Assembly (NCBI GenBank): GCA_013239625.1
Contig: MU053216.1
Span: 994,001-1,058,000, forward strand
DNA from: Lama guanicoe
Taxonomy: Eukaryota
DNA length: 64,000 bases
Direction: 5' to 3'
Each line of letters begins with the position of its first letter. The first letter of the stretch is position 1. Positions 1 to 64,000 of this stretch are shown one piece after another. Under the pieces are notes generated by a model, which searched no databases, was not told where the DNA came from, and saw only the letters and a list, made by a program, of their open reading frames with translations. A program made the translations under genes and the position numbers.

Positions 1-74
1 AATTCTGACACAGGAGAGGGCCGGGGGCAGACACCTGCCCTCCTCACACCGTCGGGCAAGGAGATCGTGGCCAG

Positions 75-520
75 CAGCCTCCTGTGGCTGCTGTGACCAG
101 GGACACAAACGTGGTGGCTTGAAACCCCTTCTTTCACAGCTCCGGAGACCGCGAGTCCAAAGTCACCATCAGGCTGATGACGGCCGAGGCCAGGCTGTCG
201 GCAGGGCTGTGCTCGCTCTGAGCCTCTGGGCAAGAATCAGTTCCTGCCCGTCCAGCTCCTGGGCTCCAGGTGTCCTGGGCTGTGGCCGCATCACTCTAAC
301 CTCTCCCCTGTGGTCACGGTGCCCCCTCCTCTTCTGTCTGTAATGCTCCGTGTGCCGCCCTCTCACGGCCCCGCGATAAACTTCACAGCCCACCTGCATA
401 GTCCGGGATCATCTCCCCAGCTCAAGAGCCTTCATGTGGTCCCATTTGCTAAGTCTTTGCCATGTAAGGTAATATGCACAGGTTCCAGGGATGAGGATGT
501 GGACATCCGGGGGGCTGTCA
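75..520 (-). mobile_element. MLT1-type (ERVL-MaLR) solo LTR, degenerate
   Basis: Reverse complement resembles the MLT1 5' end ('gatgtccacatcctcatccctggaacctgtgcatattaccttacatggcaaagactt'); family from recall, ends approximate. Confidence 0.7.
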
Positions 521-1644
521 TGAAGGGTGAGCCCGGAAGCGGAGAAATGGGGGCACAGAGCGGCCCAAATCTGTACTCTCACCCGGCCAGTGAAGCCTGG
601 AGTCTGAACTCCCAGACCAACCTCCCAGCTGCGAAGGGCTGTCCCTGCACGGGGCCGGGGGGTAGTCCAGGACAGGCCGGGCCAGCTCCGCCTTGCCCAC
701 CTTGGCAGCGCATGTCTGTCCCTGGCTTCGGCCTCCTCCCCCCCACCCACCCAGGCACCTGCCTGGGAGGTCTGGGCTGTGTCGGGGCGTCTGGCCTCAG
801 AGCCGGGCTCTCTTTCTCTCCGAGAGCAACATCTCCCCAGCAGCGGGCCTGGGTGCGGCGTCCCTCCATGGGGGTGGCCGTACGTCCCCGTCCTGCCCAC
901 GCCCACGGGAACGGCTGGGGCCAGGGCACATCTTGTGGACCTAGCCCCTCCTGGGCCTGCTGACTGCTCCCTGGGCCCGAGCCTCTGCCTTGGCTGTGAT
1001 GCCGGCGGTCGGCCCCAGCGCTGTTCACTGGGGAACTTCAGAAGCCCGGAAGGGGCTGGGTGTGGCTGGCGAGGACCCAGGCGGAAGGGTGTTGCCGGGG
1101 GCACATGAGCCTCCTCACCCTTCATCACCAGCACCCAAGGGGCCTTTGTCCAGACCTGAAGGACGCCAGGCCCCGGGGAGCCCTGGACCAGCTGGGAGGC
1201 CCATCACAGCCCCCGGGCGGGGCCCTGCAGTCTGTTTACTCAGCCGCCTCCTCCCCAGGCGGTGCCTGCGGGGAGCAGGGCTTTGTCTGTCTTTGGCAGA
1301 TGGCAAGTTCTGGGTGAGCGACCCGACGACGCTGAAAGATCCCCCTGTCCAAAACGGGTTTCCCTTCTCTTCTGACGCCGAGTCCACTGGGACAGTTGCG
1401 ATGGTTTGAAGGGTGAGAAAATGCCTCGTGAAGCTGGGACGCTACACACTCAGAGGTGACTGTTATTAGCGTCTCCAGGGAGCTGGGAGAGGACACGCTC
1501 ACCTCCAGGTGGGTGGGAAGGCCGCCCACCAGCTCGTTACCCAGAGTGATGGTCTCCGCTGCATGGCCTGGAGATAATGTTTCTTGGGGCTTTGAAAACA
1601 ACCAGCTCATTTGATCTTCGCCACCTCCTGGAGCAGAGAGGATC

Positions 1645-1760
1645 CTCTCTCACTTTGTGGATAAAGAGACTGAGAATCCAGAGACATTTGGTAATTTGCT
1701 CAAAATCACACAGCGCTTGCCTTGTGTTGGATCAGAATCCGGATCTGTGGGCTGAGAATT
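1645..1760 (-). mobile_element. MIR SINE fragment
   Basis: 'cactttgtggataaagagactgaga...gtaatttgctcaaaatcacacagc' resembles the MIR core in reverse orientation. Confidence 0.6.
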
Positions 1761-4700
1761 GGCTGGGGTGGAGCAGCGAGAAGATACTGACGGAGCCTGG
1801 AGAAGCTGGCCGCCCGGAGGGGCAGGAAGCAAACACTGAGATGGGCCTGGGGTCAGGGTTTGGGAGCTGCACGTCCCTGCCTGGGTGGCTGAGGGTGGTG
1901 ACTGGGCTGTAATTACGTCAGTCGTGGCTAATGTGGGCCTGGACTCTGCTGGGCGCATGGTCAGAGCTGGGAATAATTCAGTTAATAAAACAGCAGAGGG
2001 ACACGGGTGGACAGAGGCTGTGAGACCGAGGGTGGGAGTGGAGGTCTTCCAGAAGCACAGGGGCAGGGGTTTCCTGAGGGACAGCAGTGCGTGCCGCCCC
2101 GGGGGCCGGCTGGGCCCTGGTGGGTGGGAGGCCCTGAGATGAAACCTCGTCACAGCACTTGGTGGGGTGTCCGGGGTGTGATCCAGCCATGAGTGGCCAC
2201 TCGGCCTGGCCCCACGGCCCTGGTCTGCCCTCCCCCGAGCCACAACAGAAGACAACAGTCCCAGAACGACCCTCCTGGGCACAGGACAGGCGATGCCCAG
2301 CAGGACAAGGAGCCCTTGTGCACCCTGCACGCAAATCCCGCTCCTCCTCCCCTGGCCTTGGGGGGTGGGGGGAAGTTCAGATGCCGGGGGGGGGGGCAGG
2401 CGGGGCTGGGTCACCTGGAGGCCCCTGGGAGCCCCGGGTTCCTGGAGCCGGAGCGGGCGAGGGTCCTGGTGCAGCTCCAGTGGGCCCTCTTTGACGAGAA
2501 AGGAGCAGGGATGCTGAGCTGCCCAGAGCTCACAGCGCACAGCAGCCCTTGGGCACAAGGCAGATGGATGACTAGTCCCACTTTGCAAGTGGGGAAACAG
2601 AGTCCAGCAGGTGGGAGGCTCCACCTGAAGCCACCCCCGAGTAAGTGGAGGCTCCAGGATTCACGGTAACGCGGGCGTGGGGACAGGATGGGGTGGGAGT
2701 CTGAGTGTACCTGGGGCACGGGGCCATCTGAAGGGTGGGGTTGGGTGGGGTCCCCCCTCCCATCCATCCACCCACCTTCCATCCGCTTCCACCGCTGCCC
2801 CTACCCCGTCAGGTGTCTGGGGGCCCAGGCAGAGCCTGCAATGCCCCAGGGAGGGGGCGCAGGGTCCCAGCGGGGCAGCACAGATTTACTCAGCCTTTCC
2901 TTGAAAATTCCACACTCTGGGCGTTTGGCGGGAGCCTGGAATGCACTTCGTCGGAACAATCTGCCTTTCAGGGCGCACTGCATCAATCACCTCATTGTCC
3001 TCCTTGTCCTGGGCCGCTGAGGCTGTGGGGGTGGGGCATCGGGGTGGGAGGAGGAAGGGGCGCCCCCTGGTGTCCCAGTCTGCACACACCCATCGGGGTG
3101 CCCGAGCTGGACTGTGCCGCGGCCTGACGGCAGCTTCCCACCCTGCCACCACTCCCCATCGCGTTCCCGGATCCGGGTGGAGCTGGAGGGAGGTTGTGTG
3201 GGGACAAGACACAGAGCAGGGGGTCAGGCATGTCACGAAAGAAGGACGCTGCTGTCCAGCAGTCCAAGGACAGTCCAAGGGTCCAGGGCCAGAGTTCAGC
3301 CTCGAACGGCTCCTGACATGTGTGGCGTTGGGTGACTCAGCCCCCTCTCTGGGCCTCCGCGGTAAACGAGCTGGCCTGGGGACGGCACACACACAGTCCT
3401 GCACACGGTCCCGCAGCATGGGAGGGGTTTGAATCCGGGCTCCGCCCCTCGCCCTTCAGGGGCCGCTCTTCCCCCTGATGAGCCTCGGTTTCTCGCTCGG
3501 TAAAATGGGCTTAAAAACAATCACTCCTCATTATTCGTGGAATCCATATTCGCAAGTCAGCCCACTTGCTAAACTGTATTTGTCACCCCCAAGTCAATCC
3601 ACCGCTCAGCACCAGCAGGCTCTCCCTGCGGAAACGTCTGTGCTCCGGAGACGGCGAGGACAAGAGCTCCCTGACTTCAGTGAGATCCAAGGCACAGAGG
3701 TCCTTGAGGAAACTGGCGCAGCAGCCCAGACAACGCCTGAGCCTCCCCCCAGGCCTGTGTCTGCCCCCGGGGGTGGGGGTGCCCACAGCTCGCCCAGGTC
3801 ACCCCGACTGACTCTGCCTCCTTCGGCCTGTAGTCCGGGGGGCTCTGAGCCGCCCGCACCACTGTCACCAAGGAGACCTTCCTCCCGAGATGCGTGGTGC
3901 ACCCCCCACCTCGCACCCGGCTGCCCCTGCCACGTCCTCTCTGTGAGTTTAGTTTGAACTCGTTTTGGTTAAGTTGGAAGTACTCACATAATCTGTGTAA
4001 GTACTTTTCACAGCCAAGCCAGGCAGTGTGCTATGATCGCTGCCCCAGTTTAACAGCAGTTTGATTTTCCCTGACGCTAAGTTTTGCCCGGTTTGTGCTT
4101 CTTGGTTGCCTGTGTCCACAACTCAAGGAGACCCCGTTTTGCCGGCGGCAGAGGGAGCTCAGTACCCCCACCCACAGGGGCATCTAGGCCCTCCATCCCT
4201 CCCTCCCTCCCCTCGTTTCTTTCCCGTTTCTTCCATGACCTCTGCCCCCAACCTGTGCCAGTCACGCTGGGCCTCAGCCTCGGCGCTGGTTGTCTGGGTG
4301 CCTCCCCCACCCCCATCCTAGCGCTCCCCGTTCCCGGCGCTCGGCCCCTCTCTGTGGGCTGCTCCTTCGGTCTGGGGAAGCGCAACCTCCAACAGCTTCT
4401 TGAGAAAAGGCACATGGGAATCCTGACGCTTCAGAGACTGAAAAGCATCTTTCCTCCACCTTCTCGGTTGTTGATGGTCTGGTGGGGCATCGAGTTCAAA
4501 TCATTGTCCTGATCCAGGGAAAATGTGGGGCGAGAGGATGGCCGTGTCCCTGGTCTCGGTCAGGTCGCTGGGAAGCACCCCACGAAGTGGGGGTCCCTGG
4601 CTTCTCACTGGGAAGAATTCAAAGGCGAGCTTCAGGCGAGTGAAGGTAGATTCATTCAGAGACACACACTCCCTAGTGTCCCACTCAGAGGGGGAGCGGC

Positions 4701-5149
4701 CAGGAGGGGCGGGGCTGGTAGCTTCTGTGGGCTGGGGGACTTCATATGCTAACAAGTGGGGCACTATTCCAACTTCTCTGGGGAAGGGGCGGGGGTTCCC
4801 AGGATCTGGGCCATCCCCGACTTTTTGACCTTTCATGATCAGCCTCGAAACTGTCGATGTCACCTGTGGGAGTGACTGTCATGGCATCTGTGGGGTGCCA
4901 TTTACCAAGCTAATCTGCCACAGTGAGCGTACAGTGAGGCGCAGGTCTCCTGGAAGTCCACCCTCCCGCCGACCGTCTTGGGCCCCAAGACCCACTGGGA
5001 GCTGGACCTCTGGCCGCCCTGGTGCTGACGGCTGCCCCCTGCCCCTCCTTCCCGTCTCAGTCCCGGGGAGTTTTGGAGGCATTTTCCTGCTGTGTTCTGG
5101 TTTCCGGCGGTGCTATGAGAGGCTGCGGCTACGTAACCTTTCAGGCTTC

Positions 5150-5900
5150 CGTGTGTGAGCTCTTCCTCTCTGGAAGCTTGTCCCCAGGGCCTCGGGCTTT
5201 GGGTCCCAGCGGAGCGGTTGCTGGGTGAGCCCACCCCTGCGTTTCTGGGAGGTGCGGCTTCAGCGTCTCTGATAACCGGCTCCTTCTGGCATCTCTGATC
5301 TTGCCAGAGCTCCAGGTGGTAAGATACTGGACCCCTGGGCCATCCTTTCATCCTCTCATCCTTCCTGAGCAATGCCCCATCTTTTTTTTTTTTTGTATTT
5401 TCTGGAAGATTTCTTCAACCTCCCCATCCAGCCCTTCTGCGGGATGCTGTGCTGTTGCTGTCGTGTTTCTAGTCCTAAGCGCTCTTTTTATGTTACACAT
5501 GTTCCTTTTCCTTTTTGTGCATTTTCCCGTCTCACGGGCGCATCTCTCTCTCTCTCAATCATAGTTTTTGAGGTTTCACTCTGTTCCTTGCATTTTGTGT
5601 TTTCTCCAGGTTACTTTTTAATGTTTTAGTTCTATCAATTTAGGTGTTTTCCTCCGCTGTCTGGTGACCAGTCAACGTCCACTTACACATATGAATTGGA
5701 GGCTCTCCAAGGCTGACTGGAAGCTCTGTGCGCGGGTGGGGCTGGGGTCCCGCGGTCTACCTCCAGCGGCCTCACCTGAGAGGTGTCAGTTTTTCTGGAT
5801 CAGAGCCCACAGTCTCCCACCAGGATGTACGAGCCTGGCTACCAGAGTCCCTGGAGCAGAAGTTGGGGGGGGGTACGTCCTACCCTCTGTCTGTGAACTT
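5150..5900 (-). mobile_element. Old L1/HAL1-like fragment
   Basis: T-rich degenerate sequence with L1-like phrases ('ttctggaagatttcttcaacc'); subfamily not determined. Confidence 0.35.
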
Positions 5901-6459
5901 TGCTCCGTCCTCTTGTTGAGGACGACGTCCCCCAGTGTGATGCCGTGTCCTCAGCTGCGCCTGCTACCTGTTGCGCTGTGCACCCTCCTTCCCTGACTCT
6001 GATCCCTTCCTCCTAGGACATTCTTCTGGTCTCTTCTCCTCCTCTGCATCTCTCCCCAGCCCCCTTCACATGTCCACCCCCTGGGGTTTCATCCCCACCT
6101 TCTCCTCCCCACTCCCTTCTGTCCCCACACCTTGCCTGACTTCTCAACGCTGTGGGGCTGATGACTCCCAGTCTGCCTTTCCAGGCACAATCTCCCCCGA
6201 GCTGGGTACTGGAATGCCCAGCCCAGCAGCTACTGGCTGGGTCACCGATCTGCCCCTGAGCATCTCAGGTTTGTCTGTCTAACATGGAACTGGCTGGTTT
6301 CATCCCAAACCAGCCCCTCCTCTGAGACTTTCTTCTGCTTTCAGTTTAAGGCACCACATCCACCCTGGTGACTAAGCCAGAAAATTATTCTAGATTCTTT
6401 CCCTGTCCCCCTCCCGGACACTGCCCCCCACCCCCCCCCCCACCCACCAGTCCCCTGAT

Positions 6460-6890
6460 TGTCTGTGGCATGTCTTGCCCACAAGAAGACGTTGCCTGCC
6501 ATTCGGAGAGACAAGGACTATTGCAGCCATCAAGCCATTAGCCACTGCAGCTGTCCCTCCAGGGCGCCCTGGGGGGACTCAGGGTGCTGAAAAGCAGGAT
6601 GCGGCCCCAGACCGCTATGATGCAGATCTAAGGAGTAACTTCCACTGCACAGACCCTGGCGTCTTCCCTACACAGAAAAACAATAAAACCTTCAGGAAGC
6701 CTTTGATGTTCGACTGTGAGTTTTTTTTCCAACAAAACTTCCTGTATATCCTGGCTCCTCCCCGTCTCTACCGAGCAGCTCCTCAGAGGCTCTGAGAGGC
6801 TGCCTCCTGGGCTACAGTCCTTAGTGAGTTCCCCTAACAAAACTTAACTAGAAACTTTCAGGTTGTGTGTTTTTCTTCGGTTGAGTGTCC
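6460..6890 (+). mobile_element. ERV1-class solo LTR (MER39/LTR39-like; exact family uncertain)
   Basis: 3' part 'cctcagaggctctgagaggctgcctcctgggctacagtccttagt...aaaacttaact...gttgtgtgtttttcttcggttga' resembles an ERV1 LTR R/U5 region; TATA-like 'tgtatat' near 6743. Confidence 0.5.
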
Positions 6891-6900
6891 TCTGTTCCAG

Positions 6901-7072
6901 GCTGCTGCTGCTGCTGCTGCCTTAATTCAGGTCCTCCTCGGCAGTCACCCTTATTTTTTATTATTATTATTATTATACTGTTGTATTTTTGTGTTATTCA
7001 CATCATATTTAGATCTTGTCATATTTGGTTATTGTTGTTGTTATTATGATGATGATGATGATGATGATGATG
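6901..7072. repeat. Compound trinucleotide microsatellites (GCT)6, (TTA)6, (TTG)n, (ATG)9
   Basis: Read directly at 6901-6918, 6958-6975, ~7032-7041 and 7046-7072. Confidence 0.9.
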
Positions 7073-8259
7073 CCTCTGACCTGACCCCTTGGTCTCCAAC
7101 TCTTCCACCCTCTGATCTGGCCTTTCTTCTGCAGGCGGCATGAACTTTCTAAAATTTGACTCTCACTGTGTTGCCCTGGTTTACAGCCCTTTAACGGACC
7201 TCTGTTAAATGCATGGGGTTCCAGCTGCTTGGCACCTGGCGTGCAGAGCAGGCTTTGTGACGTGTCATCACCCTGCATGCAGTCCCAGCTCGCCAGCTCC
7301 GGCTTGTCCCCAGCTAGTCCTTCACGCTCTAGCAAGAGCAAACTGCCTGTAGTTCCCCCACCTGTCACGGGCTTTCCTGCCACTGAGCCGTGCTCAGACC
7401 ATCTTGGGTCTGTGATGCCCTTTCTCCTTGGTTGCCAGATGAACTCCCATACTTTCTAAAAATCCTAGATCAGGGGTTCCCTTGAGTCCCCGCTCAGAGA
7501 ATTCATCACACCTTGTCAGCAAAACAAGAAAACACACGTGTTACTTATGTGTATTATTACAACTGGGGAGTTTTCCTGTGTTCACGTGGACAACAGAGCA
7601 GGAGGCAGAGGCTCCCTGTCTGCCTTGATTTTAGTCTGAATTGTGAAGAATTCGCATTTCCCGAGGTCAGGGAGAGGATAACAGGTGAGGTGCAGCAAGT
7701 GTGCGTCACCCAGGGGAGACCCCCTGAGTTGCTGGGAAGTGACTGTCCACGGAGGGAGGTGCTGGTGAGAATGAATACGACTTTGTCACAGGCTGTGAAC
7801 TGCTGAGGCGCCCGGGCCCCCACGAGTCTCCCTGGAAACCTTGACACCCCTAGTGTAGGAGGGGGTTCTTCATACCTTCGCCTCCTGGGAGTCAGGAAGC
7901 GCCCCGCATGGCCTGCCCAGCTCCGCCCTGTAGTGTCTGCACCTTCCCCTGCAGCCTTTCCTCAGCGTCACCTGGGTCACCCCAGAGAGGAGCGGGGGAC
8001 ACGGGGCCCCCTCCCCAGAAGGACTGCACGTCGTCGGACACAGTTACGCACACACCCCCACGTGGGTCCTTGAATGGCTTCAGGGGGTCGCGGAGCCCCT
8101 GTGACAGCGGGTGGCTTCCAAACGATGCGTGAGAACGTTACGGATTTGGGGAGGTTTCGAAGGAAGTGCTGAGCCCTCCAAAAGTAAAGAGCCCCTTAAC
8201 CAGGGGGACTTTTAGACGCAGGGACCCTCCCTTTAAGGGAAGCCACTTTGAAAGCAGCC

Positions 8260-8830
8260 ACACGGGTCACGTGACTGCCCTGCGGGCCCTCTGACAGTCA
8301 GGCTGTGTCGCCCGCCCTCCCAGCTTCAGCGCGGGCTTGGCCCGCGTCACCTGTGCGGGCCGCACCTGTCCCGGGAAGGCTCCGCGGGTGATGGATGTGG
8401 GACGGGGCTCGGGACACGTGACTGCGCCAGCGCAGCGGGGGCCGGGGGCGGGATGAGCGCAGGGAAGGGGCGCAGCGGCCCCTAGCGCGCGCTCGCCAGG
8501 TGCTCGGGAGCCTCGCGGTCACACAGGCGCTCGCGCCCGCCCCGGCGCGCCCTCTGCCGGCCGGAAGGGGAACTTCGCCTCCGGCCCCGGCACGGGGACT
8601 TGGGCAGATTCCTCACCGCGGACACGCAAGGACTGAGCCGAACACCGCAGCGTCACGCAGCTCCTCGCGGAGGCCTCCCTCACTCGTCCTTTCAGGGACG
8701 CTGGGCGAAGCCGCGAAACCACGAGGTCCCCGCTCAGCCGTGGCCGATCCACGCTCGGCAGCGTCGATGGTGAGACTCCCCCGGTCATGCCTGTTTCCAG
8801 GGGCATTTGACAGGATTCGAAACCACGCTT
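8260..8830. promoter_or_regulatory. CpG island-like segment without an annotated gene start
   Basis: Dense CpG; GTCACGTGAC 8266-8275, CACGTG 8415-8420, GC box ~8536-8543, CCGGAAG 8561-8567. Confidence 0.6.
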
Positions 8831-8923
8831 CGTTTTTCCTCGATCCTTTCTGCTTTTTAAAACCCCACTTTATAGACAAAATAAGTGAATCAGGGTAACA
8901 GCAATAATCTACTGAAAGCAGGA

Positions 8924-10410
8924 CAGTGGTTCTCACACTTCACCGAGGACTCTCAGGCCCTTCGTCTGCTGGTCCCGATTGCCAATACTCCCGCGTCAGA
9001 GCTGGAAGCGGAAAACCTTTCAAATATTGATTAACTTACTTAATAACTATAAGTCCATCTTACATCTTATTATGGAAGCCCAGATAGGTTTACGTAATCA
9101 GACTATGTAGCATAAACAAAGTGCTTCTGTAAATATGCTATAAATAACAAAGATGTGTCCATACCAATAAAATTAATTATCATTACTGATTATAAATTAA
9201 AAGTTTAATAGTAAAGTTATAAAACGTAAATATCTAATAAGAAGAAAGTCAGTGTTTCACACTTTGGCAAACCCCTCTGATGCCTGGTTGCCAGAAGACA
9301 GCTAGGTTCTCACCTGCTTCTGCGGCCAGTCTGCTGTTACGTTACGTCGTGCTGAGGTTCACAAAAAACATCCAGCCTTACGTCGATAAGTAGTTGGAAA
9401 AGAGAGAAGTATTTTTAAAATTTTATTTATTTACTTATTTTTGCTTTGTTTTTGGGGGAGGGAGGTAATTAGTTTTCTTTCCTTCTTATTCTTATTTTTT
9501 AATGGAGGCACTAGGGATTGAAACTCAGACCTCATGCCTGCAAAGCATGCTCGCTACCACTGCGCTACACCCTTCCCCCAAGAGAGAAGTGTTTTACAGT
9601 TTTTTCAGAGAATTGTGGATACTCTTCCGGGGTTACTGTATCAAAACTCAGCAGGTGGAGGTTTCTTGAAGGTTAGTTACAATGTGGAACCTTAAACCGT
9701 ATCAATGAAGTTTTCATTTTTCATTGAAGTTACATTAAAATCCACATTTACGTTGCACTTTGAGTGGGTGTCTCACTCATTCACTCTTCTGTGGTTCTGT
9801 AATAGGACGCATCGGTCCTTCAGAAAATATGCTGTGTTAACACATTTTATGCACTAGTCAATGATTTTTAAGAACTACATTCTTTAATATTGCCGCCGGG
9901 CTTATCTGGAAAGGCTACGTATTTGGGAAGCTGTCAAGCTCATGATGGCAGATGCAAATTTTCCAAGATTTGAATTTTCTTTTGAAAGCTTGACTTTTAT
10001 AATTGGCAGCAAATACGCTCAGCTGTTTCCTTTGAGGTGACAGATCTACTTAGTTCATTTCTGAGAAAATATTTACCAATGTTCAATCCTACCCACTGTA
10101 GTTTTTCAGTCAAGTGAGAATGCCACACCAGGGATGTGGCAGCTGGGATGCCGTGTTCCCTTGTACTTACACCTGCAGGCGCACAGCAGATGTGCTCCCT
10201 GTACACGGATGGTTCAATGGAGAACACTTGGCCCTTTCTTCCGCTTCATCAAAGACACTCTTAGGAAAACTGGCTTTTCCCCCTAAAGTGAGCGGTGGGC
10301 AGAACGCAGCTATAGCACAGTCTGGTGCCATGGCCCGACTCCCATGCTGGCACCAGAAGTTCCACCTGCCACTGCCTTTGCTCCCCAGCACGATGCAGCA
10401 CGATGGAAAA
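8924..10410 (-). mobile_element. Charlie1-type hAT DNA transposon fossil
   Basis: Terminal 'cagtggttctca' at 8924; AT-rich body; minus strand ~9980-10077 translates VNIFSEMN*VDLSPQRKQLSVFAANYKSQAFK, a decayed hAT/Buster transposase motif (cf. DIFSKMNEVSLSLQGK). Confidence 0.8.
9416..9579 (-). mobile_element. tRNA-derived SINE (camelid-type) nested in Charlie1
   Basis: Minus strand shows A box TAGCGCAGTGG, B box GTTTCAATCC and an A-rich tail; flanked by a 16-bp target-site duplication aagagagaagt(a/g)tttt at 9400-9415 and 9580-9595. Confidence 0.85.
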
Positions 10411-11489
10411 CGTGGGTCACGTCCCCGGGAGGCATTGCCAGAGACAGGCCCGTGGCGGGGAAGAGATGGGTCCGTCTAGCGGGGCTTGATGCTGTCTCCG
10501 CGGCCCACGAGGCTGGGAGGGTCCATTTCACCCGGAAACCCCAGCTGGTTTCCCACCTCTCCTTCTGGTTCCCATTGGGTGCAGTTCTGTGTCTATGGGA
10601 CCATGTCCCCTGCTGGACCCACAGGGAGCCAGTGGAGGGTGTGGACCCTCCTACAGGCAACCCCTCTGACAAGGAGAGAGACGTGGATGGAGGTGTGAGC
10701 AGACCTTTGGCAGGACGACTGCACTGGGAGGGACACGGGGGGGGCCCTCCGCTTCCTGGCAGCTGCCCCCCAGCCCTTGGCCCCGTGGGTCCTGGCCCTG
10801 GTGCGGGTGCAGGGCTTCAGGGGGGTCATCTCGCCCTGGCAGGGTCTTGTAGAACCGCTGATGGAGGGGCCCCTTCCTGGCCAGATCCTCCCCAGGGAGC
10901 CTGCAAAGTCATCACCAGGTGGGGGCGGGTGGACAGAGAGGGTGAGATGTGGGGCCCGGAGGGAGGTGCTCCCTGGACGGAGGTGCTCCCCAGATGAAGG
11001 AGGGGGCAGGGAGGCTGGGTGCTCCCCAGACGCTGCAGGGCCCTCTGTCTGCATTGGCACCTGCTTCCCCAGCATTCCTGGCCCCGGCCTGGGCACGGGG
11101 TGGTCACAGCTCACAGAGAGACATCCAAGGGGCTCAGTTTCATGTCAACAAGGCCCAGCTGCCCAGCTGCTGTTTCTATGTGCATCTGAGCTCATCGTTG
11201 GAGGGGAGAGCGGGTCGTCACCTAAGTCAAGGTCAGAGAGAGGCTGTGTCTGCCCCTTCCTGGGGAGGGGTGGAGGGTGGAGGGTGGGCAGTGTGCCTGG
11301 ACCCTCCAGGTGCCAAGAACTTGAACAGGACGGCTCCCGAGCTGGCCCTTCCCCTGTGGCCCCAGCCATGGGCACCCTGCCTTCATTCCAGGACCCAGGG
11401 GACAGGCAGGATCTCTCCTGAGCCCTGAGGGGCGATCTCCTGCACTGTCTCTGGTCGGAAGCCTCCTCTCCGTGTTTCCATCTGTCGTT

Positions 11490-11720
11490 TGTTCCATGAG
11501 CATTGGTCGAGCACCTGCTGTGTGTCAGGCGCTGTGTGTCAGGCGCTGTGTGGGAAGACAGGAGTAGGGCTGGGCCAACACTCAGGCTTCTCCAGAAGAG
11601 TAAACAGATGTCAGCCTTGCGGGTTAAGTGCAGGGAAAGAGGGTTGCATAGGGGCTGGGGAGGGCTCCTCGTGCAGGCAGGGTGGTCGGGGCAGGCTTCC
11701 TGGAGGAGGCAATGCTCCAC
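11490..11720 (-). mobile_element. L2 3'-end fragment
   Basis: 'cattggtcgagcacctgctgtgtgtcaggcgctgtg...ggcttcctggaggagg' is typical of an inverted L2 3' end; includes a small 14-bp tandem duplication. Confidence 0.55.
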
Positions 11721-12979
11721 TGACGCTTGGGAGAGAAGGGCCTTCTGAGAAGCCTCTGTGGCCCCGGGAGCTTCGCATGGTCGTGTGTCCGGAGCTGAGG
11801 GCATGCGCCGACCTTCACCTCCCTTTCACAGGTGAGGACACGGAGGCCCAGAAGCCCCTGGTGAGTGTTGCTGTGTGAGGCGGAGCCGCCTGTCCCGAGG
11901 CTGGGGGTCCACTGGCCGAGTCTCTAATGTGCAGGCCTGGATGGGGAGGCTGGTTTGTGGCAGGAAACTGAGGCGCGGGTGGCTGCTTTTCAGTTCTTTG
12001 TTCCTTCTGCTCTCTGCCTCCAGCCCCCGCCTCACCTCTGCTCAGAACTTGGCAGGGGACGCTAGCTCTGGACCAGTCCACGGGTGCCAACCGGACACCC
12101 GAGGGCCCCGCCCCCACGGCCAGCCGAGCGCCCTGCCTGGTTCCCCATCTACCCTCCCCTCTGCCATCCCCGCTCCTGCCGCCCCGTTTTGTTAGCTTCA
12201 CGGCAGTCTCTCCAGGCCCCCGCGGCTGCCTGAACCTTCTTCCTAAAATGAGCTCGTGGTCGCCCCGCCAGCTCCCCAGCAGTGACTCAGGTGAAGCACA
12301 GACCCCGCGGCGGAGTCGCAGGCCCCTTGGGGCCTCTGTCGGCCTCCTCGGCCGCTGCGCTGCATGCCCTCAGCACCTGCTTCTGCTCACCTACTGGTCG
12401 GTCTGTTCTCTGGGCTCTTCCCTTTCAAAAAGTGGGTTAATCCACGCGCATGATTTGTTCCGTTTTTGTGCGTAGTAAGATTTTGTAAGAAAGCTGTTGC
12501 ACAAACTATAAACGTAATCAGCCCGTGCAGTGAACTCCAGCGAACTCGTCCTGGCTCCCAGACTCCCTCTCTGATCCCAGCGGCTCCGTGTCTGGGGCCC
12601 AAGTTCATTCTCCACCCCAGCCCCTCGGCCTGGAATCTGTGCCCCTCACCCCCAGAGCTTCCCAGACCCTGCTCTGGCTGCCTTCCAGCACGGAGCTTCC
12701 CAAAGGTGACCTGACCGGAGCCCAGTTAGAGCCACATCTGCTGGTCCAGAGGCCAGAGCCTCCCCTCGGCGCTGCCCCCACCGTCTGCAGTCAGCTGCAA
12801 GCAAGGCCCGCCTCACTCTCGGAGCCCCCCACCCCCGTGGAACTGTGGGTATGTCCCCTGAGGACACCCTCATCCACCAGCTCTGTCCCCGCTCAACAGG
12901 AGCATGGCCTTGAGAGGGGTCAGTGCTCTGCCTGCCCCGCCCCCGCCTGGACTCCTGGCTCCCGAGCTGACCAACAATA

Positions 12980-13085
12980 AGTCACTGGATTAACATAGCG
13001 GGCATTGTCTTCTCCTGACCGCAGGGTGGGTATTAGCTGTTTGTCTACTGTCCTAAAAATAGCCGGTAAACAGGTGCAGCCCCGG
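12980..13085 (+). promoter_or_regulatory. TNNI1: TNNI1 slow upstream enhancer (USE/SURE)
   Basis: Ordered motifs GGATTAA 12987-12993 (GTF2IRD1/bicoid-like), CCAC box GGGTGGG 13024-13030, MEF2 CTAAAAATAG 13053-13062 and E-box CAGGTG 13071-13076, ~0.7-0.8 kb upstream of exon 1. Confidence 0.85.
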
Positions 13086-13779
13086 CTCCGGCTCCCTGGA
13101 TGCCGGGCACAGAGCCTGGGCCGAGGAGAGGGGCCTTAGTCTCCCCAGGTCCCAGGCACGGGCCTGGGGTGCCCTTGGAACCTGGGAAACCCACCTGGAG
13201 AGGGTGCAGAGCAACTGCAGACCCTCAGACCCTGTGGGCGTGGAGGTCAGGTCAGCTCCACAGCCTCGCTGGACCCCCAAGGCACTGTTTACATCACCCC
13301 CGGGTGCAGGCATGCCCCTGGCGCATGTGTACCAGGCCTAGAGGATGCCCCAGCCTCAGGACTTTCGCCCTCTTGGAGCACTGGTGGGGGGCCTGGTTGC
13401 CACGTTTCCTTGCGGCAGATGTAGGGCCAGTGAGATGACTCCTTTCCCCAGCTCTGCTGCCCCCAGGCCTCCCAGTGCCCCGGCCGCTTCCCTGCTCAGG
13501 GCCCCCTCTGATCTGCTGCCCACCCCCTCTTTCTTGGACTCCTGTCTCCTAGGTGGTGGCTGCTGTGTGCACAGGCTCTGTGTGTCCTCCTGAGCCTGGG
13601 GCACGGCTCAGGGTGTCTTCAAGCCCGCTGGCTGCTGCGTGCACCGCGGCGTCCCCTCCATGAGGTGTCCCCTCCGTGAGGTGTGTGTGTGGTGGGGTGT
13701 GGGGGGAGCAGGGCAGTGGGAGGGGTGGCGGGCCTGTTCTATTTTTACTGGCCAGTGGCTGCGGGCGGTAGTTTTCATA

Positions 13780-13858
13780 GCCTCCCCTCGGCTCTGCCCC
13801 CAGCAGTCCGCAGTCAGCTGCGAGACGAGGCCAGCCTCACTCCCGGAGCCTGAGGAAG
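13780..13858 (+). other. TNNI1: TNNI1 exon 1 (non-coding; TSS approximate)
   Basis: A/T-rich 'ctatttttac' 13739-13748 upstream; donor GAAG|GTAGGT at 13858/13859; resembles the recalled TNNI1 5'UTR. Confidence 0.7.
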
Positions 13859-14824
13859 GTAGGTGTCTGCACCCGGCAGAGCGCCTGGGCTCCAGACCCA
13901 GGGGCAAGCCAGGGCGTGCAGGTGGCAGAAGGCAGCTCGGGAGGTGCAGCAGGGTTTGCTGGGGGAACAGTCCTAAGACACCTACGGCAAGGCGGCATCT
14001 CTCCTGCAAAACTGGTTGGAGGTGAAGCTCCTGCCCGTTTTGAGACTGGGAGCCGTGCGCGGAGTCGTCCACGGGCTGCCCAAGGAGCCCCAGGGCAGCG
14101 CCTAGCGGGTCTTGGCTCACACCGGCTGCCCGGCCAGTCCCGGAGGGGGAGGGTTCCTGAGGGAAGGGGTGGCATCGGGGACCAGAGGGGACAGGGGGCT
14201 GCATCTGGAACTTGAGGGAGAGCTGGTGAGCAGTGCGAGTGGGGAGGAGAAGGGAGGTCTGTGGGCAGGACTCGGGGAGGGAGCCTGGACCCCCCACCGC
14301 CGCCCTAGGAGACTGCCCTGCCCCTTTGTTCTTTGTCTCTGAGGGATTCACTTGGCACCCTTTGCTGGCCAGCAGACAGGGGCGTGGTGGGCAGAGCGCC
14401 AACCCCGCGGCGGGGGGGCGCCCCCACATGCCTTGTTCTGGAGTGGAGGTCATGTCGAGGTGGGGGTCCTGGGGGAGGCGGAGGCAGCATCGGGTTTGGA
14501 ATGTGAGATTCTGTGAACACATCAGTGAGGCCCGGGCTGGGCTTTGGGGTGGGGGCTCTCTAACGGGTCGGGGGCTAGAGGCGGGAGACTGTCCCCAGCA
14601 CCTCTAGGGGGGCTTTCTGTTCAGAGCTCAGGGCGGGGTGGGGTGGAGGTCCCACAGCCACAGCCCTGGGAGCACAAACCTTGTTCACGGTCAGTCAGGG
14701 AGGACCTGGATGCCCTTGAACTGGGGTCCAAGGTCAGGGGGTAGGGAGCACGGGAGGAACATGAGCCTGATGAGAAATCTGTGACCTGAATTGTCAGGTG
14801 TGTGCAGAAGTTGGTTCTTCTTTC

Positions 14825-14849
14825 CACACACACACACACACACACACAC
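14825..14849. repeat. (CA)12 microsatellite
   Basis: Read directly. Confidence 0.9.
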
Positions 14850-16587
14850 GACACTTTTACACACGGACACACCTTGGTCTCATGGTCCAGCTGACATTCT
14901 GCCCCACCCATGGGGCCTCAGGGGAGGGCCCCCCAGCCCCCCTCAGTGGGTTCTGTTATCTCCTCTTTCCTGCAGCTCCCCCCCCTCACCGCTAGAGCCA
15001 TGTCTACATCTGACTTCTTATCACCACCTGCTTGTCTTCCAGGGGGCCTGTCAAGGGGTCCCGTCTGGTGGGTGTCAGAGCGCAGGCCGAGACCCAGGGC
15101 CTGGCGTTTGTCAGCGGGGCAGGCTGTGGGGGGGCCTGGAGCTGGGCAGGAGGCCTGGACGGGCTGGACAGGTAGCAGGCACCAAGCGGGAGGCCTGGAC
15201 CTGACCAGATGCCCACCAGGGGCTGAGCCCTGTGCCCTCTGGGGACCGCACTGCGGGGCTGATGATGGAAACTGGACCTGGGTGGCCTCCTCCCCCCCCC
15301 CCCCCCCCCCAGTGGCCTTCTCTCTTTGGACTCCCTCTGTGTCTTCAAGGCAGCCAAGCCCTAGAATAAACAGCGGGCGATACAATCGAATTTCAGCCAA
15401 GCATCTCGGGAATGCGAGGACTTCCTCCTCTCTGGGTCCAGGGTGGCGGCTGAGGCGCTGGGGCCACACCCTCTCTCCCCCTCCCCCACCCAGCCTCGCC
15501 CTCCCCTGGGGCAGAGGCGGGGGTGGGACGAGTGAAGGCTTTCAGCTGGGGGGACGGGAGAGGAAGTCCAGCCTCACCCATGCCTTGGGCCACGAGGGGA
15601 GAGGGAGGTCAAGACAGGCGGAGGTGGCTCTGGAGTGAGGGGACTGTGGCCACTTTGCACGAGTCCTTTAGAGTCGGCCTCCCTCCCCGACTCAGGCCAG
15701 GTTCCTGGACCAAATCCAACTCCTGACCCTGCGCTCAGCCTCCCCGCACCCAACGCCCCCCGCCCCCGTGCTTCGCTTCACAACCCGGCTCAGGGTTCCT
15801 GCCGCTTGCACCTGCTCCACCCCAGCTGCCCTCCTCCCTGCGGGGATCTTTTGCCCAGTCCCACCCCCTCCACTGGAATGCTCTTTGTCTAGGCCCGATG
15901 GTGGTCAGGCCTGACTTTGGAACAGCCGCCTCTACAGCTGCAGGAACCCCTCCTCGGTCTGGGCCGCAGGGCCATCAGCCAGGGGGCTGCAAACTGTGCT
16001 CGGTGGGCAGAGGACCTCGTGGAGGTCCACGGGGCTGCTGTGCTAACCCTCTCGCACCAGGGCTGGTGGCTCTTGCTGGTTGCACTTGGTTTGAATGAAG
16101 GGTTCAAGCCCCAGATATCAAGTGGAAAACAAGTTCTTTAACTCCTCGTTTTGCAGAGAGGAAAGCCGGCTAGGAGAGGGCCTGGGGAAAGGTTGGTGTG
16201 GGACAGGGGGTCTGCCCCGCCTCCCGGCTCACCCCTCCCTGCAGGGCCTCCTCACCGCCAGTCCCCTCCCCCCAAGGTCCACGGGAACGGCGCCCCTGGA
16301 GTTGTGCCATGTGGTGGCGCCTGTGGGCTGTCATCAGTCTCCCAGACCCCTCCCCTCTCCGAGACCCCCATGACCACCCACTGTCCACGGGACCGGCTAG
16401 ACTCAGCCATTGTTCAAGGCCCCGCGTCTGAGCCCTGCCCTCCAAACATACCTTCTGTGGGTCCCATTCTGTTCCCCACGGGCGTCGGCAAACTTGTAGA
16501 AAGGGCCAGCTAGGTGGGGGTGGGGCAGAACCGGAACCTTCCCTCATTAACGACCCCTCCCGCCCCCAGGTGCTGCCCCCTGACGCC

Positions 16588-16598
16588 ATGCCGGAGGT
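16588..16598 (+). CDS. TNNI1: TNNI1 exon 2 coding part (exon 16570-16598)
   Basis: cag|gtgctg...gccATG CCG GAG GT|gtaagt. Confidence 0.93.
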
Positions 16599-17225
16599 GT
16601 AAGTAGTCCTCTCCCCCGGGGCTCCAGGTCGGTCCCTTTGCTGCGGATTTCAGCCCGTAGTTAGGGACCGTCTGTTCACCCGTAGTTAGTTAGGGACCGT
16701 CTGTTCAGTCCCCGAGCAGCTCTCCGGATCACCAGATCCTCAGACAGGGATGGTCCTGAGTGCTGGGCGCCCAGCCTCACCACGTGTCCTCCCAGGTTTT
16801 GAGCAGAATTCGCCCCGGGTTGTCTTGGGAAGACCTTTTGGCCTGTGTCTCAGAGTCTGTCTGCACTGCAGCCAGGCCACGAATTACCATTGCCCAGTAG
16901 ATGAACAAAGCTTTGGGAGGGGACCCACACGCCCACTCGGGATCCCACGGGGACCCTCCATCCTTCCCAGCGTACAGTGGCTGGTGCTTCCCAGCAAGGC
17001 CCTCCAGTAGCTCAAAGGGCTGGTGGGTTTTTTCCCTTCTGCTGATCCTCAAACTAGCCCCACCGCGTGATGTCTGATTCCTTTCCGGGCACTGTCACGG
17101 CACCCCTGCCCCAGCTTGTTCCTGGGGTCTGCTGCCCAGTGTGTGAAATGCATTGTTCTCACTCTGTCTTCTGCTCTCCCCCTTCCACCCCCGCCCTGGG
17201 TCCTCCCTGTGATGGACGCCTGCAG

Positions 17226-17229
17226 CGAG
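17226..17229 (+). CDS. TNNI1: TNNI1 exon 3, 4-nt micro-exon
   Basis: tgcag|CGAG|gtgagt after a pyrimidine tract; required to complete V-E and restore frame. Confidence 0.9.
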
Positions 17230-18011
17230 GTGAGTGAGACTTGGGGTATCTCTGTTTGGCTTAAGTCTTTAGATGGGTGAGGGTGGGGTGGACATTTGAG
17301 GAGAGGTGAGAGCTTGGGTCAGGACCCAGGGAGGGGGTGCCCAGTGGCTGAGCAAATTCCCAGGAGAACAGAAGTCCTGGGGGAAGACTCTGGACGTAGG
17401 GCTCCTCGAGGTCCAGGCAGGGGGCTCCCCCGGCACGATGTCCCTGGAGGGTGGTCCTGGGGCTGCGGCCAGGCAGAGCCGGGTGTGACTCTGCACCCAG
17501 GCTGACCACGGAGCAAGTCCTCCCTCCCCTGGTCTGAGGACCGGTCTAGCCCTGGGGGCCGTGCTTGTCCTTAAGAGCCAGTCCCAGGAAAGCCGCATTT
17601 GAAGGGTGGGAGGGGATCTCCTTGGGTTATTCCACCCCCCCCCAACATTGAGGGAGGAGCACAGGGGGTCCTTGCCTCCTCTCCAGGTCTCAGCTGGCTG
17701 GATACAGTCCGGATTTGTTCAGCTGCTGAGGACACAGCCTCCGTCCAGCCCTGGGCGGTCGGGGTGGGGACTGCACGGGGTGGGCTGTGGCTCAGGGCTG
17801 GCAGGGGGCATCAGCAGCACAGACGGAGGGGACACTCCGCAGAGCCTCAGTGAGAATCAAATAAGCTGTTTCTCTATAGCCCTGTGAGTCTCTAAGTTTA
17901 TCGAAGGGAGTCCTCAGCGGTGGCGCCGAAGCGCCCCTTGTGGCGGGGAGCGGCACTGCGGCCCAGTCCAGGTTCCCGGTTCTCACCTGTCTCTCCTCCC
18001 TCTCCCCTCAG

Positions 18012-18053
18012 AGAAAACCCAAGATCACCGCCTCCCGCAAACTCCTGCTGAAG
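18012..18053 (+). CDS. TNNI1: TNNI1 exon 4 (RKPKITASRKLLLK)
   Basis: ctcag|AGA...AAG|gtgagc, 42 nt. Confidence 0.95.
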
Positions 18054-18591
18054 GTGAGCGGGGTGCTGGCTCCGGGGGGGGGTGGTGACGTCTAGAGGGA
18101 GGCAGAGGGCAGCAGAGGGTGGTGGGCGGGTGAAGAGGAGGGAGACGATGTCGGGAGGAGGAGGGGGAGGGGCAGGGAGAGGCAGCGGGTGGGGGCAGGA
18201 GGAGGCGCCAGGGCCAGGGCCCGGAGCCCAGGGTCAGTGGGTTGGAACTTGGAAATCTGGCATCCTGGCGCCCTCTGGGGCCTGCGAGGAGGGGAGACCA
18301 GCTTCGCGGGGGGGAACCCCTGGTGGGGAGGTGGGTTTGCTTTAATTGGTAAGAGCTGCCTTCGGCCCAAACAGATGAGATGTGGTTAAGAGGAGAACTG
18401 AGGGAAATTAAAGCCCAGGATCCCAGAGTGCATGGGGTCACCCAGGTGTGGTCGCAGGTGGCCGAGCACGCTCCCCCACACGTAGCGGCGGCCCCGTCCA
18501 CACGCGCCCAGGGCTGCCTGGTCTGGGGCCACTGACAGCGAGTGGGAGACACGGGGCTGCCCGGGCCCGCTCTCCACTCTGCCCCGTCCAG

Positions 18592-18723
18592 AGCCTGATG
18601 CTGGCCAAGGCCAAGGAGTGCTGGGAGCAGGAGCACGAGGAGCGGGAGGCCGAGAAGGCTCGCTACCTGGCCGAGCGCATCCCTACACTGCAGACCCGCG
18701 GCCTGTCGCTCAGCGCCCTGCAG
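18592..18723 (+). CDS. TNNI1: TNNI1 exon 5 (SLMLAKAKE...SLSALQ)
   Basis: ccag|AGC...CAG|gtgagc, 132 nt. Confidence 0.96.
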
Positions 18724-19008
18724 GTGAGCGCGCAACCGCGCGGGGTTTCGGGCAGGTGACCCAGGGACCAGCTGTCAGGAGCCCAAGCTGCCTTGGCTCA
18801 CTCCTCGTTAAAAGTCACACCCCGGAGGCGGTGCTGTTCCGCTGGGAAGGGAGCCTGCAGGCGCGCTGGTGATGGGGAGGTGGGCAGCCCTCGGGGAGCC
18901 TCGTTTCTCCAGGCCTGCCTGTCCTGTCCCTGCAGACAGGGCTTTAATGTTTTAGAAACACTGGTAACAGTTTAAACACCAGGGTCTGCGGAGTAAAGAG
19001 AGGAAATG

Positions 19009-19475
19009 CAGGTCGTCCTCAACTCACGACGGGGCTGCGTCCCCGCAAACCCAGGGCCAGGCGGAAGCCCTGGAGGTCCCAAGTGCCCTGAGCACACCTG
19101 TCCACCACACATCCCAGCTCGCCCTCGCCGACCGTCGCCGTGCCCGGAGCACTCACATCAGCCTGTGCTGGGCAAAGGCACCCAACAGAAAGCCTGCTTC
19201 ATCAGAGTTGAGTGTCTCCTAGAGTTTGTTAATTGCTACACCGAAAGTGGAAACCAGGCGGTTGTCTGGTACGGAGCGGTTCTCCGTGCATCGGTGGTTT
19301 GCCCCGTGAGCGCGGGGCTGACCGGGGCTGGGGCTGGGGCTGGGGCTGAGGCTGCCCAGCGCCACGTATCGCTAGCCTGGGAAAGACTGAAATTCCAGAC
19401 TCCAAGTACGGTTTCTACTGAATGTTTCTACCGTCGTAAAGTCGAAACATCACCCTCGTCGTCAGGGACTGTCTG
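19009..19475 (+). mobile_element. Tigger4/Zombi (TcMar-Tigger) element in TNNI1 intron 5
   Basis: Termini 'caggtcgtcctcaactcacgacgggg' and 'cgtcagggactgtctg'; internal 'aagtacggtttctactgaatg...cgtaaagtcgaaa' matches the recalled Tigger4 consensus. Confidence 0.75.
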
Positions 19476-19792
19476 AATACTGAAATGTCACCAATAGTTA
19501 CTCCTGGCGGGGTGGCGTCACTAATTATTTTTGCTTTATTATTTTTGCTTAATACATAATTTTCAGAATATCTACAATTAACTTATATTGTTTTTATCAT
19601 AAGAAAACGTTTTAAAGATAACAAGTATGTTCAGAAGGAAAACAAAGGGCTTGCACTCGGAGTGGAGGGATTCATCAGCTCCTTTTCAGAGCCCAGGTCT
19701 TGCCAAGGGGCTGGGAGAGGCCAGCACCCGGCTGGGAGGCAGAAGAGGGCGGCTGAGGGCTGACCTCCTTCCTGAACCCTTTACTCCTCCAG

Positions 19793-19882
19793 GACCTGTG
19801 TCGGGAACTGCACGCCAAGGTGGAGGTGGTGGACGAGGAGAGATATGACATTGAGGCCAAATGTCTGCACAACACCAGGGAG
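19793..19882 (+). CDS. TNNI1: TNNI1 exon 6 ([30 protein letters not shown])
   Basis: ccag|GAC...GAG|gtgagc, 90 nt. Confidence 0.96.
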
Positions 19883-20962
19883 GTGAGCTGGGGGTGGAGG
19901 TGCACAGCTGGTGCAGGCTGGCTGGCTGGGTGGGGTCTGGGGGAGGTCCGGTGGGCATGGCCATGGCAGCTATGGACCAGGTCTCTCTCCTACTGCTGGG
20001 TCCGGGCAGGCACTTATCAGGAAGCTCTGGTCCCTGCACTCCAGTCCCCCAGGGCTGGGATGGGCAGAGAGCAGATGTCACACAGGTGAAAGGCACAAAC
20101 TTCCTCCTGCCTGCCACGCGGACTCTTCAGTGGACGAGAAGCCGCCCGCTAGTCACCCCACAGTCACGTGCCCGCTAATAACGTCTTGCCTTGTGTGTGG
20201 CTTTCACGGGCGTCTTTCCTGTGACCCTCCCTGCGTGCCTTAGACGGAGTGGGTGCTTTTGCCTGACAGATGAGGACGCAGGCTCAGAGACTCAGAAACT
20301 CGGCTCGGGTCACACAGTGGAGGTCCTGGGTTGGGCCTTGTCTCTGGCCCCCGACTCCAGGGCTCGGGGCTTCCTGGCCCTGGATGCAGGGGGCCAGCTC
20401 CACCCAGACCCAGCTCTAGTGGGGTGGGCGGAAGGCGGAGGGGGGCCAGAGCTCCTGCAGTTGGAGGCGGCAGCTTCTCAGCACCTGTTTCAGCAGTGAG
20501 GGTGGTGGGGTGGGCCCAGAGCCACTTCGTCCTCCTCACTCCTCCCGATCAGGAAGGATGGGCTGTGGGGCCACTGATGTCCCCAGAATTCCCTCCAGAG
20601 GTCGCACCCTGAAATCCCCAAGGGGTCTTGGACCTGGGGTCCGTCGGCCTCCTAGACCCTGGACCCAGGGGATGCCTTCCATGGCTGCTCTGAAGGCCCA
20701 CTGGGAAGAGACTGGTTAGAAGCAGGAATGAGAGGGACTGGCCCCTCCACTCCAAATGGGGCTTCGGCACCACACTCTGCCCCTTCCCGTGCGGCAGCCG
20801 AGACGGCCAGCGGCCTTCCCTGTCCTTGTCCTGCTCACTCCTGTATCAACAGAACAGACTAGAGGTGGCTCTTTGCAAGGTGACCGGTGGGTCTGAGCGT
20901 CCCCGAGGGTCTGGCCTGGAGAAGGGGGGGCCCCGGAGCCCTGAGCCGCCCCCTCCCTGCAG

Positions 20963-21139
20963 ATCAAGGACCTGAAGCTCAAGGTGCTGGACCTGCGCGG
21001 GAAGTTCAAGCGTCCGCCGCTGCGGCGGGTCCGCGTCTCGGCCGACGCCATGCTGCGCGCCCTGCTGGGCTCCAAGCACAAAGTGTCCATGGACCTGCGC
21101 GCCAACCTCAAGTCTGTGAAGAAAGAGGACACGGAGAAG
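20963..21139 (+). CDS. TNNI1: TNNI1 exon 7 (inhibitory/switch region [12 protein letters not shown]...SKHKV)
   Basis: tgcag|ATC...AAG|gtgagc, 177 nt. Confidence 0.97.
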
Positions 21140-21387
21140 GTGAGCCCTGACCCTCGCCCCACACAGCTCGGCCGGCCCTGCACCTCTGGGGGGCCCAGTT
21201 GACCTGGTGGGACGTTCCAGAGCCTCCCGGGGAGCCCAGGGGAGGCCTTAGCTTCCTGTTCTGCGAGGAGGAAGATGGGATTTCCCACCTTGCGGAAGAG
21301 GCTGACTCTCCACCACCCAGTTTCTCTTGCGTGTGGAGGGCCCGGCTGGCCCCCAACCGCTAAGTCTCCCGTGTGTGGCGCCCACAG

Positions 21388-21495
21388 GAGCGGCCTGTGG
21401 AGGTGGGCGACTGGAGGAAGAACGTGGAGGCCATGTCCGGGATGGAAGGCCGGAAGAAGATGTTCGATGCGGCCAAGTCCCCAACCACCCAGTAG
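21388..21495 (+). CDS. TNNI1: TNNI1 exon 8 coding part ([35 protein letters not shown])
   Basis: acag|GAG...TAG at 21493-21495; donor AG|gtacgc at 21497/21498. Confidence 0.95.
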
Positions 21496-22304
21496 AGGTA
21501 CGCAGAGGCTGGAGGGTAGAGGGACCCTCTACCCTCCAGGACAGGGGCCGGTGCGCTGGGCCACGTGGTGCGGAGGGAAGACCCTGAAATGGGCTCAGAC
21601 TGTGGGCACATGTTCCTGCTTTGGGGCTCTTTGCTCCCCTCCCCTACGGAGTTGGAGTTGTGCCAGCTCACTGGTCCTCCAGGGGTGGTCCCGGTACCAC
21701 CTGGGGTGCAGACGACCTGGCTGCACCCCAGGCCCACTGGATCAGAGACTCTGGGGTGGAGCCGGCCCCTGGGTGACTCTGATGCAAGAGCTTGGAGCCC
21801 GTGGATTCGATGACCCCAGGGCCCTCCAGCTCTGACTTTCTGAAAGTCTAAGGGGAGTCCTGCAAAGTCCCCAGAACTGGTCCAAGACCACCCATTCTCC
21901 GAGGATTTGCTAGAGAAAGCAGCAGGGTCAGGCCACGTGACGGCCTCTGTGGGTGTGTGGAGGGGACATGTAACTGTCCGACAGACGTCAGTCAGACAAG
22001 CCCTCTGGAGGGGTGAGCTCTCTGAGGATGTGATGGGTGGAGGGTCGCAGTTGCCGGGAGGGTGTGTCAGAGCTCAGAGGTGGGGATCAGTCCGACGTGG
22101 AGGGGATGCCAGGCGGGGCCAGTGTGTGGGGCGGAGCCGTGTTGGGGGGCTCTTGGGCTCTGGGCCGAGAGCTGAGGCAGTGGGAGCCCCTGTGGACAGT
22201 GGTTCTGCCAGGTGCTGGGGTGAGAAGGCCCGGGACTGTGTGTGCTGCGGGCGAGTCACTTGGGTCACTGGGAGCAGATGGCTTCTGCCTCTCTGTCTCT
22301 ACAG

Positions 22305-22640
22305 GCAGCTGGTCGAGCTGTGCCCTGGGCTCCCTTCTCACTTCTCCCTCCGGCTTGGCTCACCTACCCAGCCTGCGTCCTGCCTGCACTTCGGAGCATC
22401 CCACCCTGTTCCCTCTCCTCCCCTCCAGCCTGAGTGCCCTCCCGCGGGACTGGGGCTAGCAGACGCGCGGGAGGGGGACAGCAGCGTCTGAAGACCTCAC
22501 CTGGCCGGTGGGCTCCCTGGGGCTCCCGGCCCGCCGTGGCGCAGCCAGGCTGAGAGGAGGCGCTGCACCCCTCGCGATGCACGTCACGTGCCCGCAGGCA
22601 TCACAGCCCCTCCATTAAAATCAGTGTCCTGGTCATTTCT
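22305..22640 (+). other. TNNI1: TNNI1 exon 9 (3'UTR only) with ATTAAA poly(A) signal
   Basis: Pyrimidine tract and ctctacag|G acceptor at 22304/22305; ATTAAA at 22614-22619 followed by GT/T-rich sequence. Confidence 0.75.
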
Positions 22641-24399
22641 GTTGCTCTGGCTGTGAGTGCCCAGAAGGGGAGGGCAGGGAGCCTGTGAAGGAGGCCATGC
22701 TGGGCTTCAGGCAGCAGCGCGGGTCAGGACGGAGGGCTAGCGATTGGCAGCTGCCTGCTGGGGTCTCCCTGGTACCCCTTCTGCCCACCCAGTCCACTGA
22801 CATGGCACAGCACAGCCTCACCCCCAGGGTGCTCAACTCAGCCCAGCCCCACACACGCCTCCAGCTGCCAAGGGGGCTGGGGCCCCGGCCCCGCCGCTCT
22901 CCCGGTGCCCTTCCTCCGCACACCGTGCTCACCTCTGCCGGGTCCCAGGCTAAGTGGTCAGGTCAGGGCGAGGCGGCTCAGCACCTGGCCCAGCCAGGAG
23001 GCTGTCTCGCAGTTCTCCACCTGACCACCAGGCGGCTCCTCCCTCACGCCTGCCCCTGGGCTCTCCCATCCGGTCCGGCAGGACCCTGTCCATCCTCATC
23101 CGCTGCCCCCACCGTTCTCCCTCCACACTCCTGACGAGCCGTGCCATCAGGACTGATTCTGCCCCAAGGTGGGCTGTCAGTGGTCTTCTGCGTCAAGTCC
23201 TTTCCCCGTCCCAGTGACACCTGGACCAAAGTCTGGTGACGGGTGCAAGTCTGCGGGGGTGGAATGGGGGCCTGGGAGCACCCCCCCCCACACACACACA
23301 CTGAGGACAGAGGCCAGCGTCTGGGCCAGAATGGGGCCTGGCTTTTCCAGGGAGGAGGTGACAAGGGAGTGGCTGGTCCTGGGCCTGGACCAGGCTTTCT
23401 GGCCGCCCAGCCCTGGTCCCGGGAGAGCCTGAGCTGTGAGAAGAGCCCCTTCCACTGGCCCCACGAGTCCCTGCTCTGCCCTCTGCTCCCAGTGTATTAT
23501 CTGTCATAGATCCCAGAGGCTGGGGGCAGAGTGCGGGCAGCTCCTCCTGGGGGCAGGGTCCAGCTCCTGCCGCGCAGCCTGTCAGCCCCTGAGGGCCCGG
23601 CCTCACGGGTCGTCAGCGGAGGCCATGCTCTGCCCGGGTTCTCACTGCAAACTCGGCTCAGTGGGCAGAGGGCAGACGTGCTTTCTCACACCTGCTACCA
23701 AACACAGAAACCCATGGGCACAGACACACCCAGTCTCTCACACACACGAAGCTGGAGGGCCAGGTGGGGCTGGGCCAGGCCACAGAGCACAAGCTTGGGC
23801 TTCGTGCCCAGGCAGCCACAGAAACCCACCCTTCCATGTCCCATGGGCGCCTCCCAGCTGGCCCAGGAATGAAGCATGGGCTCCTTGCTCTGTCTCCGCT
23901 CGGCCTTTGACAGCCTGGCCTGGAGCTGCCCAGGCAGCTCTCAGATCTGCCAGTCGACTGTCGAGCTGGGGCCCAGCAGGCTAGGGTCCCCACTCTGCCC
24001 TATAAAGGCAGGACCAGCCCCGGGCCTGACTCAGAGCAAACGCCTGGTGCAGAGAGCCCGTGGCAGGAGGGCCCTCTGGCTGCAGAAGGGTCCTCCGGGA
24101 GGAGGTCCTGTCCCTCCTGTTCCTGGCAGGGCCAGGCCTAGCCCGCCCAGTCCAGCCCAGTTGGGCCCCCAAGTGGTGATGGGCTAGAGGGCTAGGCCTG
24201 GCTCCCCAGGCTGGGGGCGGTGAGGCTGCCTCCGCTGTGACCACGAGTAGGGCATGCGCAGGAGTCACGGCCTCTGGAGAGAGACTCATGGTTCTCCCAG
24301 GCCCTGTTGATTGTGGAGGGCCAGCACGACCCGGCCTGGACAGGAGCAGAGCAGAGCCAGGAGCTGGGCCTCCCACGAAGACCAGTGTCCACAGTGCAT

Positions 24400-24740
24400 T
24401 TTCTCTACGACAGGCACCGCTCTGTGCATCTTGACTAACTCATCTAACCTTCACGACACCCCACAGAAAGGGACCATCATTTTATAGATGGCGAAACTGA
24501 GGCACAGAGAGGTCAGTGCCTCCCCAAGGTCACACAACTAGCAAACAAGGGGCCGGGATTTCACTCAGCCAGTCGGTTAGAGCCCATACGGTCACCATGC
24601 TTAATACCACTCTTTATCAGAATCATGTCATTACGTTCTTACAAAACCCTCAGAAGTACACCTGTTATCTCAGCTTCACGCACGAGGAGATGGGGTCTGG
24701 ACAATTGAAGTAATTCGCCACAGGTCACGGGGTTTGACAG
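24400..24740 (-). mobile_element. Two MIR fragments
   Basis: 'cattttatagatggcgaaactgaggcacagagaggtcagtgcctccccaaggtcacac' is the MIR core in reverse; a second degenerate copy lies at ~24650-24740. Confidence 0.65.
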
Positions 24741-27700
24741 GTGCAGGCTGGGGACTGGGACTTGGGTCAGCCTGCCTTTGGGGTTACCCTGTTCTGGGAT
24801 CAGAGTTGCCTGAACAGAGCCCAGCCTGCCACTTTCCAGGAGGCACATGGCTGGGGGTCAAGGGCAATGCATATGCACCTTGGAGTTCACCTGACTCCAC
24901 AGAGGGGAACATTCAAATGAGATGCAAATACATCCAACAGCAGGGACAGGGACTCTTGGGGGCTGTCTCTGCAGCTGGAGAGGCGCCTGGTGCTGGGGCC
25001 TTGTCCTCGGAAGGAAGGGACGACTAGTGCAGAGTGCTGCCTGCTGCCGCCCTCTGCCTGCCGCCGAGCCTCGGGAGGCCAGCTGCTGCTCCCCTGCCCC
25101 CGCCAGTCCTCGGGCTCCGCAGTAAGGAGCCCTCCACAGGAGGCTGAGCCACTGTCTGTCTGGAGCCCGCCTTGCAGCAGGACGGTCAGGACAGGCCCAG
25201 GCCCAGGGCTGCAGGGACTGAAGTGCCCCGCCAAGGAGGAAGCCAGTTAAACATTACCCCAACGGCCCCCCACAAAGTGAGTCAGACTCCCCGCAGGGCG
25301 CTGGGCGGGCCGGCTTCGTTCCAGGTGGGTGACCAAGCTGCCCAAGCCTGGGACAGGTCACCAGAGCCGGAGCGGACGGCAGCCTCCTCTCCTGACCCCA
25401 GCGGCTCTCTCCTCACAGTTCCCAAAGGCGGCCAGCGTGGGCCCTTCACTGGAGATGAGGGGCGGGCCTCCTCCCCCGGAGACACACTCCTAAGCCGCCC
25501 GGGAGTTCCCTGAGGCCACAGCTGAGCAGCGGGAGCCTCCATCAGCCCTCGGCTCTGGTACACAGGGCTGCAGACAGCATCCGGAGACCAGAGAGGGAGG
25601 GTGGCTCGCTCAAGGTCACAGCCTAACCGGGAGGACTGAAACACAGGTCCCAGGATTCCCCATCTGCTGAGAAGCTGGATGTGGGCAGAGCTTTGGTCTC
25701 CCAGCCAGAGGCAGGGGCCTGAAGGCCTGAGCAGGTGTCCACCGATGGCCCCGGCTCAGCACCCACCTGGCTGCACTGGTGGGCACAGGCCGGGTGAGCC
25801 CGCCCTGGGTCCTAGGCTCAGGAGGACGGCTGGGGGAGGTGTGTGTGTTTCCATTGGAAGGAGCGAGCCTGGTGAGTGTGTGCCCGTGTGCATGGGCCTG
25901 TAAGTGCACAGGGCGGTGGCCTGCCTGCCAGTGAGTCTGAGGGACATCCATGTGTCCCTCGTCACAGAACCTTCCAGATGCAGCTCTCCTGATCAAATCT
26001 CTGTGATCCAATTCTCTGCCACTCCACTGCCTGCTCAGGAAGTCAGGGCCCCTGCGGTCAAGTCTCCACAAAGCTGCGTGTGTTCAGTGGAAGGATTCTC
26101 CTTTACTCAAGTATGCATGCCTTAATTTTATGGTTTTAGTATTAAAATATCCTTTGCTTATGGGGTGGGAGGACAGGAGGTGGTAATTGCTTTTTAACGT
26201 TTTTACTTCTCAAACCAAAACAGTGACAACACCATTTGTGTATTCACATTAAAAAATATATTATGAATTTGTAAAAAGTCAGACTCTTTAGGGTATGGTC
26301 TGACCACCTCACAGTGGGAATAGGACTGACACAGCAGGGTGACTTCCAGGCCTGCTGGCCTGGGGCTGGGGGTCCCCTGTCTCCACTCTGGGCTCTCTGG
26401 GGAGAAAAGCTGCCCTGTGCAGTGCAGACAGGGCATAGGGGCCGGGGATCCCAGAGCCCACACTGTTCTGGGGAGGGGAGGGGAGCTCCTTCCTCCCACC
26501 GACTGGGGAGTCTTGAAAACTGCTGTCCTTCACCGGGTTTCGTGGTGCGATAAACCCTGTGTCTGCGGATCCTCCCCAGAGGAAGTGACCGGCACGTGAT
26601 CATAATTTTTAACGTACGTGCATGTTAAAGAATCACGTGATGAACTCTCCTATGTGGCCACTCACTTGAAGAAGTCAGGTGTTGCCGCTCAATACCTTGC
26701 GATGCGCTTACGGTGGAAAATGAGACGCGACTGAGTCAGTTTGCTGTACGCCTGAAACTCACACGACATGTGAATCCCCTTCGCTCCAACAGCAGCAAAG
26801 AACGAGGGCATCGCAAGCGCCTTTGAAGCCCCTGTGTGCCCCCCCGCCGCAACCCTTGTCCCCACAAAGGTGAACACGGCCGACTGTCAGTTTTATGTGT
26901 TTTACTCCCCTGGTTCCCTAGGTGAGGTCACTACGTGTTTGTCGCCCCTGAAACGACACATTGCTCACTTTGGCACCTTCCTGTCGCCCGGGTGTACATG
27001 TCCACTTCCCGCTTTTTTCTGTTCGTTCGGTCGATGCCAAGGTTGTAAAATTCATTTATCTTCTCTGCTGTGGAAGAACGAAATGAAGGGAACGCGAGCG
27101 CTGACTCACCCATCTTCCTGTGGGTGGACACGTGGGTGTCTCCCCGAGTTTCGCTCCTGGAACCAGGGCTGCCCTGAATCCTCCCGGGCTCCCTGCTGCC
27201 CGCGGTCAAGGGCTTCTCCCCCAGCGAGTGCCGCACACTCTTACCCGCAACTCGCCTGCCGGGAGGCTGATGTCCCTGGTCCTGGAGGACGAGGGTCCTG
27301 GGTGCTGAGGGCCCCTGGCTCCGCCTCCCGTGTGACCCAGAGGGGCTCCCAGGCTGTTCGCGTTCCCCATTTTCCTTCCCAAAGCAAGTTATTGTGAGTC
27401 TCCGAACCTACTACACCAAGTGCTGAGGAGACACCGAGGTGAACAAGACAGCCCTCCTCTCCTCAGGACGTTCGGGGAGGCAGGACGTGGGCTCAGACGC
27501 TGAACACTGGCCCTGCCCCCGTGAGCCACCCCTTCTCCCACCGCCCTGTACGCACCCTTGGGCAACACAGGCAAGCTGTCTCCTGAGCTCCCGCCCCCAG
27601 CGTCTGGCCACCTGCTGGACGGCCCACCACTGCTGTCTTCAGGGCCCCCTTGTTCTAACAGGTGGAGGCCAGAGATGCTGCTGCCACCTCACAGTGTGCG

Positions 27701-28462
27701 GACAGCCACACGGCAAGACCATCAGGCCCCAGAAGTCAAAAACGCTTGAGGCTGAGACCCTTGCCTTACCCCCGCACCCGTCCCATCACGGACCTGCCTT
27801 CGCCGGCCCCTCAAGGTAGCGAGTGGGAGTCACCCTGCTGGCTCCTCCTTCGCCCTCAGCGGTCAGTTCAATGGCCATGCAGCCTACCAGCGCCCCTGCC
27901 AACGCCTCCTCACCTCCTGGTGGGTGGCGCTCCAGCCTCTTCTTTCTTTCATGGACTTGACGGTAGCCCCTCGGTGGCCTCCCCCTCCAGCTGGACCCTT
28001 GTCCCACTGCGGCCGGGGCTGTCTCTCAAAATCCCGTGGGCCTTCCCACTCCAAGGCCGTTTGCCTTCTCAGTTTCCTCAACTCCCTCCTACTCGGCAGG
28101 GTAAAGGCCAGCCCCCAGCAAAGCGCAGCCCACGGCCCCCTGTCCTGCCGGCCTGGGAGGCATGCGGGGCTCCAGGCACAGGAGTCCTCTCTCTGGGCAG
28201 AAGTGCCCAGATGTCCTTTCCTCTGGAAGCCGCCCCATCCCTCCATTAGACTCAGTCCCTCCTGATGACACAGTGTCGGTGCTGAGTGGGGCTGGGTGTG
28301 TGCATGCTCAGGAGGGCGCGTGTGCACGCCTGCTCATGCAGACATGTGTGAGCTTGTGCACCGGCACACATCCGTCCCTGCTGCCAGAGAGGGGCTGTCG
28401 TGAGGCCGGGAACCGAGCCCTCAGCATCTCTGCGTCACTGAAAGCCAAGGCTCTTTGCTGAT

Positions 28463-28710
28463 TGCAGTGGGTAGGACTACATTCCTTTCAATATACGTTC
28501 AACTCCTGACCCCTGCTACCTGTGAAGGTGACCGTACCGGGAAATGGGGTCTTTGCAGATGTAAGCAAGTTTAAATGCGGTCACACTGGATTCAGGTGGG
28601 CTCTGATGCAAGGACTGATGTAAGAAGAGAGCAGTCTGGACACAGGCACAGAGACACAGGGAGGGGTCCACGTGATGCTGATGGCAGACACTGGGCCACA
28701 CAGAGGCCAC
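28463..28710 (+). mobile_element. MLT1-type LTR fragment
   Basis: 'acctgtgaaggtgaccgtaccgggaaatggggtctttgcagatgtaagcaagtttaaatgcggtcacactggatt' resembles the MLT1 5' region. Confidence 0.7.
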
Positions 28711-29435
28711 TGTGCTGACAGCACCAGGCACAGGGAGGGCATCTGGGAAGACACAGTGCCGGCCGTCGAGAACCTTCTGGGCACTATGTGTACTCAACCT
28801 TCCTTGTCTGGGTTTTTGTGTTTAGAGAGAGGGTGCTGGAGTTTGGGCTTTTAGAGATGTTTCCGACTGTCCGCTGGCTTCATGAAGTGTTCCTAGAAGG
28901 CAGGCTTCAAATGACTCAGAGTGATTTTCTTTCTCAGTGGCGGTGTCTCCACTGACAATGTATGGGAAGAACGTTCTCCAGGTCCCCAAGGGCCAGCAGG
29001 CTCCCCGGGAAGGGCCGGGCCCGGGATCCCAGCATCCCAGCATCCCAGCATCCCAGGACATGGGTTAGTGTGCTCCTCTTCCTCTTTCCCCGGAAGAGCC
29101 AGTGGGTCAAGGCTCACCTTGGTCTCTGCAGGGCCCTCGTCAGCCCTCACACCGCTCACCCCAGTGTCGCCAACACTCAACAACCAACTCATTTCACCCC
29201 CACAACCTGGAGGGAACTGGACAGGTGCCATCATTTCCACTACGCAGACCAGGAAGCTGCGGTGATTTGCCCCAAGTCACATGGTGCACATGGCAGAATC
29301 AGAGCTCAAAGTCAGGTCTCCAGGCTCCCAGGGCGACCTGCATTCCTTGAACCTCACCCCTCACCTCCAATTCCAAGAAGGAAGGCTCCCTGGAGGAGAG
29401 GGCATTTGGGGAAGGAGACACCTTAGCAGGCTAGC

Positions 29436-29499
29436 TGTGTGTGTGTGTGTGTGTCTGTGTGTGTGTGTGTCTGTGTCTGTGTCTGTGTGTCTGTGTGTG
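29436..29499. repeat. Compound (TG)n/(TCTGTG)n microsatellite
   Basis: Read directly. Confidence 0.85.
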
Positions 29500-30029
29500 C
29501 GCAGGCTCTGCTCAGCAGTTGGCTTGCCCTTCCCTGGGAGATCTCAGAGCTGGAGGGCCCTGTAGAGACCACCAGCCCCGGGTCTGTACCCCTGGTCTGA
29601 GGCCAGGCTGGCAAGCAAGGCCCAGCAGGACGCTGGCAGTTCTATGCTGCCCTGGTCTTCCCCTCCAGTGCCTAAGGCTGCTCTTCATTCCTCTCAGAGC
29701 AGGAGCCACAGCCGCTGACCTTGCAGGTCTGATGCTTCAGGAAGATAAGAGTCCCCTGCTAAGCGACTGATCCTCTCTGGTCCCCTGAGGCTGGCTCCTG
29801 GACAGGCCGCAGGCGGCACCTGAGCCCCCGCACTTGCCCCAGAACTCCAGTCCTAGTTGTCTGTTCACTGTTCTCTTCCTTCCCTTCCTTCCGGGGAAAA
29901 GCCGAGCCTCCTCCGCCCATCTCCACACCCGGCCCCTCCAGTGCAAAGTCCAGACGAGCCAGCGGCGAGAGGATCTCAGACATCTTCGCTTTGTCAGAGC
30001 ACTGGGCACTCCAGTGTTTGCAGAACTGA

Positions 30030-30720
30030 GCCGCGACACTCACGTGGGGAGGGGCGGGCTTGGCCTGGAGCGGGCCTGCAGCTTTGCGCTGGGCACAGGG
30101 CGAGCGCGCCCAGCTCTCTCCTGGGGCCTCGCGGTCGTGGGCCCCGGGCGGCGCCGCGGGAGCAGGAGGGCGCTGCAGCCCCACCCCCGGTGCGGCCTCT
30201 CACCTTCCCGCCCGCTTCCCGCCTGGGTTTCTCGGGATCGGGCCTCTCGGCCGGCGGAGAGCCCGGTCTGACCCCCTGCCCCGGGCACCTGCGGGAGGGG
30301 GGCGTGCGGGCCCGGCTGGTCCGACAGGTTCTGAGCAGGAAGTCCCCCCCCCCGCCCCGCGCGGCCCGGGCGCCCGTCCGTCCGCGCGTCCGTCCGTCTG
30401 TCCGGCTGTCCTGCGGCCGGGGCGGGGACCGGGGCGGCTCCGTCCGCGACGCCCACACCACCGGGCCAATCCCGGGCGGCCGGCGGCGCGCGGCTGCGCG
30501 GGGCGCGGGGCCGGCGGGATAAGAGGCCAGGTGAGCCTACCTGCGCCGGCGGCGGGCGAGGCCGGGCTCCGGCGGCATGTCCGTCAGCAGGAAGGACTGG
30601 GCCGCGCTGTCCAGGTGAGCCCGCGGCCTCTCCCGGGGGCTGGCCGCTCCTGGGGGGCGACGGGGCTGGGGCCGAACTGGGGCGGCCCCGGGTGTCCCGG
30701 CTGTCCCGCCGCCGCCTCCT
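30030..30720 (+). promoter_or_regulatory. LAD1: LAD1 CpG-island promoter
   Basis: Very CpG-dense; GC box 30419-30427, CCAAT 30466-30470, E-boxes CACCTG 30286-30291 and CAGGTG 30528-30533; contains the first coding exon. Confidence 0.85.
30577..30614 (+). CDS. LAD1: LAD1 exon 1 coding part (MSVSRKDWAALS)
   Basis: ggcATG TCC GTC...TCC AG|gtgagc. Confidence 0.92.
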
Positions 30721-33700
30721 TCCCCTCTGGGGACCGAGGCACAAGCAGGCTGCCTGGGAGCGCTGTCCCAGACTGGAGAGGCCGTTTTGGGGATGGAGGA
30801 GTCGTTCGGGAGTTATGACCAAGCCTCATTTCCTGGGAAGCCCCCCTCGCCGCTCTCGGTTCCCTGCAGGGAGCTGTGAGTGGCCCTAGATGCCTCACAG
30901 CCCCCCTTGGAGAGGAGGAGGGGGCACAGGGCCAGGGCCGCCCTGAGGGTCGGCAGGACAGGGGTCAGCGACCAGGACCAGAGGGGGACAGGTCCCCTCC
31001 CACTGGTAAGGCTCAGGTTCTGAGTGTGGCATTCTGGGGTGGCGTCTGCACTGGGTGACCTCAAGATAGTTGCTGTCCCCCTCTGTGTTTCAGTCTTGTG
31101 AGCTGGTCCTTCAAAGGGTCAGGGGACTGGGTATCTTATCCCTGCCTGCTGGACATCTGCTGGGTCAGAGAAGGGTGGGGGTGGGGGTGTTCAGGAGGCG
31201 GCACTCCTCATGCGGTTGGTGACCCCTGGACTCCTCTTGTAGTCACCCTGCACATCCCCTAGAGATGCTTCCCCGAGCGTCTTCACCTCCGATCTCTGCA
31301 TTCCCCTCCCACAATTTTGTCCCTAAGGAGACTGAGGCCCATGTAGTCATGGATCGGAGTGGGGTCCCCACTTCTTTGACCCCAAAGGCTCTAGCCAGTA
31401 GAAACTGGCCTCTTGGCCCCTCTCAGGTGTGGATTAGCCCCCTCCCAGGCCTTCCCCATCAAGGTGATCCCCATCCGCCCCCACCCAGGGGCCCTGGAGC
31501 TTCTCCAAGGTCTCAGACCTGGCCTCCCTATGGCAGTTCATTCTCCAGGGCTGGGGTCCTATCCGGACCCTCAGACCTCGCTGCTCTGAAGCGGTTGTCT
31601 GGTCACCCCCGTCCAGAAAGAGGGAGGAGTGTGCCCCGAGGAAGGAGGAACTCAGGTTCTGGACATTTGGACCAGCTGCCTCAGGGGCTGGACACACCCA
31701 GGGAGGGTCTGTGCTGAGGGCGGGGCTGGAGGTCAAGGCCTCGGACTCTGCGCGCAGGGGGTTGATGTGGGAGCGTCTGTGCTTCCAGGTGGGGCGTATC
31801 TGTGTCCGTGTGCCTCCGTGTGCACACGAGTGTGGGTCTGAGAGCGTGCCTGGATGTGTGTGGCGGGGGGGGCGCCTGCTGGGCAGCGGGGGCACTGGGA
31901 CTTGTAAAGTGGGAGCAGGGTCTGGCCTTGGCTTGCCCCCTGCTCAGATGGACCTGGTCTCCTGTGGCTGCAGGGGCGGGGGCCAGTGCCATGGATGTCC
32001 AGGGCAGCGAGGGACACCCCCTAGAGAGCCGGTCCTGCCGCAGAGCTCCTGGCCTGCCTCCCTGCTGGGCCCCAGCCCTCCCCAAGCCCTGTGGGCAGAC
32101 ACAGCTGTTGCCAGCCGTCACCCCGATGAGGCACCTGGAGCAGAGGGCCCTCCCGTCCCGCTCCCTTGTGAACAAGCCTCAGCTGGCAGGAGGGAGGGGC
32201 TGTGAGTCACAGTCAACTGAGCCTCCCAGGCTGGGAGGCCTGGGAGGAGGGTGTGAGGAGCGTGGCCCCAGACAGGGCCCAGGTGGGCAGCCGAGGTCCA
32301 GCCTGCAGCCCCGCCTTGGCACGAGGCAGAAATTCTGATGCTCCAGCCCTGGGACGGGGACAGCCGTGAGCTGGCTGGCCAGGGGTCCCGGTCAGCGGCC
32401 TTGCCCTCTCCTTCTTGGGCCCGCCTGGTGAGGGGTGAGGCTGGGCGGGCCTGTCCATGGGGGGTGAGGGGTGGATCTGGGAGCGCCGGGACTGAGCGGC
32501 AGCTGTTAATCATTTCCCTGCCTGGGCCTTGAGCAGCCCTCGGCTCTCCCTGACACCTCTCTCTAGACTATCAGTGCTGGAAGGGACCCCGCTGGCCACC
32601 CACAGTGACCCCTCATTGCGTGGAAGGCCTGTCCCCCTCAGGGGCTGCCCAGGGCCACGCGGCCAATCAGAGCTGCATCTTCTGGCCCAGTGCCTTGCCT
32701 GGGCGCCCTTTTCTCCTCTTCCAAGATGTGCAGACCCATGCTCTTTGGGCCCCAGGGTTCCCAGGATGCTCTGGGGCGGGCTTCACACCCTTCCCTGCTT
32801 TAACCAGAGCCCCGAGCCTCGATCTGTCGATCTGTCGTGCGATGGGCTTCCAGATGGAGTTCAGCTGGGGGAGAAGTGTTCTGCGGGTACACCTGAGGGC
32901 ACGCACACCCCCGCCCACAGCTGCATCGAGTGCACAGAAAGAAGGCCCAAGGGAGGGAGCAGAGCCAGCTCAAGGGAAAGAGGTCCCTTCTCCTCAGGGT
33001 GGAGCTGTGAAGTCAGGAGTAGGGAGGGTGGCAAAGGGATGTGTGTCCCCAAATAAGGCTAGGAGGGGGAGGACAGGGTTCTGGGTGGGGGTGGCAGGGC
33101 AGCTGCCCAGGGCCATGGCATCAGCTGGTGAGAGCGACTGGGACTCCCTGGGGCGCGGGGTCTGCACGCTCCTCCTGGCCTGGCCCTGGAGCTCGAAAGG
33201 TCAACGCGTTGGCTCTGGGGTTCCCCAAGCCTGCTCCCCCAGGCTGCGCCATGAGCTCAGGCTGCCTGGGCCGGGGAGCCCTTCACGTCCTGAGCCCCAC
33301 AGGCTCCCCTGAGCCCTTCTGACTGTGCAGGTGTTGGGCTCCCTGGTCGGTGGGGCCTCGCTCTGCTTTGGAGCTGTGCCTCGCAGGACGTCTGTCTGTC
33401 CCTCCTGCCACTTGGGCTTGTGGTTAAGGGCCCTTGAGAGGCTGACCTAGGCTGGAACTCGGTTCCTTCTTTTCATCCTGTCCTGTCTTGGCAGCGCTGC
33501 GAGCCCCTGTGAGCCCCAGCGCCCTCATCTGCAAAATGGAACAATCGCACCTGCCCCGAGAAGGCCATCAGGAGGCCTCAGCACGGCCGGGGCCCTGGCT
33601 CCTCTGCCCTTTGTGTTTCGATTCCCTGTTCATATTCAGCAAGCATTTGTGTGCCCTTGAATGCCCAGCCCTGTCCTCGGCCCTCGGTTATCATGTATTT

Positions 33701-35049
33701 ATCACGGGGCCTCAGCTGCTGCCCCTGCCAGCTCCCCGGGACCCTGACCTTCGCCCTCCTCCCCTCTGTTTCCTCATCTCTGGAGGAACACGCTTTGCTT
33801 TGTGGAGATGACATGTCTCCCAGGGTGGGGTGGGGTTGACCACATCTCTTGGGTGACCGGTGGGGTCTTGATGCAGAGCTGGGGGACACTCCAGGATACC
33901 TGGGCCCCACCTCCTGCAGCTCCAGCCCTGAGACCCTGCAGGGCGATGGCCCGCCTGGGAGTGAGTCACTTCCGAGGAGACCAGGCTCTGACAGATCACA
34001 CACCGCGGACGTCTCAGGCCCCATAAACAAACCAGCGGCTCCCCTGAGGGCTGAGGCCTGTGTGGGAACCAGGTTGCTCAGGCCCGAGGAATCCTGGAGG
34101 CTCCGCCCCCAGCTGAGGCCGGGGGTTTGGGGAGGAGGAGCGCCTGGCTCTGTGGGCCACTCTCCCCAAGGAAGGGGCATCCCTCAGCTTTGTAGGGTGC
34201 GGCTGGTCCTAGACTGTGGACTTGGGCAGGGCTGGGTCCAGAGGAGGAGGGAGGGACGCCAATGTGGCCCCAGAGGAAAGCGGCTGAAGAGGGCAGTGGG
34301 GAGGCGCGGGGCAGGGGGCCTGGTTCCTAAGGAGGAAGTGAGTGATCGAAGGCCCAGGGAATCTGGCTTCCATCCGTGGTCAAGGCCACGGGGAGCCCTC
34401 CCCATCCCACGCAGGGGGAGCGGAGACCTGACTGAAGAGGAGGAACTGAGGTTTTCACTGAGAGCTGCCCTGATGGTCAGACTTGGGAGGTTCTGGAAGG
34501 TTCCCTTCCAAGGGCCTGGGGCGTGGGCAGATGCCATGTGGGGCCTAGCGTTTGCTCCCTCTTCGTGCTCCTGTTTATCAAGGCGGACATGGCAATTCCT
34601 GGGGAGGAAGGCTGACTCGCCACGCTGTCCCACGGCTGCCGGCATGTGTGCGTGCTGCCGGGCGCCGCGGTGGGTGCTGGAGGTGAACGCGCCCCATCCC
34701 GTGGTGTTTCCTCTCCTCGCGGGGCAGCTTCTTCCCGCGTCCTGCTCCACCCTCTGTACCCTCCTCTCTGCTTCATTTGAACTATGAAAGCAGCCTTTGC
34801 GTGCACGTCCTGCTCTGGGGACCATCCCATCTTACTTTCTTCCCATTGAAACTCAGAAGAGCTGCTGGCGGCCACCAGTTCCTTTTTCCTGGCTTCCCCT
34901 ACACTTTCCGACAGCTCTTTCTCAGGGACCTGGAGCCTCTGCTCAGTACTGCCTCCTGGCGGCCTGGCCCTTCCAGGGGTGTGGACCGCCTGGCCTGGCC
35001 CCGCTCCAGGTCAGCCCTTCCCGGTTCCCGGGTCTCCTTCCTCTCCAGG

Positions 35050-35845
35050 GCATCTCCTCCTCACGCTTCATTTCTTGCCTCCCGTCCCCCTACCGCCTGC
35101 CATCTCACCAGACCCCTTCCTTCCTGGTCGGCCCGTCTGTCTAACAGCAGCACCAGGAGTCGCTCCGGCCGAAACGCCGAGGCGTTTTCCTTGACTTTTC
35201 TCTTTCCCTCGCCCCTCATCCAGCCCTTCAGCAAGCCCTGTGAGCTCAATCTTCAGAACACGTCCCAGATCCATGACTTTCCCCATCTCTCTGTCACCAC
35301 CCCTGTTCACACCAGCAGGGCTCTCGCCCAGGCAGCTGCAGGAGTCTCCCGGAAAGGGGGCACTATGGGGGACACGTGCCACTCTCCCCAGCCCCTCTTC
35401 CCCATCCTTAAGGTTTGCTCTCCACACAGCGGCCAGAGGGATTTACAGTCGTAGTAACAGTAAGTCCTGCCCCGTCAGCCCTCAGTGTGGCGCTGTCCAG
35501 TGGCTCCCTGCACGCTGGAATAGACCCCACGCTCTTTCCCTGGTCCCCGAAGCCCTCGCCCTGGCTCCCCTTCCCCTGAGCACAGCCATGACACCCTCAC
35601 ACCCAGGCCGGTGTGCCTGCTGTGCACTCCTCCCGGGGCATCGCTGCCACGTCCGGTTCCTCTGGCTCCCGGGGCCCGTTCCCCACCAGGCATTGACGTC
35701 CTTGAGCCCCTTCCTGCTCTAGGTCTGACTCCCGCATTCCGACATGTGCCCCGAGGAAGGAGGAACCCCTGCCATCTCCTTCCTTGCTGCACCCCATCCC
35801 TGGAAGCTGTCTGGCTCAAAAAATGTGTGTTTAGTGAATAGTTGG
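35050..35845 (+). mobile_element. L2 LINE fragment including 3' end
   Basis: 'cagcaagccctgtgagctcaatcttcagaacacgtcccagatcc' and terminal 'ctcaaaaaatgtgtgtttagtgaat'. Confidence 0.6.
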
Positions 35846-36660
35846 TCAACAAATGTGATGCTGGACCTAGAAAAAAAGATCGGGGCCACCGTGTGACTCT
35901 GCTTTTAGAAAGGAGAACCGGGGAGGGGAGGGGTGAGCTGCCCGGGCAGGAGGGCCCAGCCCTGCAGACCCCGCCCCGTAGGAGGCTCCTTGCGGGGCAG
36001 GGGACTCTTCTTCAGGAAGCTCCTCAGACGCATCTTACATGTACTTCCGTTTATAAAGCTCATGGGTTTGCATGATTTTTCTTTTTCTCTTTCCCAGAAA
36101 CACATCTACTCCTTAAATTGAGGCTTGGTTGCATGGGATGCCCTGTAGGAGGGGGGCAGGGCTGGGCAGCAGGAGAGGCTGGGAGAACAGCTTTGGCGCC
36201 TGTCCGGGCCAGGGGAGGCCTTACAGCCTCTGCCGTGACTCTGGGCAAGGAGGCGGCTTCTTCCAGACCCTCCTGATCTGGTCCCCAGACAGCACTTGGT
36301 GGCTGACCCTCAGCCCAGACCTCCTGCTGCTTTGGGTGAAGCTCGGCCTCCCCCTCCAACAACCCCCCCCCTCTGACCTCTAGGCACTGGCTTCTCCCAG
36401 CCCCTCCCATCACTCTCACTGAGGTCCAACCAAGTTTCAGTCTTTTCCGGGGCCTTTCCTGACAATCCCGGCCAGCAGTAACCATTCTCTCCCTGTGTAG
36501 AGCAACTTCCATGCTCTGGTTGGTGGACACTCTTCTCTTTCTCACTGGATGGTGGGTGTCTCCAGGACAGGGACCCTGCCCTGCTCTGTGAACCCACAGT
36601 TCCCAATGGGGACAGGCCTACCGCAGGTCCTCAGTGATACCTGCTCTTTGGTTGAGATGG

Positions 36661-36893
36661 NNNNNNNNNNNNNNNNNNNNNNNNNNNNNNNNNNNNNNNN
36701 NNNNNNNNNNNNNNNNNNNNNNNNNNNNNNNNNNNNNNNNNNNNNNNNNNNNNNNNNNNNNNNNNNNNNNNNNNNNNNNNNNNNNNNNNNNNNNNNNNNN
36801 NNNNNNNNNNNNNNNNNNNNNNNNNNNNNNNNNNNNNNNNNNNNNNNNNNNNNNNNNNNNNNNNNNNNNNNNNNNNNNNNNNNNNNNNNNNNN
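36661..36893. other. Assembly gap (233 N) in LAD1 intron 1
   Basis: Run of N characters. Confidence 1.
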
Positions 36894-37224
36894 GGTGGGT
36901 GTGAGAAGGCCTCGCTGGTCCTGTGAGTGAAGGAGTCGGGGCAGGAACCAAAAGCGGGGTGTGCCCCTTGCTCCGGGACACACGGGAGAGCTGGCTCTAG
37001 AAGGAGAGAGGCTCCCAGAGGTCCTGGCAGGTGATGAGAAGGTGACACCAGAATCTCCTTGGGTGTAGTTGCTCTGGTTTGAGGGTCTCCCCTCTGCCGA
37101 GCTGAGAAGCCCCACGGGGAGCCGAGTGACCGAGGACGTTGCTGCCTATCTGTGTGGGGTTTCACCTGAGAGCCCAGGACCAGAGCGAGGGGCTTGTCAA
37201 GGTTGCCCACCACTTCCAGGCAGA

Positions 37225-37314
37225 AGAGCGGCCCCTGCTCACGTGCCCGGTCACCCCAGAGAGCGGCCCCCCGCCCACGTGCCTGGCCACCCGAGAGCGG
37301 CCCCCTGCCCACAC
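37225..37314. repeat. ~34-35 bp minisatellite, about 2.6 copies
   Basis: Units start 'agagcggcccc' at 37225, 37260 and 37294; the two full copies contain CACGTG. Confidence 0.85.
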
Positions 37315-37471
37315 CGGGGCCAGGGTGAAGCCCAGGCCAGGGGTTCCCGTCTGGGTGGTTTTGCCCCGGGGGCATCTATGACACAGAGCAGGGGAAACAC
37401 TTCCTGTTGTCGCAGCTGGGGGGCGGGGCTCGGGGCTCTCCAGGGCTGTGCTGACCCCCTTCCCCCGCCAG

Positions 37472-37609
37472 CCTGGCCAGGCAATGGACCCTGGAGGATG
37501 AGGAAGAGCAGGAGCGGGAACGGCGGCGGCGGCACCGCAACCTGAGGTCCACCTCGGACGATGAAGCTCCCTGGCCGTCCCCGGATGCAGACCCGCCGGC
37601 CCTGGAGAG
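37472..37609 (+). CDS. LAD1: LAD1 exon 2
   Basis: gccag|C CTG GCC AGG...GAG AG|gtgcgc, 138 nt, phase 2-2. Confidence 0.9.
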
Positions 37610-38773
37610 GTGCGCAGGTGTCGGGGGTGGGGGACGGCGCGGCGCGGCGCGGCGCGGCGGCATCCCTGCCAGAGAGCCGGGGGGACCAGCTTCCCCACCA
37701 GGTTCCGCCCTCGTCAGGACAGCAGTTAGGACTGGTACTCCCTGGACTGGGCAGTCCTTTGCTGGACGTTTTATGAGCGCAACTCAATCGTGATGGTATC
37801 CTGAGAGAGAGCGTTGTTAACCCACCTTGCAGATGGAGAAACTGGGTCAAAGAGCACGCAGGGGACGTGCGGAGGGCACCCATCCAAACAGTGGCAGACA
37901 GGCCACCGTTGTCGCCCACATCTGTCAGGCGCTGTGGCCCAACCCCTCTGTTAAACCAGGCTGCCTCCGTCTAACCCTGACCGTAATTCACCTCCGAGGG
38001 GAGGACCCCGGGGCTGGTCTGGCCACTAGGGTTTAGGGTTCCAAGGGCAGGGAGAGAAGGGCTGAGCTCATCGGATGCTCCTGGGTGCCTCGTGGGAGGA
38101 GTCTCATCTCACCTCTGAACAAGCCCAGTTTGCAGACCGAGAATCACCTGGCCCCAGATCACACGGCGAGCGGGGTGGTGAGGAAGGAAAAGTCCCCCCT
38201 GCTGGAGGCCAAGTGCAATGGCTTTTGGACAGTCCTCTTATGTTGCTCCTGTTCCCCGGGGTCCCCCAGAGGAGGGACAAGGCTGTGTGTCCTGGGCTGC
38301 TCCCACGTAGCTGACAGGGATGCGGGTGGTGCCTCAGAAGCTGGGTTCTACTCCAAGCTCCGCCGCCCGGTACCTGTGTGACCTGTGACAACCCCTCACC
38401 GTCTCTGGTCTTGATGCAAGCTGCAGGAGGCAGGGCCCACACGTTCCTTTTGATCTCAACGCCCTGCACGGGGTCTGGCACAGGTTTTTTTGAGTGGGGC
38501 AGAGCACGGGATGGTTGCCCCTTACAGGGGTTTATAAACTTTGTTTAAAGGCGTGGTTCACTTTGTTCAGATGGTGTCCCATAAGCCCACTGTATAAAGC
38601 TGGTAAAGGATCCTTACTGAACTGATGGTGGTTGGGCGAGGCCCCAGAGGCATCCTCACTGGGCCGAGTGAACCTGCAGCTCCTGGGATGAGCCAGGCCA
38701 GCGGGGCCCCCATGGTGGCCCCCTGATGGCTCCTGACTCTGTCTCCTGCCCCATCTCCCACCTTCCAACTCAG

Positions 38774-39602
38774 ACCGCTGAGCGTGGAGGAAGCAGAGGT
38801 GCCCCAGCCACTACCCCCAGCCTCCAAAGATGAGGACGAGGATGTCCGGGCCACCCTCAGGTCGCGGCAGGAGCGGAGGCAGAGGCGGCAGGCGGTGGAG
38901 GTGGCACAGGCCCCCATCCGGGAGCAGCTGGAGGCAGAGGAGGGGAGGGACAGCTCGGCCGCTGGGCAGGCCAAGAAGGCGCCCCCGGTGCCCAAGAAGG
39001 AGGTGGAGCTGCTGTCTCGCAGGAGACTGAGCCAGGGGCGGCCGGGCTCCTGGGCCCTGGAGGAGGAGAGCTCGGCCGGCAGGGAGCCAGGAGGCAGCAG
39101 GAGGAGCGTCTCGGAAAAAGGCCCGGCTCCCGAGAAGCCTTCTGCTGTAGAGAAGACATTAGTACCTGAAAAGAGACCAGACTCCAAGCTCTCCGTCTCT
39201 GAGAAGGCCCCCAGCCGCGACCAAGTGTCTGTGTTGGAGAGGATCGCAGTGTTGGAAAAGACGACTGCCCCAGGAAAGAGATCAGTTCTGGAAAAAACCA
39301 GTGTCTCAGAGAAGCTGCCGGCCTCAGGGAAGGCGCCGGGCTCGGAGAGGAGCCTGGTGTCTGAGAAGGCGTCAGTCTTTGAGAAGACCCCGGCCACGGA
39401 GACAAGGCTGGCCCCGCTGAGGGCAGCGGCCTCGGGGCAGCCCGAGGCCCAGGAGCAGCTGGCCTCTGGGGAGAGCCCGTCCACCACCGAGGGGCAGAGA
39501 AGGGCCGGCCCCGAGAAGAAGCCCCCGTCCTCGGCAGGGCTGCGAGAGCAAAGGCCAGAGCCTCTGCCAGTGGCTTGCCGCCTCCCACCCATCACTCTCC
39601 AG
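38774..39602 (+). CDS. LAD1: LAD1 exon 3 (829 nt; SEK-type hexapeptide repeats)
   Basis: ctcag|A CCG CTG AGC GTG...CTC CAG|gttggc; same frame as ORF 38784..39884. Confidence 0.95.
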
Positions 39603-40068
39603 GTTGGCAGTGACACCCCCTCCCCTCTGGTCCTGCCCAGGTGGCCCCTGGTTCCCTCGCTGTCCCCTGTCCTCCCTCTAGGCCATTTCCTACCTGCTTC
39701 CAGACGCTGTCAGGGTAGAGCACTCATTGGGGGGAGGGGTTATCGGCTGTGTGGTGGGGGGCACCTGATACCCCGCACCACATCCTCATCCATGGCCCCG
39801 ACTCCAGACCCTAGCAAACTTGGGAAGCTTCAGATCCTTCTGGAAGTTCCCCTGGAAAGCTCTGCCTGGTGGCCTGGCCCCTAGGACTGTGTGCACCATC
39901 CCCACAGCAGGGGCGGAGGGACAGAAGGCAGTCGGCGAGGGCACAGGGCTGTCTCCCCCTTCCCCCTGCAGCTCCTGGGATGAGCCAGGCCAGCGGGGCC
40001 CCTGTGGCGGCTTGGGCTCAGGGCTGCCCAGACCTGTGTGTGACAATCCCCTCCTCCACTCCATCCAG

Positions 40069-40173
40069 ATGAAAATCCCCAGCAAGGAGGACGAGGCAGA
40101 CACACCCTCGCCCACCCAGTCCACCTACAGCAGCTCCCTCCAGCGCTCCAGCCCCAGGACCATCTCCTTTCGG
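40069..40173 (+). CDS. LAD1: LAD1 exon 4 (MKIPSKED...PRTISFR)
   Basis: tccag|ATG...CGG|gtgagg, 105 nt. Confidence 0.94.
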
Positions 40174-40930
40174 GTGAGGGCCCAGGGCACCTTTGTCCGC
40201 AGCCCTCTGGAGGGCTCGTGGAGACCAGCCCCCGTCGTCGGCACGGGGCCCTGGGCGAGAGAGCAGCGAGGCTGTCTGCAGGCGGCTGGCCCTGGGCGCC
40301 GCTGCAGCTGGGTAGTAGAGGGGCTGTTAGCAGGTGGGGGTGGGGGTGGCCGAGGCTGAACAGCCCTGTCTGGCGGCGCCCGGCCTGCAGGAAGGCGGCG
40401 CGGTGGGGACGTGGCCCTGGGAGGCCTGCTCAGTTCCTTCCTCGCTCAGCAGGGCAGGTCAGGGGGCTCTTGTGCCCAGCACCCTTCTCCACCCCTGGAG
40501 CGCGCACCTCGTGGGCGGGGGCCGCTCGCCTCCCCTCATTCCAGCATTTACTTCTGGCAGCTCTGTTTGCCAGGTCATTCACTCATTTTCTGACTGACCG
40601 TGTGCTGTGCCAGGCCTGGGGGAGGAGGCTCGAGGCCGGGTGCCGGCTGGTGCCTGTCCCTGCCCTACAGGGCCCAGGACGGCGGGAAGCAGACGGGAAC
40701 CTGGCGGTTTCAGGTCCCCCTGGGGGCGTCCAGGGAGGGGCTGCTGACCCAGCCTGGTGAGCAGGCGGGGGTCCCAGATCAGAGGAGGGCCTTCAGTGGG
40801 GGTGTGGTGGGGAGTGAGCAGGGGTGGGTGGGAGGCCCCAGGAGGTGGACATGTTCTGAAAACTGAGCCCTTGAGGGGGCCATGGCCTCCTTGGGACCCC
40901 GACTCATTGGCATCTCCCATCTCTTTTCAG

Positions 40931-40974
40931 ATGAGCCCCAGGATGGACAACTCCGAGACCACCTTAACCCGCAG
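40931..40974 (+). CDS. LAD1: LAD1 exon 5 (MSPRMDNSETTLTR)
   Basis: tttcag|ATG...CGC AG|gtcagg, 44 nt. Confidence 0.92.
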
Positions 40975-41811
40975 GTCAGGGGCTGGGGGGCTCAGGCTCG
41001 CACCCACCTGGTCACGCTGGCCTGTGCTTTCCCAGCCTGCCGCCTGCCCTCCTTGTGCTGCAGGGCACGCAATGGAGCGGGCTCTGGGTCCCGCAGGGTT
41101 AACATGGGCACTGAGGCCGACATGGGGACCAGGGAGGGAAGGATGGGGGAGCTGCTCCAAGGTGGATAAGACAGAGTTGCCCTCAAGCAGCCCCGTCAGA
41201 CCATTAAACATGCGAGAGCCACTTAGGAACTGGAATGCGAGCCAGGGGGAGTTTGTCACAGGACTGCTGACATCCGAATGGACTTGAAGAACTAGGGGAC
41301 ATGCCCAGGCGGGAGCCTGGGGCTGCATTTTGATAAGTGGGAACAGCATGTGGAGAGGCACGGAGTGTGACATGCTCAAGGTGTCCAGTTGGCTGGCTGG
41401 CTCTTCAGGGTGGCGAGAAAGGGGTTGTGGGGGACGCTGGTGTCAGGAGGGCAGGCAGGGCCAGATCCTGAACCTCATATGCTATCCTGAGGCCTGAGGA
41501 CAGGGCGGAGGGGGGAGGAGGCTGCAGTGGGGAAGGTGGAGGGGGAAGAGCTGATTCAGGAGACGTTTTTAGGGGGAAGTGATAGTGTGGGGGACGGGTG
41601 GCATTTATTTCTGGTCCTGGGGATGTCCTGCTGAACGACTGTCCCTAGGGAGGACCGCGGGGTCCCTGGGGACTCGCCCAGCCATTATGGTCTCACCCAG
41701 TGATGGGGGCCATACTCCCTGTCAGAATGGCGTGGGAGTGGAGGCAGGCCTGTCCCCTTCGGGAGGGCCAGGATCTCACCTGCTTGTCTCACCCTGTCCT
41801 CCGTCCCGTAG

Positions 41812-41884
41812 CAGCAGCATGAGGCTCCCGGCTGGCATGGTCAAGTTAGGCCAGAAGCTGGAGCGATACCACACGGCTATACAG
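41812..41884 (+). CDS. LAD1: LAD1 exon 6 (SSMRLPAGMVKLGQKLERYHTAIQ)
   Basis: cgtag|CAGCAGCATG...CAG|gtgggt; start could be 3 or 6 nt later (tandem acceptors). Confidence 0.88.
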
Positions 41885-41982
41885 GTGGGTGGGGCCCTTC
41901 TGGGGGGAGGAGACCTGATGGGTGTGGTGGGTGGGGCCTCCACCCCTCCCTGTGGGTCAGCTGTCCTGCTCTCTGCTCCCAG

Positions 41983-42120
41983 AGATCAGAATCCGTCAAG
42001 TCTCCGGGGTCCTCCCGCACTGAGTTCTTGGTGGCTCCCGTGGACGTGGCCAGCAAGCGCCACCTCTTTGAGAAGGAGCTGGTGGGTCAGAGCCGAGACG
42101 AGCCGGCCTCCAGCCGGAAG
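41983..42120 (+). CDS. LAD1: LAD1 exon 7 (RSESVK...VASKRHLFEKE...SSRK)
   Basis: cccag|AGA...AAG|gtgagc, 138 nt. Confidence 0.94.
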
Positions 42121-42405
42121 GTGAGCAGCTTGGGCCCAGCCAGGTGTCCTCAGGCCGATAAGCCTGCAGGGCTGCAGAACCCAAACCTGGGCCTCGGCAG
42201 GGCTAGGAAGCTCCGTGACTTCACACGTCGATTTTGGCAGGACTTGCCGCTGACCTGAGTAACTTGCAGTCTCTGTGCTGAGCCCCAAGTCCCTCAGCTG
42301 TGCGCACAGCTCCCGGGGGTGGTCCTGCGGCCTGTCCCGGGGGCCTCTGAACGTGCTGCGCTGTTGCCAGTGGCCCTGACCCGAGATGGAAGCCTGTCTT
42401 TTCAG

Positions 42406-42492
42406 GAGAACCTGAGGCTCTCGGGGGTTGTGACATCAAGGCTCAACCTGTGGATCAGCAGGACCCAGGAGCCTGGAGATCAGGACCCCCAG
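42406..42492 (+). CDS. LAD1: LAD1 exon 8 (ENLRLSGVVTSRLNLWISRTQEPGDQDPQ)
   Basis: tttcag|GAG...CAG|gtacct, 87 nt. Confidence 0.94.
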
Positions 42493-42704
42493 GTACCTGT
42501 CCCTCCTGAGGTCTCTTACACGGTCCTTTTTGCGGCAGAATGACTGGGTGAGAAGGGCAGCCTGGGAGCAGTGGGGACGTTCTAGGCGTGGAGACGGAGA
42601 AGAGAAGGGTCAGGGGTCCTCCGTCAGGAAGGGGGGTCCTGGGGCCCCCGAGTCCCTCTGTAGTCACCCTGAGCCCCTGGTCTCCACCCCATGCCTGCAT
42701 CCAG

Positions 42705-42779
42705 GAGGTGCAGAAAGAGTCGGCAGCAGCCAGGAGAACCCTGTGGAGGAAGAAAGCAGACGCCTCCCTGGATGCTGAG
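42705..42779 (+). CDS. LAD1: LAD1 exon 9 (EVQKE...SLDAE)
   Basis: tccag|GAG...GAG|gtgagg, 75 nt. Confidence 0.9.
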
Positions 42780-43055
42780 GTGAGGGGAGTGGAGGCGGCT
42801 GGCTCCTGGGAGACACCACATGCGCCCCCCCCCAGTGGCCCCCAGGCTGGGCGGACCCGACCTCTGACCGACTGCTGGCTGCAGCTGCCACTGGCTTTGC
42901 TTCCCCCACCACTGGGCCAGCCCCCACCCCCACCCCCTCAACCAGTAGATCTGGGGTCTCTGGCCCAGTGTGGGTGAGGTGCTTGGGGAAAAAGGATGCC
43001 TTCCTATCCAGCCCTCGGAGCCCCTCTCTTGTTCTCATAGCCCTTTGCCCTGCAG

Positions 43056-43061
43056 GTGTGA
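43056..43061 (+). CDS. LAD1: LAD1 exon 10 coding part (V*), followed by 3'UTR of uncertain end
   Basis: ctgcag|GTG TGA gives the ladinin C-terminus DAEV*. Confidence 0.85.
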   Translation: M

Positions 43062-46000
43062 GGAGCCCTCCCTGGACAGACAGGCAGGTGGTCTCAGGGC
43101 CCCTGCGTCACCCCCGTCTTGCCACCCCACTTCCTTTCTGCCTCTGGCCCCGGGACCAGGAACGTCACGGAGACGCTGCCGGCCCAGCCTCGGGGGCAGC
43201 AGTGCCGGCAGCTGGTCCCGCTGCAGGCACGGAGGGCCCTGGGCCCCAGCACTCGCTCCCGTCCGTCCTCGGTGCCGGCCCCGGTCTCCATCCGCAGACG
43301 GTGGCTCCTACCCTCTGCTCCCTTCGGGGTCAGGGAGGCGCCATCCCACAGGAACCCTGGGGCCTCCTGTGTGGTCTGCGCCCGGCAGGTGTCTCCCAGC
43401 GTGTGGCTCACGGAGCCAGCCCACCCCCTCTGTCCCCGGGGCGCACCGTCTTCCACGTGCCCTGTCCCTCCTTGTCCTCCCTCGCGTCCCGCCTTGCCCC
43501 CTTCTCAGGAAAGCGCTGATAAACTCGTTCACTCTCAGGTGTAAGTGGCTAAAAGTACCTTAAAACCCGTCCCATCCTGGAGGCTGTGCTTTTCAGTGGG
43601 GACCGCCTGCAGGCGTGGGGACGACTGTTTTGGCTTCGGTGGGGGGGCAGTCATCACTGTCCTAGCAGCCCCCCTTTTCATCACACTTAGGGGGTGTCTC
43701 CTGGTTGTCCTAGCACGGTGACTTGGGAGACAAAACTGTCACGCACAGTGCGAAGCTGTGGCCACACCCCTTACATACATGCTCCCCGAGCCTGGCCCAT
43801 CGTTCCCACAACCTCGTGGCCCGTGTGAGCTTGGAGGGTGCTGAGCCAGCTGAAAACGAGGACAAACCCTCCTCGGTCAGCGTGGCGCCTGTCAGAGCCC
43901 TCAGGCCGTGGCCGTGACGGCAGATGAGTGCAGCGTCTGTGGGCGCGAGAGGGCAGGTACGTGTGTGTGTTCGCACACACAGACACACACACATTTTCTG
44001 CTTTCAGTCATTGAACGTCATTAGGTCTCTGCTTGGATCTTCCCCAGAGCCAGCTGTGGGGAAACCAGTGCGGGGCCCTGCCCACGTCCCCTGCATCCCC
44101 CACCCCCCTGCCTAGGCTGTCTGGGAAACTCCAGCCCGCAGGGGTCACCAGACCCCAGCTCCTCAAGCCCACGGGGCAGAAGCAGCCAGCCTCGTCCAGC
44201 CTTGGTCACTCTGAGTGGGGGCTCCTGTCTGGGGTCCTGTGGCCCCGGGACAGAAGGGCCGCAGGGCCCCCTCTGGGACCTCAGGCTGGCCTGTCTCCAG
44301 CTGGTGGGTCTCCTGTGGCTGGCCCGGGCTGGCACTGAGTCGGGGGTCGCAGGACGTGGAGGCCCTGCCCAGAGCACCCCCCAGCCCATGACCAGGGCTA
44401 GAGTTTTGAGGGGTGCTCCGACTCCAAGGGTAGAGGACAAGGCCCGGGGAAGGTGGTGAGCTCTGCCCAGGGCCTCGGGCCTGGCCCTGCACTGGCCCTG
44501 CCAGGAACTCGGGGCTTAAAACAAGTGACCTTCAGGTTTTTGAATGCTCATCTCCCAAACCTTGGAAAGTCCTTGCTGGTGGATTTGTCCAGCAGGCACA
44601 ACTGTCCTCGCAGACTCATGGAAGATTCCAGAACCCTCCCTGCAGCATGGAGGCCTGAGAGGGGCCGAGGGTGCCTGCTTGGCCCTGGGCGTCTGGCAGC
44701 TGCTGCCTTCGCGTGGTGGCACCCACTGAGGGAAGACTGCTGGCAGGGTGCGGGGGGCAGCACCCCAGGACTCCCTCGCCTTCATGCATCCCAGGCGCGA
44801 GGGCCCTGCGCTCACCGCCATCGGGAGACGGCCTGTAAACCCAGAGCTGGACGCAAGTCCGGGGTGGCTGCAGCTGTAACAGCTATGAGGGTGGAGCGTG
44901 CGTCCTGGGGTGACTGGGCGGCGAGACCTCTCGAGGTGGCACTAAGCTCCCTCTGGGGACAGAACAGGTCCCCCAGCGTCCCACCCACACTGCTCGCCCC
45001 GTCCGCCTGCTTTCCTGCCCTGGAGGCCCAGGACCTCACCAGCGCCCTGCTCCTCTGGGTCCTCGGCGGCGGCGCCGTCCTAGACCCTGCTGCTTCCAGT
45101 GATGTCCTGGCCCGGCACGTCTGCTTCCTCTCCTCTCTGCCAGCCACGCCGGGAGGTGACCTTGCACCTGTTAGCAGATGGGGCGTCCGCGGCAGGTCGG
45201 GGGCAAGCCTGCTGTATCCGGTGTGGCTGCTGGAGGGCGCTGAGAGCCGCCAGCTGAACGACTGCTGCCCCGAGCTCCGAGCTCCGAGTGCAGTCCCCGC
45301 CTTGGGACAGTTAACGAAAGCCTCACACAGTCAGTCACGGATGCCGAGGACCTACCAACTTTTTCCTGTGGGGACTGAGGTGCCCAGATCCCTCTCCCAG
45401 GCATCCATGCAAACGAGTTGTGGCCCGTTTGAAGGACTGCTGAGCTTCCAAGGATCAGCAACCCACTGAAGTGGTTCAAGTTAAGGGAGGGCTTAGGAAA
45501 AGCAACTCCTGGATTCCAGGAGATTCCGGCCCGGACGCAAAGCAAGGCTGGGCCCTGGCAGGGTGCGGACAGGGAGTGGGTGGCGGTGTGTCCCACTCAC
45601 TCCTGGACAGCCTGTTCCCCTGCGCCTGCCCCCTCCATCTGCCTCCTTGTGTCTCCCTCCCCCCGGGATGCTGGCTGCTGGCTTCAGCCTACCCTGCCCC
45701 TGGCAGAGGATGAGCCTGGAGGTGGGAAATCAGGCCCCCGGGCCCAGAGGCCAGCGGGGACAGTGGAAGGGACAGGCTCAGCTGAGAGATAGGACAAGAG
45801 TCTGACAGCGGAGGGTGAGGAACAGGTGGAGGACCCTCTCAAGGACGCGGCTGGTGGGTGCGGTGGGCTGGCCTCCAGGGCGGCCGGGTCAGAGGAGAGT
45901 CTGAGGGTGGGGAGGGCTGGAGCTGGGCAGGGCGAGGGGGCACACAGGAAGGAGGGGGCTGGTCTGGAGGAGGGGCACTCCTTCTTGGAGTCAGGCAGGA

Positions 46001-46379
46001 TGGGGGCCTTAGATTCCAGAGATGGAGGGGAGTCGGCCCACCAGTCCCCAGACGCGCTTCCTTCTCTCTCTTTCCTTACGTACTGAGCCCTCAAGCATCC
46101 CCAGCGCTGTACCAGGGGCTGTGGACACACACACACACACATGCAAACACGGAACCCCTGGGCCCCAGTCTTACGGGTCTTATGATCTAGTAGGGTTAGC
46201 AGATCATAGTCCCGCGTTGCCTAATTTTAAAGCCATATCGGAATGAACTTCAGCCAGTTTCCCTGCCCCCTCGCACAACCAGCTGCCTGTCAGACGAGAA
46301 CTACCATTCTTGGCTGGAAATTCTACCTTGTATCTGATTTGCTGAAGTGGGTTTAGTCCCTTCCAGTGAGGCACTTGGG

Positions 46380-46940
46380 GTCAAGGAGAAGACCCCCTCT
46401 GCACATAGGCTCACTGAGGCCCCCAGAGTCTGCCTCCCGCCCGAGGCCTGGCCCGGGGGAAGCAGCCAGTAGCTGGGAAGGCGCCAGCACCCACACAGCA
46501 TCACTTCGAGTCAAGCTGCAGATAAGCCCTGCCTCTCCCGTGGACCCCGTCCCGGGGGGCGAACTGCCTGCTGCCCCCCGCCTGTTCCCAGCCTGTCTCC
46601 CCGGCCCGGGCTGCTGGCATCTGCTTATCGGGATTCTCAGGAGGGACAGCTGGTTTATGTCACACGCCTGCTCCCTCTCGTCCCCTGCCTATCTGTTCTG
46701 GTTTTAAATAGCTTATCTGAGCAGCTGGATGACCACATGGGCTTATATGGCGTGGGGTACGTGTTCCCCTAGCCCTGCCCCTGGAACCTGCCAAAATCAC
46801 AGCCAACACCCCCACTGCCCCCCCCGCCCCCAGCCTCCCCCCGGCGCGTCTCCTGCCACACATTCCTCTCACCACAGGGCTGGCTCCCCAGCCCCAGCCC
46901 ACATGCCTGCTTAAAGCCCTCTCCATCCCTCGCCCTCACC
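46380..46940 (+). promoter_or_regulatory. TNNT2: TNNT2 cardiac proximal promoter
   Basis: MEF2-like TTTTAAATAG 46702-46711, GATA (cttatct) 46712-46718, CAGCTG E-boxes, CArG-like GCTTATATGG 46741-46750, M-CAT CATTCCT 46861-46867 and TATA-like CTTAAA 46910-46915; collinear with the recalled human cTnT promoter. Confidence 0.88.
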
Positions 46941-46942
46941 CA

Positions 46943-46995
46943 GTCCCCGCCGAGGCGGGCCAGACCTCAGGACCCGTCTGAGCTCCTGTTCTGAG
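46943..46995 (+). other. TNNT2: TNNT2 exon 1 (non-coding; TSS approximate)
   Basis: About 30 nt after CTTAAA; donor TTCTGAG|gtaagg at 46995/46996. Confidence 0.85.
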
Positions 46996-48159
46996 GTAAG
47001 GCTCCGGCAGACTTGAGAGAGCAGAGGGAAGGGCCCTGGGGCCTGGCCCCCTGTCCAGAGTGCCCGCGTCCCCTCTGAGCAGGTGTCGGAGCTGGGAGGG
47101 TCCCCTTCCCTCTGGAGCTTCAGAGAGGGTGTTGCAGGGACGGCTCTAGGACTCGGGCAGCAGGGTGGCGGGAACCCCATGGCAGAGACGGCAGACGGGT
47201 CTGGGTCCCGGGCCAGCCGCAGAAGGTGCTGTGTGGTTGGCACATCTGGGTGAGTAGCTGCCCCGCCCTGGGCCTGTCTCCTCGGTGGCAGAATGGACAG
47301 ACGGTGGCCAGACCCCTAAGCACGGTGATGCTCCAGCCTGCGGGAGCTTCCCCGGGTCACTCGGTGCCCCACTGCAAGGCAGAGGGTCCTCCTGACCTGG
47401 CCCAGGTGGGCTCTTCTCCATCCCTGGAGACAGAGTGAGGCTGTGGTCACATTGGTCAGAACAGTCCTTGGGCCAAACTCTCTTCTCCAGGATCAGAAAC
47501 TGTCCCGCAGAAGGACCACATGTCCAGAGGCAGGCAGGAACCCCAGCGGACAGGGCGTCTCCTGACCTCCCAGACCTGGCATCGCGCCCGTGTCCCCAGA
47601 CAGGACGTGGGCCGACCTCTCTCTGGGAGAACCTTTCATGGAGCGTGAACCCAGCTGACTGGGTTAGAGGGTTAACTCTGGGTCCAGCTGCCTCCCCAGG
47701 GTCCCTGCCATGGTGACCCCCGCCCCGCCCAGCCCATGGCGAGAGCCCTTGCTCTCAGCTCTGAAGTGGTGAGGCGAGAAATAGCCCCTCTGCTCCCAGG
47801 AGCACTGCAGAAACGCCAGGGGAAGGGCCGCCTGGCGTGCGGGGCATTTCAGAGCATGGTCCTGTGCTGGTGCAGCTGGGAAGCCACCTGGTCCCCCAAA
47901 TTCTTTCCCTGACCCATGTGCTCCCGCCTCGGGGCAGAAGAGGAATCTGAGAGCATCAAGTTGCCCACCGCCCTCTCCCTCCTGCCCTAACGCCCCACCC
48001 CCGCCTGGCCCAGCCATACCCTGCACCCCAGCTCTCCTGGTGGCTGACAGCTGCAGGCTTAGGAAGCGTCCAGCTGAATTTTAGGGATAAGGGCTGAGGA
48101 GTGGGGCCTCCATTCCTCAGAGACTCAGACTGTTTCTGCAAGACTAGAACCTAAAGCTC

Positions 48160-48270
48160 CTCTATTTTATAGGTAAGTGAACCGAGACCCAGAGAGGTTA
48201 AGTGACTTAACTAAGGTCACACAGCAAAAACTAGGGTCTAAACCCAGATCTGTTGACCGCAGGGCCAGTG
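48160..48270 (-). mobile_element. MIR SINE
   Basis: 'ctattttataggtaagtgaaccgagacccagagaggttaagtgacttaactaaggtcacacagc'. Confidence 0.7.
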
Positions 48271-50554
48271 TTCTTTTTGCCTTCTATTGTTTTTGCTTTG
48301 CTCCCCAAGAAAGGGGACCCGACCTCTCAGATGTGAGGGGGACTGGCTAGGAAGCAGTCTGTGGGGCAGGAGGCGGCTCCGGTGCGGGCGTTCTCATTCC
48401 TTGCCTGCCAGGTTCTCCACTGTCTCCTCGCTGGAGCCCCAGCCCCAGCCCATCGTCTCCCCCACCCTCTGTCCCCTTGGACAATTGTCTTGCTGTGTCC
48501 TCTTTGCTGAATGCCCGCCCCCACCCAGCCTTGTGGTGGCAGGCTATTTTTAGGGGCTGGACAGTGCTCCCAGGAGCAGGGGGAGGTCTCCAGGGCCACG
48601 CCCAGGGGTGAGGGTGGGCTGGAAAGAAGAGAGGGCTAGACCCCAAGCCCCAGGCTGGCCACACACAGTCCCCGGGGAATCTCCCCCCTCCCTGAGATGA
48701 CACATTCCTCCTGGGGTTCAGGAGCGGCTGCCCAATTCTCAGGCTGCTGGTTCTGGCTATGCCCCTGGGGCTCCAGGCAGTGCTTATCCACCTGGGCTGG
48801 GGGCGGCCCTCCTGCGCTCTCCCCCGAAGCCCTACTTGGAGACGCTTTGGGGTGTGAGTCTCTCTCCTTACCTGTCTGATGTCTCTTCTCTCCCACCCCT
48901 ACCTGGGGGAGCCAAAAGGTGGTACAGCTTTTGTCCAAAGCTCCTTGTAACCAGCCCCACCCTCCGTGCCCCACCCGACTCCAGATTCCAGACTCCAGCG
49001 AGGGGGCTGGGGAGGGGCCTGCCTTGCTGTAGCCGCACTGTCCTGACCCAGCAGAACTGGACCAACTAGAGCAGGCTGGGGACAGGGGCTCCTTCAGAAC
49101 CTCAAAGGGGCTGCCTTGTGGCAGAAATCACGCCGCGTACTGAAGCTGTGGCTCACTGGATGTCAGATGGCTGCTTAGGGCCAGCCTCAGCTGCTACGGC
49201 GGGTCATATGGGGACAGGTGGCCAGGGCAGTGGGCATCACTATCTGTGCCACTGTCACTCACAGCGCTGGACATCAGTGGGACAAAGGCAGGGGAGGCCT
49301 CAGGTCACCCCGTCCCTTGTCTCCCAGGAGAGGAGGGAACTGAGGTGTAGGGAGGCCAATGACCTTTCCAAGGTCACATGCAAGTCCGTGATGGAGCCAG
49401 TAAAGCCAGATTAGTCTCACAGCCCAGTCCTGTGTGTGGCTTCCTCCACCCTTCCCTTGGCTTCTCCTGTCGGCACGCAGAAGTTACAGTAAAACACCTT
49501 CCTCCTTGTCAGCCCTGCCCTCAGAGACCCCAGGGCAGGGCAGCCAGGGCGCGGGCATCTGTCTCCATGGCACAGAGGAACAGCTGATGTCAGAGGCCTT
49601 GGGAAGACTTGTCCAAACCTGAGTCTCCACTGCCTGTTCCTAGTGTGGGGGTGTGTGTGTCTCGAAATGAACGTTTCCTTAGGGAAACTCCAGTTAATTG
49701 GATGGTGGTAGATAATGTGCCGTTGTGAGAAGGTACAGGCCCCCGTTCACTTTGCTCAGATCCCTGCCCCTCGCCAGCGGAAACATCTGCACAATCAGCT
49801 ACAGATCACAGCCGGGACCTGGAATTGGCCCCGATCCACCCTCTTCCTCCGATTCCCGGGTGCCGCTTGGACTGTGTGTGCGCGCGGGTGCGCGCGCGCG
49901 CGTCTGTGTGCGTGTGAGAGTGTGCGCGAGTGTGTGAGTCTATTCCCTTTTAACCGCTGTGGCTCAGTGGATCCACCACCACAGTGAAGACGCTGAGCAG
50001 CTCTGGAGCCGCGGGGCCCCTCAGGTGCCTCATCACCACGCCCACCTGCCCCCAGCCTCCCCACCACCCCTGAAACCAGTCTGCTCTCCATCTCTGCCGC
50101 TTTGCCACTTCAAGAGCGTGACACAAATGTAACCGTATGAATTGGCTTTTCCTGCCATCAGTGAGAGTCGCCCCCGGCAGACTCAGCCAGGCAGGGGTGC
50201 GCCCCGGTTTGTTCCTTTTATTGCCAAGTTGAGTCCGTAGCCAGGCCAGGGCTGTGCGGCTCTCCCGGGGCGGCTGTGTGGCTGGAGCTGGGGGCAGGGT
50301 TCTCCCCTGAGCACTGGGCAGGGCTGTGGCCTGAAAATGCATTTAGAGCCATTGTTCAGAAAGGCACGATGTTTGAGGCCGCTGCCCCTCTGGGGCGCTG
50401 GTGTCATCGTCGCCGACACAGGAGAGCGTGGGCAGACGCCGCGTCACGGGCTGCAAGGGGCGGGTGGACAGCAGGGCTCAGGTCTTCTCGCAGAGCTGAG
50501 GGCCGGCCCTCCGCCCACCCTGACTGCTTCTCTCCCCAGAGGGAAGTGGACACC

Positions 50555-50592
50555 ATGTCGGACGTGGAGGAGGCTGGAGAGGAGTACGAGGA
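50555..50592 (+). CDS. TNNT2: TNNT2 exon 2 coding part (exon starts 50540)
   Basis: accATG TCG GAC GTG GAG...GAG GA|gtgagt. Confidence 0.93.
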
Positions 50593-51297
50593 GTGAGTAC
50601 CGGGCGCCCTGTCGGTCCCCTCTGCACGCCTGGCCAGGGCTGCGGCATCCTGGGCCCCGAGGCCACCATCAGGCAAGGGGATCAGCAGTGAGCCCCCAGA
50701 GAGTTTCCCTAATGACTCCGAGGCCACAGAGTATCTAGCCCCAGAAACCCACTTCAGAGCCTTGTCACCGCTGCCTGGGAAGTTGCTGTCCCTGCACTTC
50801 CCTGTGCCCCACACTGCTCTGAGGGCCAGCTGTCCTAAGGGGGACACGCTGGAGGCCAGCCAGCCATCTCCTGGAGGGGCGGGTGCCCAGGGAGGAACCT
50901 GTGCAGGCACATCTGGGCGCGGAGGGTGGAGGGCTTGGGGGCTGCGTGTGGGTGGAGATGGGGGAGGAAGAGGGCTCTCGGGGTACAAGGGGAGCTGGGA
51001 GGTACGTGAGGGAAGAGGCTGGCAGAACGCAGGGGAGGTCAGCGGCTGACCTGATTTCCTGGGGACAGTGGGAGGCAACGTGGAGGGAGGCTGGGCTGGG
51101 CTGGGCTGGGCTTTGTGGCCAGGTGGGCTGGGCTTTGTGGCCAGGTGGGCTAAGCGGGGGACTCCAGGACCCAGTGAGGGGGCTAGGAACGGGCCATCTT
51201 CAGGAGAAGGCCTGTGTGTGGTGTGTGTGAGTGTGTGGTGTGAAGATGTGTGTGCAGCATGTGCTGTGTCCTGAAGGCATCTTTCCTCGCTCCACAG

Positions 51298-51308
51298 GGA
51301 GCAGGAAG
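51298..51308 (+). CDS. TNNT2: TNNT2 exon 3 (11 nt)
   Basis: cacag|GGAGCAGGAAG|gtaagc. Confidence 0.92.
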
Positions 51309-51416
51309 GTAAGCGCGCACCTGTCACTCCCTGGGTGGAAGGACAGCCTGGTTTGAAACCGACCTGACCCATCTCTTCTCTCCTCTCTTGCGGCCGCGGC
51401 CTCTTTCCTGGAGCAG

Positions 51417-51431
51417 AAGGAGATGTGGAAG
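51417..51431 (+). CDS. TNNT2: TNNT2 exon 4 (15 nt, alternative; EGDVE)
   Basis: gagcag|AAGGAGATGTGGAAG|gtatga after a long pyrimidine tract; symmetric phase 1. Confidence 0.8.
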
Positions 51432-51689
51432 GTATGAAGCTCAGGTGGACGGAGGTGGAAGGGGGGAGGCCAGAAGGAGGGCCTGGGGTGGGGGGCACCA
51501 TGTCCATTCCCACCCCTTGCTCTCTGCTGAGCAAAGAGCCTCCCCCCTCAACCAACCGCGGCCCCGAACTGGGATCAGCCCGAGCCCTGGGAGCTCAGAT
51601 CTCAGGACAAAAGCTTTAAACCTGTCTCTGCTGCCCACTGGCTTGTTCACACAGAATCGCCACTTTTCCCAGTGAATTATCTCTGCTTT

Positions 51690-52020
51690 CCCTCTAATTT
51701 CTTTTTTACCTTGTGAGGTTTTAAATGCTTGTAAAAGTAGCAAAAACAGAAGAATGCAGCCCCCCCCCATGCACCCGTCACCCAGCTCAGCGCCCACCAG
51801 CCCCGGCCAGTCTTCTTTCGCCTGCGCCTGCCTCCGCCCAGGACTGAGGGCAGACATCAGAATCAGCCCAGACATCACAGCATCTCCCGCTTACGTAGTT
51901 CAGCAATTTCTCTAAAAGATGAGCACTACTTGAATAGCGTAACCATAACAGCATGATCGCGCCTAAAACTTTCAGTTGAATACTTTTTCAAATGAGATCG
52001 TGGAAGTGTGCAGGTAGCTG
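51690..52020 (-). mobile_element. Old L1 3'-end fragment in TNNT2 intron 4
   Basis: AT-richer block with L1M-like phrases ('cccagacatca...tctctaaaagat...taaccataaca'); subfamily uncertain. Confidence 0.4.
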
Positions 52021-53392
52021 AGACATCTCATGCAGGTATGAAGACACTGTTACCTGGAGCAGGTCCACTGTGACCCCCAGATCTTTGCCCTTCCTTCTCT
52101 GTGATCATTACTGCAGCCTGGTGCCCCTTCTCCCTGAAAGCACCTAACCTTCTCTTCTTCCCGGGTGTTTGACCCACGGAGGTGGTCAGGAGAGCTCGCT
52201 CTGTCCTCAGCCTGCCCCCAAACAGCTTCTGCACCCCGAGCAGAGTGGACCTTGCCCCTGAGAGGCTCAGCAGATCCTCAGAAATGTCATTCTAGCACAT
52301 GGTGTGTGGATGTTAGGAGTTGGAAGTTCCGAGGACAGAGTCGGGGCTTGGGAGACATAGGGGCCGTTTCCGTGTCTTCTGGGGAAAATGGGGGCCGCCT
52401 GCACATGTGAGGCTGTTCTAGGGGTGCCTGTCAAAGAGGAGACACAGAGACGCTCCCAGGAGAACCTGGGAGGGGTGTTGGGAGCCAGCTCTCAAGGAAC
52501 AGCAAGCACTTCAGAGGCCATTTGGATAGTTTTGGAACCCAAATGTAGCTGGCTCCCCTCGAGGCTGTGTTCCCTGCCCAGCCCCTCCATACAGTGGGTT
52601 TCCTTGGCTTTGGGGAAGGAAGTTCGAGCCATAGACCCTGGATTTGGGACCCATCTGCGTGCTCTGCACAGTAGGACTTGATGGTAAATTAACAAAATAG
52701 CTCTCCACTGTGATGGCGGTCTGAGTCCCGTAGCATCTGCCTTGCTTGCAATGAATGGACCACAGCTGCGAGTAGCTACGCCCCTGCTGCCGGTGACCAG
52801 GAAAATGAGGTCTGGACAGACGTCACCAAGCTGCTAGGATGGCCAGCCCCAGGTCTCCGCTTCCTCCAGGAGACAGCAGTTCTATGCACATTGTTCCCTA
52901 GAGGCGGAACGCTGGGCGTTCCTCAGATGGGCAGCTTCCTTCCAAATCTGCCCCGAGCCCGGCTCTCCTGGAAAGGGGCGGTGTTCTGTGGGTACCCGAG
53001 AGGCTCCTTCGGGGTGGGAACGGGGAAGTGTTTGCTGGGAGTGAACTGACCCTGCTCTGCTCTCTGGAGCCTCTGCCCCAGCAGAGGGAGGCCAAGGCCC
53101 AGCCATGCAGAGGCAGGAGGTGGCCGGTTACCCCTCAGTCAGTGCTCCCCCGGCCAGGCACACCCGTACATCCCTGAGAAGTAAGTCCACCCTGGTGTCT
53201 GCATCCTGCTGACGAGGCACTGAGGCTCCAGGCAGTTACTGGAGCGGGGCGCCCAGGTTGCTAGGAGGTGGTGGGGCAGGACCTGGGCCCCGCCGCCCAC
53301 TCTCACCCTTCCACATGCTCCCGCCCCGTCCTCCTGCCCCAGACTAACCTGTCTGGCTTCTCCCCTTCACGGCTGCTGCTCCCTGACCCCAG

Positions 53393-53407
53393 AAGGGGAC
53401 AGAGATG
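53393..53407 (+). other. TNNT2: Remnant of TNNT2 fetal exon 5 (15 nt, GC donor)
   Basis: Branch point ACTAAC 53343-53348, pyrimidine tract, ccccag|AAGGGGACAGAGATG|gcagtgcagc; flanks align with the recalled human exon 5 context. Confidence 0.7.
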
Positions 53408-55111
53408 GCAGTGCAGCTTTGCCTGTCCCGTGACCCACCCCTGTCCCTGGGGCCGCCTGCCAGTCGGGCCTGTTGGGGGGGCAGGTGTGGGGGACCAAGG
53501 CCGCCGCTCCTGTTCCCGCTTCCTCAGCTCTCCCCTGGGCTGGGGGGAGGGGTGACCCAGCCTGGCCAGGCCCCCAGCCTGCTCCAAGTCCAGGTCTGGG
53601 GGGACTGACGTCTGCCTTCCTCTAGCGCCCCCACCATCCTGCTCCCGACCCTCCCTCTGGTGGACAGCACCCAGGCAGGGCAGCCAGGGGGTGAGGGGCC
53701 TGGGGACAGAGTCATTGGGGACTCCAGCTGGGGGACTGGAAATAGCTGGGGCAGGGGGGCATGATGTCAGCCCACAAGTGTGTGCTGCTGTGGGCAGGGC
53801 AAGACCAGGACAAGGGGGCAGACCGGGGCTTAAGTTTAGAAAGAGCTTTCTGACAGTGACATCTGAGGGTGTCGTGGGCAGCTGGGTGCCCATCTAGTGG
53901 GTGCTGTGTGGCCACTGGGTGAGGGTGAGGATTGAAACATCAGAGTGGGAGAGGTGTTAACGAGATGGCTGGAAGGTGGCCCCCACACCTGGCCCCGTCC
54001 TTGCTGGCCAGCCCTCCACTGTCACCCCCTGCTGGAAGGATCCTCTTTGAGGTAAGCATCCTGCAGGGGTCAAAGAAGAGGCATCTCCAGGCCTCAGAGA
54101 GGACTCAGACCTAGGAAAAGAAAGGAGGCCGGGGCAGGGGAGGCCGGGGCGGTGGAGACTGGGGTGGACGTTTCTCGTGCTGGCCCCGCCCCGTCGGGCT
54201 TTCCCACCCCCTCTGCTCAGAGGCCGCCACCCAAGGCCCTCAGCCCAGGAGCATCGCAGGCACCTCTTACAGGCCGAGCTGTGTGCCTGGCATCACGCTG
54301 TCTAACGTGTCTGTCTGCTCTGAGCATCTGACTGAGGTGGGGGCCACCTCCTGCCGAGCGAGTGGATGAAACAGGAGGATCCCCGGCTCTCTGGGTGGCG
54401 CACATGCCCACGTGGCGGGCAGCTCGTTCACTCACGTGCAGGCCAGCTCCTGGTTTCTCTCTGATGCAGATGAAGGGTTTCTAGGGTCTAAGTCCCCGAT
54501 AGGGGCTTCCCTGACCCCTGTGGTGCCACATCCCTGGGTGCAAAGTCGGGGAGTGGGGCGGGGAGTGAGGCGGGGAATGGGCGCCGAGTCAGACAGAAAG
54601 CCCACAGGCAGAGTCCCCGTCCAGCGGGGCCTCGAGGCCACCCCGCTCTGGGGCTGCCCCCGCCGCCTGCCCCCCGTGCTCCTGCCCTCCCCGCGGTCTG
54701 CGGGTCCAGAGCAGGTGTCCAGAGACCCCGGGAGGCGAGGCTCAAACAGAAGGACCTGCACAGCCACGCCTTTCCGCTGTGTTCCCCGGCGGCCAGCGGA
54801 CGTCCCGCGAGGAGCGGCGTTTCAGGCTTTGCGGTGCACAGTCCCTGCGGCAGCGGGCCAGTTCTGCTGCAGCCTGAGGCAGCCGGGCCAAGTACCGGCA
54901 GAACTTTATTTACGGAAGCAGTCTGGGGGCCAGGTTGGGCCCTGGGGTTTGCCAAATTCTGGTTTAAACCAAGAACAGAGCCGCCCCGGCCAGTCACACC
55001 AGTCACCCCCACATTCATCCTGCCCCTGGATGCCGCTGCGCCCCCCAGCCCCCCGTTCTCCTGCCGGCACATGCGGGGCCTGGGTTCACTGTGTCTGGGT
55101 CACTTCTCCAG

Positions 55112-55168
55112 AGCAGGAGGCAGCGGGAGAAGAGGCTGGAGGCGAGGCTGAGGAGCCCAATGTTGAAG
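55112..55168 (+). CDS. TNNT2: TNNT2 exon 6 (57 nt)
   Basis: tccag|AGCAGGAG...GAAG|gtgagg; acidic [19 protein letters not shown]. Confidence 0.88.
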
Positions 55169-55541
55169 GTGAGGCTCTGCTCGGAGCAGGGCGGGAGTCT
55201 GAGGGTCCGAGGGGCTTTGTCCTGGCACCCAGGTGACAAGCGCCCTGGAGCCATTCCCACGGCAGCAAGAAATCTGCCTGGAACATGCTTTGCAGCCCGG
55301 ACAGCAGTGCGTCCTGCCTGGGCTGGGGCTCAGCCCTCGGCTGTCTGCTCAATAGACGCTGACCACATGCTCCTCTTGTGCCAGGTTGTCTTGGGCGTGG
55401 GGGTGGGTGTGTGGACAGAGAGCTCCCGGACCCCAGGCCCCCGCAGGGCACGCTTAGCCAAGGACCTATGTGGGGAGGCTCTTGGCGGGGGGGCCTGAGC
55501 TCAGAACCAGGACCTTTACTGATTTCTCATGTTCTGTTTAG

Positions 55542-55577
55542 AAGATGGACAAGAAGAGGATGCTAAGGAGGTGGAAG
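55542..55577 (+). CDS. TNNT2: TNNT2 exon 7 (36 nt)
   Basis: tttag|AAGATG...GAAG|gtgagg. Confidence 0.9.
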
Positions 55578-56353
55578 GTGAGGACGCTGGACATCGGGAT
55601 GAGAACGGGGGGGCCAGGGAGCAGGGCAGCTCTGGGGGAGGGGATGGGGCTCGAGGATGAGAGGACAAGGCTCGGTGACCATGTGGGTTTTGGAGAGAAG
55701 CTGCCTTGGTGGTGCCCAGAGGGAGAGGGCCGGGTGTCCAGTCTAGGTGTCCAGTCTAGGCTGGGCAGTGGCCACAAGTCACATGTGCACACGAGTCTCC
55801 TGGAGCTTGGGTGACTCTCTCAAGAGTGCAGCATCTGCAGGATGAGATCCCACACACAGATGGTCCATGGGGCGGGTCACTGCTGTGGTCGCTGTCGGGC
55901 TTCAGCCTTCTCCAGCCGCCCAGGTGGCCCCAGTCATGCCTCCGGGGACAGTGCAGCCAGTGGGGCTGGGAATCATGCCCCTCAGCTTCCTGGTCCTGGG
56001 CCACCAGGAGATCTGGGGGCAACTGAGGAGGCAGAGACCGGGAGGGGACTCTGGGGCTAGGACCCCCAGGGACTGTGCCTCTGGCCGTCCTCCCTGCAGG
56101 CCAGTGCTGCTGATGAGAGGGCTGTGTGTGTCCCCGAGACACCCCCAGGGATGCTGTGAGACACAGTGTGGGGTTTGCCACCCTGATGCTTAGTTCTTTG
56201 GATTCTCCTGCAACCAGGGGTCCCCAAGGCTGGGAGGGCTGTCCCCAGGGCGGATGGGGAAGCAGAGGCCCACGGGTACCTAGTTCATCAGGGCAGAGTG
56301 AGACCAGACCCAGGACCTCCTGACCCCTGGCTGTGTGCTTCCCTCCTCTCCAG

Positions 56354-56387
56354 ACGGCCCAGTGGAGGGGTCCAAACCCAAGCCCAG
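56354..56387 (+). CDS. TNNT2: TNNT2 exon 8 ([11 protein letters not shown])
   Basis: tccag|ACGGC...CCCAG|gtgagt, 34 nt. Confidence 0.93.
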
Positions 56388-57482
56388 GTGAGTGGGGCGC
56401 ACCTGTCTGCACTGAAGCCCTGGGGGCAGGGGCCCGTCAGAGGGCACAGCCGCGACCAGGCCGCAGTGCCCTGTGGCACAGGGGGCATGGGCTGGGGGGT
56501 GTACAGGTCGTGTGCTGCACAAGAGTCTCACTGGGGTTTGCGTGTCGGGGGGGACTTGGGGGCCGAAATCCACCCACAGTCCATCACCAGTTCTGTGCCC
56601 CCCACGGTCAGCACTGCCTTCATCTAGAGGAAAAGACGGTCCTGACCCTGGGCGGACACCCCATCCTGTCCCACAGGAGAGCTAGAACACCCTCCTCAGT
56701 GGCTGCAGTGGGACCTGGGGAAAGAGGGAAGAACACTGCGGGGAAGCCAAGCAGTGAAGCCGTGTCAGCCTAGGCCTGTGGCTTCAGAGAGTCCCAAAGG
56801 GCCCCACGGGGCAAATTGGTGCCACATACGTGACATCGCCTGGGCGCTGGGTGTGGGGTGGGGTGGGGGCCCATGAGGTTTTCCTTTCGGGAGGGCCAAT
56901 CCCACCAGCAGAAGGTGCCTCAGCACACGTGCAGGGGTCTTCCAGCTTCAGCGGGCGGGTCTGAAATGGCCTGACACCAGCCCGGCCCCACAAGTCCAGC
57001 TCCCCTCCCGTTCCTGCGCTGGTACGAACACAGGAGGGTCTCGTTTCAGCCCCACACAGACGAGGGCAGACGGGGAAACCAAGGCCCAGAGCCCACGGGC
57101 CCCATGTCACACAGCTAGGGTGTGGTGGGGTGGGGACCAGGCTCCTGGGGAGATGCCAGGACGTGGCCAAATGCATCACCTGTCAGCCTCTCTTCCTCCT
57201 GGCTGTGTGGCTTTGAGCAAATCACTACGTCTCTGAGCCTCGGTTTTCTTAACTGAGATCAGTGGTTCCTGCTCCGTGTCTGATGAAGGGACACGTGTGA
57301 GAGCTGTGGGACCCCCACGTGGGTGCTGAGTGAGCGTGAGGACCCCATGTGGACACTGGCGCTGGTATCACCGGGCAGTGGGCCGCCACGCTTCCACAGG
57401 GAGGAGGGGCTCCTGTCCACCGGGCACCGCAGCCCCTCAGGTCCAGGGAGGGGTGGCGCTCACGCCTCCTTCTGTCCGCCAG

Positions 57483-57543
57483 GCTGTTCATGCCCAACCT
57501 GGTGCCGCCCAAGATACCTGACGGAGAGAGAGTGGACTTCGAC
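57483..57543 (+). CDS. TNNT2: TNNT2 exon 9 (LFMPNLVPPKIPDGERVDFD)
   Basis: gccag|G...GAC|gtgagt, 61 nt. Confidence 0.96.
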
Positions 57544-57674
57544 GTGAGTGCCGGCTTTGGGGAGGGCCGGCTCCATGGGAGAGACCTCATGGCCTTGTGG
57601 CTGCGGAAGGTCGCGGCAGGAGGGCATCCAGCGCTGGCCGCTGTCCTGGGTTCAGGCCCCAGCTGCCCCTCTGA

Positions 57675-57887
<213 letters not shown>

Positions 57888-58434
57888 TGAGGTCCAGCAG
57901 GGGCCCCCTTCCCACCCCAGAGGGCTGGAGCTGACCCATCCTCTCTGACCACCCCTACCCCCTCCCTCCCAGCGGGCAGAAGCCCCCCCACAATGGAGGG
58001 AAGATGCAGGTGGCCTCTGGAATCCCAGCTATCCCACTGGCGGGGGAGGTTACTTGGATTCCTTGTTCTCTCTCCACGGCCCATGTTGCTAGGTTGGCTG
58101 AGGACTTGGCCTCTATCTCCTGGCAGAGGGCCATTGTCAGGGTTGGGGGGGCACTGAGGGACACGGAGAAGCTGCCTGACATTTTTCAGAAGCTGAGGTC
58201 AGTCCCACGAGTACGGCTCGACGCGGGCCACCCATCCATCTTGGCCAGGGCGTTCCTGTGTCTGTTGTCCAAGGGACCGGCTGTGAGCAAAGGCCCTCGC
58301 AGGGAGACGCCGCTGCCCTGAGACTCTGAGGGGACAGCCCCTGGGGCTGCCTTGCCTCCTCTTTCCCGGGGGTCCTGTGTTCCCGATGACCCCTCCGCAC
58401 GCACACGCTGGGCAGGCTGTGTTTCCCTGCATAG

Positions 58435-58512
58435 GAGAAAAGGCGGGCGGAGCGGGCAGAGCAGCAGCGCATCCGGACTGAGCGGGAGAGGGAGCGTCAG
58501 ACCCGCCTGGCT
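58435..58512 (+). CDS. TNNT2: TNNT2 exon 11 (EKRRAERAEQQRIR...RLA)
   Basis: catag|GAG...GCT|gtgagt, 78 nt. Confidence 0.95.
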
Positions 58513-58898
58513 GTGAGTGACCCGCCCAGGCCCCTCGCTATCCATAGGCCAGCACTCAGTCCTGAGCGCTGGGCATTGTTTGGGCTCCAGTGATTCCCAG
58601 CGAACAGGACAAAATGCACTTAACGTCCTCATCCCTCCCCAGTGCAGGCCCCTGGGAGTTGAGGCACCGTGGCCCCCTTCCTGCGCTGCTGCCCAGGACC
58701 TTCCACAACCACGGGGCCCCCCAGAGTCCCCGGCCTGAGGGGTGGTGGGGCCTCACACTTGGGAATCAGGACCCCGTTCGTCACCGCTCAGCAACCTCCA
58801 GCCCCAGGCCCTGTGCCAGAGACGCCCTAGAGACACCCCACTCAGCCACGAAGACCCCAGCGCCAGCCCAGGGTTGGGGTTTCGGCCCCTGCCCCTAA

Positions 58899-59384
<486 letters not shown>

Positions 59385-59662
59385 TGAGCCCTGTAGACGT
59401 GGGCTGGTTTACCCCTGGGAGCTCACTCCCAGGTCCTAGTGTGGGTGCCCCGCACCCAAGATCCTCCATCCTCAGGGGGAGGGGAAACGGGAAATCGATT
59501 TCTTCAATGCAGTGGACTCATCAGAACGTTTTCCTAGACTTCTAAGCCCCTGGTCAGGACCGGGCCAGCCCCCTGGCTTTTGCACTCAGGTGACCATACC
59601 AGCAGGACGCTGCAGTCAGAATAGCCCCCACCCTAACCCTAACCCAGACGCCTGTCCAGTAA

Positions 59663-61129
<1,467 letters not shown>

Positions 61130-61271
61130 GTGAGTACCCCCGCCCCCGCCACTGCCCGCCCCGCCCCGCCTCTTGTCTCCCAGCCACCCCTCCTTCTCCT
61201 TCCCTCAGCGCCGACCGTGGAGAGCTGCTGCCCTGCCCTGCTCTGCCTCACAGGGCCTGCTTCTCTTGCAG

Positions 61272-61317
61272 CTCCAAGACCCGCGGGAAGGCCAAGGTCA
61301 CCGGGCGCTGGAAGTAG
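61272..61317 (+). CDS. TNNT2: TNNT2 exon 17 coding part (SKTRGKAKVTGRWK*)
   Basis: tgcag|C TCC AAG...AAG TAG. Confidence 0.96.
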
Positions 61318-61490
61318 AGGCCCGGCCTCCTTCCCCCAGGCCCTCCTCCCTGGCCATGTCCCTGCCCTGCACGCCCCCTGCTCCTGGGGGCCCCCGAGCA
61401 CCCCCCCGGGCCAACTGCCCCCTGCAGCCCAGGAGCTGCCCAGCTGGACGCCGCACTCACGCTGACCCCCACACGCCCACCCCAGCCCGG

Positions 61491-61496
61491 AATAAA
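61491..61496 (+). terminator. TNNT2: TNNT2 polyadenylation signal AATAAA
   Basis: About 175 nt after the stop codon, followed by a T/GT-rich element at ~61522-61538. Confidence 0.88.
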
Positions 61497-63055
61497 GGCC
61501 CCCCCACACACTGAAGTCACCTCTGTCTCTTGTCTTCTGAGGGAGACTCAGGGTTGAGTCTCCAAGGGGCTTTGGCCCGCTCTGAGTTGGGAGGGGCCTG
61601 GCCAGGGGATGCCTGCGCTCTCTCCAGCCTGGGCCTCAGAGCCGAGGCTGTGATGGGAGCCCCTGCTGGGCACCTCACAGCACCCAGGCCATGTGAGTCA
61701 CCCCGGGAACAATGAGGCCTCTGTGGACGACCTGCTTTCTTCCTCCAGGCTGGGTGCAAAGAGCAGGTGTCTGAGGGCCAGGGAGCCTCGAGGGAGGATG
61801 GAAGGATGGTTTCATCAGCGCCAGAGTCGTGGGCTCCTCTGGGTGCCTCAGTTCCCTCCCCTCACCCTCCCCTGGTCCTCTTGGGCTTGAGCCACAAACC
61901 AGGGCCTCAGGGTCCTGGAGCTGCAGAGAAGGCCTTGGGGCACGGGTCCCGGCTGGCAGAAGATGAGGCGGCCCTGGGCTGGAGGGCATCTGTTCTCTGG
62001 ACCCCCCTACCCCGTGCACCTCACACCCACTTGGACTGCTCCCTCTGCCTGGGAGGCCTCCTCCCAAGCACCTATGTGGGGTGGGGGGCTCCCACACTCC
62101 TCCAGGCAGAGCAAGTTTGCTTCCCCTGGCCTGCACACCCTGGACCTGCTGTAACTGCTGTCACAGTCGCACCACCTCCTGTCGCACGGCAGTCAGTTAC
62201 CTGTCCCTTTTACCTGTGCCATGTGCCAAGCACCATGGCAGATGCTGGTACACCAGGATGAGGAAGATACAGTTCTGGGCACCTGGGAGGGGCTTGTCCT
62301 GGGGCCTGGGCCTCATTTCTTATACATTCATTCACTCATTCTTTCGATGTCTCCTATGCACCCAGTATATGCTGGGCGCCGTGCAGGGCAGGGCTATGAT
62401 TAGACACAGAGCTGGCAGCCCTGCGGGAGAGAGGCAGCGACAGGAGGTTCCAGCTCCATGGGTCAGCGGGGTGCACAGGGCTGGGGCAGCACAGACCAGG
62501 GGCACCTGCCTGGCCTTGGCAGGGCTTTCTGGAGGAATGGGTGTCTACACCAGGCCCCAGAGAGTCAGGAGGGTCGGGGAGGGGACACAGCACGGCAAGG
62601 TCTGGGCAGCGAGGGCCAGCCCGGTGTGTTCCCAGGGTCAAAGCGCTTGGGGAGGGCGGGAGGGCTCCCTGCACCCCCCTCACCTGCCCAGCCAGCAGCT
62701 GGGTCTGTGCACCAGCCCCTTCTTCACCTGCCACTGGAGAGAGGGACATCGAGTTCAGACATGGACACCAGAACTTTCCAGCCACCACCAAGTTCCCATG
62801 GGGCCCCACCTCCAGGGCCTCAGCACCTCCTTGGAGAAGCAGGACAGGACAGACTGACACTGAGGTCTCCAGTCCTCTGTCCTGCACCTCCTCTCCTGAC
62901 AGGGTCCTTGGGACCCTCCCTCTGCTCTAGCGGGTGTGGCCTTGACTTTGAAACCCTTGTGCTGCGGGGGATGGGAGAGGCAGCCTGGCTGTCTTACTCT
63001 GAGCCTCCCTGAGGCCAACTCCCACTTCTCTTCTCCAGAGCTCACCTGCTGTTCA

Positions 63056-63202
63056 GGGCGCACATCTCAGTGTGGTAGAGCGCGTGCTCAGCAGGCAGGA
63101 GATCCTGGTTCAATCCCCAGGACCTCCATTAAATAAATATATATCAAAAATAGCACATAAATAAACCTAATTTACCCCACAACCTCCCCCTCCCTGCAAA
63201 AA
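63056..63202 (+). mobile_element. tRNA-derived SINE (same family as 9416-9579)
   Basis: 'tctcagtgtggtagagcgcgtgctcagc...ggttcaatccccaggacctccattaaataaa...ataaacctaatt'; Pol III A/B boxes plus the same tail motif. Confidence 0.8.
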
Positions 63203-63309
63203 TTGAGTCCGGCTCTGCAGTCCCAGCTCAGCTTTGGGGAAGTTACTAGCCTTCTGTCTGCTTGAGCTCCCTTATCTGAAAAATGGAGCCTATCAGGGAG
63301 GTTCAGTGA

Positions 63310-64000
63310 AGGAACGTGCGGGGTAGCTGGGCGGGGCTCCCTGCACTGCACGTCGGCCGGAGCTGGGGGTGGCGCGCGGGGGCGGGGTGCTCCTCGGCTG
63401 CTGTGGCTGCTCCTTGGGTTGTGAAACGTCACCAGCCCCCCTCCAGGGCTCAAGGCCTGTGGAGCTGGTCGGCAGGCGGGTCCTGGCTGGCCCTCCTTGT
63501 GCGGGGTCTCCGGACCCTGGGTCAGGCCCTCTCCCGAGAGACCACGGTGGGGGGGCGGGGTTGTCCCGGCCTGCCGCCGCCGCCGCCGCCGCCCTCCCTC
63601 CCTGGGGCCCGCCCCGGTCTGGGCCGCGGGTCGCAGAACTTGCTCCCGAGTGGGGCTCCACCCCTGACACCGGAGCCGGGTTTCTGGAAAGGGCGGGGCA
63701 GGCCCCACCCTCGGGTCGGGGGCTGGTGGCGTTCCCCCTGCTGGCCTCAGGGGAATCCCAGGCCGGGCTCTCCGACTGGCGCAGTTCGGGGTGGGGCTGG
63801 CCCGACGTGCAGGGCGGCCCAGGCTGGCGGCTGTGTTCCTGCAGTGTGGCCGGTGGGTGCTGGCTTTCCCTGCAAAGTCCGGTCGGCCCTTCAGCTCAGC
63901 GAGCGGGAAGATGGTGTGAACTGGGGACGCGCTCGGGTTGGGGCAGGCTCCCCTCTCCCCACCACGTGCCCTCCTGTGTCCTACTCTGCCCTCGTGCGGC
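63310..64000. promoter_or_regulatory. CpG island-like segment with (GCC)7, downstream of TNNT2
   Basis: Dense CpG, several GGGCGGGG boxes, (GCC)7 at 63573-63593; runs to the window edge. Confidence 0.55.

What the first reader, a model, noticed from the sequence alone, without database searches (positions are those of the whole stretch)
53340..53430. TNNT2 fetal exon 5 appears halved to 15 nt and its donor reads GC instead of GT
Seen: a branch point (ACTAAC 53343-53348), pyrimidine tract and CAG acceptor (53390-53392) precede AAGGGGACAGAGATG and then GCAGTGCAGC; I saw no other acidic 30-nt exon candidate between exons 4 and 6. Established: mammalian TNNT2 exon 5 is a ~30-nt acidic cassette included in embryonic heart, controlled by CELF/MBNL and mis-included in myotonic dystrophy. 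From recall, the human context is ...cagactaacctgtctcgctttt...cctcag|30 nt|gtagtacagc, which aligns here. Inference: the exon lost 15 nt (still in frame, EGDRD, lacking the Trp and most acidic residues) and has a weak ATG|GCAGTG donor. The fetal cTnT isoform switch may therefore be lost or rewired in this lineage.
Basis: partly seen in the sequence, partly recalled or inferred. Interest (0 to 1): 0.75.

Follow-up and report, generated by a model that had tools for sequence, protein, structure and literature searches.

The report
Decayed fetal exon in camelid TNNT2
In the alpaca heart-muscle gene TNNT2, the small exon that most mammals and birds use only in the fetal heart is cut to half its length and has a damaged splice signal, so camelids probably no longer make the classical fetal form of this protein.

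Summary
The window carries TNNT2 on the + strand, and its exons are 100% identical to an NCBI alpaca model. Between exon 4 (51417-51431) and exon 6 (55112-55168) the only exon-5-like element is 53393-53407, which is 15 nt long, in frame (E-G-D-R-D), and followed by GC. A published human TNNT2 intron-4 primer motif matches exactly once, just upstream of it, so the acceptor side is orthologous. Protein models of pig, porpoise, rorquals, carnivores, primates, rodents, marsupials and birds carry a 10-residue exon 5, so 15 nt is the derived state. An independent DNA contig shows no indel here. Intron contigs from a camelid about 4% diverged from the window, with Camelus-type exon 6, also show no 15-nt difference, so the shortening is shared across camelids. 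In two very deep RNA runs of that relative, exon 4 joins exon 6 directly. None of the 10 camelid protein models seen contains EGDRD. The donor is far weaker than any donor used nearby in this gene. Best reading: a decayed pseudo-exon. No fetal-heart RNA was available, so loss of the fetal isoform is inferred and not shown. Interest is moderate to low.

The parts
50540..50592 (+). TNNT2 exon 2 (ATG at 50555; MSDVEEAGEEYEE), donor GGA|GTGAGT
   Evidence: RNA contigs run up to 50593 and continue with exon 3 letters (table 7).
51298..51308 (+). TNNT2 exon 3, 11 nt (GGAGCAGGAAG), donor AAG|GTAAGC
   Evidence: Its letters follow exon 2 in the loose ends of X15, X16 and X17.
51417..51431 (+). TNNT2 exon 4, a 15-nt alternative exon encoding E-G-D-V-E, donor AAG|GTATGA
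   Evidence: Present in 6 and skipped in 2 of 8 Camelus models. Its letters lie directly before exon 6 in RNA contigs.
51432..55111 (+). Effective single intron between exon 4 and exon 6 (3,680 nt). It contains the exon 5 relic.
   Evidence: Loose ends before 55110 carry exon 3 + exon 4 letters (X16: 9, X17: 31). Table 5c shows X17 going from 50593 to 55110 with exon 3 + 4 letters between. None of the 14 listed joints touches 53380-53420.
53338..53392 (+). 3' end of ancestral intron 4: branch-point-like ACTAAC 53343-53348, pyrimidine tract, two UGCU (YGCY, MBNL-type) motifs at 53374 and 53377, CAG acceptor 53390-53392
   Evidence: The human primer motif matches at 53338-53352. YGCY count and 14/20 pyrimidines are. 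Fold is -12.5 kcal/mol, z -2.1.
53393..53407 (+). Relic of embryonic exon 5: 15 nt, in frame, E-G-D-R-D, no Trp
   Evidence: Compared with the 10-residue exon 5 of other species.
53408..53409 (+). GC at the ancestral donor position (ATG|GCAGTG): 4/9 consensus matches, U1 duplex -2.8 kcal/mol
53411..53412 (+). Alternative GT three bases downstream (GCA|GTGCAG). It would give an 18-nt in-frame version (E-G-D-R-D-G-K). 3/9 consensus matches, U1 duplex -1.4 kcal/mol.
55112..55168 (+). TNNT2 exon 6 (EQEAAGEEAGGEAEEPNVE), donor AAG|GTGAGG
   Evidence: RNA depth about 9e4-1.7e5 in its bin.
55542..55577 (+). TNNT2 exon 7 (EDGQEEDAKEVE), with a tandem alternative acceptor at 55545 (plus or minus one Glu)
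   Evidence: Joints 55168>55542 and 55168>55545 are. P0072 and P0262 differ by this residue.
56354..56387 (+). TNNT2 exon 8 (DGPVEGSKPKPR), donor CAG|GTGAGT
   Evidence: Joint 55577>56354 is.

Best explanation
The element at 53393-53407 is the decayed remnant (pseudo-exon) of the embryonic cassette exon 5 of cardiac troponin T. In the camelid lineage the ancestral 30-nt acidic, Trp-containing exon lost 15 internal bases. The most economical reading is loss of the middle of the exon, with the first codons and the last D-x-D codons kept. In the alpaca assembly the donor GT also reads GC, in a context with almost no complementarity to U1. The upstream branch point, pyrimidine tract, acceptor and MBNL-type UGCU motifs are still recognisable. 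With half of a very short purine-rich exon gone and no usable 5' splice site, exon definition should fail, so introns 4 and 5 are removed as one 3.68-kb intron and exon 4 joins exon 6. N-terminal isoform variety in camelids would then rest on exon 4 skipping and the one-codon tandem acceptor of exon 7. Shown: the anatomy; orthology of the acceptor side; the derived length; the length shared between the window and a ~4% diverged camelid; exon 4-6 junctions in RNA; a donor much weaker than its neighbours. Inferred: that the element is never spliced in fetal heart, and which 15 bases were lost.
For: Gene identity: exons match NCBI alpaca model P0072 at 100%, and P0072 carries PF00992. Orthology: the human intron-4 primer motif is found once, 40 nt upstream of the acceptor. 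Derived length: the 10-residue exon 5 is EEEAWRQDGD in pig, EEAWREDGPE in porpoise and EEARREDGPE in two Balaenoptera. It is EEEDW(R/Q/K/L)EDED-like in carnivores, pangolin, mole, shrew, primates, rodents, pika, tree shrew, elephant shrew and marsupials, with a Trp-bearing counterpart in birds and reptiles. No other candidate lies in the intron. Not an artefact: X11's DNA contig covers 51761-56450 with 0 gaps and 7 differing letters, and 14 DNA runs from organisms A-E hold 0.86-1.00 of the words. Shared across camelids: intron contigs of X15, X16 and X17 differ from the window at about 4% of letters (111 of 2,886 in X16) and span the relic. No indel is listed between 52893 and 53429. At most 4 (X16) and 10 (X17) gap letters are left unlisted, too few for a 15-nt difference. 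RNA: exon-bin depths are about 1e4-1.7e5. Letters of exon 3 + exon 4 lie directly before exon 6 in 9 (X16) and 31 (X17) loose ends. None of the 14 listed joints is at the relic. Models: 0 of 8 Camelus and 0 of 2 alpaca protein models contain EGDRD. Donor strength: -2.8 kcal/mol and 4/9 consensus matches, against -5.7 to -10.1 kcal/mol and 6-8/9 for exons 2, 3, 4, 6 and 7. By eye, exon 8 is CAG|GTGAGT, 9/9.
Against: No fetal-heart RNA of any camelid was examined. Adult hearts skip exon 5 even where it is intact, so the exon 4-6 junctions do not discriminate. All four laid runs are assembled contigs, which drop rare variants, and a 15-nt exon is hard for an aligner to place. The X17 loose-end agreement of 0.98 would tolerate one deviant contig in 31. 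The RNA comes from the diverged relative, not from the window's species. The relic stays in frame without a stop and keeps its acceptor, branch point and YGCY motifs, which is also what a still-used micro-exon would look like. The base at 53408/53409 in the diverged relative was not visible, because 182 rows of differences were not shown. The GC may therefore be younger than the deletion. No DNA of a non-camelid was available, so the deletion is inferred from protein models.
Confidence: 0.62

Rival explanations
1. The 15-nt (or 18-nt) element is still a working micro-exon. It would be included in fetal camelid heart through the GC donor or the GT three bases downstream, still under MBNL/CELF control, and would give a shorter and less acidic embryonic isoform (+EGDRD or +EGDRDGK).
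For: Both versions are in frame with no stop. The acceptor region is as pyrimidine-rich as those of the used exons, at 14/20. ACTAAC and two UGCU motifs are retained. The length is unchanged between two camelid lineages about 4% apart. GC-AG introns exist in mammals (recalled).
Against: Both donors are far weaker than any used donor nearby: -2.8 and -1.4 kcal/mol, with 4/9 and 3/9 consensus matches. Functional GC donors normally match the rest of the consensus well (recalled), and this one does not. No joint lies at the relic in two RNA runs with exon depth around 1e5. 0 of 10 camelid models include it. About 4% divergence is too little for neutral decay to have erased the splice signals, so their survival is weak evidence of use.
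Confidence: 0.2
2. Assembly or sequencing error: the real genome has a 30-nt exon and a GT donor.
For: The assembly is fragmented, with 55,231 contigs. The region is 61-64% G+C.
Against: X11, a run not flagged as a possible source, gives a contig over 51761-56450 with 0 gaps and 7 differing letters. 14 DNA runs from 5 organism labels hold 0.86-1.00 of the sampled words. Three runs of a diverged relative show no 15-nt indel. X11 has only one C>T change among the 9 differing places counted for it on the 6-kb stretch, and its position was not shown.
Confidence: 0.03
3. The decay is not camelid-specific. It would be one instance of a wider erosion or loss of exon 5 in Cetartiodactyla, and perhaps in horses and bats, so camelids are not special.
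For: Pig and porpoise exon 5 have already lost acidic residues: EEEAWRQDGD and EEAWREDGPE, against EEEDWREDED in carnivores and primates. Two Balaenoptera models have Arg in place of Trp. A gray-whale model reads EEEARREDG followed by intron-like residues, which is compatible with a 24-nt exon. None of the roughly 35 ruminant, 20 horse or 10 bat models seen carries exon 5.
Against: Absence from models may only reflect missing fetal RNA. Pig, porpoise and Balaenoptera keep 10 residues, so the 15-nt loss itself is not shared with them. No DNA of ruminants or horses could be examined.
Confidence: 0.3

Closest known systems
Embryonic cassette exon 5 of vertebrate TNNT2 (cardiac troponin T)
   Same: It has the same gene and the same position between the 15-nt exon 4 and exon 6, and the same reading phase. 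The upstream intron segment matches the human MBNL1-binding stem-loop RNA primer (PMC3326330, passages). YGCY motifs lie next to the 3' splice site.
   Different: It is 15 nt instead of 30. It encodes 5 residues with 3 acidic ones and no Trp, instead of 9-10 mainly acidic residues (PMC4012202, passages). It has GC instead of GT at the donor. No transcript evidence was found.
GC-AG introns of mammals
   Same: GC lies at intron positions +1 and +2, after an exon ending in G.
   Different: Functional GC donors usually match the rest of the consensus closely (recalled, not tested here). This site matches 4 of 9 positions and pairs with U1 at only -2.8 kcal/mol.
Aberrant N-terminal splicing of cardiac TnT in turkey, dog, cat, pig and guinea pig (Biesiadecki et al. 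2002, as summarised in PMC4012202 and PMC4270238)
   Same: These are lineage-specific changes in the use of N-terminal variable-region exons of the same gene.
   Different: Those cases are altered use of intact exons (exon 7 or 6 skipping, exon 5 retention in the adult dog). Here the exon itself is structurally truncated.

Membership tests
TNNT2 (cardiac troponin T) gene | Encodes a troponin T domain protein orthologous to annotated cardiac TnT | tested here: met
   Window exons are 100% identical to NCBI 'troponin T, cardiac muscle isoform X2 [Vicugna pacos]'. PF00992 is precomputed for that protein. Conserved cTnT peptides were found in order along the + strand.
TNNT2 (cardiac troponin T) gene | Neighbourhood: LAD1 directly upstream on the same strand (recalled from the human locus) | tested here: met
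   Ladinin-1 parts of Camelus model P0265 map to 38784-42803 on the + strand, upstream of TNNT2.
TNNT2 embryonic exon 5 cassette | Lies between exon 4 and exon 6, behind the intron-4 segment that binds MBNL1 in human | tested here: met
   Position. The human primer motif matches once at 53338-53352. UGCU motifs are at 53374 and 53377.
TNNT2 embryonic exon 5 cassette | About 30 nt encoding 9-10 mainly acidic residues (PMC4012202) | tested here: not met
   15 nt encoding E-G-D-R-D. The other species listed have 10 residues.
TNNT2 embryonic exon 5 cassette | Conserved Trp flanked by acidic residues | tested here: not met
   There is no Trp codon in the relic. Trp is present in all exon-5-bearing models seen except Balaenoptera and gray whale, which have Arg.
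TNNT2 embryonic exon 5 cassette | Usable 5' splice site | tested here: not met
   The site is GC with 4/9 consensus matches and -2.8 kcal/mol. The nearby GT has 3/9 and -1.4 kcal/mol. Used donors have 6-8/9 and -5.7 to -10.1 kcal/mol.
TNNT2 embryonic exon 5 cassette | Included in embryonic heart, skipped in adult | not testable with these tools
   Only contigs of RNA runs of unknown stage from a diverged camelid were available. They show exon 4 joined to exon 6.
GC-AG intron | GC donor compensated by strong consensus at the other positions (recalled) | tested here: not met
   ATG|GCAGTG lacks the consensus base at -2, +4, +5 and +6.

The most novel reading that the evidence does not exclude
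The whole family Camelidae has lost the embryonic, highly acidic cardiac troponin T isoform, which is otherwise kept from birds to mammals. This would be a natural knock-out of the exon 5 developmental switch. It may be the end point of a relaxation of constraint on this exon across Cetartiodactyla: Trp replaced by Arg in rorquals, a shorter exon in gray whale, and no exon 5 in any ruminant model seen.
Probability: 0.45. Interest if true: 0.45.

Novelty: new variant of a known kind. Interest (0 to 1): 0.35.

Why it matters
Exon 5 of TNNT2 is a textbook model of developmentally regulated splicing. MBNL and CELF act on it antagonistically, and it is mis-included in myotonic dystrophy. Its inclusion is reported to raise the Ca2+ sensitivity and acidosis tolerance of embryonic myofibrils (PMC4012202, passages). 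A mammalian family that has structurally lost the exon would be a natural test of whether the embryonic isoform is dispensable for heart development. It would also show what happens to the flanking regulatory elements once their target is gone. The practical value is smaller. It explains why camelid gene models lack an embryonic isoform, and it warns against transferring exon 5 annotation by homology. I found no paper on this in the held library.

Tried and rejected
1. Orthologous DNA from other mammals. A metagenome scan used a two-block pattern from the window's intron-4 end. It returned one locus (L001), which is unrelated non-mammalian-looking sequence, as expected for a chance hit. No further scan was allowed, so no DNA alignment with pig, cow, horse or human could be made.

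2. Earlier findings of this scan. The 'near', 'relatives' and 'words' look-ups returned nothing relevant.

3. The base at 53408/53409 in other camelids. The table of differing letters in read laying was cut, with 182 rows not shown, and no listed row lies beyond 52963.

4. Read-through gray-whale model P0330 as a stand-in for whale DNA. Its segment around EEEARREDG aligns with the alpaca read-through translation (SP-RGCRSPTSEEEARREDGTAAFQPP against SPLHGCCSLTPEGD---RDGSAALPVP). The score is 40, reached by 1 of 1,000 shuffles. An equal score occurs at another place in the intron (around 54728-54749), so this is only weak support for orthology of the donor side.

5. Papers that might hold the human exon 5 and intron 5 sequence (PMC230736, PMC231397, PMC2080590) are not held. 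PMC2447309 is held as a reference list only. PMC7901844 concerns exon 5 of MBNL1 itself.

6. Absence of the relic from RNA contigs is recorded here as non-decisive, because contigs drop rare variants and the stage of the samples is unknown.

7. Duplicate of exon 4. The relic and exon 4 share 9 of 15 letters, but their flanks are unlike (by eye). I reject duplication, and purine-rich acidic coding composition explains the resemblance.

8. The ex8 row used an exon end one base off. It is corrected by eye.

Full report
**What is there.** The window carries a cardiac troponin T gene on the + strand. Conserved cTnT peptides lie in order from 50555 (MSD...) to the GRWK stop near 61320. The exons at 56353-56388, 57481-57543, 57699-57815, 58435-58512 and 58926 onward translate at 100% identity to the NCBI model 'troponin T, cardiac muscle isoform X2 [Vicugna pacos]' (P0072). 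The window is therefore alpaca or something nearly identical. Ladinin-1 exons lie upstream at 38784-42803.

My reading of the 5' exons:
- Exon 2: 50540-50592 (ATG at 50555, donor GGA|GTGAGT).
- Exon 3: 51298-51308.
- Exon 4: 51417-51431 (E-G-D-V-E).
- Exon 6: 55112-55168.
- Exon 7: 55542-55577.
- Exon 8: 56354-56387.

Every coordinate in the finding is right: ACTAAC at 53343-53348, CAG at 53390-53392, AAGGGGACAGAGATG at 53393-53407, and GC at 53408-53409.

Exon-5 peptides from 8 species were slid over the intron. The best score was 22, against 20 on the minus-strand control, so no intact exon 5 is hidden there.

A paper on MBNL1 and p68 prints the primers used to make the human 'stem-loop regulatory' RNA of TNNT2 intron 4 (PMC3326330, passages). 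The 15-base gene-specific part of the sense primer occurs exactly once in the 64-kb window, at 53338-53352, with 0.01 matches expected by chance. The reverse complement of the antisense primer ends in ...CTCCCTGAACCTCAG, against ...CTCCCTGACCCCAG in the window (by eye). The acceptor side is therefore orthologous to the human intron 4/exon 5 boundary. Two UGCU motifs sit 13-19 nt upstream of the acceptor.

Orthology of the donor side rests on weaker evidence. A read-through gray-whale model (P0330) aligns across the element with score 40, reached by 1 of 1,000 shuffles. An equal score occurs elsewhere in the intron.

**Is 15 nt derived?** Three protein searches and two cluster look-ups gave several hundred cTnT models. 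A 10-residue insert between exons 4 and 6 is present in primates, rodents, pika, tree shrew, carnivores, pangolin, mole, shrew, elephant shrew and marsupials. Birds and reptiles carry a Trp-bearing counterpart.

Within Artiodactyla it is present in:
- pig (EEEAWRQDGD),
- porpoise (EEAWREDGPE),
- two Balaenoptera species (EEARREDGPE, with Arg replacing Trp).

The camelid 5-residue version is therefore derived. The simplest reading keeps the first codons and the terminal D-x-D, and removes the middle, including the Trp. This is an inference from proteins, because no non-camelid DNA could be obtained. None of the ruminant, horse or bat models seen carries exon 5. That may reflect missing fetal RNA, or a wider erosion of the exon.

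**Artefact?** The stretch occurs once in the 2.05-Gb assembly. Fourteen DNA runs under five organism labels hold 0.86-1.00 of the 635 sampled words of 50400-56450. A contig of X11, a run not flagged as a possible source, covers 51761-56450 with 7 differing letters and no gap.

**Shared across camelids.** Three RNA-library runs (X15, X16, X17) contain intron contigs that span the relic and differ from the window at about 4% of letters (for example 111 of 2,886 in X16). Their exon 6 ends with the E-P-S-A-E variant of the Camelus protein models, not the window's E-P-N-V-E. No indel is listed between 52893 and 53429. The unlisted gap letters number at most 4 in X16 and 10 in X17, which cannot hide a 15-nt difference. 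The shortening therefore predates the split of these lineages. Whether the relative also has GC at the donor could not be seen, because the table of differences was cut.

**Transcripts.** X16 and X17 cover TNNT2 exons at depths of about 1e4-1.7e5, and the introns at about 20-55. Letters of exon 3 plus exon 4 lie directly before exon 6 in 9 (X16) and 31 (X17) loose ends, with agreement 1.0 and 0.98. One X17 contig runs from exon 2 to exon 6 with exactly exon 3 + 4 letters between. None of the 14 listed joints touches the relic. Of the 8 Camelus models, all fused to ladinin-1, and the 2 alpaca models, none contains EGDRD. They vary only by exon 4 and by one Glu at exon 7.

These data fit a dead exon but do not prove it:
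- The stage of the samples is unknown.
- Adult hearts skip exon 5 anyway.
- Contigs lose rare forms.

**Splice-site strength.** Against the 9-position donor consensus and the U1 5' end, the used donors of exons 2, 3, 4, 6 and 7 score 6-8/9 and -5.7 to -10.1 kcal/mol. The GC site scores 4/9 and -2.8 kcal/mol. A GT three bases downstream, which would give an in-frame 18-nt version, scores 3/9 and -1.4 kcal/mol. The acceptor side is ordinary, with 14 of 20 pyrimidines.

**Known biology used.** Mammalian cTnT has 17 exons, of which 4, 5 and 13 are alternative. [quoted passage not shown] Its inclusion raises acidosis tolerance and Ca2+ sensitivity (PMC4012202, passages). MBNL1 binds a stem-loop at the 3' end of intron 4, competes with U2AF65 and represses exon 5. 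CELF1 acts antagonistically, and CUG repeats increase inclusion (PMC4176163, PMC7901844 and PMC3326330, passages). A purine-rich exonic enhancer in this exon is recalled from Cooper-lab papers, of which I saw only the titles in a reference list.

**Verdict.** The structural interpretation (halved exon, crippled donor) is supported, and it extends to camelids as a family. The physiological conclusion, loss of the fetal isoform, is likely but untested.

Four searches found no paper on TNNT2 exon 5 in camelids (listings and abstract starts only). This is a new variant of a well-known cassette exon, of moderate to low general interest. It would be of real interest to troponin and splicing specialists if fetal RNA confirms the loss.

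Noticed in passing
window 38784-42803 and 50540-61320: LAD1 lies directly upstream of TNNT2 on the same strand. All 8 Camelus models seen that carry the cTnT N-terminus are LAD1-TNNT2 fusions named 'ladinin-1' (721-788 aa), which is probably read-through or mis-joined annotation.
   Followed up: partly
window 54577-55111 and 59037-59384: The only two alpaca TNNT2 protein models (P0072 and P0262, 458 and 459 aa) start inside intron 5 and run on into the intron after the ...FGGYIQK exon. They lack exons 2-4, although these exons are intact in the window and are used in the relative's RNA.
   Followed up: partly
window 55540-55545: Exon 7 has a tandem (NAGNAG-type) acceptor, TAG|AAG|. Both forms occur (plus or minus one Glu). 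They are seen as joints 55168>55542 and 55168>55545 in RNA contigs, and as P0262 versus P0072 and the Camelus isoform pairs.
   Followed up: partly
window 51417-51431: Exon 4 (15 nt, E-G-D-V-E) is skipped in 2 of 8 Camelus models. It shares 9 of 15 letters with the exon 5 relic, which is most likely a composition effect.
   Followed up: partly
proteins P0334, P0339, P0330, P0253, P0170 (no window coordinates): Exon 5 looks relaxed across Cetartiodactyla. Pig and porpoise have lost acidic residues. Two Balaenoptera models have Arg for the conserved Trp. A gray-whale read-through model is compatible with a 24-nt exon. No ruminant or horse model seen contains exon 5.
   Followed up: partly
window 55158-55168 (table 5c): In run X17 many contig variants differ in the last 7-8 letters of exon 6, at depths of 35-240. 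Given an exon depth of about 1.7e5, these are probably error contigs rather than alleles or editing.
   Followed up: no
window 36661-36893: This is the only run of N in the window (233 bases). It lies upstream of LAD1 and is unrelated to the finding.
   Followed up: no
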